This document shows positions 1-64,000 of a DNA stretch of 64,000 nucleotides, one piece after another. The notes under the pieces are model-generated. The model was not told the origin of the DNA. It saw only the letters and a program-made list of their open reading frames with translations, and searched no databases. A program made the translations under genes and the position numbers. Every line of letters starts with the position of its first letter. The first letter of the stretch is position 1. The stretch is from Promethearchaeota archaeon (GTDB lineage: Archaea > Asgardarchaeota > Lokiarchaeia > Sigyniarchaeales > SOKP01), in assembly GCA_016839705.1 (NCBI GenBank), contig JAEOTR010000046.1, positions 32,001-96,000 on the forward strand, in the 5' to 3' direction.

Positions 1-173
1 AAAAAACGGCAAGTAGTAGAATCATGAGTTATAATAATTCTGATATGTGTATCCCCTGTTATAAGGCACAGAGAAAATTATAAAAAGGGTTATGAAAATT
101 AAAATTATAAACTCTGAGTACTATGTTTATTTCTTTTACCTAAATGTAATTTGAAGACAAAATTAAAATGTAG

Positions 174-950
174 ATGACAGAAATAATAGTCAGAAAAAAT
201 AGGAAGGTATTACCTGGCGCAGGTCCATTTTACTTCGAAGGGAATAAAATAGGGATATTAATGATTCATGGTGGAGGCGGTGGTACATGTGCTGATCTTA
301 AACCCTTAGCTGAAGAGTTACATACCAAATTTGGGTATACAATATACGTGCCATTGCTCCCAGGGTATGGAACTACACCGCAAGATCTAAAAAATGTTAC
401 GATAAATGAATGGAAAAAAACACTCGATAGGGAAATAAGTCGTATAAATCAAAAGTGTGAGAAAATTATTGTGGGAGGGCATTCTATGGGAGGTGTTCTC
501 ACCCTTATTTTTGCAAGTAGTTACTCTTTTGATGGCATTTTTACCATTTCAGCACCTTTCGGGATTAAAAGAATTGCAGCTAAATTCGCTCCTTTTTTTA
601 AAATTTTTGTAAAGTTTTATCCATTAAAATGGAATGTGTTAGAAAAAGAAACTAATGGTAAATGGGTGGGATACAAGAAAATACCGCTTAATTTAGTGAC
701 AAAGATTAATAAATTGTTAAAAGAAATGAAGCAAACTTTACCAAAAATAGATTGTCCCGCGATATTATTTCAAGGAGGATTAGATTTAGATATAAAATCA
801 AAAAGTTTGAATGAAATTTTTAATAGGATTGGCTCAAAAAATAAAAGAAAGGTTTGGTTGGAGAATAGCGGTCATTCAATATTGGATAATCCAGATCATA
901 CCCGAATCTTTTCAGAACTAGTTAAATTTATTAGTGAAATTTGTAATTGA
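174..950 (+). CDS. Alpha/beta-hydrolase, carboxylesterase (Est30/YvaK-like)
   Basis: Nucleophile elbow GHSMGG, oxyanion HGGGG, LPGYG, C-terminal D and SGH catalytic His. Confidence 0.85.
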   Translation: MTEIIVRKNRKVLPGAGPFYFEGNKIGILMIHGGGGGTCADLKPLAEELHTKFGYTIYVPLLPGYGTTPQDLKNVTINEWKKTLDREISRINQKCEKIIVGGHSMGGVLTLIFASSYSFDGIFTISAPFGIKRIAAKFAPFFKIFVKFYPLKWNVLEKETNGKWVGYKKIPLNLVTKINKLLKEMKQTLPKIDCPAILFQGGLDLDIKSKSLNEIFNRIGSKNKRKVWLENSGHSILDNPDHTRIFSELVKFISEICN

Positions 951-991
951 ACAATGTTTTTAAATTATTTTTTACATTAGATGAATAACTC

Positions 992-2224
992 ATGATTAAG
1001 AATATCGAGAAAGGAAATACTTTAATAGTAAGAGGCCCCGCGAGAATAACGTTATTAGAAGGAGAATTAGAAGTTTTTGGGAAGAGAATTCTTTCTGAGA
1101 AAGGATCCTCAACACGAGATAAAGAAGATTTTGAAGCCCAAAATATGTTAATAATACCAAGTGCTCAGAGCTATCCTCTCTATTCCCAAGAGAATTCAAA
1201 AATAGATATCTACACAAACAAGGAGGAAAATCTAAATTTAATTAATGAAAACTCGATCGCTAATAAATGGATTGAAATTAAAGAGGAAGTGTTAAAGGAT
1301 CTAAAAAAAGAAAAAGAGTCTCCAATTAAAATAATGGTATTAGGTATGAGTAGCGGGAAAACTACGCTCATCAAATATTTAGCTAATAACTTTATCAAAG
1401 AAGGATTAAAAGGAGGATATCTTGATTCTGATCTTGGGCAGCAGATAATATATGTTCCTACAACAATCAACTTAGGCATTATTAAAGATTATATTGTTTC
1501 GAGTGAAGATATCAATTCTGATATGACTGAATTTATTGGGGCAACATTTCCTAAAGGAGATTATAAATATATTGTATCTATCTCCTCTAGGAAAATGATC
1601 GATGAGTTTATAGCGGAAAATAATGATGTTGATTTTATCTTAATAGATACTGATGGATGGATAAAAACTGAAGCAGGGATTATTTACAAGAATTTTTTTA
1701 TTAAAACTGTGGATCCTGATGTTTTAATTGTATTTCATGATGAATCCATCGAAGAACTAAGTGAAATAGAGAAAATAGCTACAAGTCAAAACACAAATAG
1801 AAAAATTTTCTTGATAAAAGGAGAAAACGAATATTTCTATGAAAAAGATAAGGAGGAAAGAAGATTTTTAAGGCAGAGTCAGTTTTCCAAGAAATTTGAG
1901 GAGTTTCGGAAAATGACAATACCTCTAAATGACATGAAATTTATAAAAATAGAATATGATAAGGAAAACGATGAAATATTTGAAAAGGAAATAGATATTA
2001 ATGAACTAGTAAACCTTCCCTATCATTATGTTATAATTGGCCTATTAACAGAAAATTCTGAATTAGTAGAAATTGGATTGCTTTTCACCATAAACATTGA
2101 GAAGAATTATATATTACTTTATTCAGATTTGAAATATAAACAACAGATACAAGTAAAAAAAATTTTACTTGGGAGCCTCAGATTATCTACAAAAGGTAAT
2201 CACCAAGGTTACTTATATTTATGA
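992..2224 (+). CDS. Clp1/Grc3/Nol9-family polynucleotide 5'-hydroxyl kinase
   Basis: N-terminal 'GPARITLLEGELEVFG' typical of archaeal Clp1, P-loop GMSSGKTT, DSDLGQ, IDTDGW, RRFLR lid. Confidence 0.8.
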   Translation: MIKNIEKGNTLIVRGPARITLLEGELEVFGKRILSEKGSSTRDKEDFEAQNMLIIPSAQSYPLYSQENSKIDIYTNKEENLNLINENSIANKWIEIKEEVLKDLKKEKESPIKIMVLGMSSGKTTLIKYLANNFIKEGLKGGYLDSDLGQQIIYVPTTINLGIIKDYIVSSEDINSDMTEFIGATFPKGDYKYIVSISSRKMIDEFIAENNDVDFILIDTDGWIKTEAGIIYKNFFIKTVDPDVLIVFHDESIEELSEIEKIATSQNTNRKIFLIKGENEYFYEKDKEERRFLRQSQFSKKFEEFRKMTIPLNDMKFIKIEYDKENDEIFEKEIDINELVNLPYHYVIIGLLTENSELVEIGLLFTINIEKNYILLYSDLKYKQQIQVKKILLGSLRLSTKGNHQGYLYL

Positions 2225-2366
2225 TAGATTTTATGAAAAAGAATAACCAAAATTAAATTTTTCTTGTTCTTTTTTATTAACCTTTGTAGAAAGAGAGTTT
2301 AGTAAGGTAAAAAATTAAAAAAGAAGGTTATGATAGAATTATTAACTTGTAACTTTTCATGTCTGA

Positions 2367-3815
2367 ATGATTCTTATGCAAGAGGATCTGCTCACCAAAT
2401 TTCTTGAATTAATGTCTTCCCATATTACAGATACTGACCTTGAGTTAATCAAATTGGGTAACTCACTAGGTTTAGATTTAGTTTCTTTTGAAGAACTACG
2501 AGCTTCTCAACAAGATACTTTCATAGACAACATTAGAAATAAAGCGTTAGAAAAAATGGGTAAGAATCAAGATAATTTTCTTACAAAAAATAATTTTTTT
2601 TACTCCGGAAGTATTGATTTCATGGTGTCTGACGAACCTGAAGGTAAAAAATTCTTTCTTTTAGAAACTAATGGAGGATCCCATAGAGGTCTTTCAATTA
2701 TAACTAAAAAACAGCAATCGTTACTATATAATGGGTATCTTGAAGCGATCTACCAAGCTATAAATAAAAATGAAAGAAGAGACAATAAGGTTTTAATCTT
2801 AATTGGTGTACCTGTAAATGACTCATTAATTCACGAAAAAGTAATCATGATAGAATATTTTAGAAAAACTCTAAAATCAAAAGGATATAAGGTCAAAATA
2901 TTTAATAAAGATAACTTTGATGTTAATTTTAGAGCTGAAATCCTATTTTTAATAGCCGATTACTTGCAGTTATCTACTTCCCTCTCTTATTTTGAAAATT
3001 GGGTTAAATATAGAGGTGAAAATGTAAGTCTTTTAATTGGAGATGGAATTGCACGACGTATCAATAATGAAGCATTTATAAAACAGGTAAAGAAAGATAT
3101 TCTTAAAATTAAAACATTAATTGTAAATCCTATTTTCAGAGTAACTGACGATAAATCATTAACATATCTTGGGAGTTTTCTAAGTAAAGATATATTAAAA
3201 AAATACAATCTTAGATATCTATTATTTACAAAAGCTTTTGATGAAAAAGATTTGATCGAGAAGCTGAAGCATCTCATAAAAAGATATAAGAAGTCTTTTA
3301 TTATTAAACCTAGTGGAGGATCAGGTGGAGCTGGAGTGATTCCTGTTTCTAAAGATGAAAAACCAGCTAATTTTAGGAAGATTGTTGAAGAAAGTAAGAA
3401 AGAATTCTTCGATAAATTTATGAAAGATCGAAATCCATTTCCTTATACTATACAGGAGAAAGCAGATTTTTCTTTAATTACGTGGAGAGGAGGAACTCAT
3501 ACATTTGATTTGAGAATCTACTTAGCTCAAAATAAAGGGAGGGTTATCCCCATAGGGGGACTTGCACGAATTGCTCGTGGTAATTTTACTCTTGGTTTAG
3601 ATAAGCAAGAGTTTGTTGTTAATTTATCAGGATACGATGGTCAAATTGAAGTAGAACGCGGTATAGGTTTTTCAAAAAGCACTTGTAAACTCTTAAACTT
3701 AAGTGAAGAAGATTTTATTAATATGTTTAGCATAGGATGTGTGCTATTTGCTAACATTGTTAAATATCATAAAAAAATCATAAATTTTTCTGAATGGGAT
3801 AAAGTTATTGAGTAA
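2367..3815 (+). CDS. Circularly permuted ATP-grasp amide ligase with TTL/YheCD-like motifs
   Basis: The normally C-terminal DFMV...LLETNGG motif lies near residues 84-104; IIKPSGGSGGAGV, TIQEK, FDLRIY, GLARIA and VVNLS lie in the C-terminal third. Confidence 0.75.
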   Translation: MILMQEDLLTKFLELMSSHITDTDLELIKLGNSLGLDLVSFEELRASQQDTFIDNIRNKALEKMGKNQDNFLTKNNFFYSGSIDFMVSDEPEGKKFFLLETNGGSHRGLSIITKKQQSLLYNGYLEAIYQAINKNERRDNKVLILIGVPVNDSLIHEKVIMIEYFRKTLKSKGYKVKIFNKDNFDVNFRAEILFLIADYLQLSTSLSYFENWVKYRGENVSLLIGDGIARRINNEAFIKQVKKDILKIKTLIVNPIFRVTDDKSLTYLGSFLSKDILKKYNLRYLLFTKAFDEKDLIEKLKHLIKRYKKSFIIKPSGGSGGAGVIPVSKDEKPANFRKIVEESKKEFFDKFMKDRNPFPYTIQEKADFSLITWRGGTHTFDLRIYLAQNKGRVIPIGGLARIARGNFTLGLDKQEFVVNLSGYDGQIEVERGIGFSKSTCKLLNLSEEDFINMFSIGCVLFANIVKYHKKIINFSEWDKVIE

Positions 3816-3818
3816 GTC

Positions 3819-4985
3819 ATGATAGACAAAGACGGATTAAAAGAAATATTGAGTTTAAGGAATAGAAATGTTCTATTTGAAAAATTATTGAAGAAATTGA
3901 AGAAGTTTGCAGAATCAGAACATATAAGCTATGATGGATTCAAAACTCCTGAGGGGACAATACCTATAGTGATAATTGCAAAATCACTGATCCCTAAAGA
4001 TATTAAATATGTTAAATTTTTTATTGGAGCCCAACATAATGAATATAATGGCTTATTTGGAATTATTGAATTTCTTAATTTAATTGATAATTCAATTTTT
4101 TCTATTAATGAAGTGCTAAAAAATCAGCAGATTTTGATCTTAGCTCCTCTAATGAACCCATATGGATTTTTGAATCCAAGAAAGGACAACAAGTCAGGAT
4201 ATTATATTAGAAATGGGACAAATTTGAATCGCTATTGGAGGAGAACTTTCGCACCGGAGTACAAGAATGGTGATGATGATTTAAGTAATCGGCCAATTCC
4301 TGAACATACTAAAGTAATTAAAAATTTACTAGATCAATTTTGGAGAAGAGAGGAAATACAAATTTATATAATGGACTTTCATGAAACTTCACTTCTTCAG
4401 AGATTTTCGGAGGAATTGAATAGAAACTTAAAAAAAGCGTCAAATACTTATAAATTTGATCATTGGCTTAAGGAAGGAATAGTATATAACGTTATTAAAT
4501 TATATAATATAAAATTCACTAGAAAATCCCTATTTTATAAATGTACTCCTAAAGCCGATCATACTCATATAAATTTGACGATAAAACAACTTGATATGGT
4601 CTGTGAAAAACTCCAAGAGTACATTTCGAACAATTATGGAAAATTACCCTTCTATTTTTGTTATAGTAATAAAAGTAAGGAATTTTGTGAACGATTAGCC
4701 CAAAATGTTTATAAAAATTTGAAAGAAATATTATGGGAAACCTACTTTCCAGCATTTAATCATAATTTTAATGATCATGGTTGTTTTGTTAACATGAATG
4801 ATGTTATCAAAAGAAAAGGTGTATATTCGATTGAGTTAGAGGCTCCAAAGCAATTTTTTAACATTTTTGATGAAATTAAAAAATCTAAAACCGATTTCAG
4901 ATATTTTGATAAAAAAATTAGGGATGTGAATATGAATATTAAATTAGTAGTTGAATCCATAAAGGAAATGTCAACTCTCTACTAA
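3819..4985 (+). CDS. M14-family zinc carboxypeptidase / deacylase
   Basis: GAQHNE, PLMNPYG, NLNRYW, DFHE and YSIELE motifs; starts 3 nt after the ATP-grasp stop. Confidence 0.75.
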   Translation: MIDKDGLKEILSLRNRNVLFEKLLKKLKKFAESEHISYDGFKTPEGTIPIVIIAKSLIPKDIKYVKFFIGAQHNEYNGLFGIIEFLNLIDNSIFSINEVLKNQQILILAPLMNPYGFLNPRKDNKSGYYIRNGTNLNRYWRRTFAPEYKNGDDDLSNRPIPEHTKVIKNLLDQFWRREEIQIYIMDFHETSLLQRFSEELNRNLKKASNTYKFDHWLKEGIVYNVIKLYNIKFTRKSLFYKCTPKADHTHINLTIKQLDMVCEKLQEYISNNYGKLPFYFCYSNKSKEFCERLAQNVYKNLKEILWETYFPAFNHNFNDHGCFVNMNDVIKRKGVYSIELEAPKQFFNIFDEIKKSKTDFRYFDKKIRDVNMNIKLVVESIKEMSTLY

Positions 4986-5006
4986 TTTAATTGAATTTTT
5001 GAAATA

Positions 5007-5195
5007 TTAGATTAGGGGAACCAAGAATTTTGTTTCAGACTTTCCAAATTCATTTAGACAATCTATATGATAATAATAAATATTAGAATTCTCAAATATG
5101 AATTTGCCAGAACTCATGTTTCCTAAAGTAATTTGAAAAACATATTTTAGATTCTGATGGCCAATATTATTTCTACAAATTTCACATTTTAACAT
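5007..5195 (-). CDS. Small putative zinc-finger protein
   Basis: CEIC near the N-terminus and HIDC near the C-terminus (C3H-type ligand set). Confidence 0.55.
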   Translation of the reverse strand: MLKCEICRNNIGHQNLKYVFQITLGNMSSGKFIFENSNIYYYHIDCLNEFGKSETKFLVPLI

Positions 5196-5286
5196 TATAT
5201 TAAGCCAATTAAAGACGATTTTTATTTCAAAGGATATTTAGAAAAGGAATATTTAAACTCACCAAAATATGTTTTAAAATTCTTGT

Positions 5287-6288
5287 CTACTCAGAATTTA
5301 AGAATTTAAGTGTTGCTCCAACCAAAGCACCTTCGTTTTTCTTCTGAGAATGACCTCCTTTTTTTAAAATTAATAAATTTTTCAAAGGTGATTCTAATAC
5401 TATCGAATTTTCTTTGAAATTGCTAAACCGGATTACTCTGTCGTTTTTACTGTGGATTAACATCACTCTTTTTGATAATTTCTCCCATTCCTCAGGAGAA
5501 AAATTGCTTTTTGTGTTATTAATAATTAGATAAGGAGAAAGTCTTTTGTTTTCTTCTTCAGTTGGGAGTAAATTTACACCTTTCATTAAATAACTTAGCC
5601 TCAATATTGGATTGAATTTTGGTAGGTTATTTTTATAGTAAGACATTGAAGAGATCGCTATAATCTTCCTTATTTCCATATTTTGAAACCCTGCACATAA
5701 AATAGTTAATGCTCCTATACTAAATCCTATACAATTGATTTTCAATGTTGAATAATCTCTATTAGATTGTACCCATTGTATTACGTCATTAAAGTCTTCA
5801 AGTCTTTTGAGAAAATTCCCCCTTTTCCCGGTCTTTTTAGATTTACCTGTTCCTCTGGCGTCATATACTAAAATAACATATCCTTGTAGTGCTAGAGGAT
5901 AATAGTAATATTGAAGGGATTCTTTTGTATCTGAAAAACCATGACAAATGAGGATTAGAGAATTTTTAGATTTAATTTTTGCCTGATTCTTGTGGTTAAT
6001 CAAGGTTCCTGAGAGGAATCCCTTAGAAACACTTATTTTTACTTCCTTTTCTTCTAAATCCTTTAGAGTTAAATCTAACCAGCGATCATACCAAAGGTCT
6101 CTAATTGACCAATAAATTTCAAAGGGGGTATATACGATCAAAAATGTTGTTACTGATAGTATAAAACATCGATTAAAAGCAACGGAGTAGCAAGGATTTC
6201 CTAACCAAATATTCACTCGCCAAATAAACCAACTAAAAAGAAAATCAATAAATATTAGAATAAGACGTTTAATATTATTTGATATCAC
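5287..6288 (-). CDS. Membrane-anchored alpha/beta-hydrolase
   Basis: Two N-terminal hydrophobic segments, HGF, YDARGTG, GFSIG, HSKND, GGH. Confidence 0.8.
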   Translation of the reverse strand: MISNNIKRLILIFIDFLFSWFIWRVNIWLGNPCYSVAFNRCFILSVTTFLIVYTPFEIYWSIRDLWYDRWLDLTLKDLEEKEVKISVSKGFLSGTLINHKNQAKIKSKNSLILICHGFSDTKESLQYYYYPLALQGYVILVYDARGTGKSKKTGKRGNFLKRLEDFNDVIQWVQSNRDYSTLKINCIGFSIGALTILCAGFQNMEIRKIIAISSMSYYKNNLPKFNPILRLSYLMKGVNLLPTEEENKRLSPYLIINNTKSNFSPEEWEKLSKRVMLIHSKNDRVIRFSNFKENSIVLESPLKNLLILKKGGHSQKKNEGALVGATLKFLNSE

Positions 6289-6413
6289 GTTTTTTCACAA
6301 TACTTTTCCATTCACTTATTAGAAATAAAAGATAAAAAGAATAGCTAAACCAATTCCTTTACATTTTAAATTTAAGACTTAGAAATTAAAAAACTAATCG
6401 AATGGTCTATTAT

Positions 6414-6743
6414 TTATAGCTTTGCCTTATCCGGGGGGCATCCAAAATCATGTCTAACTTTACAATCTCGTTTAGTAGAACTCCCTTCACATGGAGCGCA
6501 TTTAGCTTTTCTCATAATAGCTTCAATTTCATTTATTTCATAACCAAATGATTCCTCCTCTGTTTCATCTACTAACATCTCATCTTCAATCTTGTCGAGA
6601 TCATATTCAACGTCATCATCTAGATTATCTTTCCAATCTTCTAAATCTAAAATTTCATCCCCATCCTCATCTACTTTCCCTTTTGGAATTTCGAGATCAT
6701 CTTCTTCAACTGGAGGACTCTTTTTTTTTGCCATGTTTTTCAC
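6414..6743 (-). CDS. Small, highly acidic protein with C-terminal Cys cluster
   Basis: D/E-rich central region, then CAPC...C...H..C; likely start at the second Met (MAKKKSPP). Confidence 0.6.
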   Translation of the reverse strand: MKNMAKKKSPPVEEDDLEIPKGKVDEDGDEILDLEDWKDNLDDDVEYDLDKIEDEMLVDETEEESFGYEINEIEAIMRKAKCAPCEGSSTKRDCKVRHDFGCPPDKAKL

Positions 6744-6877
6744 CTATATTAACTTTCTTTTTTACTATTGAAATTTTTTATATATAATCTTTGTTAAAAT
6801 TTAATTTTACTATTTTTTAAGAATATAAATTCGAAAATGTTTAAATTATGTTTAATGAGGGGGATTGATTATCAATC

Positions 6878-8980
6878 TCAATCGTTTCGGTGAAACTTAA
6901 ACTTCATTATTTCATCCATTTGATCCAGTAACACTTCATTTTCGTGTATCTTGTTTAAAAATATCTTAATTTCATTAAGATTTCGCTCTAACTCTTCAGA
7001 AGAGTACATAGTATATTTTTCAATCTGAAATCGGTGTAGAAGATACTTTACTTGAATTTTATTAACTCCATTTTCTGAATATAAAAATTCTCTTACCTTA
7101 TCGAAATTTTTGTTAGACCTCAAGTATAACTTATCTAAATATAATAGATTAACTAAAGAATCGCTAATTTTATTAGAAGTCTGTATTAGATTCACAATTT
7201 CGTCTTGAAACCGTTCTTTTAATGACTGCAACTCTTCTGTTTTAAATATATGCCTAGTATGAAAGTCGTATTGTAACTGGGAAAGGAATTGTAATATTTT
7301 ACCAAAGGAGGATAACACAAAAGGAAATTTTTGTGGTATGGGTAATCTTTTTATAAAACTTCCGTTAAATCTCAAGTAACCCCCTCCCATATGAAGAGAA
7401 CTAAACAAAGTTTTAAATATGGTATCCATTAATGCAGAGTTCATAATAACTAAGAGGCTAAATAATTGATCCTTGTTAAAAGAGGAAATTTTTACAAAAT
7501 ATAATCCAGTCACATTTGTGTATATTCCCGGGTCAAATGTCCAAGTCAATTCTTTAGCTACTTCCCTGAAGATTAACTTTTGACCCGTGAACTCTTTCCA
7601 TATATCTGCAAAATTACTTTGATATTTGAAATAAGAAATAGGAATTGTTCTTTTCGCTATTTTAATTAATTTATCAAACTTGATATGATATTTTCCCACG
7701 TTTCCTGTTCCTATCAATAATAGATCTTTTATTGATGTTGGATTATTACTTATATTATTAAGGTGCTTAGACCAGTTTATAAAGCCATACGGCCTATAGA
7801 TTATCTTTAAATCACGGATTGATTCCGAAAATGGTTTATAATTATTATATAAATATTTTACCAAATCAATTTGACCAGAAATAGGAATTACAAATGCCGG
7901 AACTTTTTCTATTAAGTTTTGAGGTAATAATTGTGGTTTGATTTTGCTGTCTTCGTTCAGTTCATTCAATTTTTTGTATTTCTTTATTAGCACCATATTA
8001 TTAGCATTCGTCAATGATTTTTTAAGAGTTAAAATTATGGGATATGCCGCAGTTCGACCAAAAATAGGAATTGAGGAAATATTGATAATTTCTTTTAACT
8101 CGGTATTGTTAATGAGTAATTTTCGGATTTGAATTCCGTAATCAGCAGCTAAAAATTTATTCGTAGTTATCATAGATAAAAACCCATTGTGTTCTTTTAA
8201 TACTTCTAAGGCTTTTTCGATAAAAACTATAGAGAGATCAAATAACCGATAGGCTGATTTAAACCTCTTTTTTAATTTCTTTTTATATTCACTTGATTTA
8301 ATTTTCTTATTTTCAACATAAGGAGGATTACCTAAGATAATATCATACTTTTCGGAATTAAATTCTAAGAGAAAGTCTAAATTAAATAAATTGAATTTGA
8401 TATCGAATGAGTTAATTATTCTGTTAATTTCCTCAAGATGTAAACTATTAACGGTTAGATTAGGAAGTACAAGATTCGGTATATTTTCAGAATAAAGCCA
8501 ATAACTTAATCTTAACTTTGTAATAATATAGGCAGATTTCTCAATTTCGATTCCATAAAGATTATTCTGGATAATATTTTTTTTTATTTCATATTCATCT
8601 AATCCCGAGTTGAGAATTCTGAAGAAGTTATAAAGTATTTTTGCAGTTGAAATTAGAAATCTTCCAGATCCGCATGCAGGATCCAATATTTTAATAGTTT
8701 GGAGTTTTTTAATTAAGCTATTTCTTAATTTATTGTTTTTAGATAAAATGCATTGTAATTCTTTGAAATATGAATCCAAGTTTGAAAATTTTGATAAGGT
8801 AAAAAATTCTTCAAGATACATTTTGATGACTTTTAAAACAATATAATTCACAAGAGGTTTTGGGGTATAAATAGCTCCTAAACTCCTATCTTTAGTCTTT
8901 TGGTCATCTTTTGCCTTATCAAAATCAATAATAACCTTATCAAGATAACTTAAAAAATCTGGAGCGGATATCTTATTCAT
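6878..8980 (-). CDS. N6-adenine DNA methyltransferase (gamma class, TaqI/Eco57I-like)
   Basis: GAIYTP, ILDPACGSGRF, LYGIEI, GNPPY, C-terminal TRD-like region ending IKRLPIP. Confidence 0.9.
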   Translation of the reverse strand: MNKISAPDFLSYLDKVIIDFDKAKDDQKTKDRSLGAIYTPKPLVNYIVLKVIKMYLEEFFTLSKFSNLDSYFKELQCILSKNNKLRNSLIKKLQTIKILDPACGSGRFLISTAKILYNFFRILNSGLDEYEIKKNIIQNNLYGIEIEKSAYIITKLRLSYWLYSENIPNLVLPNLTVNSLHLEEINRIINSFDIKFNLFNLDFLLEFNSEKYDIILGNPPYVENKKIKSSEYKKKLKKRFKSAYRLFDLSIVFIEKALEVLKEHNGFLSMITTNKFLAADYGIQIRKLLINNTELKEIINISSIPIFGRTAAYPIILTLKKSLTNANNMVLIKKYKKLNELNEDSKIKPQLLPQNLIEKVPAFVIPISGQIDLVKYLYNNYKPFSESIRDLKIIYRPYGFINWSKHLNNISNNPTSIKDLLLIGTGNVGKYHIKFDKLIKIAKRTIPISYFKYQSNFADIWKEFTGQKLIFREVAKELTWTFDPGIYTNVTGLYFVKISSFNKDQLFSLLVIMNSALMDTIFKTLFSSLHMGGGYLRFNGSFIKRLPIPQKFPFVLSSFGKILQFLSQLQYDFHTRHIFKTEELQSLKERFQDEIVNLIQTSNKISDSLVNLLYLDKLYLRSNKNFDKVREFLYSENGVNKIQVKYLLHRFQIEKYTMYSSEELERNLNEIKIFLNKIHENEVLLDQMDEIMKFKFHRND

Positions 8981-9135
8981 GGGATATTAAATAAATGATT
9001 ACATATTGTAGAATTTTTAATTACTCTTGTTTAAAACTTGCATTTCCTTATTAATAAAAATTATAGAAATAATAATAAAAGTAAGGAGTTAATTTTTAGA
9101 ATTAATTTAAGATTTCGCTATTATTTAAGTAGAAT

Positions 9136-10041
9136 TTGATTGGAAAAGCCTTTTTGAAGGAATTAATTGATTATCCCCATAGGTTGTCTGATTTGGGATT
9201 TGAAGAGGTTAGTAAAATTCTTAAAAGTGCCAAAAAAGACTTTGAAAATGAGTATTTGTTATTGGAATTCAATTTACGAAATCCAGAGAAAGAAATTTAT
9301 GTAATTGGAGATATCCATGGAAATTTAGAAACTTTATTAGAGTTATATGATATAATTAAAGCACAAAATCCAGAATTTGTAATTTTTTTAGGAGATATTG
9401 TTGATCGAGGTTCTAAGCAATTGGAGTGTTTATTGTTTATATTAACCCTAAAAGTCTTAAATCCCCAAAGATATTATTTATTAAGGGGAAATCATGAAAC
9501 TTTAGAAATAAATCAAAATTATGGGTTCTATCAAGAATTTTTAAATAGATTTAAAGATCCTCGTAAATTTATTGAAATATCAGCTGTTTACAACTCACTT
9601 CCAATTTGTGCAGTTATTAACAGCAAAATATTATGTCTTCATGGTGGCATTCCTCAAGATATACACATACTTCAAAAAATAAAGGATATTAGAACTACTG
9701 ATTTAAGTGATATATTTGAATCAATTGCACAAAGCTTTTTTCAGATAATGTGGAATGACCCTAAGATGAAAGTGAAAGGATTTACTGATAGTTTTAGAGG
9801 TCCGGGAATTAAATTTTTTGGTGAGGATGTTTTTGATAGCTTTCTAAAAGAAAACAATTTAGAATTGCTTATCAGAGCACATGAATGTTTCCCAGAAGGA
9901 TTTAGGTGGTTCTTTCAGAAAAGGTTGTTATCAATATTTTCTTCAACAAATTACCGAGGATCATTTTCACCAAATCCTGCATCCTATGCAGTAATTAGGA
10001 AAAATGTAATTATCCCAAAAATTGTGAATATGAAAGAGTGA
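9136..10041 (+). CDS. PPP-family Ser/Thr protein phosphatase (PP1/PP2A-like)
   Basis: GDIHG, GDIVDRG, RGNHE, HGGI, WNDP, RGPG, IRAHE, IFSSTNY. Confidence 0.92.
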   Translation: MIGKAFLKELIDYPHRLSDLGFEEVSKILKSAKKDFENEYLLLEFNLRNPEKEIYVIGDIHGNLETLLELYDIIKAQNPEFVIFLGDIVDRGSKQLECLLFILTLKVLNPQRYYLLRGNHETLEINQNYGFYQEFLNRFKDPRKFIEISAVYNSLPICAVINSKILCLHGGIPQDIHILQKIKDIRTTDLSDIFESIAQSFFQIMWNDPKMKVKGFTDSFRGPGIKFFGEDVFDSFLKENNLELLIRAHECFPEGFRWFFQKRLLSIFSSTNYRGSFSPNPASYAVIRKNVIIPKIVNMKE

Positions 10042-10055
10042 TATTAACAATAATT

Positions 10056-10319
10056 TTATGTTATTTGTGAAGCATCTGGTTTTATAAAGAGAAGATTATT
10101 ACCACGGATGAATATTTCATTATATTTAGCCACGGGGCTTCCATCTAAAATTTCGGTGGCATCAGTTAGAATCATATTCATATACGCATCTATTTCCCTT
10201 AATAATCCTTTATATTCTGTACCATCTTTTAACCTAAGCAAAATGACACTATTCTGAGCTTGCTGTAAGATAGAAAGAGGATTTTTTGATCGTTGTTGAT
10301 TGTTATCTCTATTTGACAT
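10056..10319 (-). CDS. Sm/Lsm-family RNA-binding protein (SmAP)
   Basis: Sm1 motif LKDGTEYKGLLREIDAYMNMIL and Sm2 motif IFIRGNNL. Confidence 0.93.
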   Translation of the reverse strand: MSNRDNNQQRSKNPLSILQQAQNSVILLRLKDGTEYKGLLREIDAYMNMILTDATEILDGSPVAKYNEIFIRGNNLLFIKPDASQIT

Positions 10320-10437
10320 TTTTAAACCTTTATTAAAAAATAATTAACTTTACATTTATTGAAAAGATAATTTAAAGTTAGATTTTTTTCAATTAAAACC
10401 TTTTTATCGATATGAAAAATAGAAAGTTTAAAATTAT

Positions 10438-11055
10438 ATGGTTTTTATAATGGGGAAAAATTTTAAGCCTTTAAGCAAGAAGCAAGAAATTATTAACAGT
10501 TATGATTCATCAGCAGGTTATTATGATAATAGATATAGAAAAATACAAGAAGAAAAATATGATATTATTCTCAATAATTATGATTTACTAGAGAAGCGAA
10601 TTTTAGACAATGGATGTGGTACTGGACTTTTAATCGAATATTTATTAAATTCTAAGATAAATCATCATATCTTTAAATGTAAATACGTAGCAGTGGATAT
10701 TTCATGGAAAATGCTGTGTAAATTTAAAAAAAAACTACTAAAGCTAAGAAATAAACCCAATGTGCTGTTTGTTTTATCAGACATGGAAAATTTACCTTTT
10801 CGAAATAATTCTTTTAACTTAATATTTTCACTTACTTCCTTTCAAAATTTACCCAATATTTTAAATGGAATTCGAGAATCCCTTAGGGTGAGTGTAAATA
10901 AAGGTGATATTAAATTTTCAATTCTAAGGAAAAAATTGGAGCTGGATGAGGTAAAAAATTTGTTAACTCCATTTGTCAAAGACCTTGAAGTAACAAATAA
11001 GGAAGATATTGAAGATATTATTATCCAAGGTATCGTGATAAAAGAACCTACCTAA
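10438..11055 (+). CDS. Class I SAM-dependent methyltransferase
   Basis: ILDNGCGTG, VAVDIS, DMENLPFRNNSFN. Confidence 0.88.
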   Translation: MVFIMGKNFKPLSKKQEIINSYDSSAGYYDNRYRKIQEEKYDIILNNYDLLEKRILDNGCGTGLLIEYLLNSKINHHIFKCKYVAVDISWKMLCKFKKKLLKLRNKPNVLFVLSDMENLPFRNNSFNLIFSLTSFQNLPNILNGIRESLRVSVNKGDIKFSILRKKLELDEVKNLLTPFVKDLEVTNKEDIEDIIIQGIVIKEPT

Positions 11056-11060
11056 TTCTA

Positions 11061-11939
11061 TTATATTTTATAAAAATTATTTATAATTTCCTCGGGGTTA
11101 CTTTCAACATTGAATTTCTTTAAAAAATAACTACAAACATTTACAATATCCCTTTCTAAAAATGAATAAGCATTAGGATGATCTCGAGAGACCCATTGTA
11201 ACCAATCAATGATGAGGATATTACCCTCTTCATCTAAAACAATATTAAATTCACCTAAATCTCCATGAATCATCCCAACATTTTGAAAAATTGTTTTCAT
11301 TTGTTTTATGATTCGATTAAAAATTTTTTGAGGTTTTTTAATATTCTTATGATAAACTAATTCTTTTCCTCTTAAATATGACATAATAATTACATGACGA
11401 TTATACTCTATGGGTTTTGGGGTGTTTAATTTCAAAGGGTGAATTTTTTCTAACGCTTCAAATTCTCTTTTAGCAGCAAGTCTATTAACATAAAGCCAAG
11501 AATAGTGACTTCTATTACCCAAAAGATCTCTATATTTTTTAATAGCTCTAAAACTAGTTCGTCCCATGCGATAAAACTTTGCTGCAAAGATATTTTCATC
11601 ATCATCAATACAACTATATACATCTGATTCTTTTCCCTTTCCAATTAAGGGCCCAAGCTGGCTAATCACATTTTTCTCAACTAATGTGTGTAGAGCAAGC
11701 AAATCATAAGCTTTTGAGTTAAGTGTATAAGCGATTTCAAATTTCGAAGCATCTCTTATTATAAGATCAAGCTTATGAACCTTATTTAAGCGAAACAATG
11801 TTTCCTCCATCTTATATCTAGAGTAAAATTTAATATTTTTAATGGTCACATATTTAGATCTTTTCATTCCAATCTCTATTGCCATTAAAATTCTAAAATC
11901 TTCTTTTTCCAAAGTAGGTAAAAGATTAGCGATCTCCAC
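11061..11939 (-). CDS. rio2: RIO2 Ser/Thr kinase
   Basis: N-terminal winged helix (DFRILMAIEIGM), IGKGKESDVY, KFYRMGRTSF, IHGDLGEFNI, IDWLQ. Confidence 0.92.
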   Translation of the reverse strand: MEIANLLPTLEKEDFRILMAIEIGMKRSKYVTIKNIKFYSRYKMEETLFRLNKVHKLDLIIRDASKFEIAYTLNSKAYDLLALHTLVEKNVISQLGPLIGKGKESDVYSCIDDDENIFAAKFYRMGRTSFRAIKKYRDLLGNRSHYSWLYVNRLAAKREFEALEKIHPLKLNTPKPIEYNRHVIIMSYLRGKELVYHKNIKKPQKIFNRIIKQMKTIFQNVGMIHGDLGEFNIVLDEEGNILIIDWLQWVSRDHPNAYSFLERDIVNVCSYFLKKFNVESNPEEIINNFYKI

Positions 11940-11949
11940 GATTTCTCAG

Positions 11950-12732
11950 CTAGAATATATATTTTCGATAGGTTTTTAGAAAAGATATAAATTTGTATAT
12001 AGATGGTAGTTCAAAAATAACCACAGAGAAAAGATTAATTGATATGAAAACAATTATTTCACTTTTCAAAATATAGAAAATGGTTAATGTAGAACCGCTT
12101 TGGAACGTGAAGAGATAAATATCGAAATTTAAATACAGTATTAACCCAAAACAAATAATTAAACCAACAAGGGAGAAAATAATTATCTGGTTTTCAACCT
12201 CAATTAATCCGATAATTAAATTAATTGCTAAAAATAAAATTGTTAGCATAATAAAGATTCTGGAGGTATTTATCCATGATTTGAAAGAGGTATTCTGGAC
12301 TTCTAGATTTATGCTAGAAATTGGCCAAAGCAGAGCTGTGCTCAAATTTAATAAAGAAATTATTGGCATAATAATTACAGCTAAAATAGAAATGAAAAAA
12401 GCACGTATCGTCATAAATCTACTAATTATTAAAGAACTCACCCCCTCATTTTTTGCGGATTCCAACATAGCTTCAATTTTCTTTTGAATTTCAATAGGAA
12501 AATTTTTCTTTGTTAACATAAGCTGAATGTTGAGTTCAGGGAAATTAGAAATTAACTCTTTTAGCTGACCATACCCTATATTGTATCTTTGTCTGGTACT
12601 TTTTGATCCACTCCATAAATAGATCAATTCTTTTTCTTCATCCAAAATCACGCACATATCATGTGATAATAGTGCATGTTCTTCTTCTCTCCACTGAGAT
12701 TTGGAATCATCAAAAATGAATGTTCTCAGCAT
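11950..12732 (-). CDS. Gelsolin-like domain fused to a multi-pass membrane domain
   Basis: LLSHDMCVILDEEKELIYLWSGSKS resembles the gelsolin consensus L.S.D.FILD....IYVW.G..S; about 4 hydrophobic helices from residue ~110. Confidence 0.55.
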   Translation of the reverse strand: MLRTFIFDDSKSQWREEEHALLSHDMCVILDEEKELIYLWSGSKSTRQRYNIGYGQLKELISNFPELNIQLMLTKKNFPIEIQKKIEAMLESAKNEGVSSLIISRFMTIRAFFISILAVIIMPIISLLNLSTALLWPISSINLEVQNTSFKSWINTSRIFIMLTILFLAINLIIGLIEVENQIIIFSLVGLIICFGLILYLNFDIYLFTFQSGSTLTIFYILKSEIIVFISINLFSVVIFELPSIYKFISFLKTYRKYIF

Positions 12733-12824
12733 TTATCATCTAATTATCTTAACAAGAGGAAGTTTTTATTCTTTTCTATCATACATCAAGCAAATTAAAA
12801 CCTAATACTGACTTATGCTTATTA

Positions 12825-13739
12825 TTATCTTTTTTGGGACTGTTGATTAGCAAGTCTGATTTGAATTTCTTCCCAGATATTATTAATATACTCTCTATAG
12901 CTTTTAATAATCTGTTCATCCATAGAGGTAAATCTTTTCTGAAATTTCAGATATTCAGTTATAGGTTTTCGTCGAGATGCATCTATATATTTTTTACTAG
13001 GTTTAGATAACTTAAATTCTCCGTTAATTACTTCATAAAGGGGCCAAAAACCTGTTTCAGTTGCTAGTCTTCCGATTAAAATAGTATCCTTAGGTTCATA
13101 GCCCCATCCAGGTGGACATGGGGATAAAATATGAATATATTTAGTTCCTTTTATCTCTTTAGCTTTCTTAAATTTCTCGTATAAATCGAGAGGGTATGAG
13201 GCATTCGCAGTAGCAACATACGGGATATTATGTGCTTCCAATATCTTTGGCATATTCTTCTTGAGGGTAAGCTTCCCTTCAGGAGTCGTTGTAGTGCGGA
13301 CCCCTAATGGTGTTGATCCACTTCTTTGAACTCCAGTATTCATATAAGCTTCATTATCGTAACACGCATAAATAAAATTGGTACCCCTTTCTGCAGCTCC
13401 ACTTAAGGCTTGGATTCCTATATCAGTCGTACCTCCATCACCTGCAAAAGCAAGCACATTTATATCATCAGATAACCCTTTATCTTCAAGTGATGCTAGT
13501 ATCCCTGATGCAGAAGCACCTGTGGTTGCAAATGGAGTATGATAAACAGAAACTTTTGTAGTACAAAAACCCTGCATTCCATGCAGAACAGTTAGGCAAG
13601 ATGCTGGTACAGTTATGATTGTATTAGGACCTAATGCTTTAAGTGCAATCCTATAAATTAATGCCATGCCACATCCAGAGCACGCTCGAGTCCCGGGATA
13701 AATAAATTCTTCTTCAGGAAGATCCATAACATTTACCAC
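12825..13739 (-). CDS. porB: Pyruvate/2-oxoacid:ferredoxin oxidoreductase beta subunit
   Basis: ACSGCG, TPP motif GDGG...DNEAYMNTG, SPCPPGW. Confidence 0.92.
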   Translation of the reverse strand: MVNVMDLPEEEFIYPGTRACSGCGMALIYRIALKALGPNTIITVPASCLTVLHGMQGFCTTKVSVYHTPFATTGASASGILASLEDKGLSDDINVLAFAGDGGTTDIGIQALSGAAERGTNFIYACYDNEAYMNTGVQRSGSTPLGVRTTTTPEGKLTLKKNMPKILEAHNIPYVATANASYPLDLYEKFKKAKEIKGTKYIHILSPCPPGWGYEPKDTILIGRLATETGFWPLYEVINGEFKLSKPSKKYIDASRRKPITEYLKFQKRFTSMDEQIIKSYREYINNIWEEIQIRLANQQSQKR

Positions 13740-13745
13740 TATTTT

Positions 13746-15008
13746 TCACCCACTCTTAAAATAAGTTGATTCATCATAATCACCTAATTCATCTAATTGT
13801 AAACCCAAAAAATCCGTTTTATTTGTAAATAAACCTTGTTTAAATTCTTTCAAAGCTTTTTGAACACCAATAATAATGTGATCTGTTTTGACATCTCTGC
13901 CACCTAAACCAACAATAAAACCCTTAATGTTTGGTCTATTATTTAAACTATAGAGCGCAGCTTTTAACTCGTAAGATAAAACTCCCTCATATCCATATCC
14001 AATTTCTCGATCAAATACTATAATATTTTCTTTATCTTGGAAAAATTCCCTCAAATCCTCATGTGGGAAAGGTCTAAAGAGCTTAAGACTAACGATTCCT
14101 ATTTTCAATCCTTCTGATCTTAGCTTTTTTAATGCTACTCTAGCTTGAGAAGCAACCGATCCCATAGCAAAGATTATGGTATTAGCATCCTCTGTTTGAA
14201 TTGTTTTATAAATGCCATTTCCGTAAGATCTTCCGAATCTTTTAGCAAATTCATTATGAACTTCTTTAATAATATTAAAAGAATTTTCCAAAGATTTTTG
14301 AAGCGCGTATCTATATTCGTAGTAACCTGGAGCTGTTCCCTCTGAACGGGAGATAACTTGAGGAGTAGTTACTGGATCAACTCCTTTTACTTGAGAAATA
14401 TCAGATAAATTAATATGGTGGTCGAGAGGAGGTAAATACTCATCAATATCTTCTTGAGGTTCTAGTTTTACGGGCATTGCAGTGTGTGAAAGGATATACC
14501 CATCATAAGCACACACTACAGGAAGATATATTCTTGAATCTTCAGCAATTTTAAAAGCTTGGAGGTTTGTATCATAAATTTCTTGATTAGTTTCACAGAA
14601 CAATTGAATCCACCCTACGTCTCTAATAGTTACGAAATCTTGATGGTCTGTCCAAACTGACCACGGGGCACCTAAACTTCTCGTTGCCAAATTGAGGACG
14701 ATTGGTAATCGATTACCTGAAGCCCAAGGTAACATTTCATACATCAATTCTAAACCATGAGCAGAAGTTGCTGTAGCTACCCTGGAGCCTGTAGCAGAGG
14801 CCGCACATAAAACCGCCATTGCACTATGCTCCGATTCAACTTTTACAAATCTAGCGTTTAACTTACCTTCTGCGATAAATTCTGCGATTTTTTCGACGAC
14901 GGGGCTTTGAGGTGTGATTGGATAAGCAGAAACAACCCCGACTTTTGCTTGTCTAAATGCATGTGCTGCAGCGTGATTACCTGTTAAAATCATTATATTA
15001 TTACTCAC
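13746..15008 (-). CDS. porA: Pyruvate/2-oxoacid:ferredoxin oxidoreductase alpha subunit
   Basis: GNHAAA, AYPITPQ, ESEHSA, FRPFP, GLGGRD; likely GTG start at 15008 overlapping the porD stop (GTGA), not 15071. Confidence 0.92.
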   Translation of the reverse strand: MSNNIMILTGNHAAAHAFRQAKVGVVSAYPITPQSPVVEKIAEFIAEGKLNARFVKVESEHSAMAVLCAASATGSRVATATSAHGLELMYEMLPWASGNRLPIVLNLATRSLGAPWSVWTDHQDFVTIRDVGWIQLFCETNQEIYDTNLQAFKIAEDSRIYLPVVCAYDGYILSHTAMPVKLEPQEDIDEYLPPLDHHINLSDISQVKGVDPVTTPQVISRSEGTAPGYYEYRYALQKSLENSFNIIKEVHNEFAKRFGRSYGNGIYKTIQTEDANTIIFAMGSVASQARVALKKLRSEGLKIGIVSLKLFRPFPHEDLREFFQDKENIIVFDREIGYGYEGVLSYELKAALYSLNNRPNIKGFIVGLGGRDVKTDHIIIGVQKALKEFKQGLFTNKTDFLGLQLDELGDYDESTYFKSG

Positions 15009-15304
15009 CCTTTTTTCACCTCTTCCATTGAGATCGCTTTTGCGGGGCATTCCATCATACATATTCCACATCCCTTACAATAATTGAGATCGATCGTCGG
15101 AGGGATGGTTCTAGTAACAACTGCTTCTGGGCAATATAGCCAACAATTAAAACACGCATTTTTTCCCGATTTAACAGGAATACACTTCTTTAAATCTATT
15201 TTTGGCTTTTTAGAACTCCAAGTTCCAGTCTGACCTGCTTCAGCTATTACCGGTTTTTGAACGGAACCTAAAATTTTTTGATAATCTTTTTTTGAGTCTG
15301 TCAT
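15005..15304 (-). CDS. porD: 2-oxoacid:ferredoxin oxidoreductase delta subunit (ferredoxin-like)
   Basis: TGTW..KKP, C...CFNCWLYCP, YCKGCGICMMECP. Confidence 0.9.
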   Translation of the reverse strand: MTDSKKDYQKILGSVQKPVIAEAGQTGTWSSKKPKIDLKKCIPVKSGKNACFNCWLYCPEAVVTRTIPPTIDLNYCKGCGICMMECPAKAISMEEVKKG

Positions 15305-15568
15305 CTCTACACTTAAAATCAGATTCTTCTAAAAAGTTTAACGTAGTGAAATTTTTAATTCTTACCATTTAGAAATATAGAAGTTTAAAGGGGATTTCCA
15401 TTTATTTTTCAATGTAAGTAAATAGAGGATAAGAACCGCTAGGTGATACATTCTTTTAAATAAGAAATAAATAGGTGTTAATTCATTAATCTATTAATTA
15501 TTTTACGCTAGTAGAAAATTGTAGAGCAACTTGAATTATGTGGATTAATCTTAAAAATCAAATAAAAA

Positions 15569-18253
15569 ATGGGAATTTCCGGGATTGATATGGTTTTTTC
15601 TAAAGAACTATTTATAGAAATAACTAATGAGATTAATGATTTAATCTTTATTTTAGATTTAGATTTTAGAATTGAGTATATGAACGAGAAGGTATACTCA
15701 AAACTATTAGGATATTCATATGAAGAATTGATTAGTAAAAAGATCAGTAATATCATCGATACTCACGATTTTGAAAAATTGAAAGAAAGTTTTGAGAGAA
15801 AGGATAACAGGTGTGAAAATTCAATTGATATCCAAATCTTATGCAAAGATGGTAAAAAATTATGGTTTGAGAGCAAGATTAAGATTATAACAAATAAGAA
15901 TGGGGAAAGGCGTATTCTTTTTATTTTAAAAGATATTTCGGAGAGAAAGCGAACGGAATTAATTGCTAAAGAATCAAAAGAAAAATATGAAAGTATAATT
16001 AAAACAATTAATGAAGGGTATTATGAGGTTGATCTAAAGGGAAATTTTACGTTTGTTAGTGAAGCGTTATGCAAATTTGTTGGATACACGCAAGACGAAT
16101 TGTTAGGGAAAAACTATACTATGATGACTGAGAGGAAAGCAAATAAATTAGTGTTTAAAACATTTAACACAGTTTTTAAAACTGAAATACAGAAAAATCT
16201 ATTTCAATTTCAGGTTATTAGAAAAAATGGGGAGAGAGCATTTTTTGAAACCTCTGTCTACTTGAAATATGCTACAAATGGTAGAAAAATTGGATTTTAC
16301 GGTATAGTAAGAGATATCACAGAAAGGAAAAAAGAAGAGGATTTAGAAGAGAAATTTAAAGTTGAACTTGCACAGACCGTAAGGCTGAGAACAAGAGAAT
16401 TAGAAGAATCTGAAGAGAAATATAGTAATCTCTTCCAACATTCAAATGATGGTATTTTCTTTCATGATTTGGAAGGAAATATTATTGATGTTAACCAAAA
16501 AGTGTTAGAACAATTCGGATATACCAAAACCGAAATATTGGCTCTTAATATTAGTCAACTCCATCCAATTAGCGAACTTGTAGAATCAAAAAAGGCTTTT
16601 GAACAAATTGCGAAAGATGGATATGTCAGGTTTGAAATTAACTTTAAGAAGAAGAATGGTGATATATTCCCCGCTGAAGTGTCTTCTAGTTTTTTTACTG
16701 TCGGTTCGGAGAGTTTTATCCAAGGAATTGTACGGGATATAACCACTCGAAAACAATCCGAATTAAGACTTAAGGATTCTGAAGAAAAGTATCGCAGTAT
16801 GATTAATAATTTAGATTTAGGATTTTATCAAGTGGATTGGCAAGGAAATTTATTAAATTATAATCCTGCTTTTAGTTCTTTGCTAGGATTTGAACCAAAT
16901 GAAAATTTATTAAAAGCTAATGTGAAACAGTTTTGGCAAAATCCCGTTGAGCGTAAGGCTTACCTAGATTTATTAAAAGACGAAGGGCTCATTAAAAATT
17001 ATATTGTACCTTCGCAAAAAAGGAATGGCCAAAAAATCATATTACAATTAAACTCTCATGTAATTACGAATGAATTTGGGGAACCCTTTAAGATTCAAGG
17101 GTTAATATCTGATATTACAGAAAAATTTGAGTTAGAACAAAAAGTGAAATTGTCTGAGAATAGGTATCGAAATTTAATAGAATCTGTACCCCTTTCAATA
17201 GCACTTGTTGATCAAACAGGTTTTGTTATTTATTGCAATCCTGCAACAGAGAAATTATTAGGATATAGTGAAGAAGAATTAATTGGTAAAGAATTTAGGA
17301 AACTTCCTGCAATAAATCAGAAGTATCTTCCAATGATGCTTGAACGGTTTCAAAAAGTTAGTAAAGGAGTAATATTACCACCGTTTGACGTGGAATTATA
17401 TAAAAAAGACGGTAGTGTAATTTGGATAAGCTATCAAACCTCATTAGTCAAGTTAGATGACGAGATTTTGATTCAGGCAGTTCTTAATGATATTACGGAG
17501 CGTAAAAGGGCTAATCTTCTTATTGAGGAGGAAATTCTAAAATTAAAAGAATTAGATCAAATTAGGAAAGATTTAATATCAAGAGTTTCTCATGAATTGA
17601 AAACTCCTCTTGTTTCTGTATGTGGCGCTTCTGAATTACTTTTAGAATTATTTAAAAATGAGTTAAAAACAGATATTATCGAATTAATTGAAATGATCGA
17701 GAAAGGTGGTACACGATTAAAACACTTAGTTGATAATTTACTTGATATAACTCGTATTGAATATAATAAATTTGAATTGAAAAGAGATATCGTCAATTTA
17801 AGTGAAATTATAAAAGACTGCGCAAAAGAGATGAGGTATCTGATAAAAATGCGAAAACTAGAACTTGTTTTCAACATTCCAGATGAATTACACGTAGAAA
17901 TTGATAAAATTAGAATGGAACAAGTAATATTGAATCTTTTATCTAATGCAATTAAAAACACGCCTCCCAATGGAAAAATTATAATGAAATTATATAAGAA
18001 AGGAGATTGGGCAGAATTTGCAATAAGCGATACCGGTATTGGTTTAACTCGAGAGGAAATGGATAGGCTCTTTACAAGATTTGGCAAGATCGAAAGATAT
18101 GGAGAAGGTTTAGAATATATTGATATTCAGGGTTCTGGTCTCGGATTATATATTTCCAAAGAAATTTTAGATTTACATGAAGGTCAAATTAGGGCGGAAT
18201 CTGCTGGGAGAGATAAAGGTTGCACATTTACAATAAAGATACCAATCAAATAA
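15569..18253 (+). CDS. Cytoplasmic multi-PAS (about 5) sensor histidine kinase
   Basis: Repeated PAS/PAC units ending DITERK, H-box SHELKTPL, NLLSNAIK, DTGIG, GSGLGL. Confidence 0.93.
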   Translation: MGISGIDMVFSKELFIEITNEINDLIFILDLDFRIEYMNEKVYSKLLGYSYEELISKKISNIIDTHDFEKLKESFERKDNRCENSIDIQILCKDGKKLWFESKIKIITNKNGERRILFILKDISERKRTELIAKESKEKYESIIKTINEGYYEVDLKGNFTFVSEALCKFVGYTQDELLGKNYTMMTERKANKLVFKTFNTVFKTEIQKNLFQFQVIRKNGERAFFETSVYLKYATNGRKIGFYGIVRDITERKKEEDLEEKFKVELAQTVRLRTRELEESEEKYSNLFQHSNDGIFFHDLEGNIIDVNQKVLEQFGYTKTEILALNISQLHPISELVESKKAFEQIAKDGYVRFEINFKKKNGDIFPAEVSSSFFTVGSESFIQGIVRDITTRKQSELRLKDSEEKYRSMINNLDLGFYQVDWQGNLLNYNPAFSSLLGFEPNENLLKANVKQFWQNPVERKAYLDLLKDEGLIKNYIVPSQKRNGQKIILQLNSHVITNEFGEPFKIQGLISDITEKFELEQKVKLSENRYRNLIESVPLSIALVDQTGFVIYCNPATEKLLGYSEEELIGKEFRKLPAINQKYLPMMLERFQKVSKGVILPPFDVELYKKDGSVIWISYQTSLVKLDDEILIQAVLNDITERKRANLLIEEEILKLKELDQIRKDLISRVSHELKTPLVSVCGASELLLELFKNELKTDIIELIEMIEKGGTRLKHLVDNLLDITRIEYNKFELKRDIVNLSEIIKDCAKEMRYLIKMRKLELVFNIPDELHVEIDKIRMEQVILNLLSNAIKNTPPNGKIIMKLYKKGDWAEFAISDTGIGLTREEMDRLFTRFGKIERYGEGLEYIDIQGSGLGLYISKEILDLHEGQIRAESAGRDKGCTFTIKIPIK

Positions 18254-18300
18254 GAAAATTAAATTATCATAAAATTTGAAAAAAATATCCATCGCTAGAA

Positions 18301-20190
18301 ATGAAATACGATAGAGGAGAAATTGAAGAGAGTTATAAAGATTTATTTGACTATTCTTTAGATATAATTTATGTTAGCGATCTGAGAGGAAATTTTCTTG
18401 ATGCTAATGATATAGCATTAGAAAGGCTTGGATATAAAAGAGAAGAGGTCCTTAACATTTCCTTTTTAGATTTACTTGACAAAGATGAATTAATAAAGGC
18501 TTTTGAAGTAATCAAGGAAATAAAAAATACAGGAAAACAATCAAAACATAGACAGTATAAACTTAAAACAAAATATGGAGAGATCATATACGTGGAAACA
18601 TTTGGAATTCCATTGAGAAAGAGCGGTAAAATTTATGCCATTTTAGGTATTGGAAACGATATTACAGACATAAAGTTTGCTGAGCAAAAATTAATTGAAT
18701 CAGAAGAAAAATATCGACATTTATTTCAGAGTTCTCCTTTTTTTGTGGGATTAGTAGACTTAAACGGGGTATTAATAGATTGCAATGATATCGTAAATAA
18801 GCTTCTTTCGGTTCACACAAAAGAGGATATTATTGGAAAGAATTTTAGAGAAATCTTTGCAATAAATGAGAAGAATAATGATGTTATCCCACTATTTAAG
18901 GCACTTTTTAAGAAGATAATTCAAGGTAAAACTCCAGAACCTATTGAATTTAAGTTAAATCGAACTGTAGGAGACTTTTTATGGTTAAATTTACGTGGAT
19001 CACTCATAAATATTGAAAAAAAGAATTTAATTCAATTCATAATTCAAGATATTTCAGACAAAAAAAAAGCTGAACAAAAATTAAAGGAGTCCGAAGAAAA
19101 ATATCGGTTTCTATTTGAAGATTCCCCATTTTCTATAATTCTAATAAATTCTAGGGGTATAGTCATTGATTGCAATCCTGCAATTCTATTATTAGGGGAT
19201 TATGAAAAAGAAGATTTGATAGATATCCCATTTAAGGATTTGAAAATAATACCTGAGGAATTCCTTCAAACTTTAATAGATTTATTTACACGTTTCATTA
19301 AAGGAGAAGTTTTACACCGTATAGATATTCAGTTATATAAAAAAGATAGTAGTCTAATTTGGGCTAATTTACAAGCTTCTCTGGTTGAAGTTGGTGGTGA
19401 AACATTCGTTCAGGTAATTTTACATGATATAACTAAACGAAAGGAAGCAGAACTTTTAATAAACGAAGAGATCCAAAAGTTAAAAGATCTAGATCAATTA
19501 CGAAAGGATTTGATCTCGAGGGTGTCACATGAATTAAAAACACCCCTAGTATCTGTATTTGCCAGTTCAGAATATCTTTTAAGTGAATATAAAGATAAAT
19601 TAGGAGAAGATGTATTGGAATTAATTCAAATGATACAAAAGGGTGGAAATAGATTGAAGCATTTAGTAAATAACCTATTAGATATCACAAGAATTGAATA
19701 TAATAAATTCAATCTAGAAAAAGAGACAATTAACCTTTCTGAAATAATAATAGAATGTTCAGAAGAGATGAAGTACCTAATTAGGGGGAGGAAGCTTGAG
19801 CTTGAATTAAATCTTCCACAGAATTTATACTTAAAAATAGATAGAATAAGAATACAACAAGTTATTACTAATTTACTCCTTAATGCAATAAAAAATACCC
19901 CACCTTACGGGAAAATAATAATAATCCTTTGGAAAAATGAGGACTGGGTAGAAATTTCGATAAAAGATACAGGAGTTGGGTTAACCAAAGAAGAAATGGA
20001 GATAATATTTACCAGATTTGGTAAAATTGAAAGAGTAGGAGAAGGATTAGAATATATTGACATTCAGGGCTCAGGATTAGGATTATTTATATCAAAAGAA
20101 ATAGCTCAGTTACATGGTGGATTAATTACCGCAAAATCAGAAGGTAGACATAAGGGAAGTATCTTTACCATAAAAATTCCCTTTGATTGA
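18301..20190 (+). CDS. Cytoplasmic multi-PAS (about 3) sensor histidine kinase, paralog of the upstream gene
   Basis: PAS repeats, SHELKTPL, NLLLNAIK, DTGVG, GEGLEYIDIQGSGLGL shared with the upstream kinase. Confidence 0.93.
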   Translation: MKYDRGEIEESYKDLFDYSLDIIYVSDLRGNFLDANDIALERLGYKREEVLNISFLDLLDKDELIKAFEVIKEIKNTGKQSKHRQYKLKTKYGEIIYVETFGIPLRKSGKIYAILGIGNDITDIKFAEQKLIESEEKYRHLFQSSPFFVGLVDLNGVLIDCNDIVNKLLSVHTKEDIIGKNFREIFAINEKNNDVIPLFKALFKKIIQGKTPEPIEFKLNRTVGDFLWLNLRGSLINIEKKNLIQFIIQDISDKKKAEQKLKESEEKYRFLFEDSPFSIILINSRGIVIDCNPAILLLGDYEKEDLIDIPFKDLKIIPEEFLQTLIDLFTRFIKGEVLHRIDIQLYKKDSSLIWANLQASLVEVGGETFVQVILHDITKRKEAELLINEEIQKLKDLDQLRKDLISRVSHELKTPLVSVFASSEYLLSEYKDKLGEDVLELIQMIQKGGNRLKHLVNNLLDITRIEYNKFNLEKETINLSEIIIECSEEMKYLIRGRKLELELNLPQNLYLKIDRIRIQQVITNLLLNAIKNTPPYGKIIIILWKNEDWVEISIKDTGVGLTKEEMEIIFTRFGKIERVGEGLEYIDIQGSGLGLFISKEIAQLHGGLITAKSEGRHKGSIFTIKIPFD

Positions 20191-20208
20191 TTAATAGGTT
20201 AAATTGGA

Positions 20209-20796
20209 TTATATTATTCTTGCTAAGTTATACCCTTTTTCTATTAGTTCAAAATTAAATGTTCCTATTTTCTCACCCAAACGTTTTAAAACCACAGTTT
20301 TCAAAAAATCAAGTTTTAATTCTGGTAACCCTTTTGACAGTAATCCTAAGATTGGTGTATTTAAAACAGGATTCCCATCAATGGTTAAATTTTTATCGAG
20401 TGCCAATTTGCTAATATCCGCAACAATTACTTTTGTTTTTTTACTCAATTTATATCTATTCACAAAATATTCAGGTTCTCTTTCAGAGTTAATAATAAAG
20501 ACACCATCTTGTTGAAGAGAAGACACCATTTCTTGGTTTAAAACCGTTTCGTCAAATATCATTAAAATATTAGGATATTCTATTTGTGCTCTATCCCAGA
20601 TTGTGTTTACTCGAGAAAGCTTTGCATATGCTTGAACGGGAGCACCTCTCCTTTCGGCTCCAAATGAAGGATATGCATGAACATCAGCAAATTTTCCACT
20701 TAAATATGCAGCTTCGGCAATTAACTCTGCGCATGTAACTACGCCTTGTCCTCCTCGTCCATTAATTATAATTTCTATAATATCAGATCCATTCAT
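20209..20796 (-). CDS. porG: 2-oxoacid:ferredoxin oxidoreductase gamma subunit
   Basis: GRGGQGVVT, PSFGAERRGAPV, NTPILG. Confidence 0.92.
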   Translation of the reverse strand: MNGSDIIEIIINGRGGQGVVTCAELIAEAAYLSGKFADVHAYPSFGAERRGAPVQAYAKLSRVNTIWDRAQIEYPNILMIFDETVLNQEMVSSLQQDGVFIINSEREPEYFVNRYKLSKKTKVIVADISKLALDKNLTIDGNPVLNTPILGLLSKGLPELKLDFLKTVVLKRLGEKIGTFNFELIEKGYNLARII

Positions 20797-20984
20797 CTGT
20801 AATGATTATAAATATTGCTTTAAGTTACTTATTAAGAAGTTTATCGAATAATTTAAAATTTGTATATTAGAATCCCTTATGAAAATAAAACTATAGAACA
20901 ACAAAAGGTAATAATAATAAGAAGGGTAGGATATTATAAATTATTAAAAATCGGACTTCTATAATTAGCTGAAGTGATAATATC

Positions 20985-21833
20985 ATGAAAAATCAAACTG
21001 GGTACTTCGAAGGAAGAGAATTAACAAAACTATTCTATCAATATTGGTCTCCAGACGCAGGAGAAATTAAGGCTTATATAATTGGGATTCATGGTTGGGG
21101 CACTCATTCTGACAGATTGATACTCCCCGCCGAATATTTAACAGATAAAGGATATGCAGTTTATGCTTTTGATTTAAGAGGACATTACCGGAATAGTGGG
21201 GACACTCCGGGACACATTGAAAGTATAGATCATATCCAAAAAGATATCGTTCTCTTTATGGATGTGGTTCGTAATATCGCAAATGATAAGAAAATATTCT
21301 TGATTGGTCATTCTTTTGGTGGATTGATGAGTTTAATGTATGCTATTAATCACCCCGCATTATCAGGTGCATTGGTATCTTCTCCATTATTAGGTATGTT
21401 CATGAAATTGTCAATGGGTAAGAAAGTTATCAAATCAATATCAAAAAATATCGTTAAACTGGCACCTAATAAAATTTTAAATAATATAATTGATCAAAAT
21501 CAATTGACAAGCGATTTAAAAATATTGAGAAAGCACATTGCTGATAAAAATAAAATTGATATTATCTCGGCGAAATCAGCTACAGAAATTGATAAATATA
21601 CAAAATGGGTAATGGAAAATGCTTCAAATTTGATTTGTCCTGTATTGATAATGCAAGCGGGAAATGATAAAATAGTTGATAAAACGAAACCAAAACAATT
21701 CTTTGAGATAGTAAAGAGTAAAGATAAAAGTTATAAAGAATATGATGGATTTCTACATGAGCTATGGAATGAAAAAGGAAGGGCTCAGGTGTTTCAAGAT
21801 ATGTTTATATGGCTTGAAAAGCATATAAAATAA
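20985..21833 (+). CDS. Lysophospholipase / monoacylglycerol lipase family hydrolase
   Basis: IHGWG.H, FDLRGH, GHSFGG, GNDKIVD, HELWNE. Confidence 0.88.
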   Translation: MKNQTGYFEGRELTKLFYQYWSPDAGEIKAYIIGIHGWGTHSDRLILPAEYLTDKGYAVYAFDLRGHYRNSGDTPGHIESIDHIQKDIVLFMDVVRNIANDKKIFLIGHSFGGLMSLMYAINHPALSGALVSSPLLGMFMKLSMGKKVIKSISKNIVKLAPNKILNNIIDQNQLTSDLKILRKHIADKNKIDIISAKSATEIDKYTKWVMENASNLICPVLIMQAGNDKIVDKTKPKQFFEIVKSKDKSYKEYDGFLHELWNEKGRAQVFQDMFIWLEKHIK

Positions 21834-21945
21834 ATTTCATCTAGTTTTAACATTTTGGGAGTCCCTCAAGAATAATAAAAAACCTCCCCATCTTCATTAT
21901 TATTGTTATTAAAAAATTAACAAATACAATTAATATAAAATCACG

Positions 21946-21963
21946 GTTATAATTGATTATAAC
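21946..21963. promoter_or_regulatory. Perfect inverted repeat upstream of mutS (candidate operator)
   Basis: GTTATAAT-tg-ATTATAAC, about 30 nt before the mutS ATG. Confidence 0.35.
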
Positions 21964-21992
21964 AATCACCTTAACTCTCAAATAATTTAATC

Positions 21993-24878
21993 ATGGAGGA
22001 AATAGACGAAAGGAAACTCACTCCTATGTTAAAACATTGGTATTCTATTCGTAAGAGGTATCCTTCATCTCAGTTGATTGCTTATAGGATGGGGGACTTT
22101 TTCGAGTTCTTCTATGATGACGCTGAAAGAATTTCAAAGTTATTAGGGATAACATTAACGAAAAGAGGAGATGTTCCTCTTGCCGGTATTCCACATCATT
22201 CAGCTAAAAACTATTTCAACAACCTTATGAATCTTGGTCAAACATTAGTGATTGTTGACCAACTGGAAGATCCAGCAACTGTGAAAGGGAGAATAGTAAA
22301 ACGTGGCGTTACTCGAATCCTATCACCTGGTACGGTAACTGAACCTACTCTGCTAAATGCTAATGAAAATAATTACATTGCGTCTATAGTAAAGCAGAGG
22401 AAAGGTTTTGGAGTCGCATTTACAGATATTTCTACAGGAGAGTTTGTAACTACTGAATTTTCCTCTAAATTGGAAGATGCTCAAGAAAAATTGCTAAGTG
22501 TTTTTTCTCAATATGATCCTGTCGAATTAATTATTCCTCCCGAACTTAAACAAGATGAGAGATTTTTTATTATATTGACAGATTTAACAGGTGCAATTAT
22601 TAAAACATATCAAGAATACGTTTTTGATTATGACGAAGCATACAACTTAATAACACGCCATTTTAAAATTGTTAATTTGGAATCATTTGGATTAGAAAGT
22701 TTAGAGATGGCTGTTCAAGCAACTGGTGGCCTATTAGCTTTTTTAAAAGAAACCCAAAGAGATGTTATTCCAAATATTTTTAAAATTAGTGTAATTCAAG
22801 AGAAAGAAATTTTGCATTTAGATTATATTACTCAAAGGAATTTAGAGTTAATACATTCGTTATGGGATAAAGGGAAGGATGCTACTTTATATTCAGTGTT
22901 TAATCAGACCCATACCCCAATGGGTGCCCGATTATTAAAAAAATTTATATTGCAGCCTTTAGTAAAAATCGAACAGATAAACAACAGACTCAACATCGTT
23001 CAAAAATTTAAGGATGATATTTTCTTAAGATCTGATTTGAGGGAGGAGTTAAGAATTATAGGGGATCTTGAAAGATATATTAACAAATTAAATTATATTG
23101 GTCGCACAAATGCTCGGGATCTCATAAATATTAGAAATTCTCTGGAAAAAATCCCAAAAATTAGAGAATTGCTAATAAAAGCAGATATTTCAGAAATTTC
23201 ACAATTTATCAAGAAAATCAAGCCATTTGACGGAATAAAGGCCCTAATAGGGAATTCAATAAAAGAAAACCCTCCGATTAATATAAAAGAGGGTAATATT
23301 ATTAAAGATGGCTATGATAAGAAAGTAGATGAACTCAGAGATATGCTCTATAACGGAAAGAAATATGTGTTAGAATATGAACAAGAACAGAAGAAGAGGT
23401 GGAAGTTAAGCTCAGGATTAAAAGTTAGTCATAATAACATTCTTGGATATTATATCGAAATAACTCTAAGAACTATAACATCAATCCCAAAATTACCTGA
23501 GGAATACATAGAGCGCGCAACTTTAAAGAATGCAAAAAGATACACTACGAAAAAATTGAAAGAACTTGAAGAAAAAATAGTTAATGCTGAAGATCAAATC
23601 AATAGTTTAGAATATGAAATATTCAGTAAAATTAGAGAGACAGTGGAAAAAGAAACTGAAGATATTCTAGAAACCGCGCAAAATATTGCCGTTATCGACG
23701 TTTTAACGAGTTTTGCCGAAATAGCTGAAAAATATGATTATTGTAGGCCTATAGTTACAGATAATTCTAAAATAATAATAAAAGAGGGGAGACATCCAGT
23801 GGTAGAACAAATCAATATAACCGACAAGTTCATTCCAAACGATTGCTATTTAGACAATGAAACAGATCAGCTGTTAATAATTACCGGCCCGAATATGGCC
23901 GGAAAAAGTACTTTTCTTAGACAAGTAGCTTTAATTTGTCTTATCGCGCAGATGGGATCCTTTGTTCCTGCTAAATCCGCTACTATAGGTGTGGTGGATC
24001 AAATCTTTACGCGTATAGGTGCTTCAGACGATCTTGCTCGTAAATTGAGCACTTTTATGATTGAAATGACAGAAACTGCGAAAATCCTTCATTATGCAAC
24101 TTCGAAAAGTCTTATTATAATTGATGAATTAGGACGGGGAACGAGTACAAGTGATGGTCAAAGCATCGCAATGGCTACTTTAGAGAAACTAAATAAATTA
24201 AAGGTAAAAACTCTTTTCAGCACTCATTACCATCAATTAACAGAGATAAACCTACCAGGAGTGAAAAATTATCATTTAGATATCATTGAAAATGATGATG
24301 GGACTATAAATTTTGTTAGAAAATTAAAACCTGGGTCTACTGATAAATCATATGGTATTCACGTAGCAAAATTAGCAGGGATCCCTGATGAAGTTATTAT
24401 CAGAGCCTTTGAAATTCTTGAACAAATAGAACAAAACGATCCTTTTAGAACGATGGTTAGAGAAAATGGGAATATGATTTCATCTGACATGCATTATGAT
24501 AAGATTTTGAATGGAAAGAAAACAGAACTGGAAAGATTAAATCAAGAATTAAAATCTATAAAAGAGAAATTAACCGATTACGGTGACGATCTAGGAAGAA
24601 AGGAAAAAGAATTAGAAAAAAGAAGTGCTGAGATTAAGGAATCGGAGTTAAAAATAAAAGAGTTTAAAGCTAAAGCTTCTCAAACTCATACATTGAGAAA
24701 AAAAAAGTATGTGCAAACAAGTCTATTTGAACCTGTGGAAAAGAAAGCAGAACTATTCGATGAGGATTTACAGACATTAGTAGACTATTTCAAAAAATTT
24801 GATATCGATACTTTAACCCCAAATGATTTGAAACAAAAATTAATTGAACTTAAAAAGAAAATCGAAAATTATAGTTAA
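21993..24878 (+). CDS. mutS: DNA mismatch repair protein MutS (MutS1 type)
   Basis: TPML, mismatch motif MGDFFEFF, TGPNMAGKST, DELGRGTS, STHYH, SYGIHVA. Confidence 0.96.
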   Translation: MEEIDERKLTPMLKHWYSIRKRYPSSQLIAYRMGDFFEFFYDDAERISKLLGITLTKRGDVPLAGIPHHSAKNYFNNLMNLGQTLVIVDQLEDPATVKGRIVKRGVTRILSPGTVTEPTLLNANENNYIASIVKQRKGFGVAFTDISTGEFVTTEFSSKLEDAQEKLLSVFSQYDPVELIIPPELKQDERFFIILTDLTGAIIKTYQEYVFDYDEAYNLITRHFKIVNLESFGLESLEMAVQATGGLLAFLKETQRDVIPNIFKISVIQEKEILHLDYITQRNLELIHSLWDKGKDATLYSVFNQTHTPMGARLLKKFILQPLVKIEQINNRLNIVQKFKDDIFLRSDLREELRIIGDLERYINKLNYIGRTNARDLINIRNSLEKIPKIRELLIKADISEISQFIKKIKPFDGIKALIGNSIKENPPINIKEGNIIKDGYDKKVDELRDMLYNGKKYVLEYEQEQKKRWKLSSGLKVSHNNILGYYIEITLRTITSIPKLPEEYIERATLKNAKRYTTKKLKELEEKIVNAEDQINSLEYEIFSKIRETVEKETEDILETAQNIAVIDVLTSFAEIAEKYDYCRPIVTDNSKIIIKEGRHPVVEQINITDKFIPNDCYLDNETDQLLIITGPNMAGKSTFLRQVALICLIAQMGSFVPAKSATIGVVDQIFTRIGASDDLARKLSTFMIEMTETAKILHYATSKSLIIIDELGRGTSTSDGQSIAMATLEKLNKLKVKTLFSTHYHQLTEINLPGVKNYHLDIIENDDGTINFVRKLKPGSTDKSYGIHVAKLAGIPDEVIIRAFEILEQIEQNDPFRTMVRENGNMISSDMHYDKILNGKKTELERLNQELKSIKEKLTDYGDDLGRKEKELEKRSAEIKESELKIKEFKAKASQTHTLRKKKYVQTSLFEPVEKKAELFDEDLQTLVDYFKKFDIDTLTPNDLKQKLIELKKKIENYS

Positions 24879-25786
24879 GCTAAAACTACAGGTATTATAA
24901 ATACAATCGTGGTTAGATATATATAATAAACAGTTATTATCGATACTAGAATTATTCGATATAAATTCTTCCTCTCCTCATTTCTAATATTTTCCATAAA
25001 TATAATTAACAACAATCCAATAAACATTAGATGGGAAGGTTGTAACGCTTTCCAAATTATCGAATCGATTATTAAAAGACCCTGTATTTCACCATCACTA
25101 TATCCCCAATTAGTAATCATTTGGAGGAAATAATCAGGAAAAATCATATACGGAATGAATATAATTGCAAACGGAATTAAAAAATAGAACAGATCTTTCC
25201 ACTTAATTTTCCTTGCTATTAATAAAACTGGAATGAAAACTATCGCTGTTATTTTAAAAGTTGCTAGTGTAAAGAGAATACCTGCAAACCATTTTTGATC
25301 TCTTTCTAGATATACAAAAGAATAAAATAATAAGAAGGCAATAAGAAAATTAACGTTGTTGTAATAAGCGTCGATACTATAACCCACGATACCTAAAATA
25401 TAAAAAATTAGTAAATCTTTTTTATTTTTAAACATTTTAGGTGATTCTCGTATTATTAGGATAGTTAAAGCCAATCTTAACACATCCCAAACATACACAC
25501 TAACTAAACCCCCAGATGGAATAATTTTTATCGGTAAAAAGAGGAAATACCAGAAGTAAAGATAATAGGGAGGCCAATCAGATATTGATACATCATCATA
25601 AAAATTAACTAAACCGTTGTCCATACCTTCGAGCAAGATTTTAAAATCAATATCTTTAGTTTCCTTTATCCATGTTGAGATGTCAAAAAAATATAAGAAT
25701 ATCCTCAGAATTACAAAAGAAATTGTTATTATTGCTAAGATGTACATAACATATTTCTGAATCGGAATTTCTCTTTCATTATTCAT
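24875..25786 (-). CDS. Polytopic membrane protein, GT87/DUF2029 (GT-C) glycosyltransferase-like
   Basis: About 8 TM segments, DF after TM1, PPYYLY/P motif, NNVN, 'AGILFTLATFK'. Confidence 0.6.
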   Translation of the reverse strand: MNNEREIPIQKYVMYILAIITISFVILRIFLYFFDISTWIKETKDIDFKILLEGMDNGLVNFYDDVSISDWPPYYLYFWYFLFLPIKIIPSGGLVSVYVWDVLRLALTILIIRESPKMFKNKKDLLIFYILGIVGYSIDAYYNNVNFLIAFLLFYSFVYLERDQKWFAGILFTLATFKITAIVFIPVLLIARKIKWKDLFYFLIPFAIIFIPYMIFPDYFLQMITNWGYSDGEIQGLLIIDSIIWKALQPSHLMFIGLLLIIFMENIRNEERKNLYRIILVSIITVYYIYLTTIVFIIPVVLA

Positions 25787-25996
25787 AGCAGTATAGCTAA
25801 ATCATGTGTTCCGTTCTATTAAAATTACTTTGATATATTAAACCAGATTTAAAAGCCTTACTTATAGAAAAATCATTATTTGGATTTATTTAAACCTTAA
25901 TAGAGTATTATTTTATATTTGATGGCATTTGGAAATATAGTAACTTAATAGAATATTAATTTCTTAGGAATAAAATGCATAAATGCGGGTAATATC

Positions 25997-27859
25997 GTGA
26001 CGGAGAGGAAAATCAGAAAAATATTAGATGCTGAAAAGATAGCTGCGGGAGAAGTAGTTGAAAGACCAGCTAATATCGTAAAAGAGCTTATTGAAAATAG
26101 TATAGATGCGGGGGCTAAAGAAATTAGAGTGCTTATAAAGAATGCGGGGAAGACTTTAATACACGTAATTGATGATGGTACCGGCATCTCATCTGAGGAT
26201 ATAGAAATAGCGTTTGAGAGACATACGAGTAGTAAAATAAGTAATATTGAAGATCTTGATACTCTTTCCACTCTGGGGTTTAGGGGTGAAGCCCTCGCCA
26301 GTATTGCAGCAGTGAGTCAAGTTGAAATTATTTCACGGTCAAAAGAGAATGAAAGAGGAGTGCATTTAACTATAGAAGGAGGAAAAGTAAAAGAAAGAAA
26401 GGAAATCTCTTGCCAAGTCGGAACAGATATTAAAGTCAAAAATATATTCTACAATATCCCTGCTAGACAGAAATTTCTTAAAAAAGATTCGACTGAACTT
26501 AGTCACATTACAGATTTTATCCAGAGATACTCATTGTCGTTCCCTGAACTTCATTTCATTTACCGTCATAATGAGTTAGATATTTTGAACTGCCCTGCAA
26601 AGAATGACTTAAAAACAACAGTATTTCATATATATGGGAAAAATATTGCGAAATTTATGGAACCTATTAATTACGCAGAAAAGGACTCTCTTATTAAAAT
26701 TAAAGGATTATTAGGACATCCACAGATTTCTAAAAAAAATAGGAACTATTCAAGTTTATTCATTAATCGTCGTTATATTATCAGTGACGTTTTGTTTAGG
26801 GCAATTAAAGAAGCATATGAAGGAACATTAATGATAAGTAAATACCCTTTTTTTGTGTTATTTCTAGAAATTGATCCTTCAGTCGTAGATTTTAATGTAC
26901 ATCCGAAAAAACTTCACGTTAGATTTGAGAAAGAAGAAATTCTATATAATAGAATATACAATATAATTCGAAATTTTGTTGAAAATAACTTTATAAGAAA
27001 AGAAGCTAAATACATCTCCACTGAATTAGATCCTTACCTCCAAACTTATGAAGAAGAGTTAGATAAAGGCGTTAATAAAGTTGAGAGTATTAAGGTGGAA
27101 GGAAAAATAGCAAATGATGTAGTGGATATAACAAAACAAGAAATAGATAAGGCTCAAGACGGTGTCCAATTAAACTTATTAGATCAGATTATACAAAAAA
27201 AGAACGCTTCTGAGTCTTATATAAGAGGAAAATATATCATTTCCAAAGATTTTCCGCGACTTCGTTTAATTTCTTCTACTGGTCAATTAAGCAACAAGGT
27301 TTACATTATATTAGAAGGAATCAATGAAAATAATGAAGAAGGACTATTTATTTTGGATCAACATGCCGCAGCAGAACGAATTAAAAAAGAAAAATTCCTA
27401 AAGGATTATAAATCTGGGAAAGCAAGTAGACAAAAATTAATCCAGCCGTTTAGTATTGATGTTTCTCCTAGTGATAAAATATTTTTGGAGGATAATATAA
27501 ACGAAATTAAAAAGCTTGGATTTGATTTTGAACATTTTGGCGGAAATTCCTTCATTTTAAGGGAAATCCCAACTATCATGAATAAGATTCCTAATATTCA
27601 TATAATCAAAGAGATAATTAGCGATATCACGGAAATCGGAAAAGATAAAAGCTTTAAAGAAATTAAAGAAGAAATTATTAACTATTTGGCATGTCATAAA
27701 AGTATTAGAGGAGGAGATGATCTATCCTTAACTGACATTAGAAAGCTATTATTAGATTTAGCTGAATGTGAAGACTCTTATCATTGTGCTCACGGAAGAC
27801 CGACATTAAGATTTATATCCTTTAAAGAACTAGATAAACTTTTTAAAAGAACTGGTTAA
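25997..27859 (+). CDS. mutL: DNA mismatch repair endonuclease MutL
   Basis: IAAGEVVERPA, KELIENSIDA, GFRGEALASI, DFNVHP, DQHAAAERIKKE, ACH, CAHGRP. Confidence 0.97.
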   Translation: MTERKIRKILDAEKIAAGEVVERPANIVKELIENSIDAGAKEIRVLIKNAGKTLIHVIDDGTGISSEDIEIAFERHTSSKISNIEDLDTLSTLGFRGEALASIAAVSQVEIISRSKENERGVHLTIEGGKVKERKEISCQVGTDIKVKNIFYNIPARQKFLKKDSTELSHITDFIQRYSLSFPELHFIYRHNELDILNCPAKNDLKTTVFHIYGKNIAKFMEPINYAEKDSLIKIKGLLGHPQISKKNRNYSSLFINRRYIISDVLFRAIKEAYEGTLMISKYPFFVLFLEIDPSVVDFNVHPKKLHVRFEKEEILYNRIYNIIRNFVENNFIRKEAKYISTELDPYLQTYEEELDKGVNKVESIKVEGKIANDVVDITKQEIDKAQDGVQLNLLDQIIQKKNASESYIRGKYIISKDFPRLRLISSTGQLSNKVYIILEGINENNEEGLFILDQHAAAERIKKEKFLKDYKSGKASRQKLIQPFSIDVSPSDKIFLEDNINEIKKLGFDFEHFGGNSFILREIPTIMNKIPNIHIIKEIISDITEIGKDKSFKEIKEEIINYLACHKSIRGGDDLSLTDIRKLLLDLAECEDSYHCAHGRPTLRFISFKELDKLFKRTG

Positions 27860-27892
27860 AAAATATATTTAACTATTTAAAAAACAAGGAAT

Positions 27893-28159
27893 TTATGCTT
27901 TTGAGAATGCTATAGCTTCAATACCTTGGATACCCTCAACTTTACCGAACAATTCTTCAAGCCTATCCGTACCGCCCCATTCTTCAGGATACCGTACGCG
28001 AACTCTCGCTTTTTTCAAGCCAAATGCAACAGGCATTATGTCATAGCGTTCAATAGCGCATGTATCAGGCAAAACTTTTGCTAAATTCCCTACAAATTCT
28101 TCAAAATCTACATCTGTTTCTTCTGGAACAACGTCGATTAATGCTATAAATTCTTTCAT
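27893..28159 (-). CDS. ef1b: Archaeal elongation factor 1-beta
   Basis: PEETDVD, PVAFGLK, GGTDRLEE; downstream of the Zn-ribbon gene as is usual in archaea. Confidence 0.9.
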   Translation of the reverse strand: MKEFIALIDVVPEETDVDFEEFVGNLAKVLPDTCAIERYDIMPVAFGLKKARVRVRYPEEWGGTDRLEELFGKVEGIQGIEAIAFSKA

Positions 28160-28185
28160 TTATATTATATCCTCTTAACAGTTCT

Positions 28186-28362
28186 TTAGGGGCCCTCAAA
28201 ATCACATTTCAAGCAGCGAAAAGAGTTTCCTGATTCTCTACAGCGCTCACATCTCCAAATTGTGACATCTCCACATTGAGGACAAGGAAAGTGTACAGCT
28301 GATTCGTATGGTGTTATAGGACGACCACACCCGAAACAAATATTCTTCTTATAAGAGCTCAT
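28186..28362 (-). CDS. Zn-ribbon protein (DUF1610 / HVO_2753-like), 58 aa, missed by the ORF track
   Basis: Manual translation MSSYKKNICFGCGRPITPYESAVHFPCPQCGDVTIWRCERCRESGNSFRCLKCDFEGP; four CxxC motifs, FEGP C-terminus, conserved position before EF-1beta. Confidence 0.92.
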   Translation of the reverse strand: MSSYKKNICFGCGRPITPYESAVHFPCPQCGDVTIWRCERCRESGNSFRCLKCDFEGP

Positions 28363-28593
28363 GAAGTAATCAAATATAACTTAAATTAACCTTGGATTTT
28401 AAAATATGTACTAACTTTAATTATTTTTGGTTTATAATACTAAAATAGACTAAGAAAGTTTTTTATGGTTAAAAATTTAAAATTTACTTAAATAGCATTA
28501 ATGAAAATATTAATCAAAATTTAAATTAATCAATACTCTAGTTTGCATATAAATAAATACTTATTTTTAAATTTCCCATAGGAGAGAATTACG

Positions 28594-29124
28594 ATGCCAG
28601 AGAATAAAGTTAGAAAATATTTCTCACTAATAGAAGCATGGGCTTGGTGTGATATTTGTGAAGATATGATAGCATTAAGATTAGATAAAGATGAGATTAT
28701 TAGTGGATTAAAGATGGGCATTTATACGAAAGAGCACAAACATTATAATCTTTCCCCTGATCTGGAAGATCCCGACGATGCTTCCGGACAAGAGCATACA
28801 ATTTATATCTATATAAATGATAATTATGATATCACTGGAGTAAAATCATTTTTTGGGGAATCACCTACTACAGAAGAAATCGGTGCTGAATCTTTAGAAG
28901 CAGGTGATGAAGTAAGAATTCCTGTTATTGTAAAAGATATATCGCCAATGGCCGTACAACTGGGAATGCTAACAAAAGAACAGTTCAAAGTACTTAAAAT
29001 TTGTGATGGAATGAACACAATTGAACAAGTAGCCACAATTGCTCAAAGAAGCGTAGAAGATCTCGAAAAAATGATGGATCAACTCCGAAAAAAGGGATTA
29101 GTTCGAGTTATTAAAAGGACTTAA
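28594..29124 (+). CDS. Putative metal-binding protein with C-terminal winged HTH
   Basis: CDIC plus His residues in the N-terminal half; C-terminal 'CDGMNTIEQVATIAQRSVEDLEKMMDQLRKKGLV'. Confidence 0.6.
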   Translation: MPENKVRKYFSLIEAWAWCDICEDMIALRLDKDEIISGLKMGIYTKEHKHYNLSPDLEDPDDASGQEHTIYIYINDNYDITGVKSFFGESPTTEEIGAESLEAGDEVRIPVIVKDISPMAVQLGMLTKEQFKVLKICDGMNTIEQVATIAQRSVEDLEKMMDQLRKKGLVRVIKRT

Positions 29125-29163
29125 TGTTAAAACCTTCTCTGTTTTTAAAATTAAATGTGCTCT

Positions 29164-30300
29164 CTATCTAGTAATCATTAAATCTTCCAGTTCTTGTTTC
29201 ATCTTCTTGATTTTTGGTTTTTCAAAATGTTTTCTTGCGGGGTTCAAGATATCAATGATTTTGCTTGAAACGCTATTTTTTAAGTCAAGTGGGTGGATAT
29301 TTTTGTTAAGATAAGCATCTTCCAATTCTTGATAAGTAAAAAATTCTAAGTCTCCCCCAAATTTTGTTGGTCTTTCGATTAGGAAATGAGAGTTATTTTC
29401 TCGAAAAATAATAAATTTCACCCAATCTAGAATTGGATTAAATAATACATTTCCCTCTGGGCAGAATGCAGAATTGATTTTTTCTTTAATTTCTTTGGGA
29501 CTATCATGAATGAATACGGCAGAATCAGGTAATGATTTACTCATTTTCATTTGTGACCATAGTTCTTTTAATTGATCATCATCTTCTATAGGCCAAATTG
29601 GTGGTTTTTGCAAGCCTAAGATCAAATGATTGTGAATACAAATTGGCTTAATTTTCATACCCTTTGAATTAAACAGATTATTCTTTTTCATTTTTAAAGC
29701 AACCTCTCGAGCAATCACATGAGCTTTCCTTTGATCATAACCAGCATGTGCGAAGTTTACGTTTTGGATAAAAATATCTGCTACTTGCATGGCAGGATAC
29801 AATAATTTTGCAAAATCAATATTTTCACCTTGTTTTTTTCCCATGATAGTAATGCTTCTTTGCATTCTGCTTAAAGTAGTGTTTTTACACACTTCGATAA
29901 CAGTTTCCCAGTATTCATCATTATTATGATACAATTCTGATCCAAGAGAAAATTTTACTTTGTTAGAATCAGCCCCAACACAAGACAAACCTGCTTTAAG
30001 CCCTTCTTTAAAATATCCAACAGCCATCTCTCTTATTTTTTCCATATCTCCCCCTAATTTATCATTAATCCAACTGTGCCAATCTGCAAGAAATATGGAA
30101 CAGTTAATTCCCGCATCAATAAAATCTTTGATTTTTCCCATACAAATAAGTCCTATACCTAAGTGTATTTTACCTGAGATTTCGAAGCCTATGTAGTGAT
30201 TTAGGGGAACTCCGGTTTCTAGAAGATGGAGTAAATCACTTTCAGTTAATATTTCCTCAGTTCCTTGTTTTATTAAGCTAATTTTATCTTGGATATCCAT
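29164..30300 (-). CDS. tyrS: Tyrosyl-tRNA synthetase (archaeal type)
   Basis: YIGFEISGKIHLG, ADWH, YPAMQVADI, GYDQRKAH, KMSKS, HPLDLK. Confidence 0.96.
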   Translation of the reverse strand: MDIQDKISLIKQGTEEILTESDLLHLLETGVPLNHYIGFEISGKIHLGIGLICMGKIKDFIDAGINCSIFLADWHSWINDKLGGDMEKIREMAVGYFKEGLKAGLSCVGADSNKVKFSLGSELYHNNDEYWETVIEVCKNTTLSRMQRSITIMGKKQGENIDFAKLLYPAMQVADIFIQNVNFAHAGYDQRKAHVIAREVALKMKKNNLFNSKGMKIKPICIHNHLILGLQKPPIWPIEDDDQLKELWSQMKMSKSLPDSAVFIHDSPKEIKEKINSAFCPEGNVLFNPILDWVKFIIFRENNSHFLIERPTKFGGDLEFFTYQELEDAYLNKNIHPLDLKNSVSSKIIDILNPARKHFEKPKIKKMKQELEDLMITR

Positions 30301-30353
30301 GTGAAAATAAAATAAAATAAGGAATAATAATTTTGTTGAATATGATTTAAGGT
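30164..30353. repeat. Direct repeat copy 1 (tyrS 5' end and upstream region)
   Basis: About 190 bp near-identical to 37053-37243. Confidence 0.9.
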
Positions 30354-30503
30354 AAATATTTCTGGTTAATCAGAACCTTCAAATCACCAGCAATAATGAA
30401 TATAATAAGGAAAGTAGTTTTATTACTGAAAGTAGTAAATATCAAAACTGAAGAATTTGAATGACACTTTCGCATTGATTTAAATATGATATACACTATT
30501 TTC

Positions 30504-30528
30504 TTTACATAGATGTAAATTACATCTA
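30504..30528. promoter_or_regulatory. Overlapping inverted repeats upstream of the large surface protein gene
   Basis: TTTACAT-ag-ATGTAAA overlapping TAGATGTAA-a-TTACATCTA. Confidence 0.4.
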
Positions 30529-30565
30529 AAAGAATATCCTTTAAAACAATACAAGGGATTTTGGG

Positions 30566-33500
30566 TTGATGGAAAATAGATACAAAATTCGAGTTTTATA
30601 TATCTTAATTATAGTATGCTCAATTCCAATTATTTCTTGGGTGAATTGTAACAATCAAAATAATGATTTTGATAATGATAAGAATAAATATATCCATGAT
30701 TTAGATTCACAAATTAAACTTTCAAATAATCCTCCAAATAATAATTACTTTAAATATTATAAAGAAATAACTATAAATCATTTAAAAGTCTCTGATGACC
30801 TTACTAATTTTTCCCTGTTAGTTTCCATATTTGATGAAGATTTACATGATGATGTTCAATATGACGGGGACGATATTGCATTTGCAATAGATAATGAGTG
30901 GTTAGACCATGAAATAGAATTATTTCATCAAAGTTATAGCTCCACTCACGCGCAATTAGTCGCCTGGGTACGAATACCTTCACTTTCAAGTACTATTGAT
31001 ACTAAAATTTATATGTATTATGGAAACTCGACAATGGGGTCGCAACAAAATCCTAGTGGGGTTTGGAGTTCAAATTATAAAGGAGTATGGCACTTAAATA
31101 CAACTTTATTAGATTCAACTTCAAATGATAATGATGGTACAAACTATGAGGCAGATGATGGTTCAGCATATATAGCTAATGGTAGGGATTATGATGGGAG
31201 TAATGATTATTCAAATATGGGGTCAGATAGCAGTATAGATAACATATTTAATGGGGGTGCGACTATTTCGGCTTGGATAAAACCAGAGGGATGGGGTGGT
31301 GGTCAATATGGTCGAGTTTTAGCCAAATCATCTGTTACAGCTGGTACAGATGGATGGGTTATGTGTGTTGACGGAGAAGCAGATTCGGTTGATCATCATT
31401 TACTTTTTTATCGAGGTTTCGATAAGAATCCTTATAGAGGTCTTTGGTATACTCCTGCTGATTCTATAAGTCTTAATCAGTGGCAATATGTAGTTGTAAC
31501 TTATGACGATGGCTCAGATACTAATGTTCCTTCTATCTATATAAATGCCGGAGCGTCTCGCTCCCTTACACCAGAGCCCTCACCTAGCGGAGACGCTGTT
31601 GATGATTCTTCTCAAGAATTATATATTGGTAATTATGGAGGAGTACTTAAGGATCGGGCTTTTGATGGTATAATTGACGAAGTTCGTATATCGTCGGGGA
31701 TTAAGTCATCCGATTGGATTCAAACAGAATATAACAATCAATATGATCCTAATTCATTTTATACGGTTAGTTCCTCATTCGAAATTGATAAAGTTCCCCC
31801 GGATATTACGATAAACTTACCAACGAATAATACTTTATTTGGAAGTATAGCACCAAATTTCATCGTTGAAATAGACGATAATAATAGTATAAGTTCAAGG
31901 TGGTATCGTTTACTTAATGGGACAGCAACCACGATTAATACAACTTTTACGTCAAATGGAAGTATTAACCAAACACGATGGAATGAGATGGGAAATGGAA
32001 CAATAACTATTCAATTTTTTGCTAACGATTCTTCAGGAAATATAGGTTTTTCGGAAGTTGTCGTTCGAAAGGATATAATTTTTCCGTCAGTTGTAATTAT
32101 TGCTCCAAATAATTTCGATCTTTTTGGATCTACAGCTCCTGACTATAATGTAGAAATTTGGGACCATAACGGTGTAGATTATAGGTGGTATACGTTAAAT
32201 AATGGTCTAGAGACATATTTCAATGATAATGGTACAATATCGCAATCCGCTTGGAGTTTATGTGGTAACGGTACGGTTTCAATTAAATTTTATGCGAATG
32301 ACTCGTTGGGTAATGAAGGTTTTTCAGAAGTGATCGTTCGAAAAGAGATTGAATCCCCAACAATTACAATTAAATCTCCCCATGATTTGGATCTTTTTGG
32401 AAGTACTGCTCCCGCCTTTAACGTAGAAATTTGGGACAGTAATGGTGTGGATACTATGTGGTATACTTTAAACAATGGTATAGATATTCCCTTTACTGAA
32501 AACGGGACAATATCACCATCAGCTTGGAGTTTATGTGGTAATGGTACTGTTTCAATTAAATTTTATGCGAATAACACATTGGGTAATACAGATTTTTCAG
32601 AAGTAATTGTTAGGAAAGATATGATAGATCCTGTAATTACAATTAACACACCCGATCCTGATGACTTATTTGGAAGTACTGCTCCTTCATTTACTGTTAT
32701 AATCACTGACCCAAACGGAATTGATACTAGGTGGTATACCATTGATGGGGGAATTACAAATACTACTTTTACATCAAACGGGATAATAAATCAAAGTTTA
32801 TGGGAATCTCGAGTAAATGGTACTGTAACAATTGGTTTTTATGCAAATGATTCCTTAGGCAATGTTGGCTATGAAGAAGTTATTGTTCGAAAAGATATTG
32901 AACCCCCTTCTATACAAATTAATTCCCCAAATCCTTACGAATTATTTGGAGTAAGTGCTCCTAGTTTTAACGTCGAAATAATTGATAGTAGTGGAATAAA
33001 TACAAGGTGGTATACGATTGATGGGGGTGTAACAAACATAACATTCACTTCAAATGATACTATAAATCAAGGGTTATGGAGTTTTGAAGAAAACGGAACG
33101 GTTACAATCAAATTTTATGCAACAGACTCATTAGGAAATGAAGGATCTTCAAATGTTACCGTTCGAAAAGATATGGATCCTCCTTTGATACAAATTAATT
33201 CTCCACATGATGACGAACTATTTAATGAAATTGCTCCTAACTTTAATGTAGAAATTGGGGACAGTAATGGTGTGGATACTATGTGGTATACATTAAATAA
33301 CGGTATAGATATTCCCTTCACTGGAAATGGTACAATATCACAATCAGATTGGTTTATATGTGATTATGGTAGTATTTCAATTAAATTCTATGCGAATGAC
33401 TCCTTGGGTAATGAAGATTTTTCAGAAGTGATCGTTCAAAAAGAGCTTAGTCCCCCTTCCATAATAATTAATAATCCTATCTCAGATCAACTATTTGGGG

Positions 33501-35254
33501 TAATTGCGCCCATTTATAATGTTGAAATAACTGATTTTAATGGTATAGATACAATGTGGTACTCTCTTGATGGCGGGTTAACAAATATAATTTTTACTAC
33601 TAATAGCTCAATAAATCAAACAATTTGGGATACTTTTGGAGATGGGAATATTACCATAAGATTTTATGCAAATAATAGTATAGGAATAATCGGATTTTCA
33701 GAAGTGTCAATAGTAAAAGATATTTATGCTCCAATGATTACGATTAATAGCCCAAATAATAATTCATATTGTAATAAAGCACCTATCATTAATATAGATG
33801 CGTATGATATTAATTTCGACAAATTATGGTGTAAAATTGGGAGTAGTAATATTTCACTTATAAATAACGCAGATTTTGAATTAAACAGCTCCATTTGGGA
33901 TAGTTTACCTGAAGGATCTTTTCAAATCTTTATTTATGCGAATGATACGATTGGTCATTTAAATGATACTATCGTATTGATGCTCTGTAAAGATACGATT
34001 AGCCCAAATGCTCCAATACTCTTAAATTTTCCAACAGGAGAAGTTAGCTTGCCGATTATTTTTGATTGGGAGGATGGGACTGATGCATCGGGGATTGACC
34101 ATTATCGATTAATTATAGACAATGAAGAAGATCCTTTTGCAAGTCCCGGTTTTATTTTTGAGATAAATATTACCAATATTGGCTCGGAAAGTAGTTATTA
34201 TGAATTATTTGAATATCTAATTCCTAGTAACTATTACTTTTTTATATATCAAATTGATGAGGCTGGAAATCAAGGAAGTGCTGCCTATGATACTTTTACT
34301 ATAAAAAGCACATCTGCACCAGTAACACAATTTCCATGGTGGATAATTTTAGTAATAGCAGTTCCTTTAGGATTAGCATTAGTTATAGTTGGTCTGAAAA
34401 AATCAAAAAAGAAAGAAATACAGGTAGTGATAATAGACAAGGAATTAGATAAACTTAAGGAAAATAGAGTTATTTTAGACGCAGAAGCTAAATCTGCTGA
34501 AAAATCATATAATTACCTAAAAGCTGCAGATAATTATGAAGATTGTGCCAAAATATCGTATCAGTTATACAATGAAGGAGACAAAATTGAGGAATATAAA
34601 TATAAAGAGTATAAGCGTTTAGAAATGGAAGCAAGATCCAACGCTGAATCCATTCCTTTAAGAAATGATTGCATTAACAATTTATTAACTAGATTTTTTG
34701 ATGAGAATGGGATAAAGTATTATTCAAATCCTCAAATCTATCCTGAAAATCAAGGCATGATAAATGGGTTAATCCTAAATGATAACAATTTTTTACAAAA
34801 TAGATTCACCAATCTTGATGATAGCCCAGACCTGGCTGAGGAACTACATACCGATCCTGCCAACTTAGAAAATGTTAATGCCATACAACTCTTATATGTT
34901 ATAGATTTATCCGTTGACGCGATAATTGATTATTGCCAAAAGTTTCAGAATCCAAACATGATTCTTTATATTGTAGGTATTGAATGGCCTGCCTATAATT
35001 ATGAGGAGAAAATTAATCTTCCTAAAGATAAAACCATAAAATACCCAGAAAATATCAAAATATTTGATTTAAACTTATTTTTCAGAATATTTCTTATAGA
35101 TGATCAATATAAAGCGAAACTCAATAATATCATTGATTTAAAATCTGATATAAAGGCTTTAGAGGAATTATTTGAAACCTCTAAAATTCATTTACATAAC
35201 TCCCAAGAATTGAAAGATGAATTAAAGCAAAAAGGATGGTTTTTCTTGATTTAA
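30566..35254 (+). CDS. Large single-pass surface protein: signal/anchor, DUF2341, LamG-like domain, about 8 Ig-like repeats, TM helix, cytoplasmic domain
   Basis: 'LVAWVRIP...IYMYYGN' (DUF2341), 'FDGIIDEVRIS' (LamG), ~90-aa repeats ending FYANDSLGN, TM FPWWIILVIAVPLGLALVIVGL followed by KKSKKK. Confidence 0.85.
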   Translation: MMENRYKIRVLYILIIVCSIPIISWVNCNNQNNDFDNDKNKYIHDLDSQIKLSNNPPNNNYFKYYKEITINHLKVSDDLTNFSLLVSIFDEDLHDDVQYDGDDIAFAIDNEWLDHEIELFHQSYSSTHAQLVAWVRIPSLSSTIDTKIYMYYGNSTMGSQQNPSGVWSSNYKGVWHLNTTLLDSTSNDNDGTNYEADDGSAYIANGRDYDGSNDYSNMGSDSSIDNIFNGGATISAWIKPEGWGGGQYGRVLAKSSVTAGTDGWVMCVDGEADSVDHHLLFYRGFDKNPYRGLWYTPADSISLNQWQYVVVTYDDGSDTNVPSIYINAGASRSLTPEPSPSGDAVDDSSQELYIGNYGGVLKDRAFDGIIDEVRISSGIKSSDWIQTEYNNQYDPNSFYTVSSSFEIDKVPPDITINLPTNNTLFGSIAPNFIVEIDDNNSISSRWYRLLNGTATTINTTFTSNGSINQTRWNEMGNGTITIQFFANDSSGNIGFSEVVVRKDIIFPSVVIIAPNNFDLFGSTAPDYNVEIWDHNGVDYRWYTLNNGLETYFNDNGTISQSAWSLCGNGTVSIKFYANDSLGNEGFSEVIVRKEIESPTITIKSPHDLDLFGSTAPAFNVEIWDSNGVDTMWYTLNNGIDIPFTENGTISPSAWSLCGNGTVSIKFYANNTLGNTDFSEVIVRKDMIDPVITINTPDPDDLFGSTAPSFTVIITDPNGIDTRWYTIDGGITNTTFTSNGIINQSLWESRVNGTVTIGFYANDSLGNVGYEEVIVRKDIEPPSIQINSPNPYELFGVSAPSFNVEIIDSSGINTRWYTIDGGVTNITFTSNDTINQGLWSFEENGTVTIKFYATDSLGNEGSSNVTVRKDMDPPLIQINSPHDDELFNEIAPNFNVEIGDSNGVDTMWYTLNNGIDIPFTGNGTISQSDWFICDYGSISIKFYANDSLGNEDFSEVIVQKELSPPSIIINNPISDQLFGVIAPIYNVEITDFNGIDTMWYSLDGGLTNIIFTTNSSINQTIWDTFGDGNITIRFYANNSIGIIGFSEVSIVKDIYAPMITINSPNNNSYCNKAPIINIDAYDINFDKLWCKIGSSNISLINNADFELNSSIWDSLPEGSFQIFIYANDTIGHLNDTIVLMLCKDTISPNAPILLNFPTGEVSLPIIFDWEDGTDASGIDHYRLIIDNEEDPFASPGFIFEINITNIGSESSYYELFEYLIPSNYYFFIYQIDEAGNQGSAAYDTFTIKSTSAPVTQFPWWIILVIAVPLGLALVIVGLKKSKKKEIQVVIIDKELDKLKENRVILDAEAKSAEKSYNYLKAADNYEDCAKISYQLYNEGDKIEEYKYKEYKRLEMEARSNAESIPLRNDCINNLLTRFFDENGIKYYSNPQIYPENQGMINGLILNDNNFLQNRFTNLDDSPDLAEELHTDPANLENVNAIQLLYVIDLSVDAIIDYCQKFQNPNMILYIVGIEWPAYNYEEKINLPKDKTIKYPENIKIFDLNLFFRIFLIDDQYKAKLNNIIDLKSDIKALEELFETSKIHLHNSQELKDELKQKGWFFLI
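31787..33990 (+). repeat. Intragenic tandem array of about 8 Ig-like repeats (~275 bp)
   Basis: Recurrent D..P.I.I..P....LFG..AP.FNVEI.D..G.D..WY...G...NGT..I.FYAND..GN; near-identical DNA at ~32420-32500 and ~33245-33325. Confidence 0.85.
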
Positions 35255-35281
35255 TCTTTTCTTTTGATATACTAAAATATA

Positions 35282-36838
35282 TTAAATAAGATTTTTAATA
35301 GCTGTTAACATTGCTTTTAATTGATTATGGATTTCTGTTTGGTATTCTTTTCCAATCTTGAAGAAAATAATGGAACCCATTTTTCTCTCTAATTCCTCAT
35401 CTATCTGAAATTCGTGTATTAAACTTGACCAGTCATTTTTTTCTGATACAAGGATTCCTATCACCAAGACTTTACCTTTTTCTAAAAATTCTAATATTTT
35501 ACTAACAATATATGTCCATTTAGGATTAATTGAATCTCTATCTCGTGCATCAAAGATACAAAAAACTCCGTCAGAATCACTTACTTCCTTTAAGAAGTAG
35601 ATGCAATTTTTTAATATTAAGCCATTTGAATATTGATAATATTTTTCATCCTCTTCATCCTTAAAATTCAACAGTTGCTTATTATCATTTGCTTCAATCA
35701 TTATTTGTAAAGCAGGATTCCAATGAGGGTTTTCAGTTAGGAATGTTAAAATTAAATTGTCTTTAAATTGCATAATATCTCCAATTTCATTCAACAATTC
35801 TTGATTTCTTTGTAGTTGGGCTAATTCTTTACATTTGGTAATGAAATTATATGAAATTAATCTAAATGCATCCTCAACGTTCTCTCCTGTTAATGCACTA
35901 GTTTCAAGGTACAAAATATTTCTATTTGTGGATCCAGTTAAATTTTGCGACATAATAACAGCATCTTGATTGTTAATAACACGTTTTTCAACTAAATCCT
36001 TTTTATTACCAATAATCATGACGGGCAAATCTTTAATGTTAATAAATTCATTTAACTCATTATACCAATTTTTAATATTTTCAAATGATTTTTTACTTGT
36101 TAGATCAAAAACAATAAATCCTGCCTGAGCACCGTTATAATAAGTTTTACGATATCTCCTAAAATATTCTTGTGCGCCTATATCCCAGAGAGCTACATTA
36201 ATTATATTCCCAAAAGATTCAAACTCATGTGATATAATATTAAGACCAATTGTGGCTCGATAATCTGCGAGAAATCTATTTTCAGAAAATCTACGAATGA
36301 TAGAGGTCTTTCCAACATTATGATCTCCAGTAATTATAAATTTAAATTTGTAAATCCCACTAGAATCGACGTCTAACTGATAGAGTTGGTTTTTCATTCT
36401 TTTTGCTTGTTTCGCTTCATACTTAAAATTTGGAACAGATAATTGCAGATGGTCTCCTTCTTTCACATTAATAATTTGAGCCGTCTTTTCTGCAAGAAAA
36501 TAACCATAAGGAGAATATTGCTCAATTGATGCCATAGTATTTAAGACAATGCTAAGCATTATTTTTTCATCAACAGTTATGAAAATCAATCTATTGTTTT
36601 CTGTTTCAAATGAACATGAGCCGAATTTTTTGAAATCAAATTCAAAGCGTATTCGATCCAATATGGGATTGACAATGGTAGTTAATACTGAAACTATCTC
36701 CATATCAATATCTTCTCTTTTTTCTCCAGCAATAATCAACCCCTCTTCATCAGATACGATTATAGCTTCAGTTTCTTTATTTACTTCTAAAAAATTATTA
36801 AATAGTTCCTTGAAAAGCGCATTTTTACTTAATGACAA
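35282..36838 (-). CDS. Roadblock/LAMTOR-like domain + Rab-like small GTPase + degenerate C-terminal GTPase-like domain
   Basis: 'AIIVSDEEGLIIA' (roadblock), GDHNVGKTS, YRATIG, WDIGAQ, NKKD, ETSA; C-terminal 'SDGVFCIFDAR'. Confidence 0.85.
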   Translation of the reverse strand: MSLSKNALFKELFNNFLEVNKETEAIIVSDEEGLIIAGEKREDIDMEIVSVLTTIVNPILDRIRFEFDFKKFGSCSFETENNRLIFITVDEKIMLSIVLNTMASIEQYSPYGYFLAEKTAQIINVKEGDHLQLSVPNFKYEAKQAKRMKNQLYQLDVDSSGIYKFKFIITGDHNVGKTSIIRRFSENRFLADYRATIGLNIISHEFESFGNIINVALWDIGAQEYFRRYRKTYYNGAQAGFIVFDLTSKKSFENIKNWYNELNEFINIKDLPVMIIGNKKDLVEKRVINNQDAVIMSQNLTGSTNRNILYLETSALTGENVEDAFRLISYNFITKCKELAQLQRNQELLNEIGDIMQFKDNLILTFLTENPHWNPALQIMIEANDNKQLLNFKDEEDEKYYQYSNGLILKNCIYFLKEVSDSDGVFCIFDARDRDSINPKWTYIVSKILEFLEKGKVLVIGILVSEKNDWSSLIHEFQIDEELERKMGSIIFFKIGKEYQTEIHNQLKAMLTAIKNLI

Positions 36839-37012
36839 AGGTGTTGCCTCTTGACTCTTCTAAAATTAAAACTTCTTAATGTATTATTGTGGCTCAATTT
36901 ATCCCTTGAATATATAATGAATTAATAATTATTTAAATATAATTGAGTTTAGCTTCTTTAAGTAAAAGCAAATATTTCTTCAAAAATGAAAAGCATGAAT
37001 TAGGAATGCTTA

Positions 37013-37189
37013 TTACCTCGAGGATGAGTCAACTTCTTCGAAGTTTTCTAGATGTATTTTACCTGAGATTTCAAAACCTATGTAATGATTTAGGGGAACT
37101 CTAGTTTTTAGAAAATGGATCCAATCACCTTCAGTTAATATTTCCTCAGTTCCTTGTTTTATTAAGCTAATTTTATCTTGGATATCCAT
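37013..37189 (-). pseudogene. Truncated duplicate of the tyrS 5' end
   Basis: Translates MDIQDKISLIKQGTEEILTEGDWIHFLKTRVPLNHYIGFEISGKIHL then unrelated ENFEEVDSSSR*; similarity stops at the HIGH motif. Confidence 0.9.
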
Positions 37190-37243
37190 GCGAAAATATA
37201 ATAAAAGAAGGAATAATAATCTTGTTGAAAAATGTTTTAAGGT
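37053..37243. repeat. Direct repeat copy 2 (tyrS 5' end and upstream region)
   Basis: Near-identical to 30164-30353, including a long exact core ...ttcagttaatatttcctcagttccttgttttattaagctaattttatcttggatatccatg. Confidence 0.9.
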
Positions 37244-37334
37244 GGGAACATCTGGAGAATTATTAAATCCTACTCAAAAATTATTTCCTTGCCTTTCTTC
37301 ATTTCTAAATGTAGTGCTTTAATATTCATGTCTG

Positions 37335-37396
37335 AATCACTAAAAATAAAAAGTTTATATATATTAATCACTAAAAATAAAAAGATTATATATATT
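37335..37396. repeat. 31-bp tandem duplication with a BRE/TATA-like sequence
   Basis: aatcactaaaaataaaaag(t/a)ttatatatatt twice, one mismatch. Confidence 0.8.
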
Positions 37397-37786
37397 ATTC
37401 ACGGATATTCTGTAAAATAATTAAAATTGTAAGACGTAATTTACTTTTATTGTGGAAATAATATTATTATCAATAAAAAATTGTACAATTAGAAATTTTA
37501 AGTCTAATAGTTCAAAATCCTCTTTTCTCTTCTTTTCATATATTTTTGTGTTTAAGAATAGTTGAAGATGCCCCCTTGGATGATTCATATTTAGTAATTT
37601 CACACCTATTAGATATTCCTATAAAAAAGTAAAGAAACTAATATTATACTTCGTTTCAGTTATCTCTGTCATTTGATTTGCTATTTGTTTTTGTATAAAT
37701 CTGGTATAAATAATATCTCATTATAAAACCAATTTTCGACTTCTTTTATTTTACTTGTTGTTATATCTACTGTTTTTTTTTAATGA

Positions 37787-38434
37787 TTAATTTTGAATTG
37801 ATTCCCTTCCTTTTCCTACACCAAGGTGTAGGGCTTTAATGTTTGAGTCTACATCTCTTAACCATTCCTTGATAACTTCTTCATAATGCTCAATTTCAAT
37901 AAAGGGTAATTTCCCGGTCATTATAGCAAAACCTAGCAAAATAAGATTAACCTGTTGGTTAGAATCAAAACTACTTAAAGATATTTCTGTGGCATTCATA
38001 AAAAACACCTGATCAGAATAAACATTTAAAATTCCCTTTATTTTTTCTAAGGGAGGATATGTTTCCATATCAGCGGTAACTAATATATTTGGAATATCAC
38101 GTTCATTTATTACAAAACTAGTCTTTATTGATGCAAAAATTCCTTGGCGTAAAGCTTCAACCGGTTCCATGCATATATAAAGATCAGCGTCTCCATAGCA
38201 AATCAAAGATGATTGCAAATTATATCTAGGATTCTCAGTTAATTTTTTCTGATATCGAGTGTGGCTAATTATTGCCCCTTCGCGTTGTGCTAGGCCGTGA
38301 TGTTCTGCTCCAAAGCATGCCTCGACTCCTGCTTTCTGTGCAGCAAATTCAATTAATCTCTTAAGTGTAATAACACCTTGGCCTGCAGTTCCCGCTATAA
38401 CAATATTGATTATATCGGTTTCCTCAAATTTCAC
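37787..38434 (-). CDS. iorB: Indolepyruvate:ferredoxin oxidoreductase beta subunit
   Basis: IAGTAGQG, HGLAQREG, EPVEALR, NLILLG. Confidence 0.88.
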   Translation of the reverse strand: MKFEETDIINIVIAGTAGQGVITLKRLIEFAAQKAGVEACFGAEHHGLAQREGAIISHTRYQKKLTENPRYNLQSSLICYGDADLYICMEPVEALRQGIFASIKTSFVINERDIPNILVTADMETYPPLEKIKGILNVYSDQVFFMNATEISLSSFDSNQQVNLILLGFAIMTGKLPFIEIEHYEEVIKEWLRDVDSNIKALHLGVGKGRESIQN

Positions 38435-40379
38435 GAAAAGGCACCTCCTCTCCGAATAAATTTATAATCGACTTTCTAATTGCCCCATTTGGGCATATTT
38501 CGTAGCATACCCCACATTTTATACATCGATCTTGATCTATTTGCATTTCTTCAATTCCTTCGGTATTAACCCTTCTAATTGCTGGACAACTAAGTACTCT
38601 TGCACATTCAAAGCACATTGAACAGCCTCCTATATAATAAGAAACATCTTGAACCTTTTCCCCCTTATCTTGAAGTGCGTTGATTTGAGCCATTCTCCAT
38701 CTATGAGCTTGCAATGCGCATTCTCTCTTTACGATTATAATCTTTAATCCATTAGTTTTTAGTGCTTCCTCTATGGTATTAGTTAGCTTTTTAGGGTTAT
38801 ATGAATCTTCAACTTTAAGCCAAGGCACTCCAATAGCTCGACAAATCTTTTCAATTGAAAATCCTCGATTTATTAGGTATCGAAGAACGTCGTCTTGATG
38901 TCCAGTCATCGCTGTCCATGAGTTTTCAAAAATCATGAGTAATAAATTTGAGTTATACCCTACTGCTTCAGCCAAGGGAGCCATCCCGGTATGGAAGAAA
39001 GTAGAATCACCAATAAATGCTATTACATTTTGATCTGTTTTCGTTGACATCCCAATAGCTGCGCTCAATCCCCCAGACATACATATTACTAAATCTGAAC
39101 ATTGCTGGGGAGGAAAGAAAGACATTACATAGCAACCTATATCACCACTGATTACGGTATTTGCTAAATTATTTGTAGCCTTTAAAATCGAGTACAATGT
39201 TGCTCTTTCTGGGCATCCTGCGCAAAAAGTTGGGAATCGACTTGGGATAATCTCCTTATATGAATTGAAATAATCAACGGCTTTAGTGATCTGCTCACGT
39301 GGCTTTTTATCAAATATTTGTGCTAAAGATGTAGCCACTAAGCCGGTTGAAAATTCATTATATTTAGGAAAGAACTTTTGTCCCAGAATTTCAGCATCAA
39401 TTCCCTGAATATGGGCAATTTCAGCAATTTTTACCTCCAAGAATGGCTCCAATTCTTCAATTACGATTACTTTATCTAACACTTGGATAAAATCAGAAAT
39501 TTGCTGAAAATTCAAAGGATAAATCATTCCAAGCTTTAAAACTGGAACATCATTTAATTCTAATTGATTAAGAGCTTCTATGGTATATCCAAATGGCATA
39601 CCACTTGTAATAACGCCAATTTTATTTTCACCAGGGATAATTTTATTAAATCCTAATTTTGGTAAAGCTTCTCTAAGTCTTTCTATGCGTTCATATAATC
39701 TTATGTGATTATTAATTGCATGGGGGGGTAATGAATTGAATTTAGGAATGTTTCTGATAAATTCGCCACTTCTTTTACCAGGCATTAAAGTTCCTAGCTC
39801 TACAAAACCCCTTGAATGAGCACTTCTTGTTGATGTCCGAATATTCATCACTAAATCATATTGTTCTGAAAGTTCAAAAGCTAGCTTAACCCAATCTTTG
39901 CATTCCTGGGGCGTGTGAGGTTCTATGGTGGGAAGGTGAAGCATCCACGCATAAAAACGTTCATTCTGTTCTTGATGTGAACCTAAAGAACCTGGATCAG
40001 AACCAACTGAAATTACCATACCTCCCGGATTCGGCCCATTTAAGGCAATTACACTCAAAGCATCACTTGCAACATTCAATCCTACATGTTTCATAGGATT
40101 AAAAGTTCTGCAACCTGTCCATGCTGCTCCTGCACATGCTGATGTTGCAACAGCTTCATTGACAGCCCAATAATGTACTAAAAAGTCGCTATATTCGGGA
40201 AAATCTCTAATTACTTGATGAAAATATTCACCAATGTCACTGGTTGGAGTTCCAGGATATTGAGAAACATATGAAACGCCAGCTTCTAAACATCCTCTCA
40301 CAAGTGCTTCATTTCCAAGCATTAACACTTTTCCTTCAGATTGCGTAAAACGAGTATCTTTATTCATAGTATAACCCAA
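38424..40379 (-). CDS. iorA: Indolepyruvate:ferredoxin oxidoreductase alpha subunit
   Basis: GNEALVRG, YPGTP, MKHVGLNVA, FCAGCP, GDIGCY, IGDSTFFHTG, C-terminal ferredoxin motifs. Confidence 0.93.
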   Translation of the reverse strand: MGYTMNKDTRFTQSEGKVLMLGNEALVRGCLEAGVSYVSQYPGTPTSDIGEYFHQVIRDFPEYSDFLVHYWAVNEAVATSACAGAAWTGCRTFNPMKHVGLNVASDALSVIALNGPNPGGMVISVGSDPGSLGSHQEQNERFYAWMLHLPTIEPHTPQECKDWVKLAFELSEQYDLVMNIRTSTRSAHSRGFVELGTLMPGKRSGEFIRNIPKFNSLPPHAINNHIRLYERIERLREALPKLGFNKIIPGENKIGVITSGMPFGYTIEALNQLELNDVPVLKLGMIYPLNFQQISDFIQVLDKVIVIEELEPFLEVKIAEIAHIQGIDAEILGQKFFPKYNEFSTGLVATSLAQIFDKKPREQITKAVDYFNSYKEIIPSRFPTFCAGCPERATLYSILKATNNLANTVISGDIGCYVMSFFPPQQCSDLVICMSGGLSAAIGMSTKTDQNVIAFIGDSTFFHTGMAPLAEAVGYNSNLLLMIFENSWTAMTGHQDDVLRYLINRGFSIEKICRAIGVPWLKVEDSYNPKKLTNTIEEALKTNGLKIIIVKRECALQAHRWRMAQINALQDKGEKVQDVSYYIGGCSMCFECARVLSCPAIRRVNTEGIEEMQIDQDRCIKCGVCYEICPNGAIRKSIINLFGEEVPFREI

Positions 40380-40573
40380 ATTAACATAATTAAGATTAAT
40401 CTATAATTTTAAAACCAAGTTCTAAGAAAAAGCTTATCATTATTTATATGAGGTTGAATGACACCAATAAAGTATACCGAATCTTTAGTGTAAAAATTTA
40501 TTAATATAAGTTTGATCACTTAATGTTAGAATAGATCATATGTAATTTAAACAAAAATCCTTAAGTGAGATAA

Positions 40574-42466
40574 ATGAAAAAATCCTATATTTTAATGACT
40601 TTTTCAATATTAGTTTCTTTCTCAGCAATAGTTACCTCAAATTTTCCAATGCCTTATAAAAATAATATTAATTTCAACCATACTTTTGATACAAACGAAA
40701 TAGGAATATCAGAAGAACCACCTCTTATTATCGGAGTAAGATCTTATTCTAATGAAATTGATCCTCACTACTGTTGGGATCCCTATTCATCTAATATTAT
40801 CGAACAAGCTTGTGAGGGGCTTTTTACTCATAATTACTCAGATGCATCCTCTAATATAATACCTAACCTTGCATCTGATTATGGAACTTGGTCTACTGAT
40901 GGTTTAAATTATACTGTCTCAGTTCGTCAAAATATTACTTTCCATGACGGTACACCTTTTAATGCATCAGCGATTCAATGGAATTATAATAGATTATCTT
41001 ATTTTATGAATATTACAGGTTTAGTACCCTTTTATGAACCAACATCACAATTTACGGTGGTTTACTTATGGTCAGATAATACTCCTATCATTAATAGAAC
41101 TGAGATAATTGATCCTTTCACCATCAAATATGTGTTGAATAAACCATATGCGGCACTTGAAGGTTTATTATGCTTTAGTGGCTCTTTTATGTTATCTCCT
41201 ACATCTACGGATCCAGTTAATTTAATTGAACTTGACACTGGTGGTTTGGTTGGTACCGGTCCCTATGTTTATGAGAGTTATATTGTGGATACAGAAGTGA
41301 CTTTCCAAGCTTATGACAATTATTGGAAAGCGCAACCTGAAATAAATTCATTAATCTTTGCCATTTACCATGATCCCTTAGATTTAAATAATGCTCTTTT
41401 AAATGGAGATATTGATGTGCTAATGAATCCTTTACCGTCTTTTTTAGATGTTTTGAATGCGTCTCCCAATATAAACCTTATAGATCAAGAAGAAAGAAGT
41501 TGGACATCATATTACGTCGGAATGAATAATAATCATATTAACCAAACTTTCAGAGAAGCAATCTCATATGCAATTGACTATGATTATGTAATCAATACCT
41601 TAAAAAATGGTTCAGCAGAAAGACTAAAATCTCCCATTCCAAAAGGAATTCTATATTCTAATTATTCCTTAAATGTTCCTTATCTAAATCTTTCTCATGC
41701 TAGACAAGTAATGAAATCAATGGGATACGGAGTAGGTTTTACAACAGAAATAGAGTGGGAATCAGCAACTTTTGCAACTTTTAATTATACATATTTTAAT
41801 TATAGTTCAGTCTTAAAGTCAATCGCTCCATTATTAATGAACAACCTATCTAAAATTGGAATTCAGATAGAGGATGCAGCTCTTGATAGTTGGTTTGAAT
41901 ATCTTATGATGTTAGTAAATGAACCACCATGGGACCGAGATATGCTACAATTATTTATGGTTGGATGGGTTCCAGATTTTAATGATCCCAGTCAACTATT
42001 CAATGTGTTATTCAACAACCGGACAAGTTCAAATCTCTTTAATTTTGCTCAATATAATGGTGGATATGGTGGGTTTGAACCATATGATAAGGATAATGAT
42101 GTACAACTCCTCATGGAATCCGCTCTTGAAATAACCGATAAAGATGAGAGAAAACAAATTTATATCAAGATTCAGAAACTAATGATAGAAAGAGATTTTC
42201 CTGTTGCATGGATGTTTACCCCAAAAGTATATATGGCATATAATAATAAATTAGACGGTCTTCAAGAACACACTTTTTGTAATGTCGATGAGGATGATAA
42301 AGCTTCTTTAAAAGGAGATATTACATATTTAAAATGGAAGCCTGATCTCATAAGCGGAGGCCCTGGGCCATCAATACCGGGTTACTCCCCCATGATATTC
42401 AGTATATTTTTCTTAATATATCTCTCAATAATCTTGAGAAAGAATAAAAAAACTAAAAATAGCTAA
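40574..42466 (+). CDS. ABC transporter substrate-binding protein (family 5) with C-terminal sorting signal
   Basis: PNLA, TFHDGTPFNA, GTGPY, FREAISYAID, GWVPDFNDP; ends IPGY + TM helix + basic tail. Confidence 0.9.
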   Translation: MKKSYILMTFSILVSFSAIVTSNFPMPYKNNINFNHTFDTNEIGISEEPPLIIGVRSYSNEIDPHYCWDPYSSNIIEQACEGLFTHNYSDASSNIIPNLASDYGTWSTDGLNYTVSVRQNITFHDGTPFNASAIQWNYNRLSYFMNITGLVPFYEPTSQFTVVYLWSDNTPIINRTEIIDPFTIKYVLNKPYAALEGLLCFSGSFMLSPTSTDPVNLIELDTGGLVGTGPYVYESYIVDTEVTFQAYDNYWKAQPEINSLIFAIYHDPLDLNNALLNGDIDVLMNPLPSFLDVLNASPNINLIDQEERSWTSYYVGMNNNHINQTFREAISYAIDYDYVINTLKNGSAERLKSPIPKGILYSNYSLNVPYLNLSHARQVMKSMGYGVGFTTEIEWESATFATFNYTYFNYSSVLKSIAPLLMNNLSKIGIQIEDAALDSWFEYLMMLVNEPPWDRDMLQLFMVGWVPDFNDPSQLFNVLFNNRTSSNLFNFAQYNGGYGGFEPYDKDNDVQLLMESALEITDKDERKQIYIKIQKLMIERDFPVAWMFTPKVYMAYNNKLDGLQEHTFCNVDEDDKASLKGDITYLKWKPDLISGGPGPSIPGYSPMIFSIFFLIYLSIILRKNKKTKNS

Positions 42467-42505
42467 ATTTTTTTTTATTTTTATTTAAAAAATCCTTTTT
42501 TTTGA
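42467..42505. terminator. T-rich tract between convergent genes (candidate archaeal intrinsic terminator)
   Basis: T9 and T8 runs plus A-runs between the SBP and Rab-like gene stops. Confidence 0.4.
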
Positions 42506-42512
42506 AAATCAT

Positions 42513-43055
42513 TTAACCCTTTCCTTCAGTCATCTTTTGGGCAATAAAATCGAAAATATCCTCTACTTTATCTCCTGTTTTAGAAGAACATTCAAAATAT
42601 CCTTTTAATCCAAAAGTCCTAGACAATTCCTCGGCTTCCTCAGAGGGTACAGATCTTTTATCCTCAAGATCTATTTTGCCTCCTACCATAATTATAGGGA
42701 TTTTAACTTCTTCTTCTGATATAAAATATTCGAAAATGGATAACCAATCTCTTATTTGGCCAAGGCTAGAAAATCGGGTTGTGTCATACATAAATATCCC
42801 CCCATCTGCTCCTTTTGCAAAAGCGGGAAGTAGAACTCGGAAACGGTCTTCACCAGCAAAATCCCATATTCGAAGGGTTATATATCTACCATCTATATTT
42901 AGGTTTTTAACACTGAAATCAGCACCTATCGTCATTTTAATGTCTTCCTCGAATACTCCTGTGGAGAATCTTCTGATTAATGTTGTTTTACCTACACCAC
43001 CATCACCGAAGACGCAAACCTTAAATGCCAGTTTCTGTTCGATTTTCAACACCAA
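42513..43055 (-). CDS. Rab-like small GTPase
   Basis: GDGGVGKTT, MTIGADF, WDFAGEDRF, GKID, ECSSK; no C-terminal Cys prenylation motif. Confidence 0.92.
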   Translation of the reverse strand: MVLKIEQKLAFKVCVFGDGGVGKTTLIRRFSTGVFEEDIKMTIGADFSVKNLNIDGRYITLRIWDFAGEDRFRVLLPAFAKGADGGIFMYDTTRFSSLGQIRDWLSIFEYFISEEEVKIPIIMVGGKIDLEDKRSVPSEEAEELSRTFGLKGYFECSSKTGDKVEDIFDFIAQKMTEGKG

Positions 43056-43125
43056 ATTTTCAATTAACCAAATTAAATACTATATGTAAATAATAACTTT
43101 TAAATCAAAATAAATTCAATTGTTA

Positions 43126-43557
43126 TTACTTAATAACATCAGTTATAAAACAAGTTTCAATTATTTTAATCCCCTCTATCTGAGAGATTTTTTCTTCGAT
43201 AAGAGGATTAAATTTATCTATTGAAGGGATATCAACTTTCATTAACAATCCACAATCACCAGATAAACGCCAAATGTTCTTTATTTCTTCAATAGATCTC
43301 AAATCCCTTAGAATTCGTTTAATATCTTTAAAATCAGGAACTGCTTTTATTGTAGCACTTATAGATCGCTTAGTATCTATATCATATTCGATTGTGAAAC
43401 GCGTTATAAAATCCTCATCTATAAGTCTTTTAACTCGTCTTCTTACAGTAGCTTCAGTTTTATCAATCCTTTGGCTGATTTCATTAAAGGATATTCTACT
43501 GTTGGTTTTTAGTTCTTCTATAATTTTAAGATCTATTAAATCTAATTTTTTTGGCAA
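43126..43557 (-). CDS. Lrp/AsnC-family transcriptional regulator
   Basis: LDLIDLKII..L..NSRISF.EI...TVRRRVKRL, RAM domain with SGD. Confidence 0.92.
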   Translation of the reverse strand: MPKKLDLIDLKIIEELKTNSRISFNEISQRIDKTEATVRRRVKRLIDEDFITRFTIEYDIDTKRSISATIKAVPDFKDIKRILRDLRSIEEIKNIWRLSGDCGLLMKVDIPSIDKFNPLIEEKISQIEGIKIIETCFITDVIK

Positions 43558-43622
43558 TTTATCACAAATCTAGTAAATAATTTCTTAAACCATTTAAATT
43601 AGTTATAAATTGTGATAAATTG
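43555..43622. promoter_or_regulatory. 13-bp perfect inverted repeat around the Lrp promoter/start
   Basis: CAATTTATCACAA (43555-43567) and TTGTGATAAATTG (43610-43622), 42 bp spacer. Confidence 0.5.
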
Positions 43623-43729
43623 TTTATTAAATTATTTTTTTGCATCAAAATGATAAGGTTTTTCTGCAATTCTATGAAAAAAAATTGATACTTTTTTGTA
43701 TTTTCATAAAGAGGGAAAAAAGAACAAAA

Positions 43730-44017
43730 TTAAGATTGTAAATATTTCTTGAGATCAATAAATAAAGTTTTTTCTATTTCATCCTTATGTTTAATTGAGA
43801 CTTTTAAAAGCTCACCCTCAATTGACGCATTAATTAATTTTATGTCTCCTAAGTTATCAACCTTTTCTTCGACATCTATTTTACTATTGGATTTTGATTT
43901 TAAACATGTGTTATATTCGTCATAGAGAAAACAATTTTCGCAACAAAAACCAACTGGCATATAACCAACAATCGAACATCTGTCGAAAAAGTCGCAATTA
44001 CAATTCTTACACATCAT
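43730..44017 (-). CDS. Small Cys-rich hypothetical protein
   Basis: Eight Cys in the first 39 residues (CKNCNC...C...CCENC...C). Confidence 0.6.
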   Translation of the reverse strand: MMCKNCNCDFFDRCSIVGYMPVGFCCENCFLYDEYNTCLKSKSNSKIDVEEKVDNLGDIKLINASIEGELLKVSIKHKDEIEKTLFIDLKKYLQS

Positions 44018-44314
44018 GTTAGTATTAGATTTGTTAATATTTAAATCTGAACATTAATTATGGAAAATTGAACACAATTACTCAAATTATCTATTCAAAT
44101 TATTAAATTCAATCATTATAATTAAGATATTCAATCAAAATCAAAATTTTGAGAAATTGAATGATGAATCATTTATCAAAATGAATAGAATAATCAAGAA
44201 AACTTATTGAAGAAGCAATATTAAGATTACACTCGTCTACGCTCAACACTCCCACGAGGCATTCCAAGGGGTTCAACTGAATATAATAAGTGTTATGTTT
44301 TGCTTAATATTAAA

Positions 44315-45205
44315 TCAAATAAGCGCAGACATATCTTTGATCTTTTGGGCGATTTTCATTATTCTCTTGACTTTCTCTTTGTCCTCATAATCCAACTTTC
44401 CTATTAATTTATTTGCTTTATTAAAGAGTGTATCTTTTTTAATCCACACTTTAAAGGCTAATTTATCGTCTTTTTGTAAAAAGGCATCCATAACTTCATT
44501 GAAATATTGTTGGATTTCTTTGTAATAGTCTAGCACATTCTCAATTAAACGGAGGTCTTTCAATAGTTCAGCTAGCTCAACTATTTTTTCAGAAAACATA
44601 CGGTAATCCATTGCTTTAAGAGGAGTAAATTCACTTGTAGACGAAACATATATTCCTGTTCTAAGATATGTTCTAATATGAATGACTAATATGAAATAAA
44701 ATTTTCTTAATTGCTCGAAATTATCATCTAAATCATTGAATGATTTTTGTTCTAAATCCTCAAACATATTTGCTACTAAATATAACAAACGCTGGATTAA
44801 CTTTTTAGTGGGAATTTCTTTATACCCAAAATTTTGAATAATCATTTTTTGGTTAGTTTCTTCGATAACCTCGGTGTTTGGGAGTCTATTGACATATTGC
44901 CTAACACTTTTTCTTAAAATTTTACTAATTTCTTTTTCAGATAATATGGTAATCTTAGTTTCACCTGCAAAACTCTTCTTTAATAATTCCCAGATTACAT
45001 TCTCGTTTGCTTCTAAAACACTCTCATCTTCTATGATCTCGTCTTCTGGTTCAATTGTTGGCATTATTGATAAGGTCCCATCATTTCGAACTTCGATGCC
45101 AATTGATGAGCCTGCATTTAATTGATAATTTTCAGTCCATTTTTTAGGAAGGCTGATAACTAATGAACCCCCTATTTTTTGCAATTTTCGATAAATTCTT
45201 CCCAT
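44315..45205 (-). CDS. AbrB-PhoU-type (phosphate uptake) regulator
   Basis: N-terminal RKLQKIGGSLVISLPKKW (AbrB/MazE fold) followed by helical PhoU-like region. Confidence 0.82.
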   Translation of the reverse strand: MGRIYRKLQKIGGSLVISLPKKWTENYQLNAGSSIGIEVRNDGTLSIMPTIEPEDEIIEDESVLEANENVIWELLKKSFAGETKITILSEKEISKILRKSVRQYVNRLPNTEVIEETNQKMIIQNFGYKEIPTKKLIQRLLYLVANMFEDLEQKSFNDLDDNFEQLRKFYFILVIHIRTYLRTGIYVSSTSEFTPLKAMDYRMFSEKIVELAELLKDLRLIENVLDYYKEIQQYFNEVMDAFLQKDDKLAFKVWIKKDTLFNKANKLIGKLDYEDKEKVKRIMKIAQKIKDMSALI

Positions 45206-45908
45206 AATTATAAAATAAATTAGTACAATTTATACTTTTCTATTCTGTATATATATTTTATACCATCTATTTATACATGAATTTATATATTTACATCTTA
45301 GAACCCAATTAAAATCAAATTTTTGACAATGAATGTAAAAAAAAAAATAGAAGGAAAATTAGGGAGGGAAAATGACTCAATTGAATTTTGGGAATTATTT
45401 ATAATTATATTGAAACTAAGTTTCACACGCAGAAAAAAAGACATTGAAGAAGCTAAAAAACAATATGAACTATATAAAAATCTAAATCCTAAATACTTTG
45501 AAAATGTAATCACATTAAAAGAAGCCAAGCTTAAAGTAGATTCGTCAGATATAATTTATAGTTCTAAATACAATATTTTTAGGTCTTACTAAAATAAAAA
45601 TAGATAAAGAGAATAATAAATGGCAGAAATATAGCTTAAAATCAGAATATACTAAGAGATATTCGGAATCTATTAATAATAATTTATCAAAATTTACGAA
45701 AAAACACATTAAAAAATGCAAACTATTAACGAAATCAATCACTTTCAGAGAAAAGATAGACCCAATTACGACACAAAAATCTCACTGATAATATATAATC
45801 TTCTGAGGGGATTTTAATTTAGGAATATTCTAATAAATTTTTTAACATTTCTTAAATTTGCATAACCAATTATAGCAAGTAAATAAAATTATTGATATTT
45901 TTGTCAAG

Positions 45909-46406
45909 ATGAGTACAATAAATTACGAATTCAGAAATGAAGTTTTAAAGTATAACGCCTCATTGAGCTATTGCTATCAATGTAGCACTTGTAGTGGTGG
46001 CTGTCCAGTTGCTTTACTCACAAACGGCAAATATAATCCTAGGAAAATAATTGAAGAAGCAATCTTAGGACTGCACGATAAATTAGTTGAAAAACAAGAA
46101 CCAAATTCATGGTTATGTTCAACGTGTCAAAAGTGTGTAGAATTATGTCCACAAAAAGTTGAACTCACTGAAATTTTCACCTTGATAAAGAACTTATGCT
46201 TCGAAAGTGGAAAAGTACCTGATGCTTTTATAGCGCAAGGTCGGTCGGTGTTAGAAAATGGAGTTGCAATTCCTTATTCTAAAGCGATTTTAACCCGTCG
46301 TGAAAAATTAGGTCTTCCTGTTATTAAAACGGCTCAGATTGATGAGATTAAAACAATCCTAAAGGAAACCGAGTTTGATAACCACATTCCCAAGGAGGTA
46401 GAATAA
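45909..46406 (+). CDS. hdrC: Heterodisulfide reductase subunit C
   Basis: CYQCSTCSGGCP, WLCSTCQKCVELCP. Confidence 0.92.
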   Translation: MSTINYEFRNEVLKYNASLSYCYQCSTCSGGCPVALLTNGKYNPRKIIEEAILGLHDKLVEKQEPNSWLCSTCQKCVELCPQKVELTEIFTLIKNLCFESGKVPDAFIAQGRSVLENGVAIPYSKAILTRREKLGLPVIKTAQIDEIKTILKETEFDNHIPKEVE

Positions 46407-46407
46407 C

Positions 46408-47283
46408 ATGGTATACGATCTATTTTTAGGATGTGTAATTCCTGCAAGATTACCTTATTTAGAAACATCTTCCAGAAAAGTTTTTGAAAAACTTGGTATA
46501 AAACTAAATGATGTTGACGGATTTAGTTGCTGTCCAGATCCTACTGGAATTGAACTTATTGATCACAAATCTTGGTTAGCTTTAGGTGCGAGAAATTTAA
46601 GTTTATGTAATAAAAATGGTGGTGTAATCTCCTTTTGCTCTGGCTGTGTAGAAACATTAAAGGGAGTTAATTATGCCATCAACAACGATCCTCATGCAAA
46701 AGAAGAAGTAAATAAGGTTTTAAAGAAAGTTGGAAAATCCTACGATGGTAATGTTGATGTAAAGCATTTTGCTCAAGTGCTTTATGAATATATGGATAAG
46801 ATTAAAGCTTATATAGAAAAACCGTTAGAAGGATTCAAGGTTGCTGTACATTATGGATGCCACTATTTAAGACCATCCGAGATAATTAACTGGGATGATC
46901 CGTTTGAACCAAAAACCATAGATGAAATCGTTAGAGCACTTGGGGCTGAATCAGTTGAATATGAAATGAAAATGGAATGTTGCGGGAATCCTGTAGATAA
47001 ATCTGATAAAGACTTATCATTATTAATGATTGATCAGAAGCTTAATGCTATCCAAAAAGCAGGAGCAAATTGTGTTGTAGTTGTGTGCCCTGCGTGCTAT
47101 CAACAATATGAATTTAACCAGAGAGAATTAAATAAGAAAAATGATTCAACTTATGAATTTCCTATATTTTACTTGTCAGAATTAGTAGCTTTAGCATTAG
47201 GATTTAAACCAGAAGAATTAGGGTTTAATTTTCATAGAATTAGACCAAGCAAATTATTTGAGAGTATTGATTTTACTCCTTAA
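46408..47283 (+). CDS. hdrB: Heterodisulfide reductase subunit B
   Basis: FLGC, FSCCP, HYGCH, CCG, CPAC (two CCG domains). Confidence 0.93.
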   Translation: MVYDLFLGCVIPARLPYLETSSRKVFEKLGIKLNDVDGFSCCPDPTGIELIDHKSWLALGARNLSLCNKNGGVISFCSGCVETLKGVNYAINNDPHAKEEVNKVLKKVGKSYDGNVDVKHFAQVLYEYMDKIKAYIEKPLEGFKVAVHYGCHYLRPSEIINWDDPFEPKTIDEIVRALGAESVEYEMKMECCGNPVDKSDKDLSLLMIDQKLNAIQKAGANCVVVVCPACYQQYEFNQRELNKKNDSTYEFPIFYLSELVALALGFKPEELGFNFHRIRPSKLFESIDFTP

Positions 47284-47333
47284 ATTTTTAATGTAACGAA
47301 TTTAAAAAAAAATAATAAACGATTTGAAATAAT

Positions 47334-48458
47334 ATGACAGAAGTAAAGCCCAAAAAAACGGTATTAAAGGATGTTAAAATTTTCAAGAATCTTGAAGATG
47401 AGATTATCAAAACTAATAAATGCTGCGCATGCGGTGCATGTGTGGCCTATTGTAATTCACAAGGTTTTGATGTTATTAAAATGGAGGGATATACTCCTCA
47501 ATTTATATCTAATGCGAATGTAGATAACTGTAAGGAATGTGGTCTCTGTTATTATATTTGCCCTCAGACTTTACCTTTAATGAAAGAAATAAACGAAGAA
47601 TATCGCATTAAAGATGAACTTGGATATATTCGACTTGTAATCGCAGCGAAAACAACAGATGAGAAAATAAAAGAAATAGGACAAGATGGGGGGATGGTAA
47701 CCACTCTCTTGACATATCTTTTTGATAAAAATAAAATAGATGCTGCGCTAATATCTGAATATGATGAGAAATTAAAACCAATTCCAAAAATCATCTATAA
47801 CAAAGAAGAATTATTAAAATCTTCTGGAACGCGATATTCCATATCATCGAATATTTTGCCATTGCAGAATCTTTATAGCATAGCAGAAGATATAGTAGAC
47901 AAACACCATCAAATTTATGATATCAATCAGATTCGCATGGCTTTTGTTGGAACTCCCTGTCAATGTAGGGCCGTGCGAAAAATGCAATTTTTAAATATTA
48001 GCCCGAGTCACGTTATTAAATATGTATTTGGCTTATTTTGTATGGAAAATTTTGACTATGAAAAGTTATTCCAGTTAGTGAAAAAGGAGACTAATGAAGA
48101 CCCTTCAAATATAGCCAAGATGAATATTAAAAAGAATTTTTTCATAACTAATAAAGAAAATAAAGTATATGAAGTCGAACTGAAGAAGTTTGACGATGCT
48201 GTGAGAAATCATTGCCATGAATGTGATGAATTCACAAGTAGATTTGCAGATATAAGCTTTGGGGGTTCCGGGGCGGTTCAGCAAAATTCAATGGTAGTGA
48301 TTCGTACAGAAAAAGGTCAAGATTTAATCAGAAATGCAATTATAGCAGGATATATTAATAAATTTACTCCTAAAAAATCTACAATCGACGAATGGAGAGC
48401 TAGTAAAATAGATTTGCTTAAAAGAATGACAAATAATAAAATTAAAAAATCTAAATAG
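47334..48458 (+). CDS. Coenzyme F420-binding FrhB/FdhB/FpoF-family subunit with N-terminal ferredoxin
   Basis: CCACGAC, CKECGLCYYICP, GQDGGMVT, SGTRY, VGTPCQ, GLFCMENF, CHEC, ADIS.G. Confidence 0.88.
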   Translation: MTEVKPKKTVLKDVKIFKNLEDEIIKTNKCCACGACVAYCNSQGFDVIKMEGYTPQFISNANVDNCKECGLCYYICPQTLPLMKEINEEYRIKDELGYIRLVIAAKTTDEKIKEIGQDGGMVTTLLTYLFDKNKIDAALISEYDEKLKPIPKIIYNKEELLKSSGTRYSISSNILPLQNLYSIAEDIVDKHHQIYDINQIRMAFVGTPCQCRAVRKMQFLNISPSHVIKYVFGLFCMENFDYEKLFQLVKKETNEDPSNIAKMNIKKNFFITNKENKVYEVELKKFDDAVRNHCHECDEFTSRFADISFGGSGAVQQNSMVVIRTEKGQDLIRNAIIAGYINKFTPKKSTIDEWRASKIDLLKRMTNNKIKKSK

Positions 48459-49772
48459 GTGAAAAAATTGGGAGAAGATTCAAAATCAGTTGTTATTATT
48501 GGAGCTGGAATAGCTGGTATTCAAGCAGCTTTAGATTTAGGGGATATGGGAATACAGGTACACCTTGTTGAGAAACAACCATGTATTGGAGGTAGAATGG
48601 CTCAATTGGACAAAACCTTCCCTACGCTTGACTGCAGTATATGTATTCTGGCACCGAAGCTTTCTGAATGTTATAGACATCCTAACATTACACTCCATAC
48701 CCTTTCGGAAGTTCAAAAAATAAAAGGGACCGTAGGAGACTTTACTGTTGATGTTTTAAAACATGCAAGGTATGTGAAGGAGGACGTCTGTACAAATTGT
48801 GGTGACTGCGCTGAAATATGTCCAGTTCGAGGAATTACAAATTTCTTTGATGCTGATTTAGCTACTCAATCAGCTGCACAAATAGCCTTTCCTGCAGCGG
48901 TTCCTGCTGTTTATCGTATTGATCCAAGCAAATGTTTATACTTAAATTATGAGATTTGCGGATTATGTTATCAGAACTGTGGTGCGGATGCGATTGATTT
49001 CACACAGAAAGATTCACTGCTTAGCTTAGATAATGTTGGAGCAATTATAGTTGCTACCGGTCTGGATTTAGCAGAAGATATTCATACTTTAAATATCTAT
49101 GGATATCAAAAATATGATAATGTAATTACAGCAATGGAACTTGAAAGATTAATATGTGCTTCAGGTCCCCAAGCGGGTCATCTAGCAAGATTAACTGATG
49201 GAAAACACCCACATAAAATTGCTTTCCTTCAATGTATAGATTCAAGGTCTTCAAGAGGACAGTTATATTGTTCATCAATCTGTTGCATGTATACAACAAA
49301 AGAAGCTATGATTGCCTATGAACATGATAATGAGTTAGAATCTTATGTCTTTTATATCGATATGAGAGCTGGAGGTAAAGGTTTTCAAAAGTTTCTGCGA
49401 AGGGGAGCTAAAGAATATAATATAAAATATATAAAAAGTAAAATTTCTCATATAGAAGTTGATGAGAGTGATAATCCTATAATTACGTATGAAGATTATG
49501 AAACATCTGAAATAAAACAATTAAAAGTAGATTTAGTGGTGTTAGCAACTTGTATTATCCCATCATTAGGGATTAATAAATTGGCAGATGTATTAGGTAT
49601 TGAATTAAATCATTATGACTATGTGAAAACAAATCCATTTTTACCGGTTGAGACAAGTGTAGAAGGAATCTATACATGTGGTTGCGCTCGTGAACCAATG
49701 GATATTCCTCGCTCTGTTGCTGAAGCTAGTGGAGCAGCAGCACGAGCAGCTGAGGTAATTAAAGGAGGTTAA
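48459..49772 (+). CDS. hdrA: HdrA-like flavoprotein, N-terminal half
   Basis: IGAGIAG, IGGRMAQLDKTFPTLDC, ferredoxin insert, YCSSICCMY, PMDIPRSVAEASGAA. Confidence 0.88.
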   Translation: MKKLGEDSKSVVIIGAGIAGIQAALDLGDMGIQVHLVEKQPCIGGRMAQLDKTFPTLDCSICILAPKLSECYRHPNITLHTLSEVQKIKGTVGDFTVDVLKHARYVKEDVCTNCGDCAEICPVRGITNFFDADLATQSAAQIAFPAAVPAVYRIDPSKCLYLNYEICGLCYQNCGADAIDFTQKDSLLSLDNVGAIIVATGLDLAEDIHTLNIYGYQKYDNVITAMELERLICASGPQAGHLARLTDGKHPHKIAFLQCIDSRSSRGQLYCSSICCMYTTKEAMIAYEHDNELESYVFYIDMRAGGKGFQKFLRRGAKEYNIKYIKSKISHIEVDESDNPIITYEDYETSEIKQLKVDLVVLATCIIPSLGINKLADVLGIELNHYDYVKTNPFLPVETSVEGIYTCGCAREPMDIPRSVAEASGAAARAAEVIKGG

Positions 49773-49779
49773 GATTAAA

Positions 49780-51459
49780 ATGTCTGAGAAAAAAGAAGAA
49801 ACTAGAATTGGTGTTTACGTCTGTAGCTGTGGTTCAAATATTGGTGGACTTATAGATGTGAAAGCTCTTGCAGAATATGCTAAAACCTTACCAGGAGTGG
49901 CATTTACCGAGTATAATTTATATACATGCAGCGAAACAGGACTCGCTCAAATAAAAAAGGGTATTAAAGAACATAATTTAAATCGTGTAGTTGTTGCATC
50001 ATGCACTCCAAGAACGCATGAACCACTCTTCCGTAATTGCATTGAGGAGGAGGGCGTAAATGAATATTTATTTAACTTTGTCAATATCCGCGATCAGTTA
50101 ACTTGGGTTCATCAAAAATACCCAAAGGAAGCTTTTGAGAAAGCAAAAGACGTAATCCGCATGGGTGTCGCTAAAGCTGCCAGGTTAAACGCATTAGAAA
50201 ATATTACCGTTGATGCGACCCCTACCGCAATAGTGATTGGGGGAGGAGTTTCAGGGATGACTGCTGCTCTTAGTTTAGCAAATCAAGGATTTGAAACATA
50301 TTTAGTTGAGAGAGAGAAGGAATTAGGAGGAAGAATAAAAACTTTATATAAACTTTTCCCAAATGACCAAGAGGCACAAGTATTATTAGAAAACCTTAAG
50401 AAAAACGTTGAGAATAATAAAAATTTAACAGTATATACCTCAGCGCAGGTAAAAAACATTGAGGGTTTTGTTGGCAATTTTGAGGTAGAAGTAGAACAAA
50501 ATGGTAAGAGAATTGATCTAACAATAGGTGTTATTCTTGTTGCTGTTGGAGCCTCTCTTCTTACACCTAGCGGGATGTTTGGTTATGATGGGAAAACCCG
50601 AATTACTCAGCATGAATTAGAAGGTAAATTAAAAAATAATGAAATTAAAGCAAACAACGTTGTAATGATACAATGCGTTGGCTCTCGTAATGAGGAGAGA
50701 ACATATTGTTCAAATGTGTGTTGTATGACTGCCTTGAAAAACAGCTTAATTATAAAGGAGAATAATCCTGAGGCAAACGTAACAATCTTATTCAGGGACT
50801 TATTTACTCCTGGTACGTATTATGAAGATTATTATAGAAGAGCAAGGGAAGAAGGTATTATTTTTATGGAATATAACCTTGAGAAAGAACCATTAGTAGA
50901 AGAAAATCAAATAAAAGTTTATAATGAATACTTAGGAGAGGAAATGATTATTCCTTATGATCTTCTTGTGCTCTCAACACCTTTAGTTGCGAATAATGAT
51001 AATAAAGCGCTTGCCCAAATGTTAAAAGTACCATTAGAAGAAAATCAATTCTTTTTGGAAGCTCATGTAAAATTACGTCCGATGGACTTTGCTACCGATG
51101 GAATTTATATCTGTGGTTCGGCGAAATGGCCTGTAGATATTACTGAGTCTATAACTCAAGGATATGCCGCAGCATCAAGAGCAAGTACCATAATATCTCA
51201 TGACACTATTGAAGTAGAAGGTGCAACTTCATTCTTACCAGATTATAATAAAAATCTATGTAGTGGCTGTGAAGTATGTATAACTGTCTGTCCGTATAAA
51301 GCAATAAGGAAGAATGAAGATGATGAGATCGAAATAACTCAAGTACTTTGTAAAGGATGTGGTGTATGTGGTGCCACTTGCACAAATCATGCGATAATAA
51401 TTAGACATTTTACAGATGAGCAAATATTATCTGAAATTTATGCATTCGGAGGTAAGTAA
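49780..51459 (+). CDS. hdrA: HdrA-like flavoprotein, C-terminal half
   Basis: IGVYVCSCG, ASCTPRTHE, IGGGVSG, QCVGSR, CSNVCC, EAHVKLRP, C-terminal 2x[4Fe-4S]. Confidence 0.9.
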   Translation: MSEKKEETRIGVYVCSCGSNIGGLIDVKALAEYAKTLPGVAFTEYNLYTCSETGLAQIKKGIKEHNLNRVVVASCTPRTHEPLFRNCIEEEGVNEYLFNFVNIRDQLTWVHQKYPKEAFEKAKDVIRMGVAKAARLNALENITVDATPTAIVIGGGVSGMTAALSLANQGFETYLVEREKELGGRIKTLYKLFPNDQEAQVLLENLKKNVENNKNLTVYTSAQVKNIEGFVGNFEVEVEQNGKRIDLTIGVILVAVGASLLTPSGMFGYDGKTRITQHELEGKLKNNEIKANNVVMIQCVGSRNEERTYCSNVCCMTALKNSLIIKENNPEANVTILFRDLFTPGTYYEDYYRRAREEGIIFMEYNLEKEPLVEENQIKVYNEYLGEEMIIPYDLLVLSTPLVANNDNKALAQMLKVPLEENQFFLEAHVKLRPMDFATDGIYICGSAKWPVDITESITQGYAAASRASTIISHDTIEVEGATSFLPDYNKNLCSGCEVCITVCPYKAIRKNEDDEIEITQVLCKGCGVCGATCTNHAIIIRHFTDEQILSEIYAFGGK

Positions 51460-51460
51460 G

Positions 51461-52222
51461 ATGAGTTTTGAGCCAAAAATACTGGGATTTTTATGTAATT
51501 GGTGTTGTTATGCGGGAGCAGATTTAGCCGGAGTAAGTAGGATGCAGTATCCTCCAAATATCCGGGTTATTCGTGTTATGTGTTCTGGAAGAATTGATCC
51601 TGCATTTATTTTTGAATCTCTTAGAGTTGGGGCTGATGGAGTCTTTATTGGAGGTTGTCATTTAGGTGATTGCCATTATCTTGAAGGCAATTATGAAGCT
51701 GTGAAAAAATTTGAGATGGTTCAAAAATTCCTTAAGCTTATAAATTTTGATAATAGAGTAAGATTAGAATGGGTATCTGCTTCAGAAGGTGCTAGATACG
51801 CAGCGACTATGAAAGAATTTACAGAACATATAAAATCATTAGGACCATCTCCCGCAGGTGGAAATAATCCAGATAAGTTAATACTTAATAAATTACGAGC
51901 GATGGAAGAAGCTGCTTCTGGTGACCGAATGAGAGTACTAGTGGGGCGTGAAAGAAAGATTACAGAGCAAGAAAATGTGTATGGAGAAAAAACCGATATG
52001 GATAATTTTTTTAAAATATTTGATAAAGCTATAGTCGAAGAGTATGAACGCGCTCGAATTTTTATTGCACTTGAAGAAAAATCAAGATCAGTAAAAGATA
52101 TAGCAGCTGAATTAGATATAGATCCAAGTATTGTTTTAGAACATATGATAATATTAAAAAGCCGAGGTCTAGTCGATTTCGGAGAAATAGTTGGAATTAC
52201 ACCAATGTTTATTAAAATATGA
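51461..52222 (+). CDS. mvhD: MvhD-like [2Fe-2S] subunit with C-terminal winged-HTH extension
   Basis: FLCNWCCYAGAD, RVMCSGR, GCHLGDCHY, WVSASEG; C-terminal SVKDIAAELDIDPSIVLEHMIILKSRGLV; likely ATG at 51461 after GGAGGT. Confidence 0.88.
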   Translation: MSFEPKILGFLCNWCCYAGADLAGVSRMQYPPNIRVIRVMCSGRIDPAFIFESLRVGADGVFIGGCHLGDCHYLEGNYEAVKKFEMVQKFLKLINFDNRVRLEWVSASEGARYAATMKEFTEHIKSLGPSPAGGNNPDKLILNKLRAMEEAASGDRMRVLVGRERKITEQENVYGEKTDMDNFFKIFDKAIVEEYERARIFIALEEKSRSVKDIAAELDIDPSIVLEHMIILKSRGLVDFGEIVGITPMFIKI

Positions 52223-55200
52223 GGAGAATAATTATGGAAAAAATAGGAGCAGTAATGGTTGTAGGAGCGGGAATTGGGGGATCTCAAACAGCGTTAGATT
52301 TAGGAGATTCTGGTTATAAAGTATATTTAATTGAATCCTCGACTAGTATCGGCGGAGTTATGGCTCAACTTGATAAGACCTTCCCAACCAATGATTGTGC
52401 TATGTGTATTGTTTCACCTAAATTAGTAGAGACTGGACGCCACCAGAATGTAGATTTAAGCATTAATTGTGAAATTTTAGATGTCTCTGGTGAAGCGGGT
52501 AATTTTACGGTAAAAGTAAAAAAGAATTCTTTATTTATTAATCCCGATAAATGTACTGGTTGTGGAGTTTGTGGCCAAAATTGTCCTGTAGAAGCAATTG
52601 ATTTATTTAATGAGGGTTTAGCGAAATATGCTGCTACATCAGTCAAATATCCCCAGGCAGTTCCACTTGTTTATGCAATTAATAAAGATTATTGTATAGG
52701 TTGTGGAGTATGTGCGGGGGTTTGCAAGGCGAAAGCAGTAGAATATGACCGAGGGGATGAAATCGTAAACCTTAATGTTGGCGCTATAGTACTGGCCCCT
52801 GGTTTTGATGAGTTTGTTCCTCAAGCTGCCAATAAGTATGGGTATGGTAAGTATAAGAATGTAGTTACCAGCATTGAGTTTGAACGTATATTGAGCGCTA
52901 GCGGTCCTTATGCTGGTAGAGTTTTAAGGCCTTCTGATGGAGTTATTCCAGAAAAAGTAGCCTTTCTTCAATGTGTAGGATCACGAGATTATTCAGGAGA
53001 AGGACAACCATATTGTTCTTCTGTGTGCTGTATGTACACAGCGAAGGAAGCTGTGATAGCACATGAACATCAACACGAAGTAAAACCCACCATTTTTAGT
53101 ATGGATATTAGAGCTTATGGAAAGGATTTTGATAAGTATATTATCAGAGCTCAGGAAGAATATGGTATTAGATATATTAGAAGTAGAATTTCATCTGTAG
53201 TAGAGGTTCCTGAAACCAAAGACTTAAGGCTCAGGTATGAAACCGATGATGGAAAGGTAGTTGAAGAAGACTACAATATGGTCGTGTTAAGCGTTGGCTT
53301 AAATCCTCCTGATGATGCAACTTATCTTGCTGAAAAGTTTGGAATTGAATTGAATGAATATAAATTTGCAGCAACTGATATTTTTAATCCTGTACAAACA
53401 TCTAAGCGGGGTATTTTTGCATGCGGAGCATTTTCTCAACCTAAAGATATCCCCGAAACAGTTACTCAAGCAAGTGCTGCAGCGGGATGTGTGAATCAAC
53501 TTCTATATTCCGAAAGAGGTACATTAGTTACTGAAAAAACCCTCCCTCCAGAGATTTTTGTCGCAGGACAACCCCCTCGAATAGGTGTGTTCATTTGTCA
53601 TTGTGGGATTAACATTGGTGGTTATGTAGATGTCCCCGAAGTTACCAGATACGCAGCTACTCTACCGAATGTAGTTATGTCAGATAGAAATTTATATACA
53701 TGCTCTGCTGACACTCAAGGGATAATCAAAGAAAAAATTGAAGAGTATCATTTAAATCGTGTTATTGTTGCATCCTGTACACCAAGAACTCATGAACCTC
53801 TATTCCAAGAAACAATTCGAGAAGCGGGATTGAATAGGTATCTATTTCAAATGGCTAACATCAGAGATCAGTGCTCTTGGGTTCATATGAAACAACCTAA
53901 AGAAGCTACACAAAAAGCGAAAGATCTCGTGAGAATGGCGGTTAATAAAGCAAGACGTATATCTCCAATAGATAGAATAAAGCTGGGTGTTACACAGAAA
54001 GCAATGGTTATAGGAGGAGGCATCACAGGTATGGTTGCCGCCCTAAATTTTGCGAGTCAAGAATTTGAAACTTATTTAATCGAAAAAGAAGCAGAGTTAG
54101 GAGGTTTTGCAAAGCATATATATCATACGCTTGAAGGTGGAGACGTTCAAGCTTATGTAGATAGCTTAATTGAGAAAATTAAGTCAAATGAATTTATTCA
54201 TCTCTATACTAACGCCGAAATTGAAGCGATTGATGGTTATGTTGGAAATTTCAAAAGTACAGTTGCTTTCGGGCCAAAAAAAGAAAGGGTAGAATTTGAC
54301 CATGGTGTCGTAGTTGTAGCTACAGGAGCACAAGAATATAAACCGAAAGAATTCCTTTATGGTCAAAATGAAAATGTACTATTACAATCCGAGTTTGAAA
54401 AAATCCTAAATACGAATGGAAAGGTCAAAGATAAAAAATCAATTGTAATGATTCAATGTGTAGGCTCTCGTAACGATGAGCATCCATATTGTAGTAAAAT
54501 GTGTTGCACAGAAGCAATTAAAAACGCATTACTTGTGAAAGAACAAGATCCCTCTAGTGAAGTAATAATCTTATTTCGAGATATAAGAACATATGGGTTT
54601 AAAGAAAAATATTACAGAATGGCAAGGGAAGCTGGGGTTATTTTCATCCAATATGATGAGAAAAATCCACCTCAAATTACTCCCGATGGATCACTTTTAA
54701 AAGTGAATGTTAGCACGAGAAAAGAGGGAAATTTATCTATTGTTGCAGATTTATTAGTACTAAGTGCCGGTATTGTGGCATCCCATGAGGAAAATGAAGA
54801 ACTTGCTAAAATGTTAAAAGTTCCCTTAAATGATGATAATTTTTATTTAGAAGCACATGTAAAGCTTCGTCCAGTTGATTTTGCTACAGAAGGTGTCTTT
54901 GTCGCCGGGATGGCACATTGCCCTAAAACAATCGAAGACTCAATTTCACAAGCTAATGCTGCCGTTTCAAGAGCATGCACTATTCTCTCTAAAGATGAGA
55001 TTGAAGCAGAAGGAAAAACGGCGGTTATCAATATGTCTCGATGTGCGGGATGCGGTATGTGTGTCGAAAATTGTGCATATAACGCAATAGAAATGATTGA
55101 GGACCGTAGATTTGGACTCGTCGCATCTATTAATTCCGCCTTATGTAAAGGATGTGGGGCATGTAGTGGAAATTGTCGATGTAGTGCAATCGACGTGTTA

Positions 55201-55248
55201 GGCTTTACAGCTGAACAAATATATGAAATGATTACAGCAAGATTATAA
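52219..55248 (+). CDS. hdrA: Large HdrA-like flavoprotein (fused double module)
   Basis: Contains both the AQLDKTFPT module and the IGVFICHCG module; two FAD sites and multiple Fe-S motifs. Confidence 0.92.
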   Translation: MRRIIMEKIGAVMVVGAGIGGSQTALDLGDSGYKVYLIESSTSIGGVMAQLDKTFPTNDCAMCIVSPKLVETGRHQNVDLSINCEILDVSGEAGNFTVKVKKNSLFINPDKCTGCGVCGQNCPVEAIDLFNEGLAKYAATSVKYPQAVPLVYAINKDYCIGCGVCAGVCKAKAVEYDRGDEIVNLNVGAIVLAPGFDEFVPQAANKYGYGKYKNVVTSIEFERILSASGPYAGRVLRPSDGVIPEKVAFLQCVGSRDYSGEGQPYCSSVCCMYTAKEAVIAHEHQHEVKPTIFSMDIRAYGKDFDKYIIRAQEEYGIRYIRSRISSVVEVPETKDLRLRYETDDGKVVEEDYNMVVLSVGLNPPDDATYLAEKFGIELNEYKFAATDIFNPVQTSKRGIFACGAFSQPKDIPETVTQASAAAGCVNQLLYSERGTLVTEKTLPPEIFVAGQPPRIGVFICHCGINIGGYVDVPEVTRYAATLPNVVMSDRNLYTCSADTQGIIKEKIEEYHLNRVIVASCTPRTHEPLFQETIREAGLNRYLFQMANIRDQCSWVHMKQPKEATQKAKDLVRMAVNKARRISPIDRIKLGVTQKAMVIGGGITGMVAALNFASQEFETYLIEKEAELGGFAKHIYHTLEGGDVQAYVDSLIEKIKSNEFIHLYTNAEIEAIDGYVGNFKSTVAFGPKKERVEFDHGVVVVATGAQEYKPKEFLYGQNENVLLQSEFEKILNTNGKVKDKKSIVMIQCVGSRNDEHPYCSKMCCTEAIKNALLVKEQDPSSEVIILFRDIRTYGFKEKYYRMAREAGVIFIQYDEKNPPQITPDGSLLKVNVSTRKEGNLSIVADLLVLSAGIVASHEENEELAKMLKVPLNDDNFYLEAHVKLRPVDFATEGVFVAGMAHCPKTIEDSISQANAAVSRACTILSKDEIEAEGKTAVINMSRCAGCGMCVENCAYNAIEMIEDRRFGLVASINSALCKGCGACSGNCRCSAIDVLGFTAEQIYEMITARL

Positions 55249-55261
55249 GAGGTTTTTAAAA

Positions 55262-55711
55262 ATGACTGAAACAGAAATAGAAAATAAGAAAAATGAAGAG
55301 AATTGGGAACCAAAAATAATTGCATTCCTATGTAATTGGTGTTCTTATGCGGGAGCTGATCTTGCAGGTGTGAGTAGAATTCAATATCCCCCTAGTATAA
55401 GAGTTGTGAGAGTACCCTGTTCGGGAAGAGTCAATCCCTATTTCATAATAAAGAGTCTAACTGACGGGTGGGATGGTGTCCTCATCAGTGGGTGCCATCC
55501 TGGTGATTGTCATTATATTAGTGGAAACTTGGTTGCTCGGAGACGATTTGCAATATTAAATGATTTATTAGAGTTTTTTGGGTTAAAAAACAGAGTACAA
55601 TTCATGTGGGCTTCTGCCGCTGAGGGTGAGCGCTTCGCAATGTTGGTGAGGAAGGCTACAAAGGTAGTAAAAGAATTGGGACCAAATACAAAATTTCAAA
55701 AGGAGTGGTAA
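55262..55711 (+). CDS. flxD: MvhD-like subunit (FlxD)
   Basis: FLCNWCSYAGAD, RVPCSGR, GCHPGDCHY. Confidence 0.88.
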   Translation: MTETEIENKKNEENWEPKIIAFLCNWCSYAGADLAGVSRIQYPPSIRVVRVPCSGRVNPYFIIKSLTDGWDGVLISGCHPGDCHYISGNLVARRRFAILNDLLEFFGLKNRVQFMWASAAEGERFAMLVRKATKVVKELGPNTKFQKEW

Positions 55712-55714
55712 AAA

Positions 55715-56725
55715 ATGACTATTGAAACTGAAAATAAAGAGATTGAAAATTCAATAAGGGATATTGCTAAAAAGTTACTTAGTGAGAAAACAGTCGATGT
55801 AGTTATAGGTTATTCAGAAGGTACTGTACCACTAAGTTCTACTCCAATATTTATCAGGAAAGAAGAAGACGTCGATAAACTAATCTGGAATAATCTCTGT
55901 TATATTAATTTAGCTAGATATTTAGCGCCCCTAATGCCCCAACTTTGTGATTCAGAGGGAAACCCTCTTAAAATTGGAATTGTTGCAAAAGGTTGTGTTG
56001 GCAGGGCAGTAAATCTTTTAGCCGCAGAGAAACAGATTGACCTAGAAAACATAAAGATGATTGGCATTAATTGTAATGGAAATGTGAATAGAAGTATAAT
56101 CGATCTTGAAATTGGGGAAAAAGAGATTCTTGATGTTTCAATAAAAGGGGATGATATCATCGTGAAGGGAAGAGATTGGGAACAAAAGTTTCCCTATGAT
56201 CAGTATATTAATGAGTTATGTAAGGTATGCCAAGTAAAATCCCCTTCAGCTACTGAAGCAACATGTGTAGGAGAATGCCAGGAATTAGAATCTATACATG
56301 ATGAATTTACCGATATTGATGATTTTGAAGCAAAATCTGCCGAGGAGAAATGGGAATACATTAAAAATTCTTTAGAAGCTTGTACTCTATGTTATTCTTG
56401 TCGTCAGGCATGTCCCGTGTGTTATTGTAACCTATGCTTCGTAGATCAAAATTTACCTGTGTGGTTTGGAAAAACAACTGAATTCACGGATATATTCACA
56501 TTTCATTTTATCCGCGCGACGCATATAGCGGGTAGATGTGTAGCATGTGGAGCATGCTCATCAATATGCCCAGTTGGTATTGATCTTAATTTTATCACGA
56601 GAAAACTGGAAAAAATTGTAAAAGAGAGGTTTGATTATACATCGGGTCTGAATGCAGAAATGCTTCCTCCTATGATGGATTTCAAAATGGAAGATGAACA
56701 AGAATTTATGTTGGAGGAAGATTAA
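55715..56725 (+). CDS. flxC: FlxC-like iron-sulfur subunit (FdhB-like)
   Basis: VDVVIGY, VAKGC, CTLCYSCRQACPVCYC..C, HIAGRCVACGACSSICP; position in the cluster. Confidence 0.8.
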   Translation: MTIETENKEIENSIRDIAKKLLSEKTVDVVIGYSEGTVPLSSTPIFIRKEEDVDKLIWNNLCYINLARYLAPLMPQLCDSEGNPLKIGIVAKGCVGRAVNLLAAEKQIDLENIKMIGINCNGNVNRSIIDLEIGEKEILDVSIKGDDIIVKGRDWEQKFPYDQYINELCKVCQVKSPSATEATCVGECQELESIHDEFTDIDDFEAKSAEEKWEYIKNSLEACTLCYSCRQACPVCYCNLCFVDQNLPVWFGKTTEFTDIFTFHFIRATHIAGRCVACGACSSICPVGIDLNFITRKLEKIVKERFDYTSGLNAEMLPPMMDFKMEDEQEFMLEED

Positions 56726-56741
56726 AGAGGTGAACTAAAGA

Positions 56742-57803
56742 ATGGAACAAAAAATATTAAAGAAGGATGAAATTGGAAAATTATATAAAGTATTCGAGGG
56801 TGAATATAACTTTTATGCTCCGATTAAGAAGAAAGCAAACATTGTTTTTGAAAAAGTTGAAAATCCTGAAGATATAGTGCTTGATTACTTGAATTCAAAG
56901 ATTCCACCAAAATCAATTTTATTTCCTCAAATGGAAGTACTGTTTGAATATACTTTAGATGAAAAAGATGTAGAGATTACAGATAGACAAGATCTTGATC
57001 AAAAATTCCTAATCTTTGGGATCCGACCATGTGATGCCTATAGTTTTGTATTGTTTGCAAACTTTTTTTCATCTCATGGAAATTGGAAAGATGAGATCTA
57101 TTTGAAGAAAAAGGAAAATACAACGCTTATTGGAATTGGATGTAATACACCAAGAACTACTTGCTTTTGTACTTCTGTAGGAGGAAATCCTTTTAATAAA
57201 GAAAACATGGATGTTTTTCTCACTGATTTAGGGGAAAATTATTTGGTTGAAGCTATTAGCGAGAAAGGTAAAGAAATTGTCAAGAAATTATCATGGCTTT
57301 CTGATGCTAGTAATAGCGATGTGAAAAAATCCGCTGAATTAGCCAAACAGGCAGAAGAAATGATAACTGCACAAATAGATTCGGAGATGATCGTAAAGAA
57401 CTTAGAAACAAATTTTGAACACCCCGTATGGAAAGAAATAAGTGAATCTTGTATAGGGTGTGGTTCTTGCAGCTACTTATGTCCTACATGCACGTGTTTT
57501 GATGTGATTGACGAAACAGATCAATATAATAATCGTGGTCGTAGAATAAGAATCTGGGATACCTGTCAATCATGCCTTTATTCACTTGAAACAAGTGGTC
57601 ATAATCCTCGCGACACCAAGATCCAACGTTGCCGTAATAGAATAATGCATAAATTTAGTTATTATCCAACGAATTATGGGCTATTGGGTTGTGTTGGTTG
57701 CGGAAGGTGTATAACAGTATGTCCTGCTAATAATGATATTCTCACAATTTTACATAAAGTAGAAAAAATAGAAAAAAAGGAGGATGAGAAAGTAGTTGCC
57801 TAA
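56742..57803 (+). CDS. flxB: FlxB / AsrA-like iron-sulfur subunit
   Basis: PPKSILFP, GIRPCD, CFCTS, CIGCGSCSYLCPTCTCF, RIWDTC, CVGCGRCITVCP. Confidence 0.82.
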   Translation: MEQKILKKDEIGKLYKVFEGEYNFYAPIKKKANIVFEKVENPEDIVLDYLNSKIPPKSILFPQMEVLFEYTLDEKDVEITDRQDLDQKFLIFGIRPCDAYSFVLFANFFSSHGNWKDEIYLKKKENTTLIGIGCNTPRTTCFCTSVGGNPFNKENMDVFLTDLGENYLVEAISEKGKEIVKKLSWLSDASNSDVKKSAELAKQAEEMITAQIDSEMIVKNLETNFEHPVWKEISESCIGCGSCSYLCPTCTCFDVIDETDQYNNRGRRIRIWDTCQSCLYSLETSGHNPRDTKIQRCRNRIMHKFSYYPTNYGLLGCVGCGRCITVCPANNDILTILHKVEKIEKKEDEKVVA

Positions 57804-58635
57804 TCCATATATTCCTTATTTAACCAAAGTAAAATCGGTAGTAGCGGAAAATAAAGTTAATGATATAAAAACTATCGAATTGGAATTTAAAAATGAAGAA
57901 GATTACAAGAAATTTGACTACATTCCTGGACAATTTGCCGAAATCAGTTTAATTGGAAAAGGAGAGTGCCCTATTGGGATTGCTTCTTCACCGACCGAGG
58001 AAGGCACAATTAAATTCACCATAAAAAAGATGGGAACTGTTACCTCTGGATTCCATGGCAGTGAAGTAGGAGATATTATTGGTGTGAGAGGTCCCTGTGG
58101 TAATGGGTGGCCGATGGAGGAAATGAAAGGAAAGAATATCGTAGTTATCGGTGGAGGATTTGCTTATTCGACTTTAAGATCTCTCATTATATATTTGCTG
58201 GATGAGAGATATCGAAAAGATTATGGGGATATTACCACAATCTATGGAAACAGAGATTCAGGAGAAGTCTTATATAGAGATCTTTTAGAAGAGTGGGAAA
58301 AACGTGACGATATTAAAGTAGTTTTAACTATTGATCGTGAAGAAGAAGGATGGACTCGCGAAGTTGGCTTTGTTGCAGCAATCGTCAAGAAAGTTGCGCC
58401 CTCCCCAGATAATGCTGTTGCGATTATTTGTGGCCCTCCTATAATGATTAGAACTGCTGTGGCTGAACTTGTAGAACTTGGTTGGAAGGACGAGCAGATT
58501 CTAAACAGCTTAGAGATGAGAATGAAGTGCGGTATAGGTAAGTGTGGACGATGTAACATTGGAAATAAGTTTGTCTGCACAGATGGTCCCGTATTTTCTC
58601 TCGCAGAGCTAAAGAAAATGCCTAATGAGTATTAA
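57796..58635 (+). CDS. flxA: FlxA / PyrK-like FAD/NAD-binding subunit
   Basis: PGQF, RGPCGNG, IGGG, CGPPIM, MKCGIGKCGRC...CTDGPVF. Confidence 0.88.
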   Translation: MPNPYIPYLTKVKSVVAENKVNDIKTIELEFKNEEDYKKFDYIPGQFAEISLIGKGECPIGIASSPTEEGTIKFTIKKMGTVTSGFHGSEVGDIIGVRGPCGNGWPMEEMKGKNIVVIGGGFAYSTLRSLIIYLLDERYRKDYGDITTIYGNRDSGEVLYRDLLEEWEKRDDIKVVLTIDREEEGWTREVGFVAAIVKKVAPSPDNAVAIICGPPIMIRTAVAELVELGWKDEQILNSLEMRMKCGIGKCGRCNIGNKFVCTDGPVFSLAELKKMPNEY

Positions 58636-58766
58636 AGATCAATTGCTTTTTTAATATTTTTCACTATTTTTTTATCAATTTCTTGTCTGTATAACTGAAA
58701 TTTAAAGTTTAGCAAAAGCCTTTTTAGTTAGACTATCTTCCTATTTTTTAATCCTAACTTTGAAGA

Positions 58767-60542
58767 TTGAAAACTATGTCTACTTCAACCCTCGACGAAT
58801 TTACTCAAGCAAAAAAATTAGTAAATGCAGGGAAAATGGAAGAAGCGCTTGAAATTATCAAAAAATTAGCATGGAGAGCGTGGGATCTTAACGCTCAAGG
58901 AGATGCTGATGAGGCATTAGAAATAGCATTGAACTCTAAAGAACTACTTTTAAAAATCGGTAGTCAAAAACATATAGCGAATAATTATCTTTTGATTGGC
59001 AATATCTACCGTGGAAAACTTAAAACAGAAGCTGCTATAAAATTTTGTAAGAAGAGTCTTGAAATTCATGAAAAATTGGGGAATCAAAGGCGTATAGCTT
59101 CAAGTCTCAGTTTGAGGGGAAATCTAAATTGGGACCAGGGGAATTATGAGCAAGCTATCAAAGATACAGAGCAAAGTCTATCCATTAAGGAAATATCTCC
59201 ACTTGTTAAATTGGAAATTTTAGGCGGTTTAGGGGGAGGTTATTTAGTATGGGGAGAACTAACTAAAGCCCTAAAATACTGCGAAAATGGAATCGAACTT
59301 GCTAAGCAGATTAATCTTATTTTTTTTTGTCCACATTTTTTTTACATAATGGGACTTATTTATTTCATGAAGGGAGATTACGAACATAGTGAAGTTTATT
59401 TAAACAAAAGTTTGATTCTTACCGATAAGCTTGAATTGAAAACCCTAAATGTAATAAAAGGATTAACACTTTTGGCATTAATCTGGCTACAACTTAGTAT
59501 AAATTTTGGGGATAAGGCAAAAGGTTATTTAAGTAATTTGAAAAATCTTGTTAATCAAAGCGAAACTATAGAATTATTATCCATTTTTTCTATAGCTAAA
59601 GGAATGATATTACAACAGAGCAGTAAATTACGAGATCGGGCCGAAGCTGAAAAATTATTTAAAGAAGTAGTAGATAGTGAAATTGTGGACACTCGATTTA
59701 GTATAGATTATATATATCCTTTTGCTTTATATTTTTTGTGTGACTTTCTTGTAGAAGAATTAGGCATGTCCAATGATGTAGGATTAATCGATGAAATTAA
59801 TACCTACATTTCGAAATTGGGTGATTTAGGAGAAAAATTTAACTCATACTTATATCGAACTGAGGCAAAAGTATTTGAAGCTAGACTGGCATTAATCCAG
59901 CTAAACCTCGATGAGGCAAGAATTACGTTAACCCAAGCTCAAAAGATGGCCGAGACGCACAATCTTCAATATTTTGCACAAATTATATCTAACAATCACG
60001 ATCGCTTACTCGAGCAGCAAGATTTCTTGGAGCAATTAAAAAAAAGGGATGCTCCAATCTCAGAAAGATTAATATTTGCCTCTTTTGATGGAGTTTTAGC
60101 GCGCTTGAAAGGAAAACAATCGACCGAGTCATCGGAATTCATTAATGAGACACCAGTATTACTCCTAATCATCACGAAAGGTGGTTCACTAATATTCTCA
60201 AAAGCTTATTCTGAAACCTTGACCGTCGAGAGTGACCTCATAAGTAGTTTCTTGTCTGCGTTCGAGTCGTTTGGGGATGAGCTTTTTTCTGAGCGGCTCG
60301 ATCGTATTAAATATGGTGAAAATACGATACTATTAAAGCCGTTAGAACACTTTTCCGTGTGTTACTTGTTCAAGGGTCAATCTTATCCAGCATTGCAGAA
60401 ATTAACGAGATTTACCGAAGCGATACAGGAAAATTCTGAAATTTGGCAAGCTTTAAACAAGTCAGTAAAAACAAGCGAGATGCTAGAACTTGATAACTCC
60501 CCTGCTCTTAAAACTGTGATTGAAGAGATTTTTATCAATTAA
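58767..60542 (+). CDS. TPR-repeat protein with C-terminal longin-like domain
   Basis: TPR-like helices (IGNIYR...A...C..SL..., GNLNWDQGNYEQA); C-terminal 'LLLIITKGGSLIFS...DLISSFLSAFESFGDELF'. Confidence 0.75.
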   Translation: MKTMSTSTLDEFTQAKKLVNAGKMEEALEIIKKLAWRAWDLNAQGDADEALEIALNSKELLLKIGSQKHIANNYLLIGNIYRGKLKTEAAIKFCKKSLEIHEKLGNQRRIASSLSLRGNLNWDQGNYEQAIKDTEQSLSIKEISPLVKLEILGGLGGGYLVWGELTKALKYCENGIELAKQINLIFFCPHFFYIMGLIYFMKGDYEHSEVYLNKSLILTDKLELKTLNVIKGLTLLALIWLQLSINFGDKAKGYLSNLKNLVNQSETIELLSIFSIAKGMILQQSSKLRDRAEAEKLFKEVVDSEIVDTRFSIDYIYPFALYFLCDFLVEELGMSNDVGLIDEINTYISKLGDLGEKFNSYLYRTEAKVFEARLALIQLNLDEARITLTQAQKMAETHNLQYFAQIISNNHDRLLEQQDFLEQLKKRDAPISERLIFASFDGVLARLKGKQSTESSEFINETPVLLLIITKGGSLIFSKAYSETLTVESDLISSFLSAFESFGDELFSERLDRIKYGENTILLKPLEHFSVCYLFKGQSYPALQKLTRFTEAIQENSEIWQALNKSVKTSEMLELDNSPALKTVIEEIFIN

Positions 60543-60904
60543 ATTAATTAAATCCTTTCTACTCTTAATGATTTCACAATTTTTAGACATATGTTTAAAT
60601 ATCAGTTAGGTGTATATTTAACTTGACACCTTGATAAGTTATTCATTTCCAGTATGACTATACTTTGGCCGGATTATGATTCAATAGCAATTGAATCAGA
60701 AGTTAACTATAAATTCATAATCTATGCATCGTATCGGCTTTATATCAGGTGTACTCAACCTTGAATAGAAATTAAACTCCGTTAAAAGTGTTTAATTTTA
60801 CGCTATTGCTCTCTTTTCATTAAATGTTTATTGATTCACTATATGCCTTCTGCTGCTTTATAATCCTGATATATTGCATCATAAGATTTGAATAACCAAT
60901 TATT

Positions 60905-61201
60905 TTGTCCCAACAAAAAAGTGAATTGATTATAAAATACAAAAAAGAGGTAAAGGTTATGTTAGAATTTAAGGATACCTTGAGGGAAGGAGGAATTAAG
61001 GAGGTTAAAATATTAATAGTTGAAATAAGAAAATCCCGCAAGCTTATTCATAGTATTTCTAAGAAAAACCAAAGATTGCGAAAAATAATCGTGATGGGGT
61101 TATTTAATCCTGAATTCATTAAGCATTTACAAGAAATCTTAAGAACAAAAAGGTTCAGAAGTGCATTGTATAATATTTGTTTTCAATTTGGATTAGGATA
61201 A
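60905..61201 (+). CDS. Possible small basic hypothetical protein
   Basis: ORF only, K-rich, no recognised motif. Confidence 0.25.
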   Translation: MSQQKSELIIKYKKEVKVMLEFKDTLREGGIKEVKILIVEIRKSRKLIHSISKKNQRLRKIIVMGLFNPEFIKHLQEILRTKRFRSALYNICFQFGLG

Positions 61202-61272
61202 ATAAAAAACCCACAAATGAGTTGAAAAAAATGAATATAACGAGAAAATTTAAATGGTATAGATTTACTGTC

Positions 61273-62211
61273 ATGAAAAGAATCGAGTTTTTAGAAGGTG
61301 AGGAATTAATCAGTGAATTAAAGGATACTATAGAAGATATCCGGAATAAAAAATTAGATAAATGGGGATTATTTCAACAGCTGACACAAAGTTTAGAACA
61401 TCTGATAGCCGAAACGAAGTCTGGGCCAAAACAGAAAAGTAGGCAATATGATGCTTTTTATATTCCTCGCTCTGGTGATGGTCGGGTTGCCCTTTTTGGG
61501 CTCTCAAATGTTGGAAAAAGCACATTAATGAACGCGATTACAAATACAGATGTAAAAACAAGTCATTTCCTTCACACTACAAAAACGGCCCTAGCAGGTA
61601 CATGTGAGATCCATAATTTAAAGATCCAAATTATTGATGTACCGGGATTTTTAGATTTCAAAGAGGATTGGGCAATTAGCAAACAGATAGTAAGAGTTGC
61701 TCGAACATGCGACGCTATACTTTTAGTAATTGATTTATCTATGGAAATAAATCGCCAATATAACTTTCTTATAGAACAACTCGATAATGCAAATCTCCTA
61801 AAAGTTGAAGAATTAATGTACAAATATGGTATTATAGCTACGAAAGGTGATCTTCCTGGTTCAGAGGAAAATTTCAATATATTAAAATCAAAAACATCTT
61901 GGCCTATTCACCCTACTTCAATTAAAAACAGAGAATCACTTGAGAAACTCAAGGAATATCTTTTCACGGTTTTAGAACTGATGAGAATTTATACAAAACC
62001 CCCAAGATGTGATGTGGATTTCACAGAGCCTTTTATTTGCCCCATAGAGACAACAGTAGGTGAGATTGCTGATAAAATTCATAAGGATTTCATTAAATTT
62101 TTCCGTTATGCAAGAGTATGGGGCTCATCTGTTGAATTTCCCGGTCAACATGTCGGATTTGATCATAAGCTAAGGGATACTGATGTTGTGGAAATTATAA
62201 TAAAAAGGTGA
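61273..62211 (+). CDS. OBG/DRG-family GTPase with C-terminal TGS domain
   Basis: GLSNVGKSTL, HTT, IQIIDVPG, TKGD, TGS 'IHKDF..FRYARVWG...VG.DH.L.D.DVVEI'; start uncertain (61177-61273). Confidence 0.88.
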   Translation: MKRIEFLEGEELISELKDTIEDIRNKKLDKWGLFQQLTQSLEHLIAETKSGPKQKSRQYDAFYIPRSGDGRVALFGLSNVGKSTLMNAITNTDVKTSHFLHTTKTALAGTCEIHNLKIQIIDVPGFLDFKEDWAISKQIVRVARTCDAILLVIDLSMEINRQYNFLIEQLDNANLLKVEELMYKYGIIATKGDLPGSEENFNILKSKTSWPIHPTSIKNRESLEKLKEYLFTVLELMRIYTKPPRCDVDFTEPFICPIETTVGEIADKIHKDFIKFFRYARVWGSSVEFPGQHVGFDHKLRDTDVVEIIIKR

Positions 62212-62248
62212 TCATCAGAAATAAGAAAAAAAAATTTAGGTGAAATAA

Positions 62249-62440
62249 ATGGATATAAAAAGAGCCAAAGAATTAATAAAGGAATTAAGCAATTTGGTAG
62301 ACCAAATTGAAGAGGAAGAGATAAGTGTGATGAATAAAATGACTGAAGGCCATCAGGTTGAAATAAAAACTAAGACCATGGCAATTCTAAATGAATTAGA
62401 TATAAGACCCTTAGAAATTGGACTACGAGATGAATTTTAA
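62249..62440 (+). CDS. Small helical hypothetical protein
   Basis: 63-aa ORF preceded by GGTGA (SD-like), amphipathic composition. Confidence 0.5.
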   Translation: MDIKRAKELIKELSNLVDQIEEEEISVMNKMTEGHQVEIKTKTMAILNELDIRPLEIGLRDEF

Positions 62441-62550
62441 ACAAGAGAAATCAGGATAAAAGATTGAAATCTAATTATTATTGATATTTTTTTTTTTGAC
62501 TTTACTATTTCTTATTTAAAGAAATAATTCATTCTAAACCCCTTAATGTT

Positions 62551-62784
62551 TTTGCTGCTGGATCATGTCGTCACGTATTTTGTAGTTTAGAAAAAGATTG
62601 TCTTGCAATGGAAAGTCAAAGGTGCCGATTTTCATTAAGAGCGAGACCTTCAATTGAAGCAGTCGGAATAGATGTGTATAGAATGGTTGCTCAAGTAGGT
62701 TGGGAGATTTATCCTATGGCAACCAACATGAAGGCTTCAGAAGTACCTAAAGGTACGCTTGTGGGATTAGTAATCGTGTATTAA
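62551..62784 (+). pseudogene. 5'-truncated remnant of a DUF2284-family metal-binding protein
   Basis: Manual translation FAAGSCRHVFC...C...CRFSLRARPSIEAVGIDVY...GLVIVY*; in-frame TGA at 62497 and no start codon before the conserved part. Confidence 0.75.
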
Positions 62785-64000
62785 ACTTCAAATTCAGATA
62801 GAATTTTATTTTTCTTTTTTATATCATATGATTCGGCCATATGAGGAAGTAAAAGGTATACTGCTGCTAAATAGAGGGGGATTAGTGATAATTCGACAAA
62901 GATCGATATTATGAAAGGGAATTTGGGACTAATTAAATCCCACACTATTCCTCCTAAAATTGGACCTATTACGCTTCCTAAAAACGCAAAAAAATCACCT
63001 ACTCCGAAGATTTTCCCTCTATGCTCAGTAGAAATTCTGCTCATTAAGTTAGCGAATATTAATCCTGCAGACATTCCAATTGCTAAATCAAATAGGAGAA
63101 AAGTCGAGAAAAGCCATATGTTAGCCGAATTTATTAAAAAAAATGTCATTAACGCTCCTAGTGAACTAGTTATTGTTATGCCTAATAAAGGAGGAAGTTT
63201 ATCCACAATAGCACCTAATTTTGGAGCTAAAAGAGTCGCCAATAGTCCTGCTGGTAGGTATGCCCAAAGCACTAAGTTGATATTACTTTCAATATTTTCT
63301 ATGATATAGATATTTAAGAAAGGTCGTGCTATTGATCCATTAATACTTCCCATAAAGAGAATGGATACAAGAAAAAACGCACCAATAATCATAGATTTAG
63401 AAGTAAAAAATTTAGTATCCGTTTGATGATTTTTTGAAGTATCACTTGGGGATGAAGAGAATTGAACGGTCTCATCTACTTTACGATAAAACAAAATACC
63501 TGCAAATAGGTTTGAAATCCCATATATTGGAATGGCGCTATATATTATAACCGGATTATTTGTATAGGCACTCGCTATCATAATAAGAGTAAAACCAAAT
63601 ACTGCTCCAATCATTTGACCTATTGCATTTATAGAATCTCTTTTTCCATAGGCCTGAGATCTATTATCTTTATTTGACTTTTCGGCTACCAAAATGTTAA
63701 AAGGTATCCAAAATACTCCTGCCATGAAGCCCAAGGTCCCGTGGCCTATACCTAAGAGAAGTATCTGATTAGAAATAAAAGCAGCATAAATAATGAAATA
63801 AGCAATTGCTCTTCCAAAAGATCCAATTAAAACGAGTGATGTTCTTGATTTAATGCGATCAACTATAAAACCTATGATAAAACCACTAGTCATGCGACCT
63901 ATAACATTAGTCACTACTACTAAGCTTATTTGAAAAGCAGTAGCACCCATATTCGATCTAGCTATAATAGGAAGCCAAAAACCAAGAAAAAAAAATCCGA
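62781..64000 (-). CDS. MFS transporter (5' end outside the window)
   Basis: Multiple TM helices, motif A-like GFIVDRIKSR and GAIVDKL, 'GSVIGPILGG'; frame open to the window end. Confidence 0.88.
   Translation of the reverse strand, partial: GFFFLGFWLPIIARSNMGATAFQISLVVVTNVIGRMTSGFIIGFIVDRIKSRTSLVLIGSFGRAIAYFIIYAAFISNQILLLGIGHGTLGFMAGVFWIPFNILVAEKSNKDNRSQAYGKRDSINAIGQMIGAVFGFTLIMIASAYTNNPVIIYSAIPIYGISNLFAGILFYRKVDETVQFSSSPSDTSKNHQTDTKFFTSKSMIIGAFFLVSILFMGSINGSIARPFLNIYIIENIESNINLVLWAYLPAGLLATLLAPKLGAIVDKLPPLLGITITSSLGALMTFFLINSANIWLFSTFLLFDLAIGMSAGLIFANLMSRISTEHRGKIFGVGDFFAFLGSVIGPILGGIVWDLISPKFPFIISIFVELSLIPLYLAAVYLLLPHMAESYDIKKKNKILSEFEV

What the first reader, a model, noticed from the sequence alone, without database searches (positions are those of the whole stretch)
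11950..12732. Gelsolin-like domain fused to a multi-pass membrane domain
Seen: the N-terminal ~95 aa contain LLSHDMCVILD....IYLWSGSKS followed by a long helix, which is the gelsolin-repeat signature, and then about 4 TM helices. Established: Asgard gelsolins regulate actin and the characterised ones I know of are soluble. Inference: an integral membrane actin anchor or regulator, relevant to the actin-supported protrusions of Lokiarchaeia. It ends 10 nt upstream of rio2 on the same strand.
Basis: partly seen in the sequence, partly recalled or inferred. Interest (0 to 1): 0.7.

Follow-up and report, generated by a model that had tools for sequence, protein, structure and literature searches.

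The report
Membrane-embedded gelsolin-fold protein of Lokiarchaeia
This gene, from an archaeon related to the ancestors of complex cells, encodes a membrane protein whose inside-facing head has the fold of the actin regulator gelsolin, a design I could not find described in papers, but the helix that gelsolins use to grip actin is poorly conserved here, so it may dock something other than actin.

Summary
Observation confirmed. The minus-strand ORF 11950-12732 (260 aa) has a true gelsolin fold at residues 1-95 (top structural match Thorarchaeota ProGel, PDB 7C2F) joined to a four-helix membrane bundle with no specific known relative. Charge bias puts the gelsolin head in the cytoplasm. The membrane module is found in 130 of 153 other genomes of this Lokiarchaeia order and essentially not outside it. 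The orthologue in cultured Ca. Lokiarchaeum ossiferum (NEF87_002464) is annotated as an uncharacterised membrane protein and is detected in 16 of 16 published proteomes. The actin-anchor reading is only partly supported. Across 21 matched genomes the long helix, which grips actin in known gelsolins, is the most variable part of this domain (identity 0.24, against 0.70 in two soluble gelsolin families), although Lokiactin is 84-100% identical. The orthologue is not among the Lokiactin co-IP hits, an assay biased against membrane proteins. The rio2 neighbourhood is local synteny only. A sister family (gelsolin plus two helices, beside a profilin gene) is the better anchor candidate. This scan has flagged the family many times in other genomes; I found no paper describing it.

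The parts
11950..12732 (-). Gene for a 260-aa gelsolin-domain + 4-TM protein (Gel-4TM, paralogue 1)
   Evidence: ORF; 89 homologues, nearly all ~260 aa, 39-77% identity; pN/pS 0.36-0.38 in both domains among 8 same-genus orthologues, uncorrected
12448..12732 (-). Gelsolin-homology domain, residues 1-95, predicted cytoplasmic; keeps D25, W40, G42; lacks the Ca2+ ligands (R49, I61)
   Evidence: Model and fold searches; residue tallies
12547..12600 (-). Long helix, residues 45-62, equivalent to the actin-binding helix of gelsolin G1 and ProGel; variable across the order, basic in the own family
   Evidence: Mean pairwise identity 0.24 against 0.70 in two soluble families, same 21 genomes; net charge -5 to +6
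12409..12447 (-). Flexible linker and basic juxtamembrane segment, residues 96-108 (R105, R110 conserved in close relatives)
   Evidence: pLDDT under 50 at 96-103; K+R 3.1-3.5 per sequence
12340..12408 (-). TM1, residues 109-131
   Evidence: Hydropathy; model
12262..12339 (-). Outer loop 1, residues 132-157 (W136, short strand, aromatic 150); N-x-S/T sequon in 58 of 72 close relatives but few distant ones
12202..12261 (-). TM2, residues 158-177
12124..12186 (-). TM3, residues 183-203, with conserved G196 and Y200
12061..12123 (-). Outer loop 2, residues 204-224, the most conserved part of the membrane module (G/D204, L207, F208, aromatic 219, I221)
11995..12060 (-). TM4, residues 225-246
11950..11994 (-). 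Basic cytoplasmic C-terminal helix, residues 247-260, and stop codon
   Evidence: K+R 3.0-3.8 per sequence
11061..11939 (-). rio2 kinase gene, downstream neighbour (context only, lineage-restricted synteny)
   Evidence: Pfam; neighbour tally
12825..13739 (-). 2-oxoacid:ferredoxin oxidoreductase beta-subunit-like gene, upstream neighbour, 92 nt away (context only)
   Evidence: Pfam TPP_enzyme_C; neighbour in 17 of 17 own-family loci, 0 of 12 elsewhere

Best explanation
An integral membrane scaffold that holds a Ca2+-independent gelsolin-fold docking module on the inner face of the cell membrane. Shown here by computation: the fold, the four-helix bundle, N-in/C-in topology, order-wide conservation of the fusion; expression of the L. 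ossiferum orthologue comes from published proteomes. Inferred: the domain descends from a ProGel-like actin binder but no longer grips Lokiactin through the canonical helix-in-cleft contact. It more likely docks another cortical partner through what is conserved (the H24-D25 / W40-G42-P43 corner and the P79-x-x-I82-Q83 short helix), as the gelsolin domain of Sec23 serves a small GTPase and not actin. Candidate partners, all untested: anionic inositol lipids (paralogue 2 lies beside the inositol-lipid synthase gene), a HEAT-repeat protein encoded next to it in five genera, or a small GTPase.
For: Helix 45-62 is less conserved than the rest of the domain (ratio 0.55) whereas in soluble 2DGel and single-domain families it is more conserved (1.25, 1.33), same 21 genomes; Lokiactin is 84-100% identical in the order. 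The helix signature of soluble gelsolins (small residue at 54; K/R at 50) is 21/21 in both controls and 0/21 and 6/21 here; the hydrophobic residue at 51 of ProGel-type proteins (16/16 short proteins of other Asgard orders) is 0/21. Helix net charge runs from -5 to +6. H24, D25, Y38, G42, P79, L90 stay 85-100% identical, and both domains are under purifying selection, so the domain is not decaying. The L. ossiferum orthologue is expressed but not among the co-IP-enriched proteins, while the 2DGel control is (log2 3.97). Sec23 precedent: PMC11914678.
Against: Every Asgard gelsolin type tested so far binds or regulates actin (PMC7444086, PMC9433394). The whole domain evolves faster than the controls (0.35 against about 0.6), so weak or lineage-specific actin contacts could hide. 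Which helix positions face actin is inferred from homology and helical geometry; I could not read coordinates. The co-IP is biased against membrane proteins by the authors' own statement and the stored table is cut. No alternative partner is shown; gene neighbourhood is weak evidence.
Confidence: 0.45

Rival explanations
1. Low-affinity cortical tether for Lokiactin filaments. The domain side-binds filaments like ProGel; confinement in the membrane supplies avidity, so filaments are held or bundled along the membrane of the cell body and protrusions, without Ca2+ control.
For: Closest structure is ProGel, solved in complex with actin. ProGel is itself a very weak binder (Kd 337 uM) that bundles only at high concentration (PMC7444086), which membrane confinement could mimic. 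Cytoplasmic topology. The helix is basic in the own family. The sister two-TM family sits beside a profilin-domain gene in 16 of 17 loci and falls on the same side of a branch with SH-aLRT 95. Lokiactin is present in the genome.
Against: Actin-facing helix positions are variable and charged. Not co-IP-enriched. About 55-fold lower signal than Lokiactin in the proteome table (log2 15.9 against 21.7). Not found in four genomes of one genus that are 89-100% complete and have Lokiactin. Not found outside the order, although Hodarchaeales also form protrusions (PMC13716822).
Confidence: 0.35
2. The domain binds one of the faster-evolving actin paralogues and not Lokiactin, which would explain a variable helix.
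For: The genome has two further actin-family genes; the 373-aa one is only 47-94% identical across the order.
Against: That paralogue is present in the genus where Gel-4TM was not found (4 of 4 genomes). The helix lacks hydrophobic cleft residues in any lineage of paralogue 1.
Confidence: 0.08
4. A role with Rio2 in ribosome maturation, or an outside-facing domain.
For: 10-nt gap to rio2.
Against: rio2 is adjacent in 0 of 12 loci outside the own family. The sequence begins directly with strand 1, with no signal peptide, and charge bias gives N-in.
Confidence: 0.04

Closest known systems
Thorarchaeota ProGel (PDB 7C2F chain B; Akil et al. 2020, PMC7444086)
   Same: Single gelsolin domain of the same size and fold (rmsd 2.5 A over 84 residues, about 20% identity); WxG motif; no Ca2+ ligands at the type I and II positions in this protein.
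   Different: ProGel is soluble and consists of the domain alone. Here a four-helix membrane bundle follows, and the helix residues F48/L51 of ProGel are replaced by polar or charged ones.
Asgard 1DGelX and other single-domain gelsolins with tails (PMC7444086; B35_GelX, B35_Gel1/2 in bioRxiv 2025.11.30.690169)
   Same: One N-terminal gelsolin domain plus a C-terminal extension.
   Different: Their extensions are coiled-coil or disordered, not membrane helices; the soluble single-domain family tested here keeps a strongly conserved helix (0.70).
Asgard 2DGel (PDB 7C2G, 7WHF, 7WHG; PMC9433394)
   Same: D-W-G core, including the invariant D25.
   Different: Two domains, WH2-like motif, Ca2+ ligands E49 and D61 in 21 of 21; here one domain, D61 in 0 of 21, E/D49 in 5 of 21.
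Gelsolin-like domain of Sec23/Sec24 (COPII)
   Same: A single gelsolin fold working at a membrane; serves as precedent for a non-actin role.
   Different: Sec23 is a soluble five-domain coat protein; none of its other domains is present here.
asCOG cog.001154 'Uncharacterized membrane protein' (supplement of PMC9834061, ORTHOMCL532)
   Same: By gene order (Eco57I-type methylase, this row, TFIIB, M18 peptidase, RtcB) this is the L. ossiferum / P. syntrophicum orthologue.
   Different: That annotation does not recognise the gelsolin domain.

Membership tests
Gelsolin-homology domain superfamily | Mixed beta-sheet with one long and one short helix (gelsolin fold) | tested here: met
Gelsolin-homology domain superfamily | D-W-G core motif | tested here: met
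   D25, W40, G42; D25 21/21, G42 21/21, W/Y40 21/21
Gelsolin-homology domain superfamily | Pfam PF00626 gathering score (21 bits) | tested here: not met
   16.7 bits, E 0.0067; 23 of 75 relatives hit at E up to 0.1
Asgard ProGel | Protein is the domain alone and soluble | tested here: not met
   Four TM helices follow
Asgard ProGel | No Ca2+-binding sites | tested here: met
   R49 and I61 at the E and D ligand positions; E/D49 returns in some relatives, including the cultured strains
Asgard ProGel | Conserved long-helix signature (K/R50, hydrophobic 51, small 54) | tested here: not met
   6/21, 0/21, 0/21 against 13/16, 16/16, 16/16 in short gelsolins of other Asgard orders
Asgard ProGel | Binds actin at the subdomain 1/3 cleft, bundles filaments | not testable with these tools
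   Needs a binding assay
Asgard 2DGel | Two gelsolin domains joined by a WH2-like motif (LRRV/LKDV) | tested here: not met
   One domain; LIIS at the matching place (family consensus LKFS)
Asgard 2DGel | Type I and II Ca2+ ligands | tested here: not met
Asgard 1DGelX | C-terminal coiled-coil domain X | tested here: not met
   The C-terminal part is a hydrophobic four-helix bundle
Known four-TM families (claudin, tetraspanin, MARVEL, connexin, cornichon) | Specific sequence or fold match of the membrane module | tested here: inconclusive
   Best Foldseek E 0.39; VIA hits are generic up-down bundles, Z up to 14.8 for a designed protein

The most novel reading that the evidence does not exclude
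This family, or its sister with two membrane helices, is the first integral-membrane actin-binding protein of Asgard archaea: a one-piece link between Lokiactin filaments and the membrane that shapes protrusions, a design not known to me in eukaryotes, which use soluble adaptors.
Probability: 0.35. Interest if true: 0.85.

Novelty: new variant of a known kind. Interest (0 to 1): 0.58.

Why it matters
How Lokiactin filaments are coupled to the membrane in cells that crawl on actin-filled protrusions is open; the published co-IP under-samples membrane proteins by its authors' own account. A clade of membrane-fused gelsolin domains, present and expressed in a cultured strain under known locus tags (NEF87_002464, NEF87_002645; DSAG12_00505, DSAG12_00585), makes the question directly testable. 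If paralogue 1 does not bind actin, it is instead an archaeal case of the gelsolin fold re-used at a membrane, relevant to how Sec23 gained its gelsolin domain (Asgard Sec23-like proteins lack it, PMC11914678).

Tried and rejected
No longer fusion forms were found, weak evidence. No NCBIfam match for the window protein; ESM Atlas gave only an unnamed Promethearchaeota cluster. The membrane module has no specific match in Pfam or PDB. RbcX, RVT_3 and PTS EIIC hits were rejected as weak and at odds with the fold. A WH2-like reading of LKFS (101-104) was rejected: not conserved, and LIIS in this protein. A general lipid-binding basic helix was rejected as a family-wide trait: net charge -5 to +6. 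Co-occurrence with an actin paralogue was not seen. The sigma-70 promoter scan was at chance level and does not suit archaea. No paper names the orthologues in its main text; supplements of PMC13716822 and PMC11914678, which list gelsolin-domain proteins, are not held, so a listing there cannot be excluded. The domain tree is the quick one, 94 columns; two long rows (L208, P0174) fell outside the membrane clade and are of unsure place.

Full report
Observation. The finding is a minus-strand ORF, 11950-12732, 260 aa. It ends 10 nt before the GTG of rio2 (Rio2_N and RIO1 domains) and starts 92 nt after an oxidoreductase beta-subunit-like gene. On sequence alone the gelsolin signal is weak (Pfam E 0.0067, under the cut-off). 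With a 75-sequence alignment the best PDB match is Thorarchaeota ProGel 7C2F_B at E 0.0021, followed by villin, CapG, adseverin and gelsolin. The AlphaFold2 model (pLDDT 85.6) shows strands 2-8, 13-16, 26-31, 36-41, helix 47-62, strand 70-73 and helix 80-95. Foldseek ranks ProGel first (E 5.5e-5, TM 0.70 by target) and fills the list with gelsolin-fold proteins; VIA gives Z 10.4, rmsd 2.5 A over 84 of 88 residues. The fold is settled.

Membrane part and topology. Four hydrophobic helices lie at about 109-131, 158-177, 183-203 and 225-246. Modelled alone the module is a confident up-down four-helix bundle (pLDDT 94.5, pTM 0.87) with a small two-stranded cap formed by the two long loops. It has no specific relative: best Foldseek E 0.39, VIA hits generic. 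Mean K+R counts in three sequence groups are 3.1-3.5 before TM1, 0.7-1.3 in loop 1, 0.1-1.8 in the short loop 2, 0.6-1.3 in loop 3 and 3.0-3.8 after TM4. By the positive-inside rule both ends, and so the gelsolin domain, are cytoplasmic. There is no signal peptide. The linker 96-103 is low-confidence, so no fixed packing of the two parts is predicted.

Distribution. There are 89 close homologues, nearly all about 260 aa, those with names from Asgard archaea, and a second tier of full-length distant ones. The profile of the membrane module alone matches 130 of 153 other genomes of the order and only 2 of 246 outside it, both weakly. In 29 Asgard genomes of other orders the 30 best gelsolin-type hits examined have no TM helix. 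It was not found in four genomes of one genus that are 89-100% complete, so it may be dispensable. Orthologues exist in the cultured strains: NEF87_002464 (UYP46179.1) of Ca. L. ossiferum, DSAG12_00505 of P. syntrophicum and K9W44_05135 of Ca. H. repetitus; the first is 25% identical over 228 aa. By gene order the supplement of PMC9834061 lists it as asCOG cog.001154, 'Uncharacterized membrane protein'. A quick tree of 117 gelsolin domains puts this family, a second 4-TM paralogue, a 2-TM family and truncated soluble forms on one side of a branch with SH-aLRT 95 (94 columns, two long rows outside).

Expression. The proteome table of bioRxiv 2025.11.30.690169 uses other identifiers. GNAMCCOK_02486 has mass 54.82 kDa, which equals the monoisotopic mass of UYP46182 (54.823); the three genes before it are consecutive with no tRNA between. 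UYP46179 is therefore GNAMCCOK_02483: detected in 16 of 16 proteome columns, mean log2 15.91, against 21.69 for Lokiactin. It does not occur in the stored co-IP sheet, which is sorted by enrichment and covers all enriched rows. The authors state that the co-IP under-represents membrane proteins, so this is weak evidence.

Does it bind actin? [quoted passage not shown] Lokiactin is 84-100% identical across the order, so a binding helix should be conserved. In the same 21 genomes, positions 45-62 have mean pairwise identity 0.70 in 2DGel domain 1 (whose L. ossiferum member is co-IP-enriched) and 0.70 in a soluble single-domain family (not itself shown to bind actin), but 0.24 in Gel-4TM; relative to the rest of the domain the ratios are 1.25, 1.33 and 0.55. 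The small residue at 54, universal in the soluble families, is absent in all 21; the hydrophobic residue at 51 of ProGel-type proteins (16 of 16) is absent in all 21. The helix is basic in the own family but its net charge runs from -5 to +6 across the order. Which positions face actin is inferred from homology and helix geometry. What is conserved is W14, E16, H24, D25, Y38, W40, G42, P79 and L90 in the head and G196, Y200, F208, aromatic 219 and I221 in the membrane part; most head positions are fold-level, H24 is specific to this family. Both domains show purifying selection within the genus (pN/pS 0.36-0.38, uncorrected). The Ca2+ ligand positions are R49 and I61, so this protein should not be Ca2+-gated.

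Neighbourhood. rio2 is within 1.5 kb in 13 of 17 own-family loci and 0 of 12 in the other families, where TFIIB, a methylase or a HEAT-repeat gene are found. It is local synteny. The paralogues have steadier neighbours: the 2-TM family a profilin-domain gene (16 of 17), paralogue 2 a CDP-alcohol phosphatidyltransferase (12 of 12). The 2-TM family also keeps the ProGel-like hydrophobic helix residues.

Mechanism. Most likely (0.45) the protein is a membrane scaffold whose ProGel-derived head docks a partner other than the canonical actin cleft, with Sec23 as precedent for such re-use. A weak, avidity-driven tether for Lokiactin remains a close rival (0.35), because ProGel itself binds with Kd 337 uM and bundles only when concentrated. 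Binding to an actin paralogue, an internal regulatory role and a Rio2 link are minor.

Novelty. The described Asgard architectures are ProGel, 1DGelX and 2DGel with soluble tails. My searches found no paper on a membrane-integral gelsolin domain, though two supplements that list gelsolin-domain proteins are not held. This scan has reported the family many times in other genomes; those notes agree on architecture and are not independent support. Verdict: real, new variant of a known kind, interest 0.58.

Noticed in passing
L053:7252-7989 (-) and L055:7488-8234 (+); loci L198-L214: Sister family: gelsolin domain plus two TM helices (NEF87_002645, DSAG12_00585), beside a profilin-domain gene in 16 of 17 loci; keeps a hydrophobic residue at helix position 51 (11/11) and mostly at 48, as ProGel does. 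Found in 11 of 14 genomes of the cultured strains' family and 6 of 134 of the own family; not found in this genome. Detected in 15 of 16 proteomes, not co-IP-enriched.
   Followed up: partly
L056:7860-8567 (-), L054:8388-8666 (-), L094, L096, L098-L100, L197: Second 4-TM paralogue, beside a CDP-alcohol phosphatidyltransferase (named PIPS in the L. ossiferum paper) in 12 of 12 loci examined. At the same position L. ossiferum has only a 92-aa soluble gelsolin domain (NEF87_004255), and three genomes of another genus likewise: apparent loss of the membrane module.
   Followed up: partly
P0182, P0184 (positions 25 and 49 in window numbering): The L. ossiferum and P. syntrophicum orthologues have D25 plus E49, the two side-chain ligands of a type II Ca2+ site, in a single-domain gelsolin; PMC7444086 proposed such an intermediate and did not find one. 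E/D49 in 14 of 36 distant relatives. Untested.
   Followed up: partly
L008:2416-3456 (+); also L016, L172, L183, L192: A ~346-aa HEAT-repeat gene lies next to Gel-4TM in five genera of two families, possibly the older neighbour.
   Followed up: partly
G000:C32:98128-99273 (L058), 2.1 kb beyond the window end: The Lokiactin gene is on the same contig, about 53 kb from the gene; two more actin-family genes and at least nine soluble gelsolin-like genes lie elsewhere in the genome.
   Followed up: yes
window 5287-6288 and 6878-8980 (-): An alpha/beta hydrolase and a type II restriction-modification methylase-like gene lie downstream. L. ossiferum has the same order (gene, methylase, hydrolase); the hydrolases are homologous (30%, E 2e-44), the methylases gave no BLAST match.
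   Followed up: partly
window 6414-6743 (-): 109-aa very acidic protein with a C-terminal four-cysteine cluster; no Pfam match.
   Followed up: no
window 15569-20190 (+): Two tandem multi-PAS histidine-kinase-like genes, judged from the sequence only.
   Followed up: no
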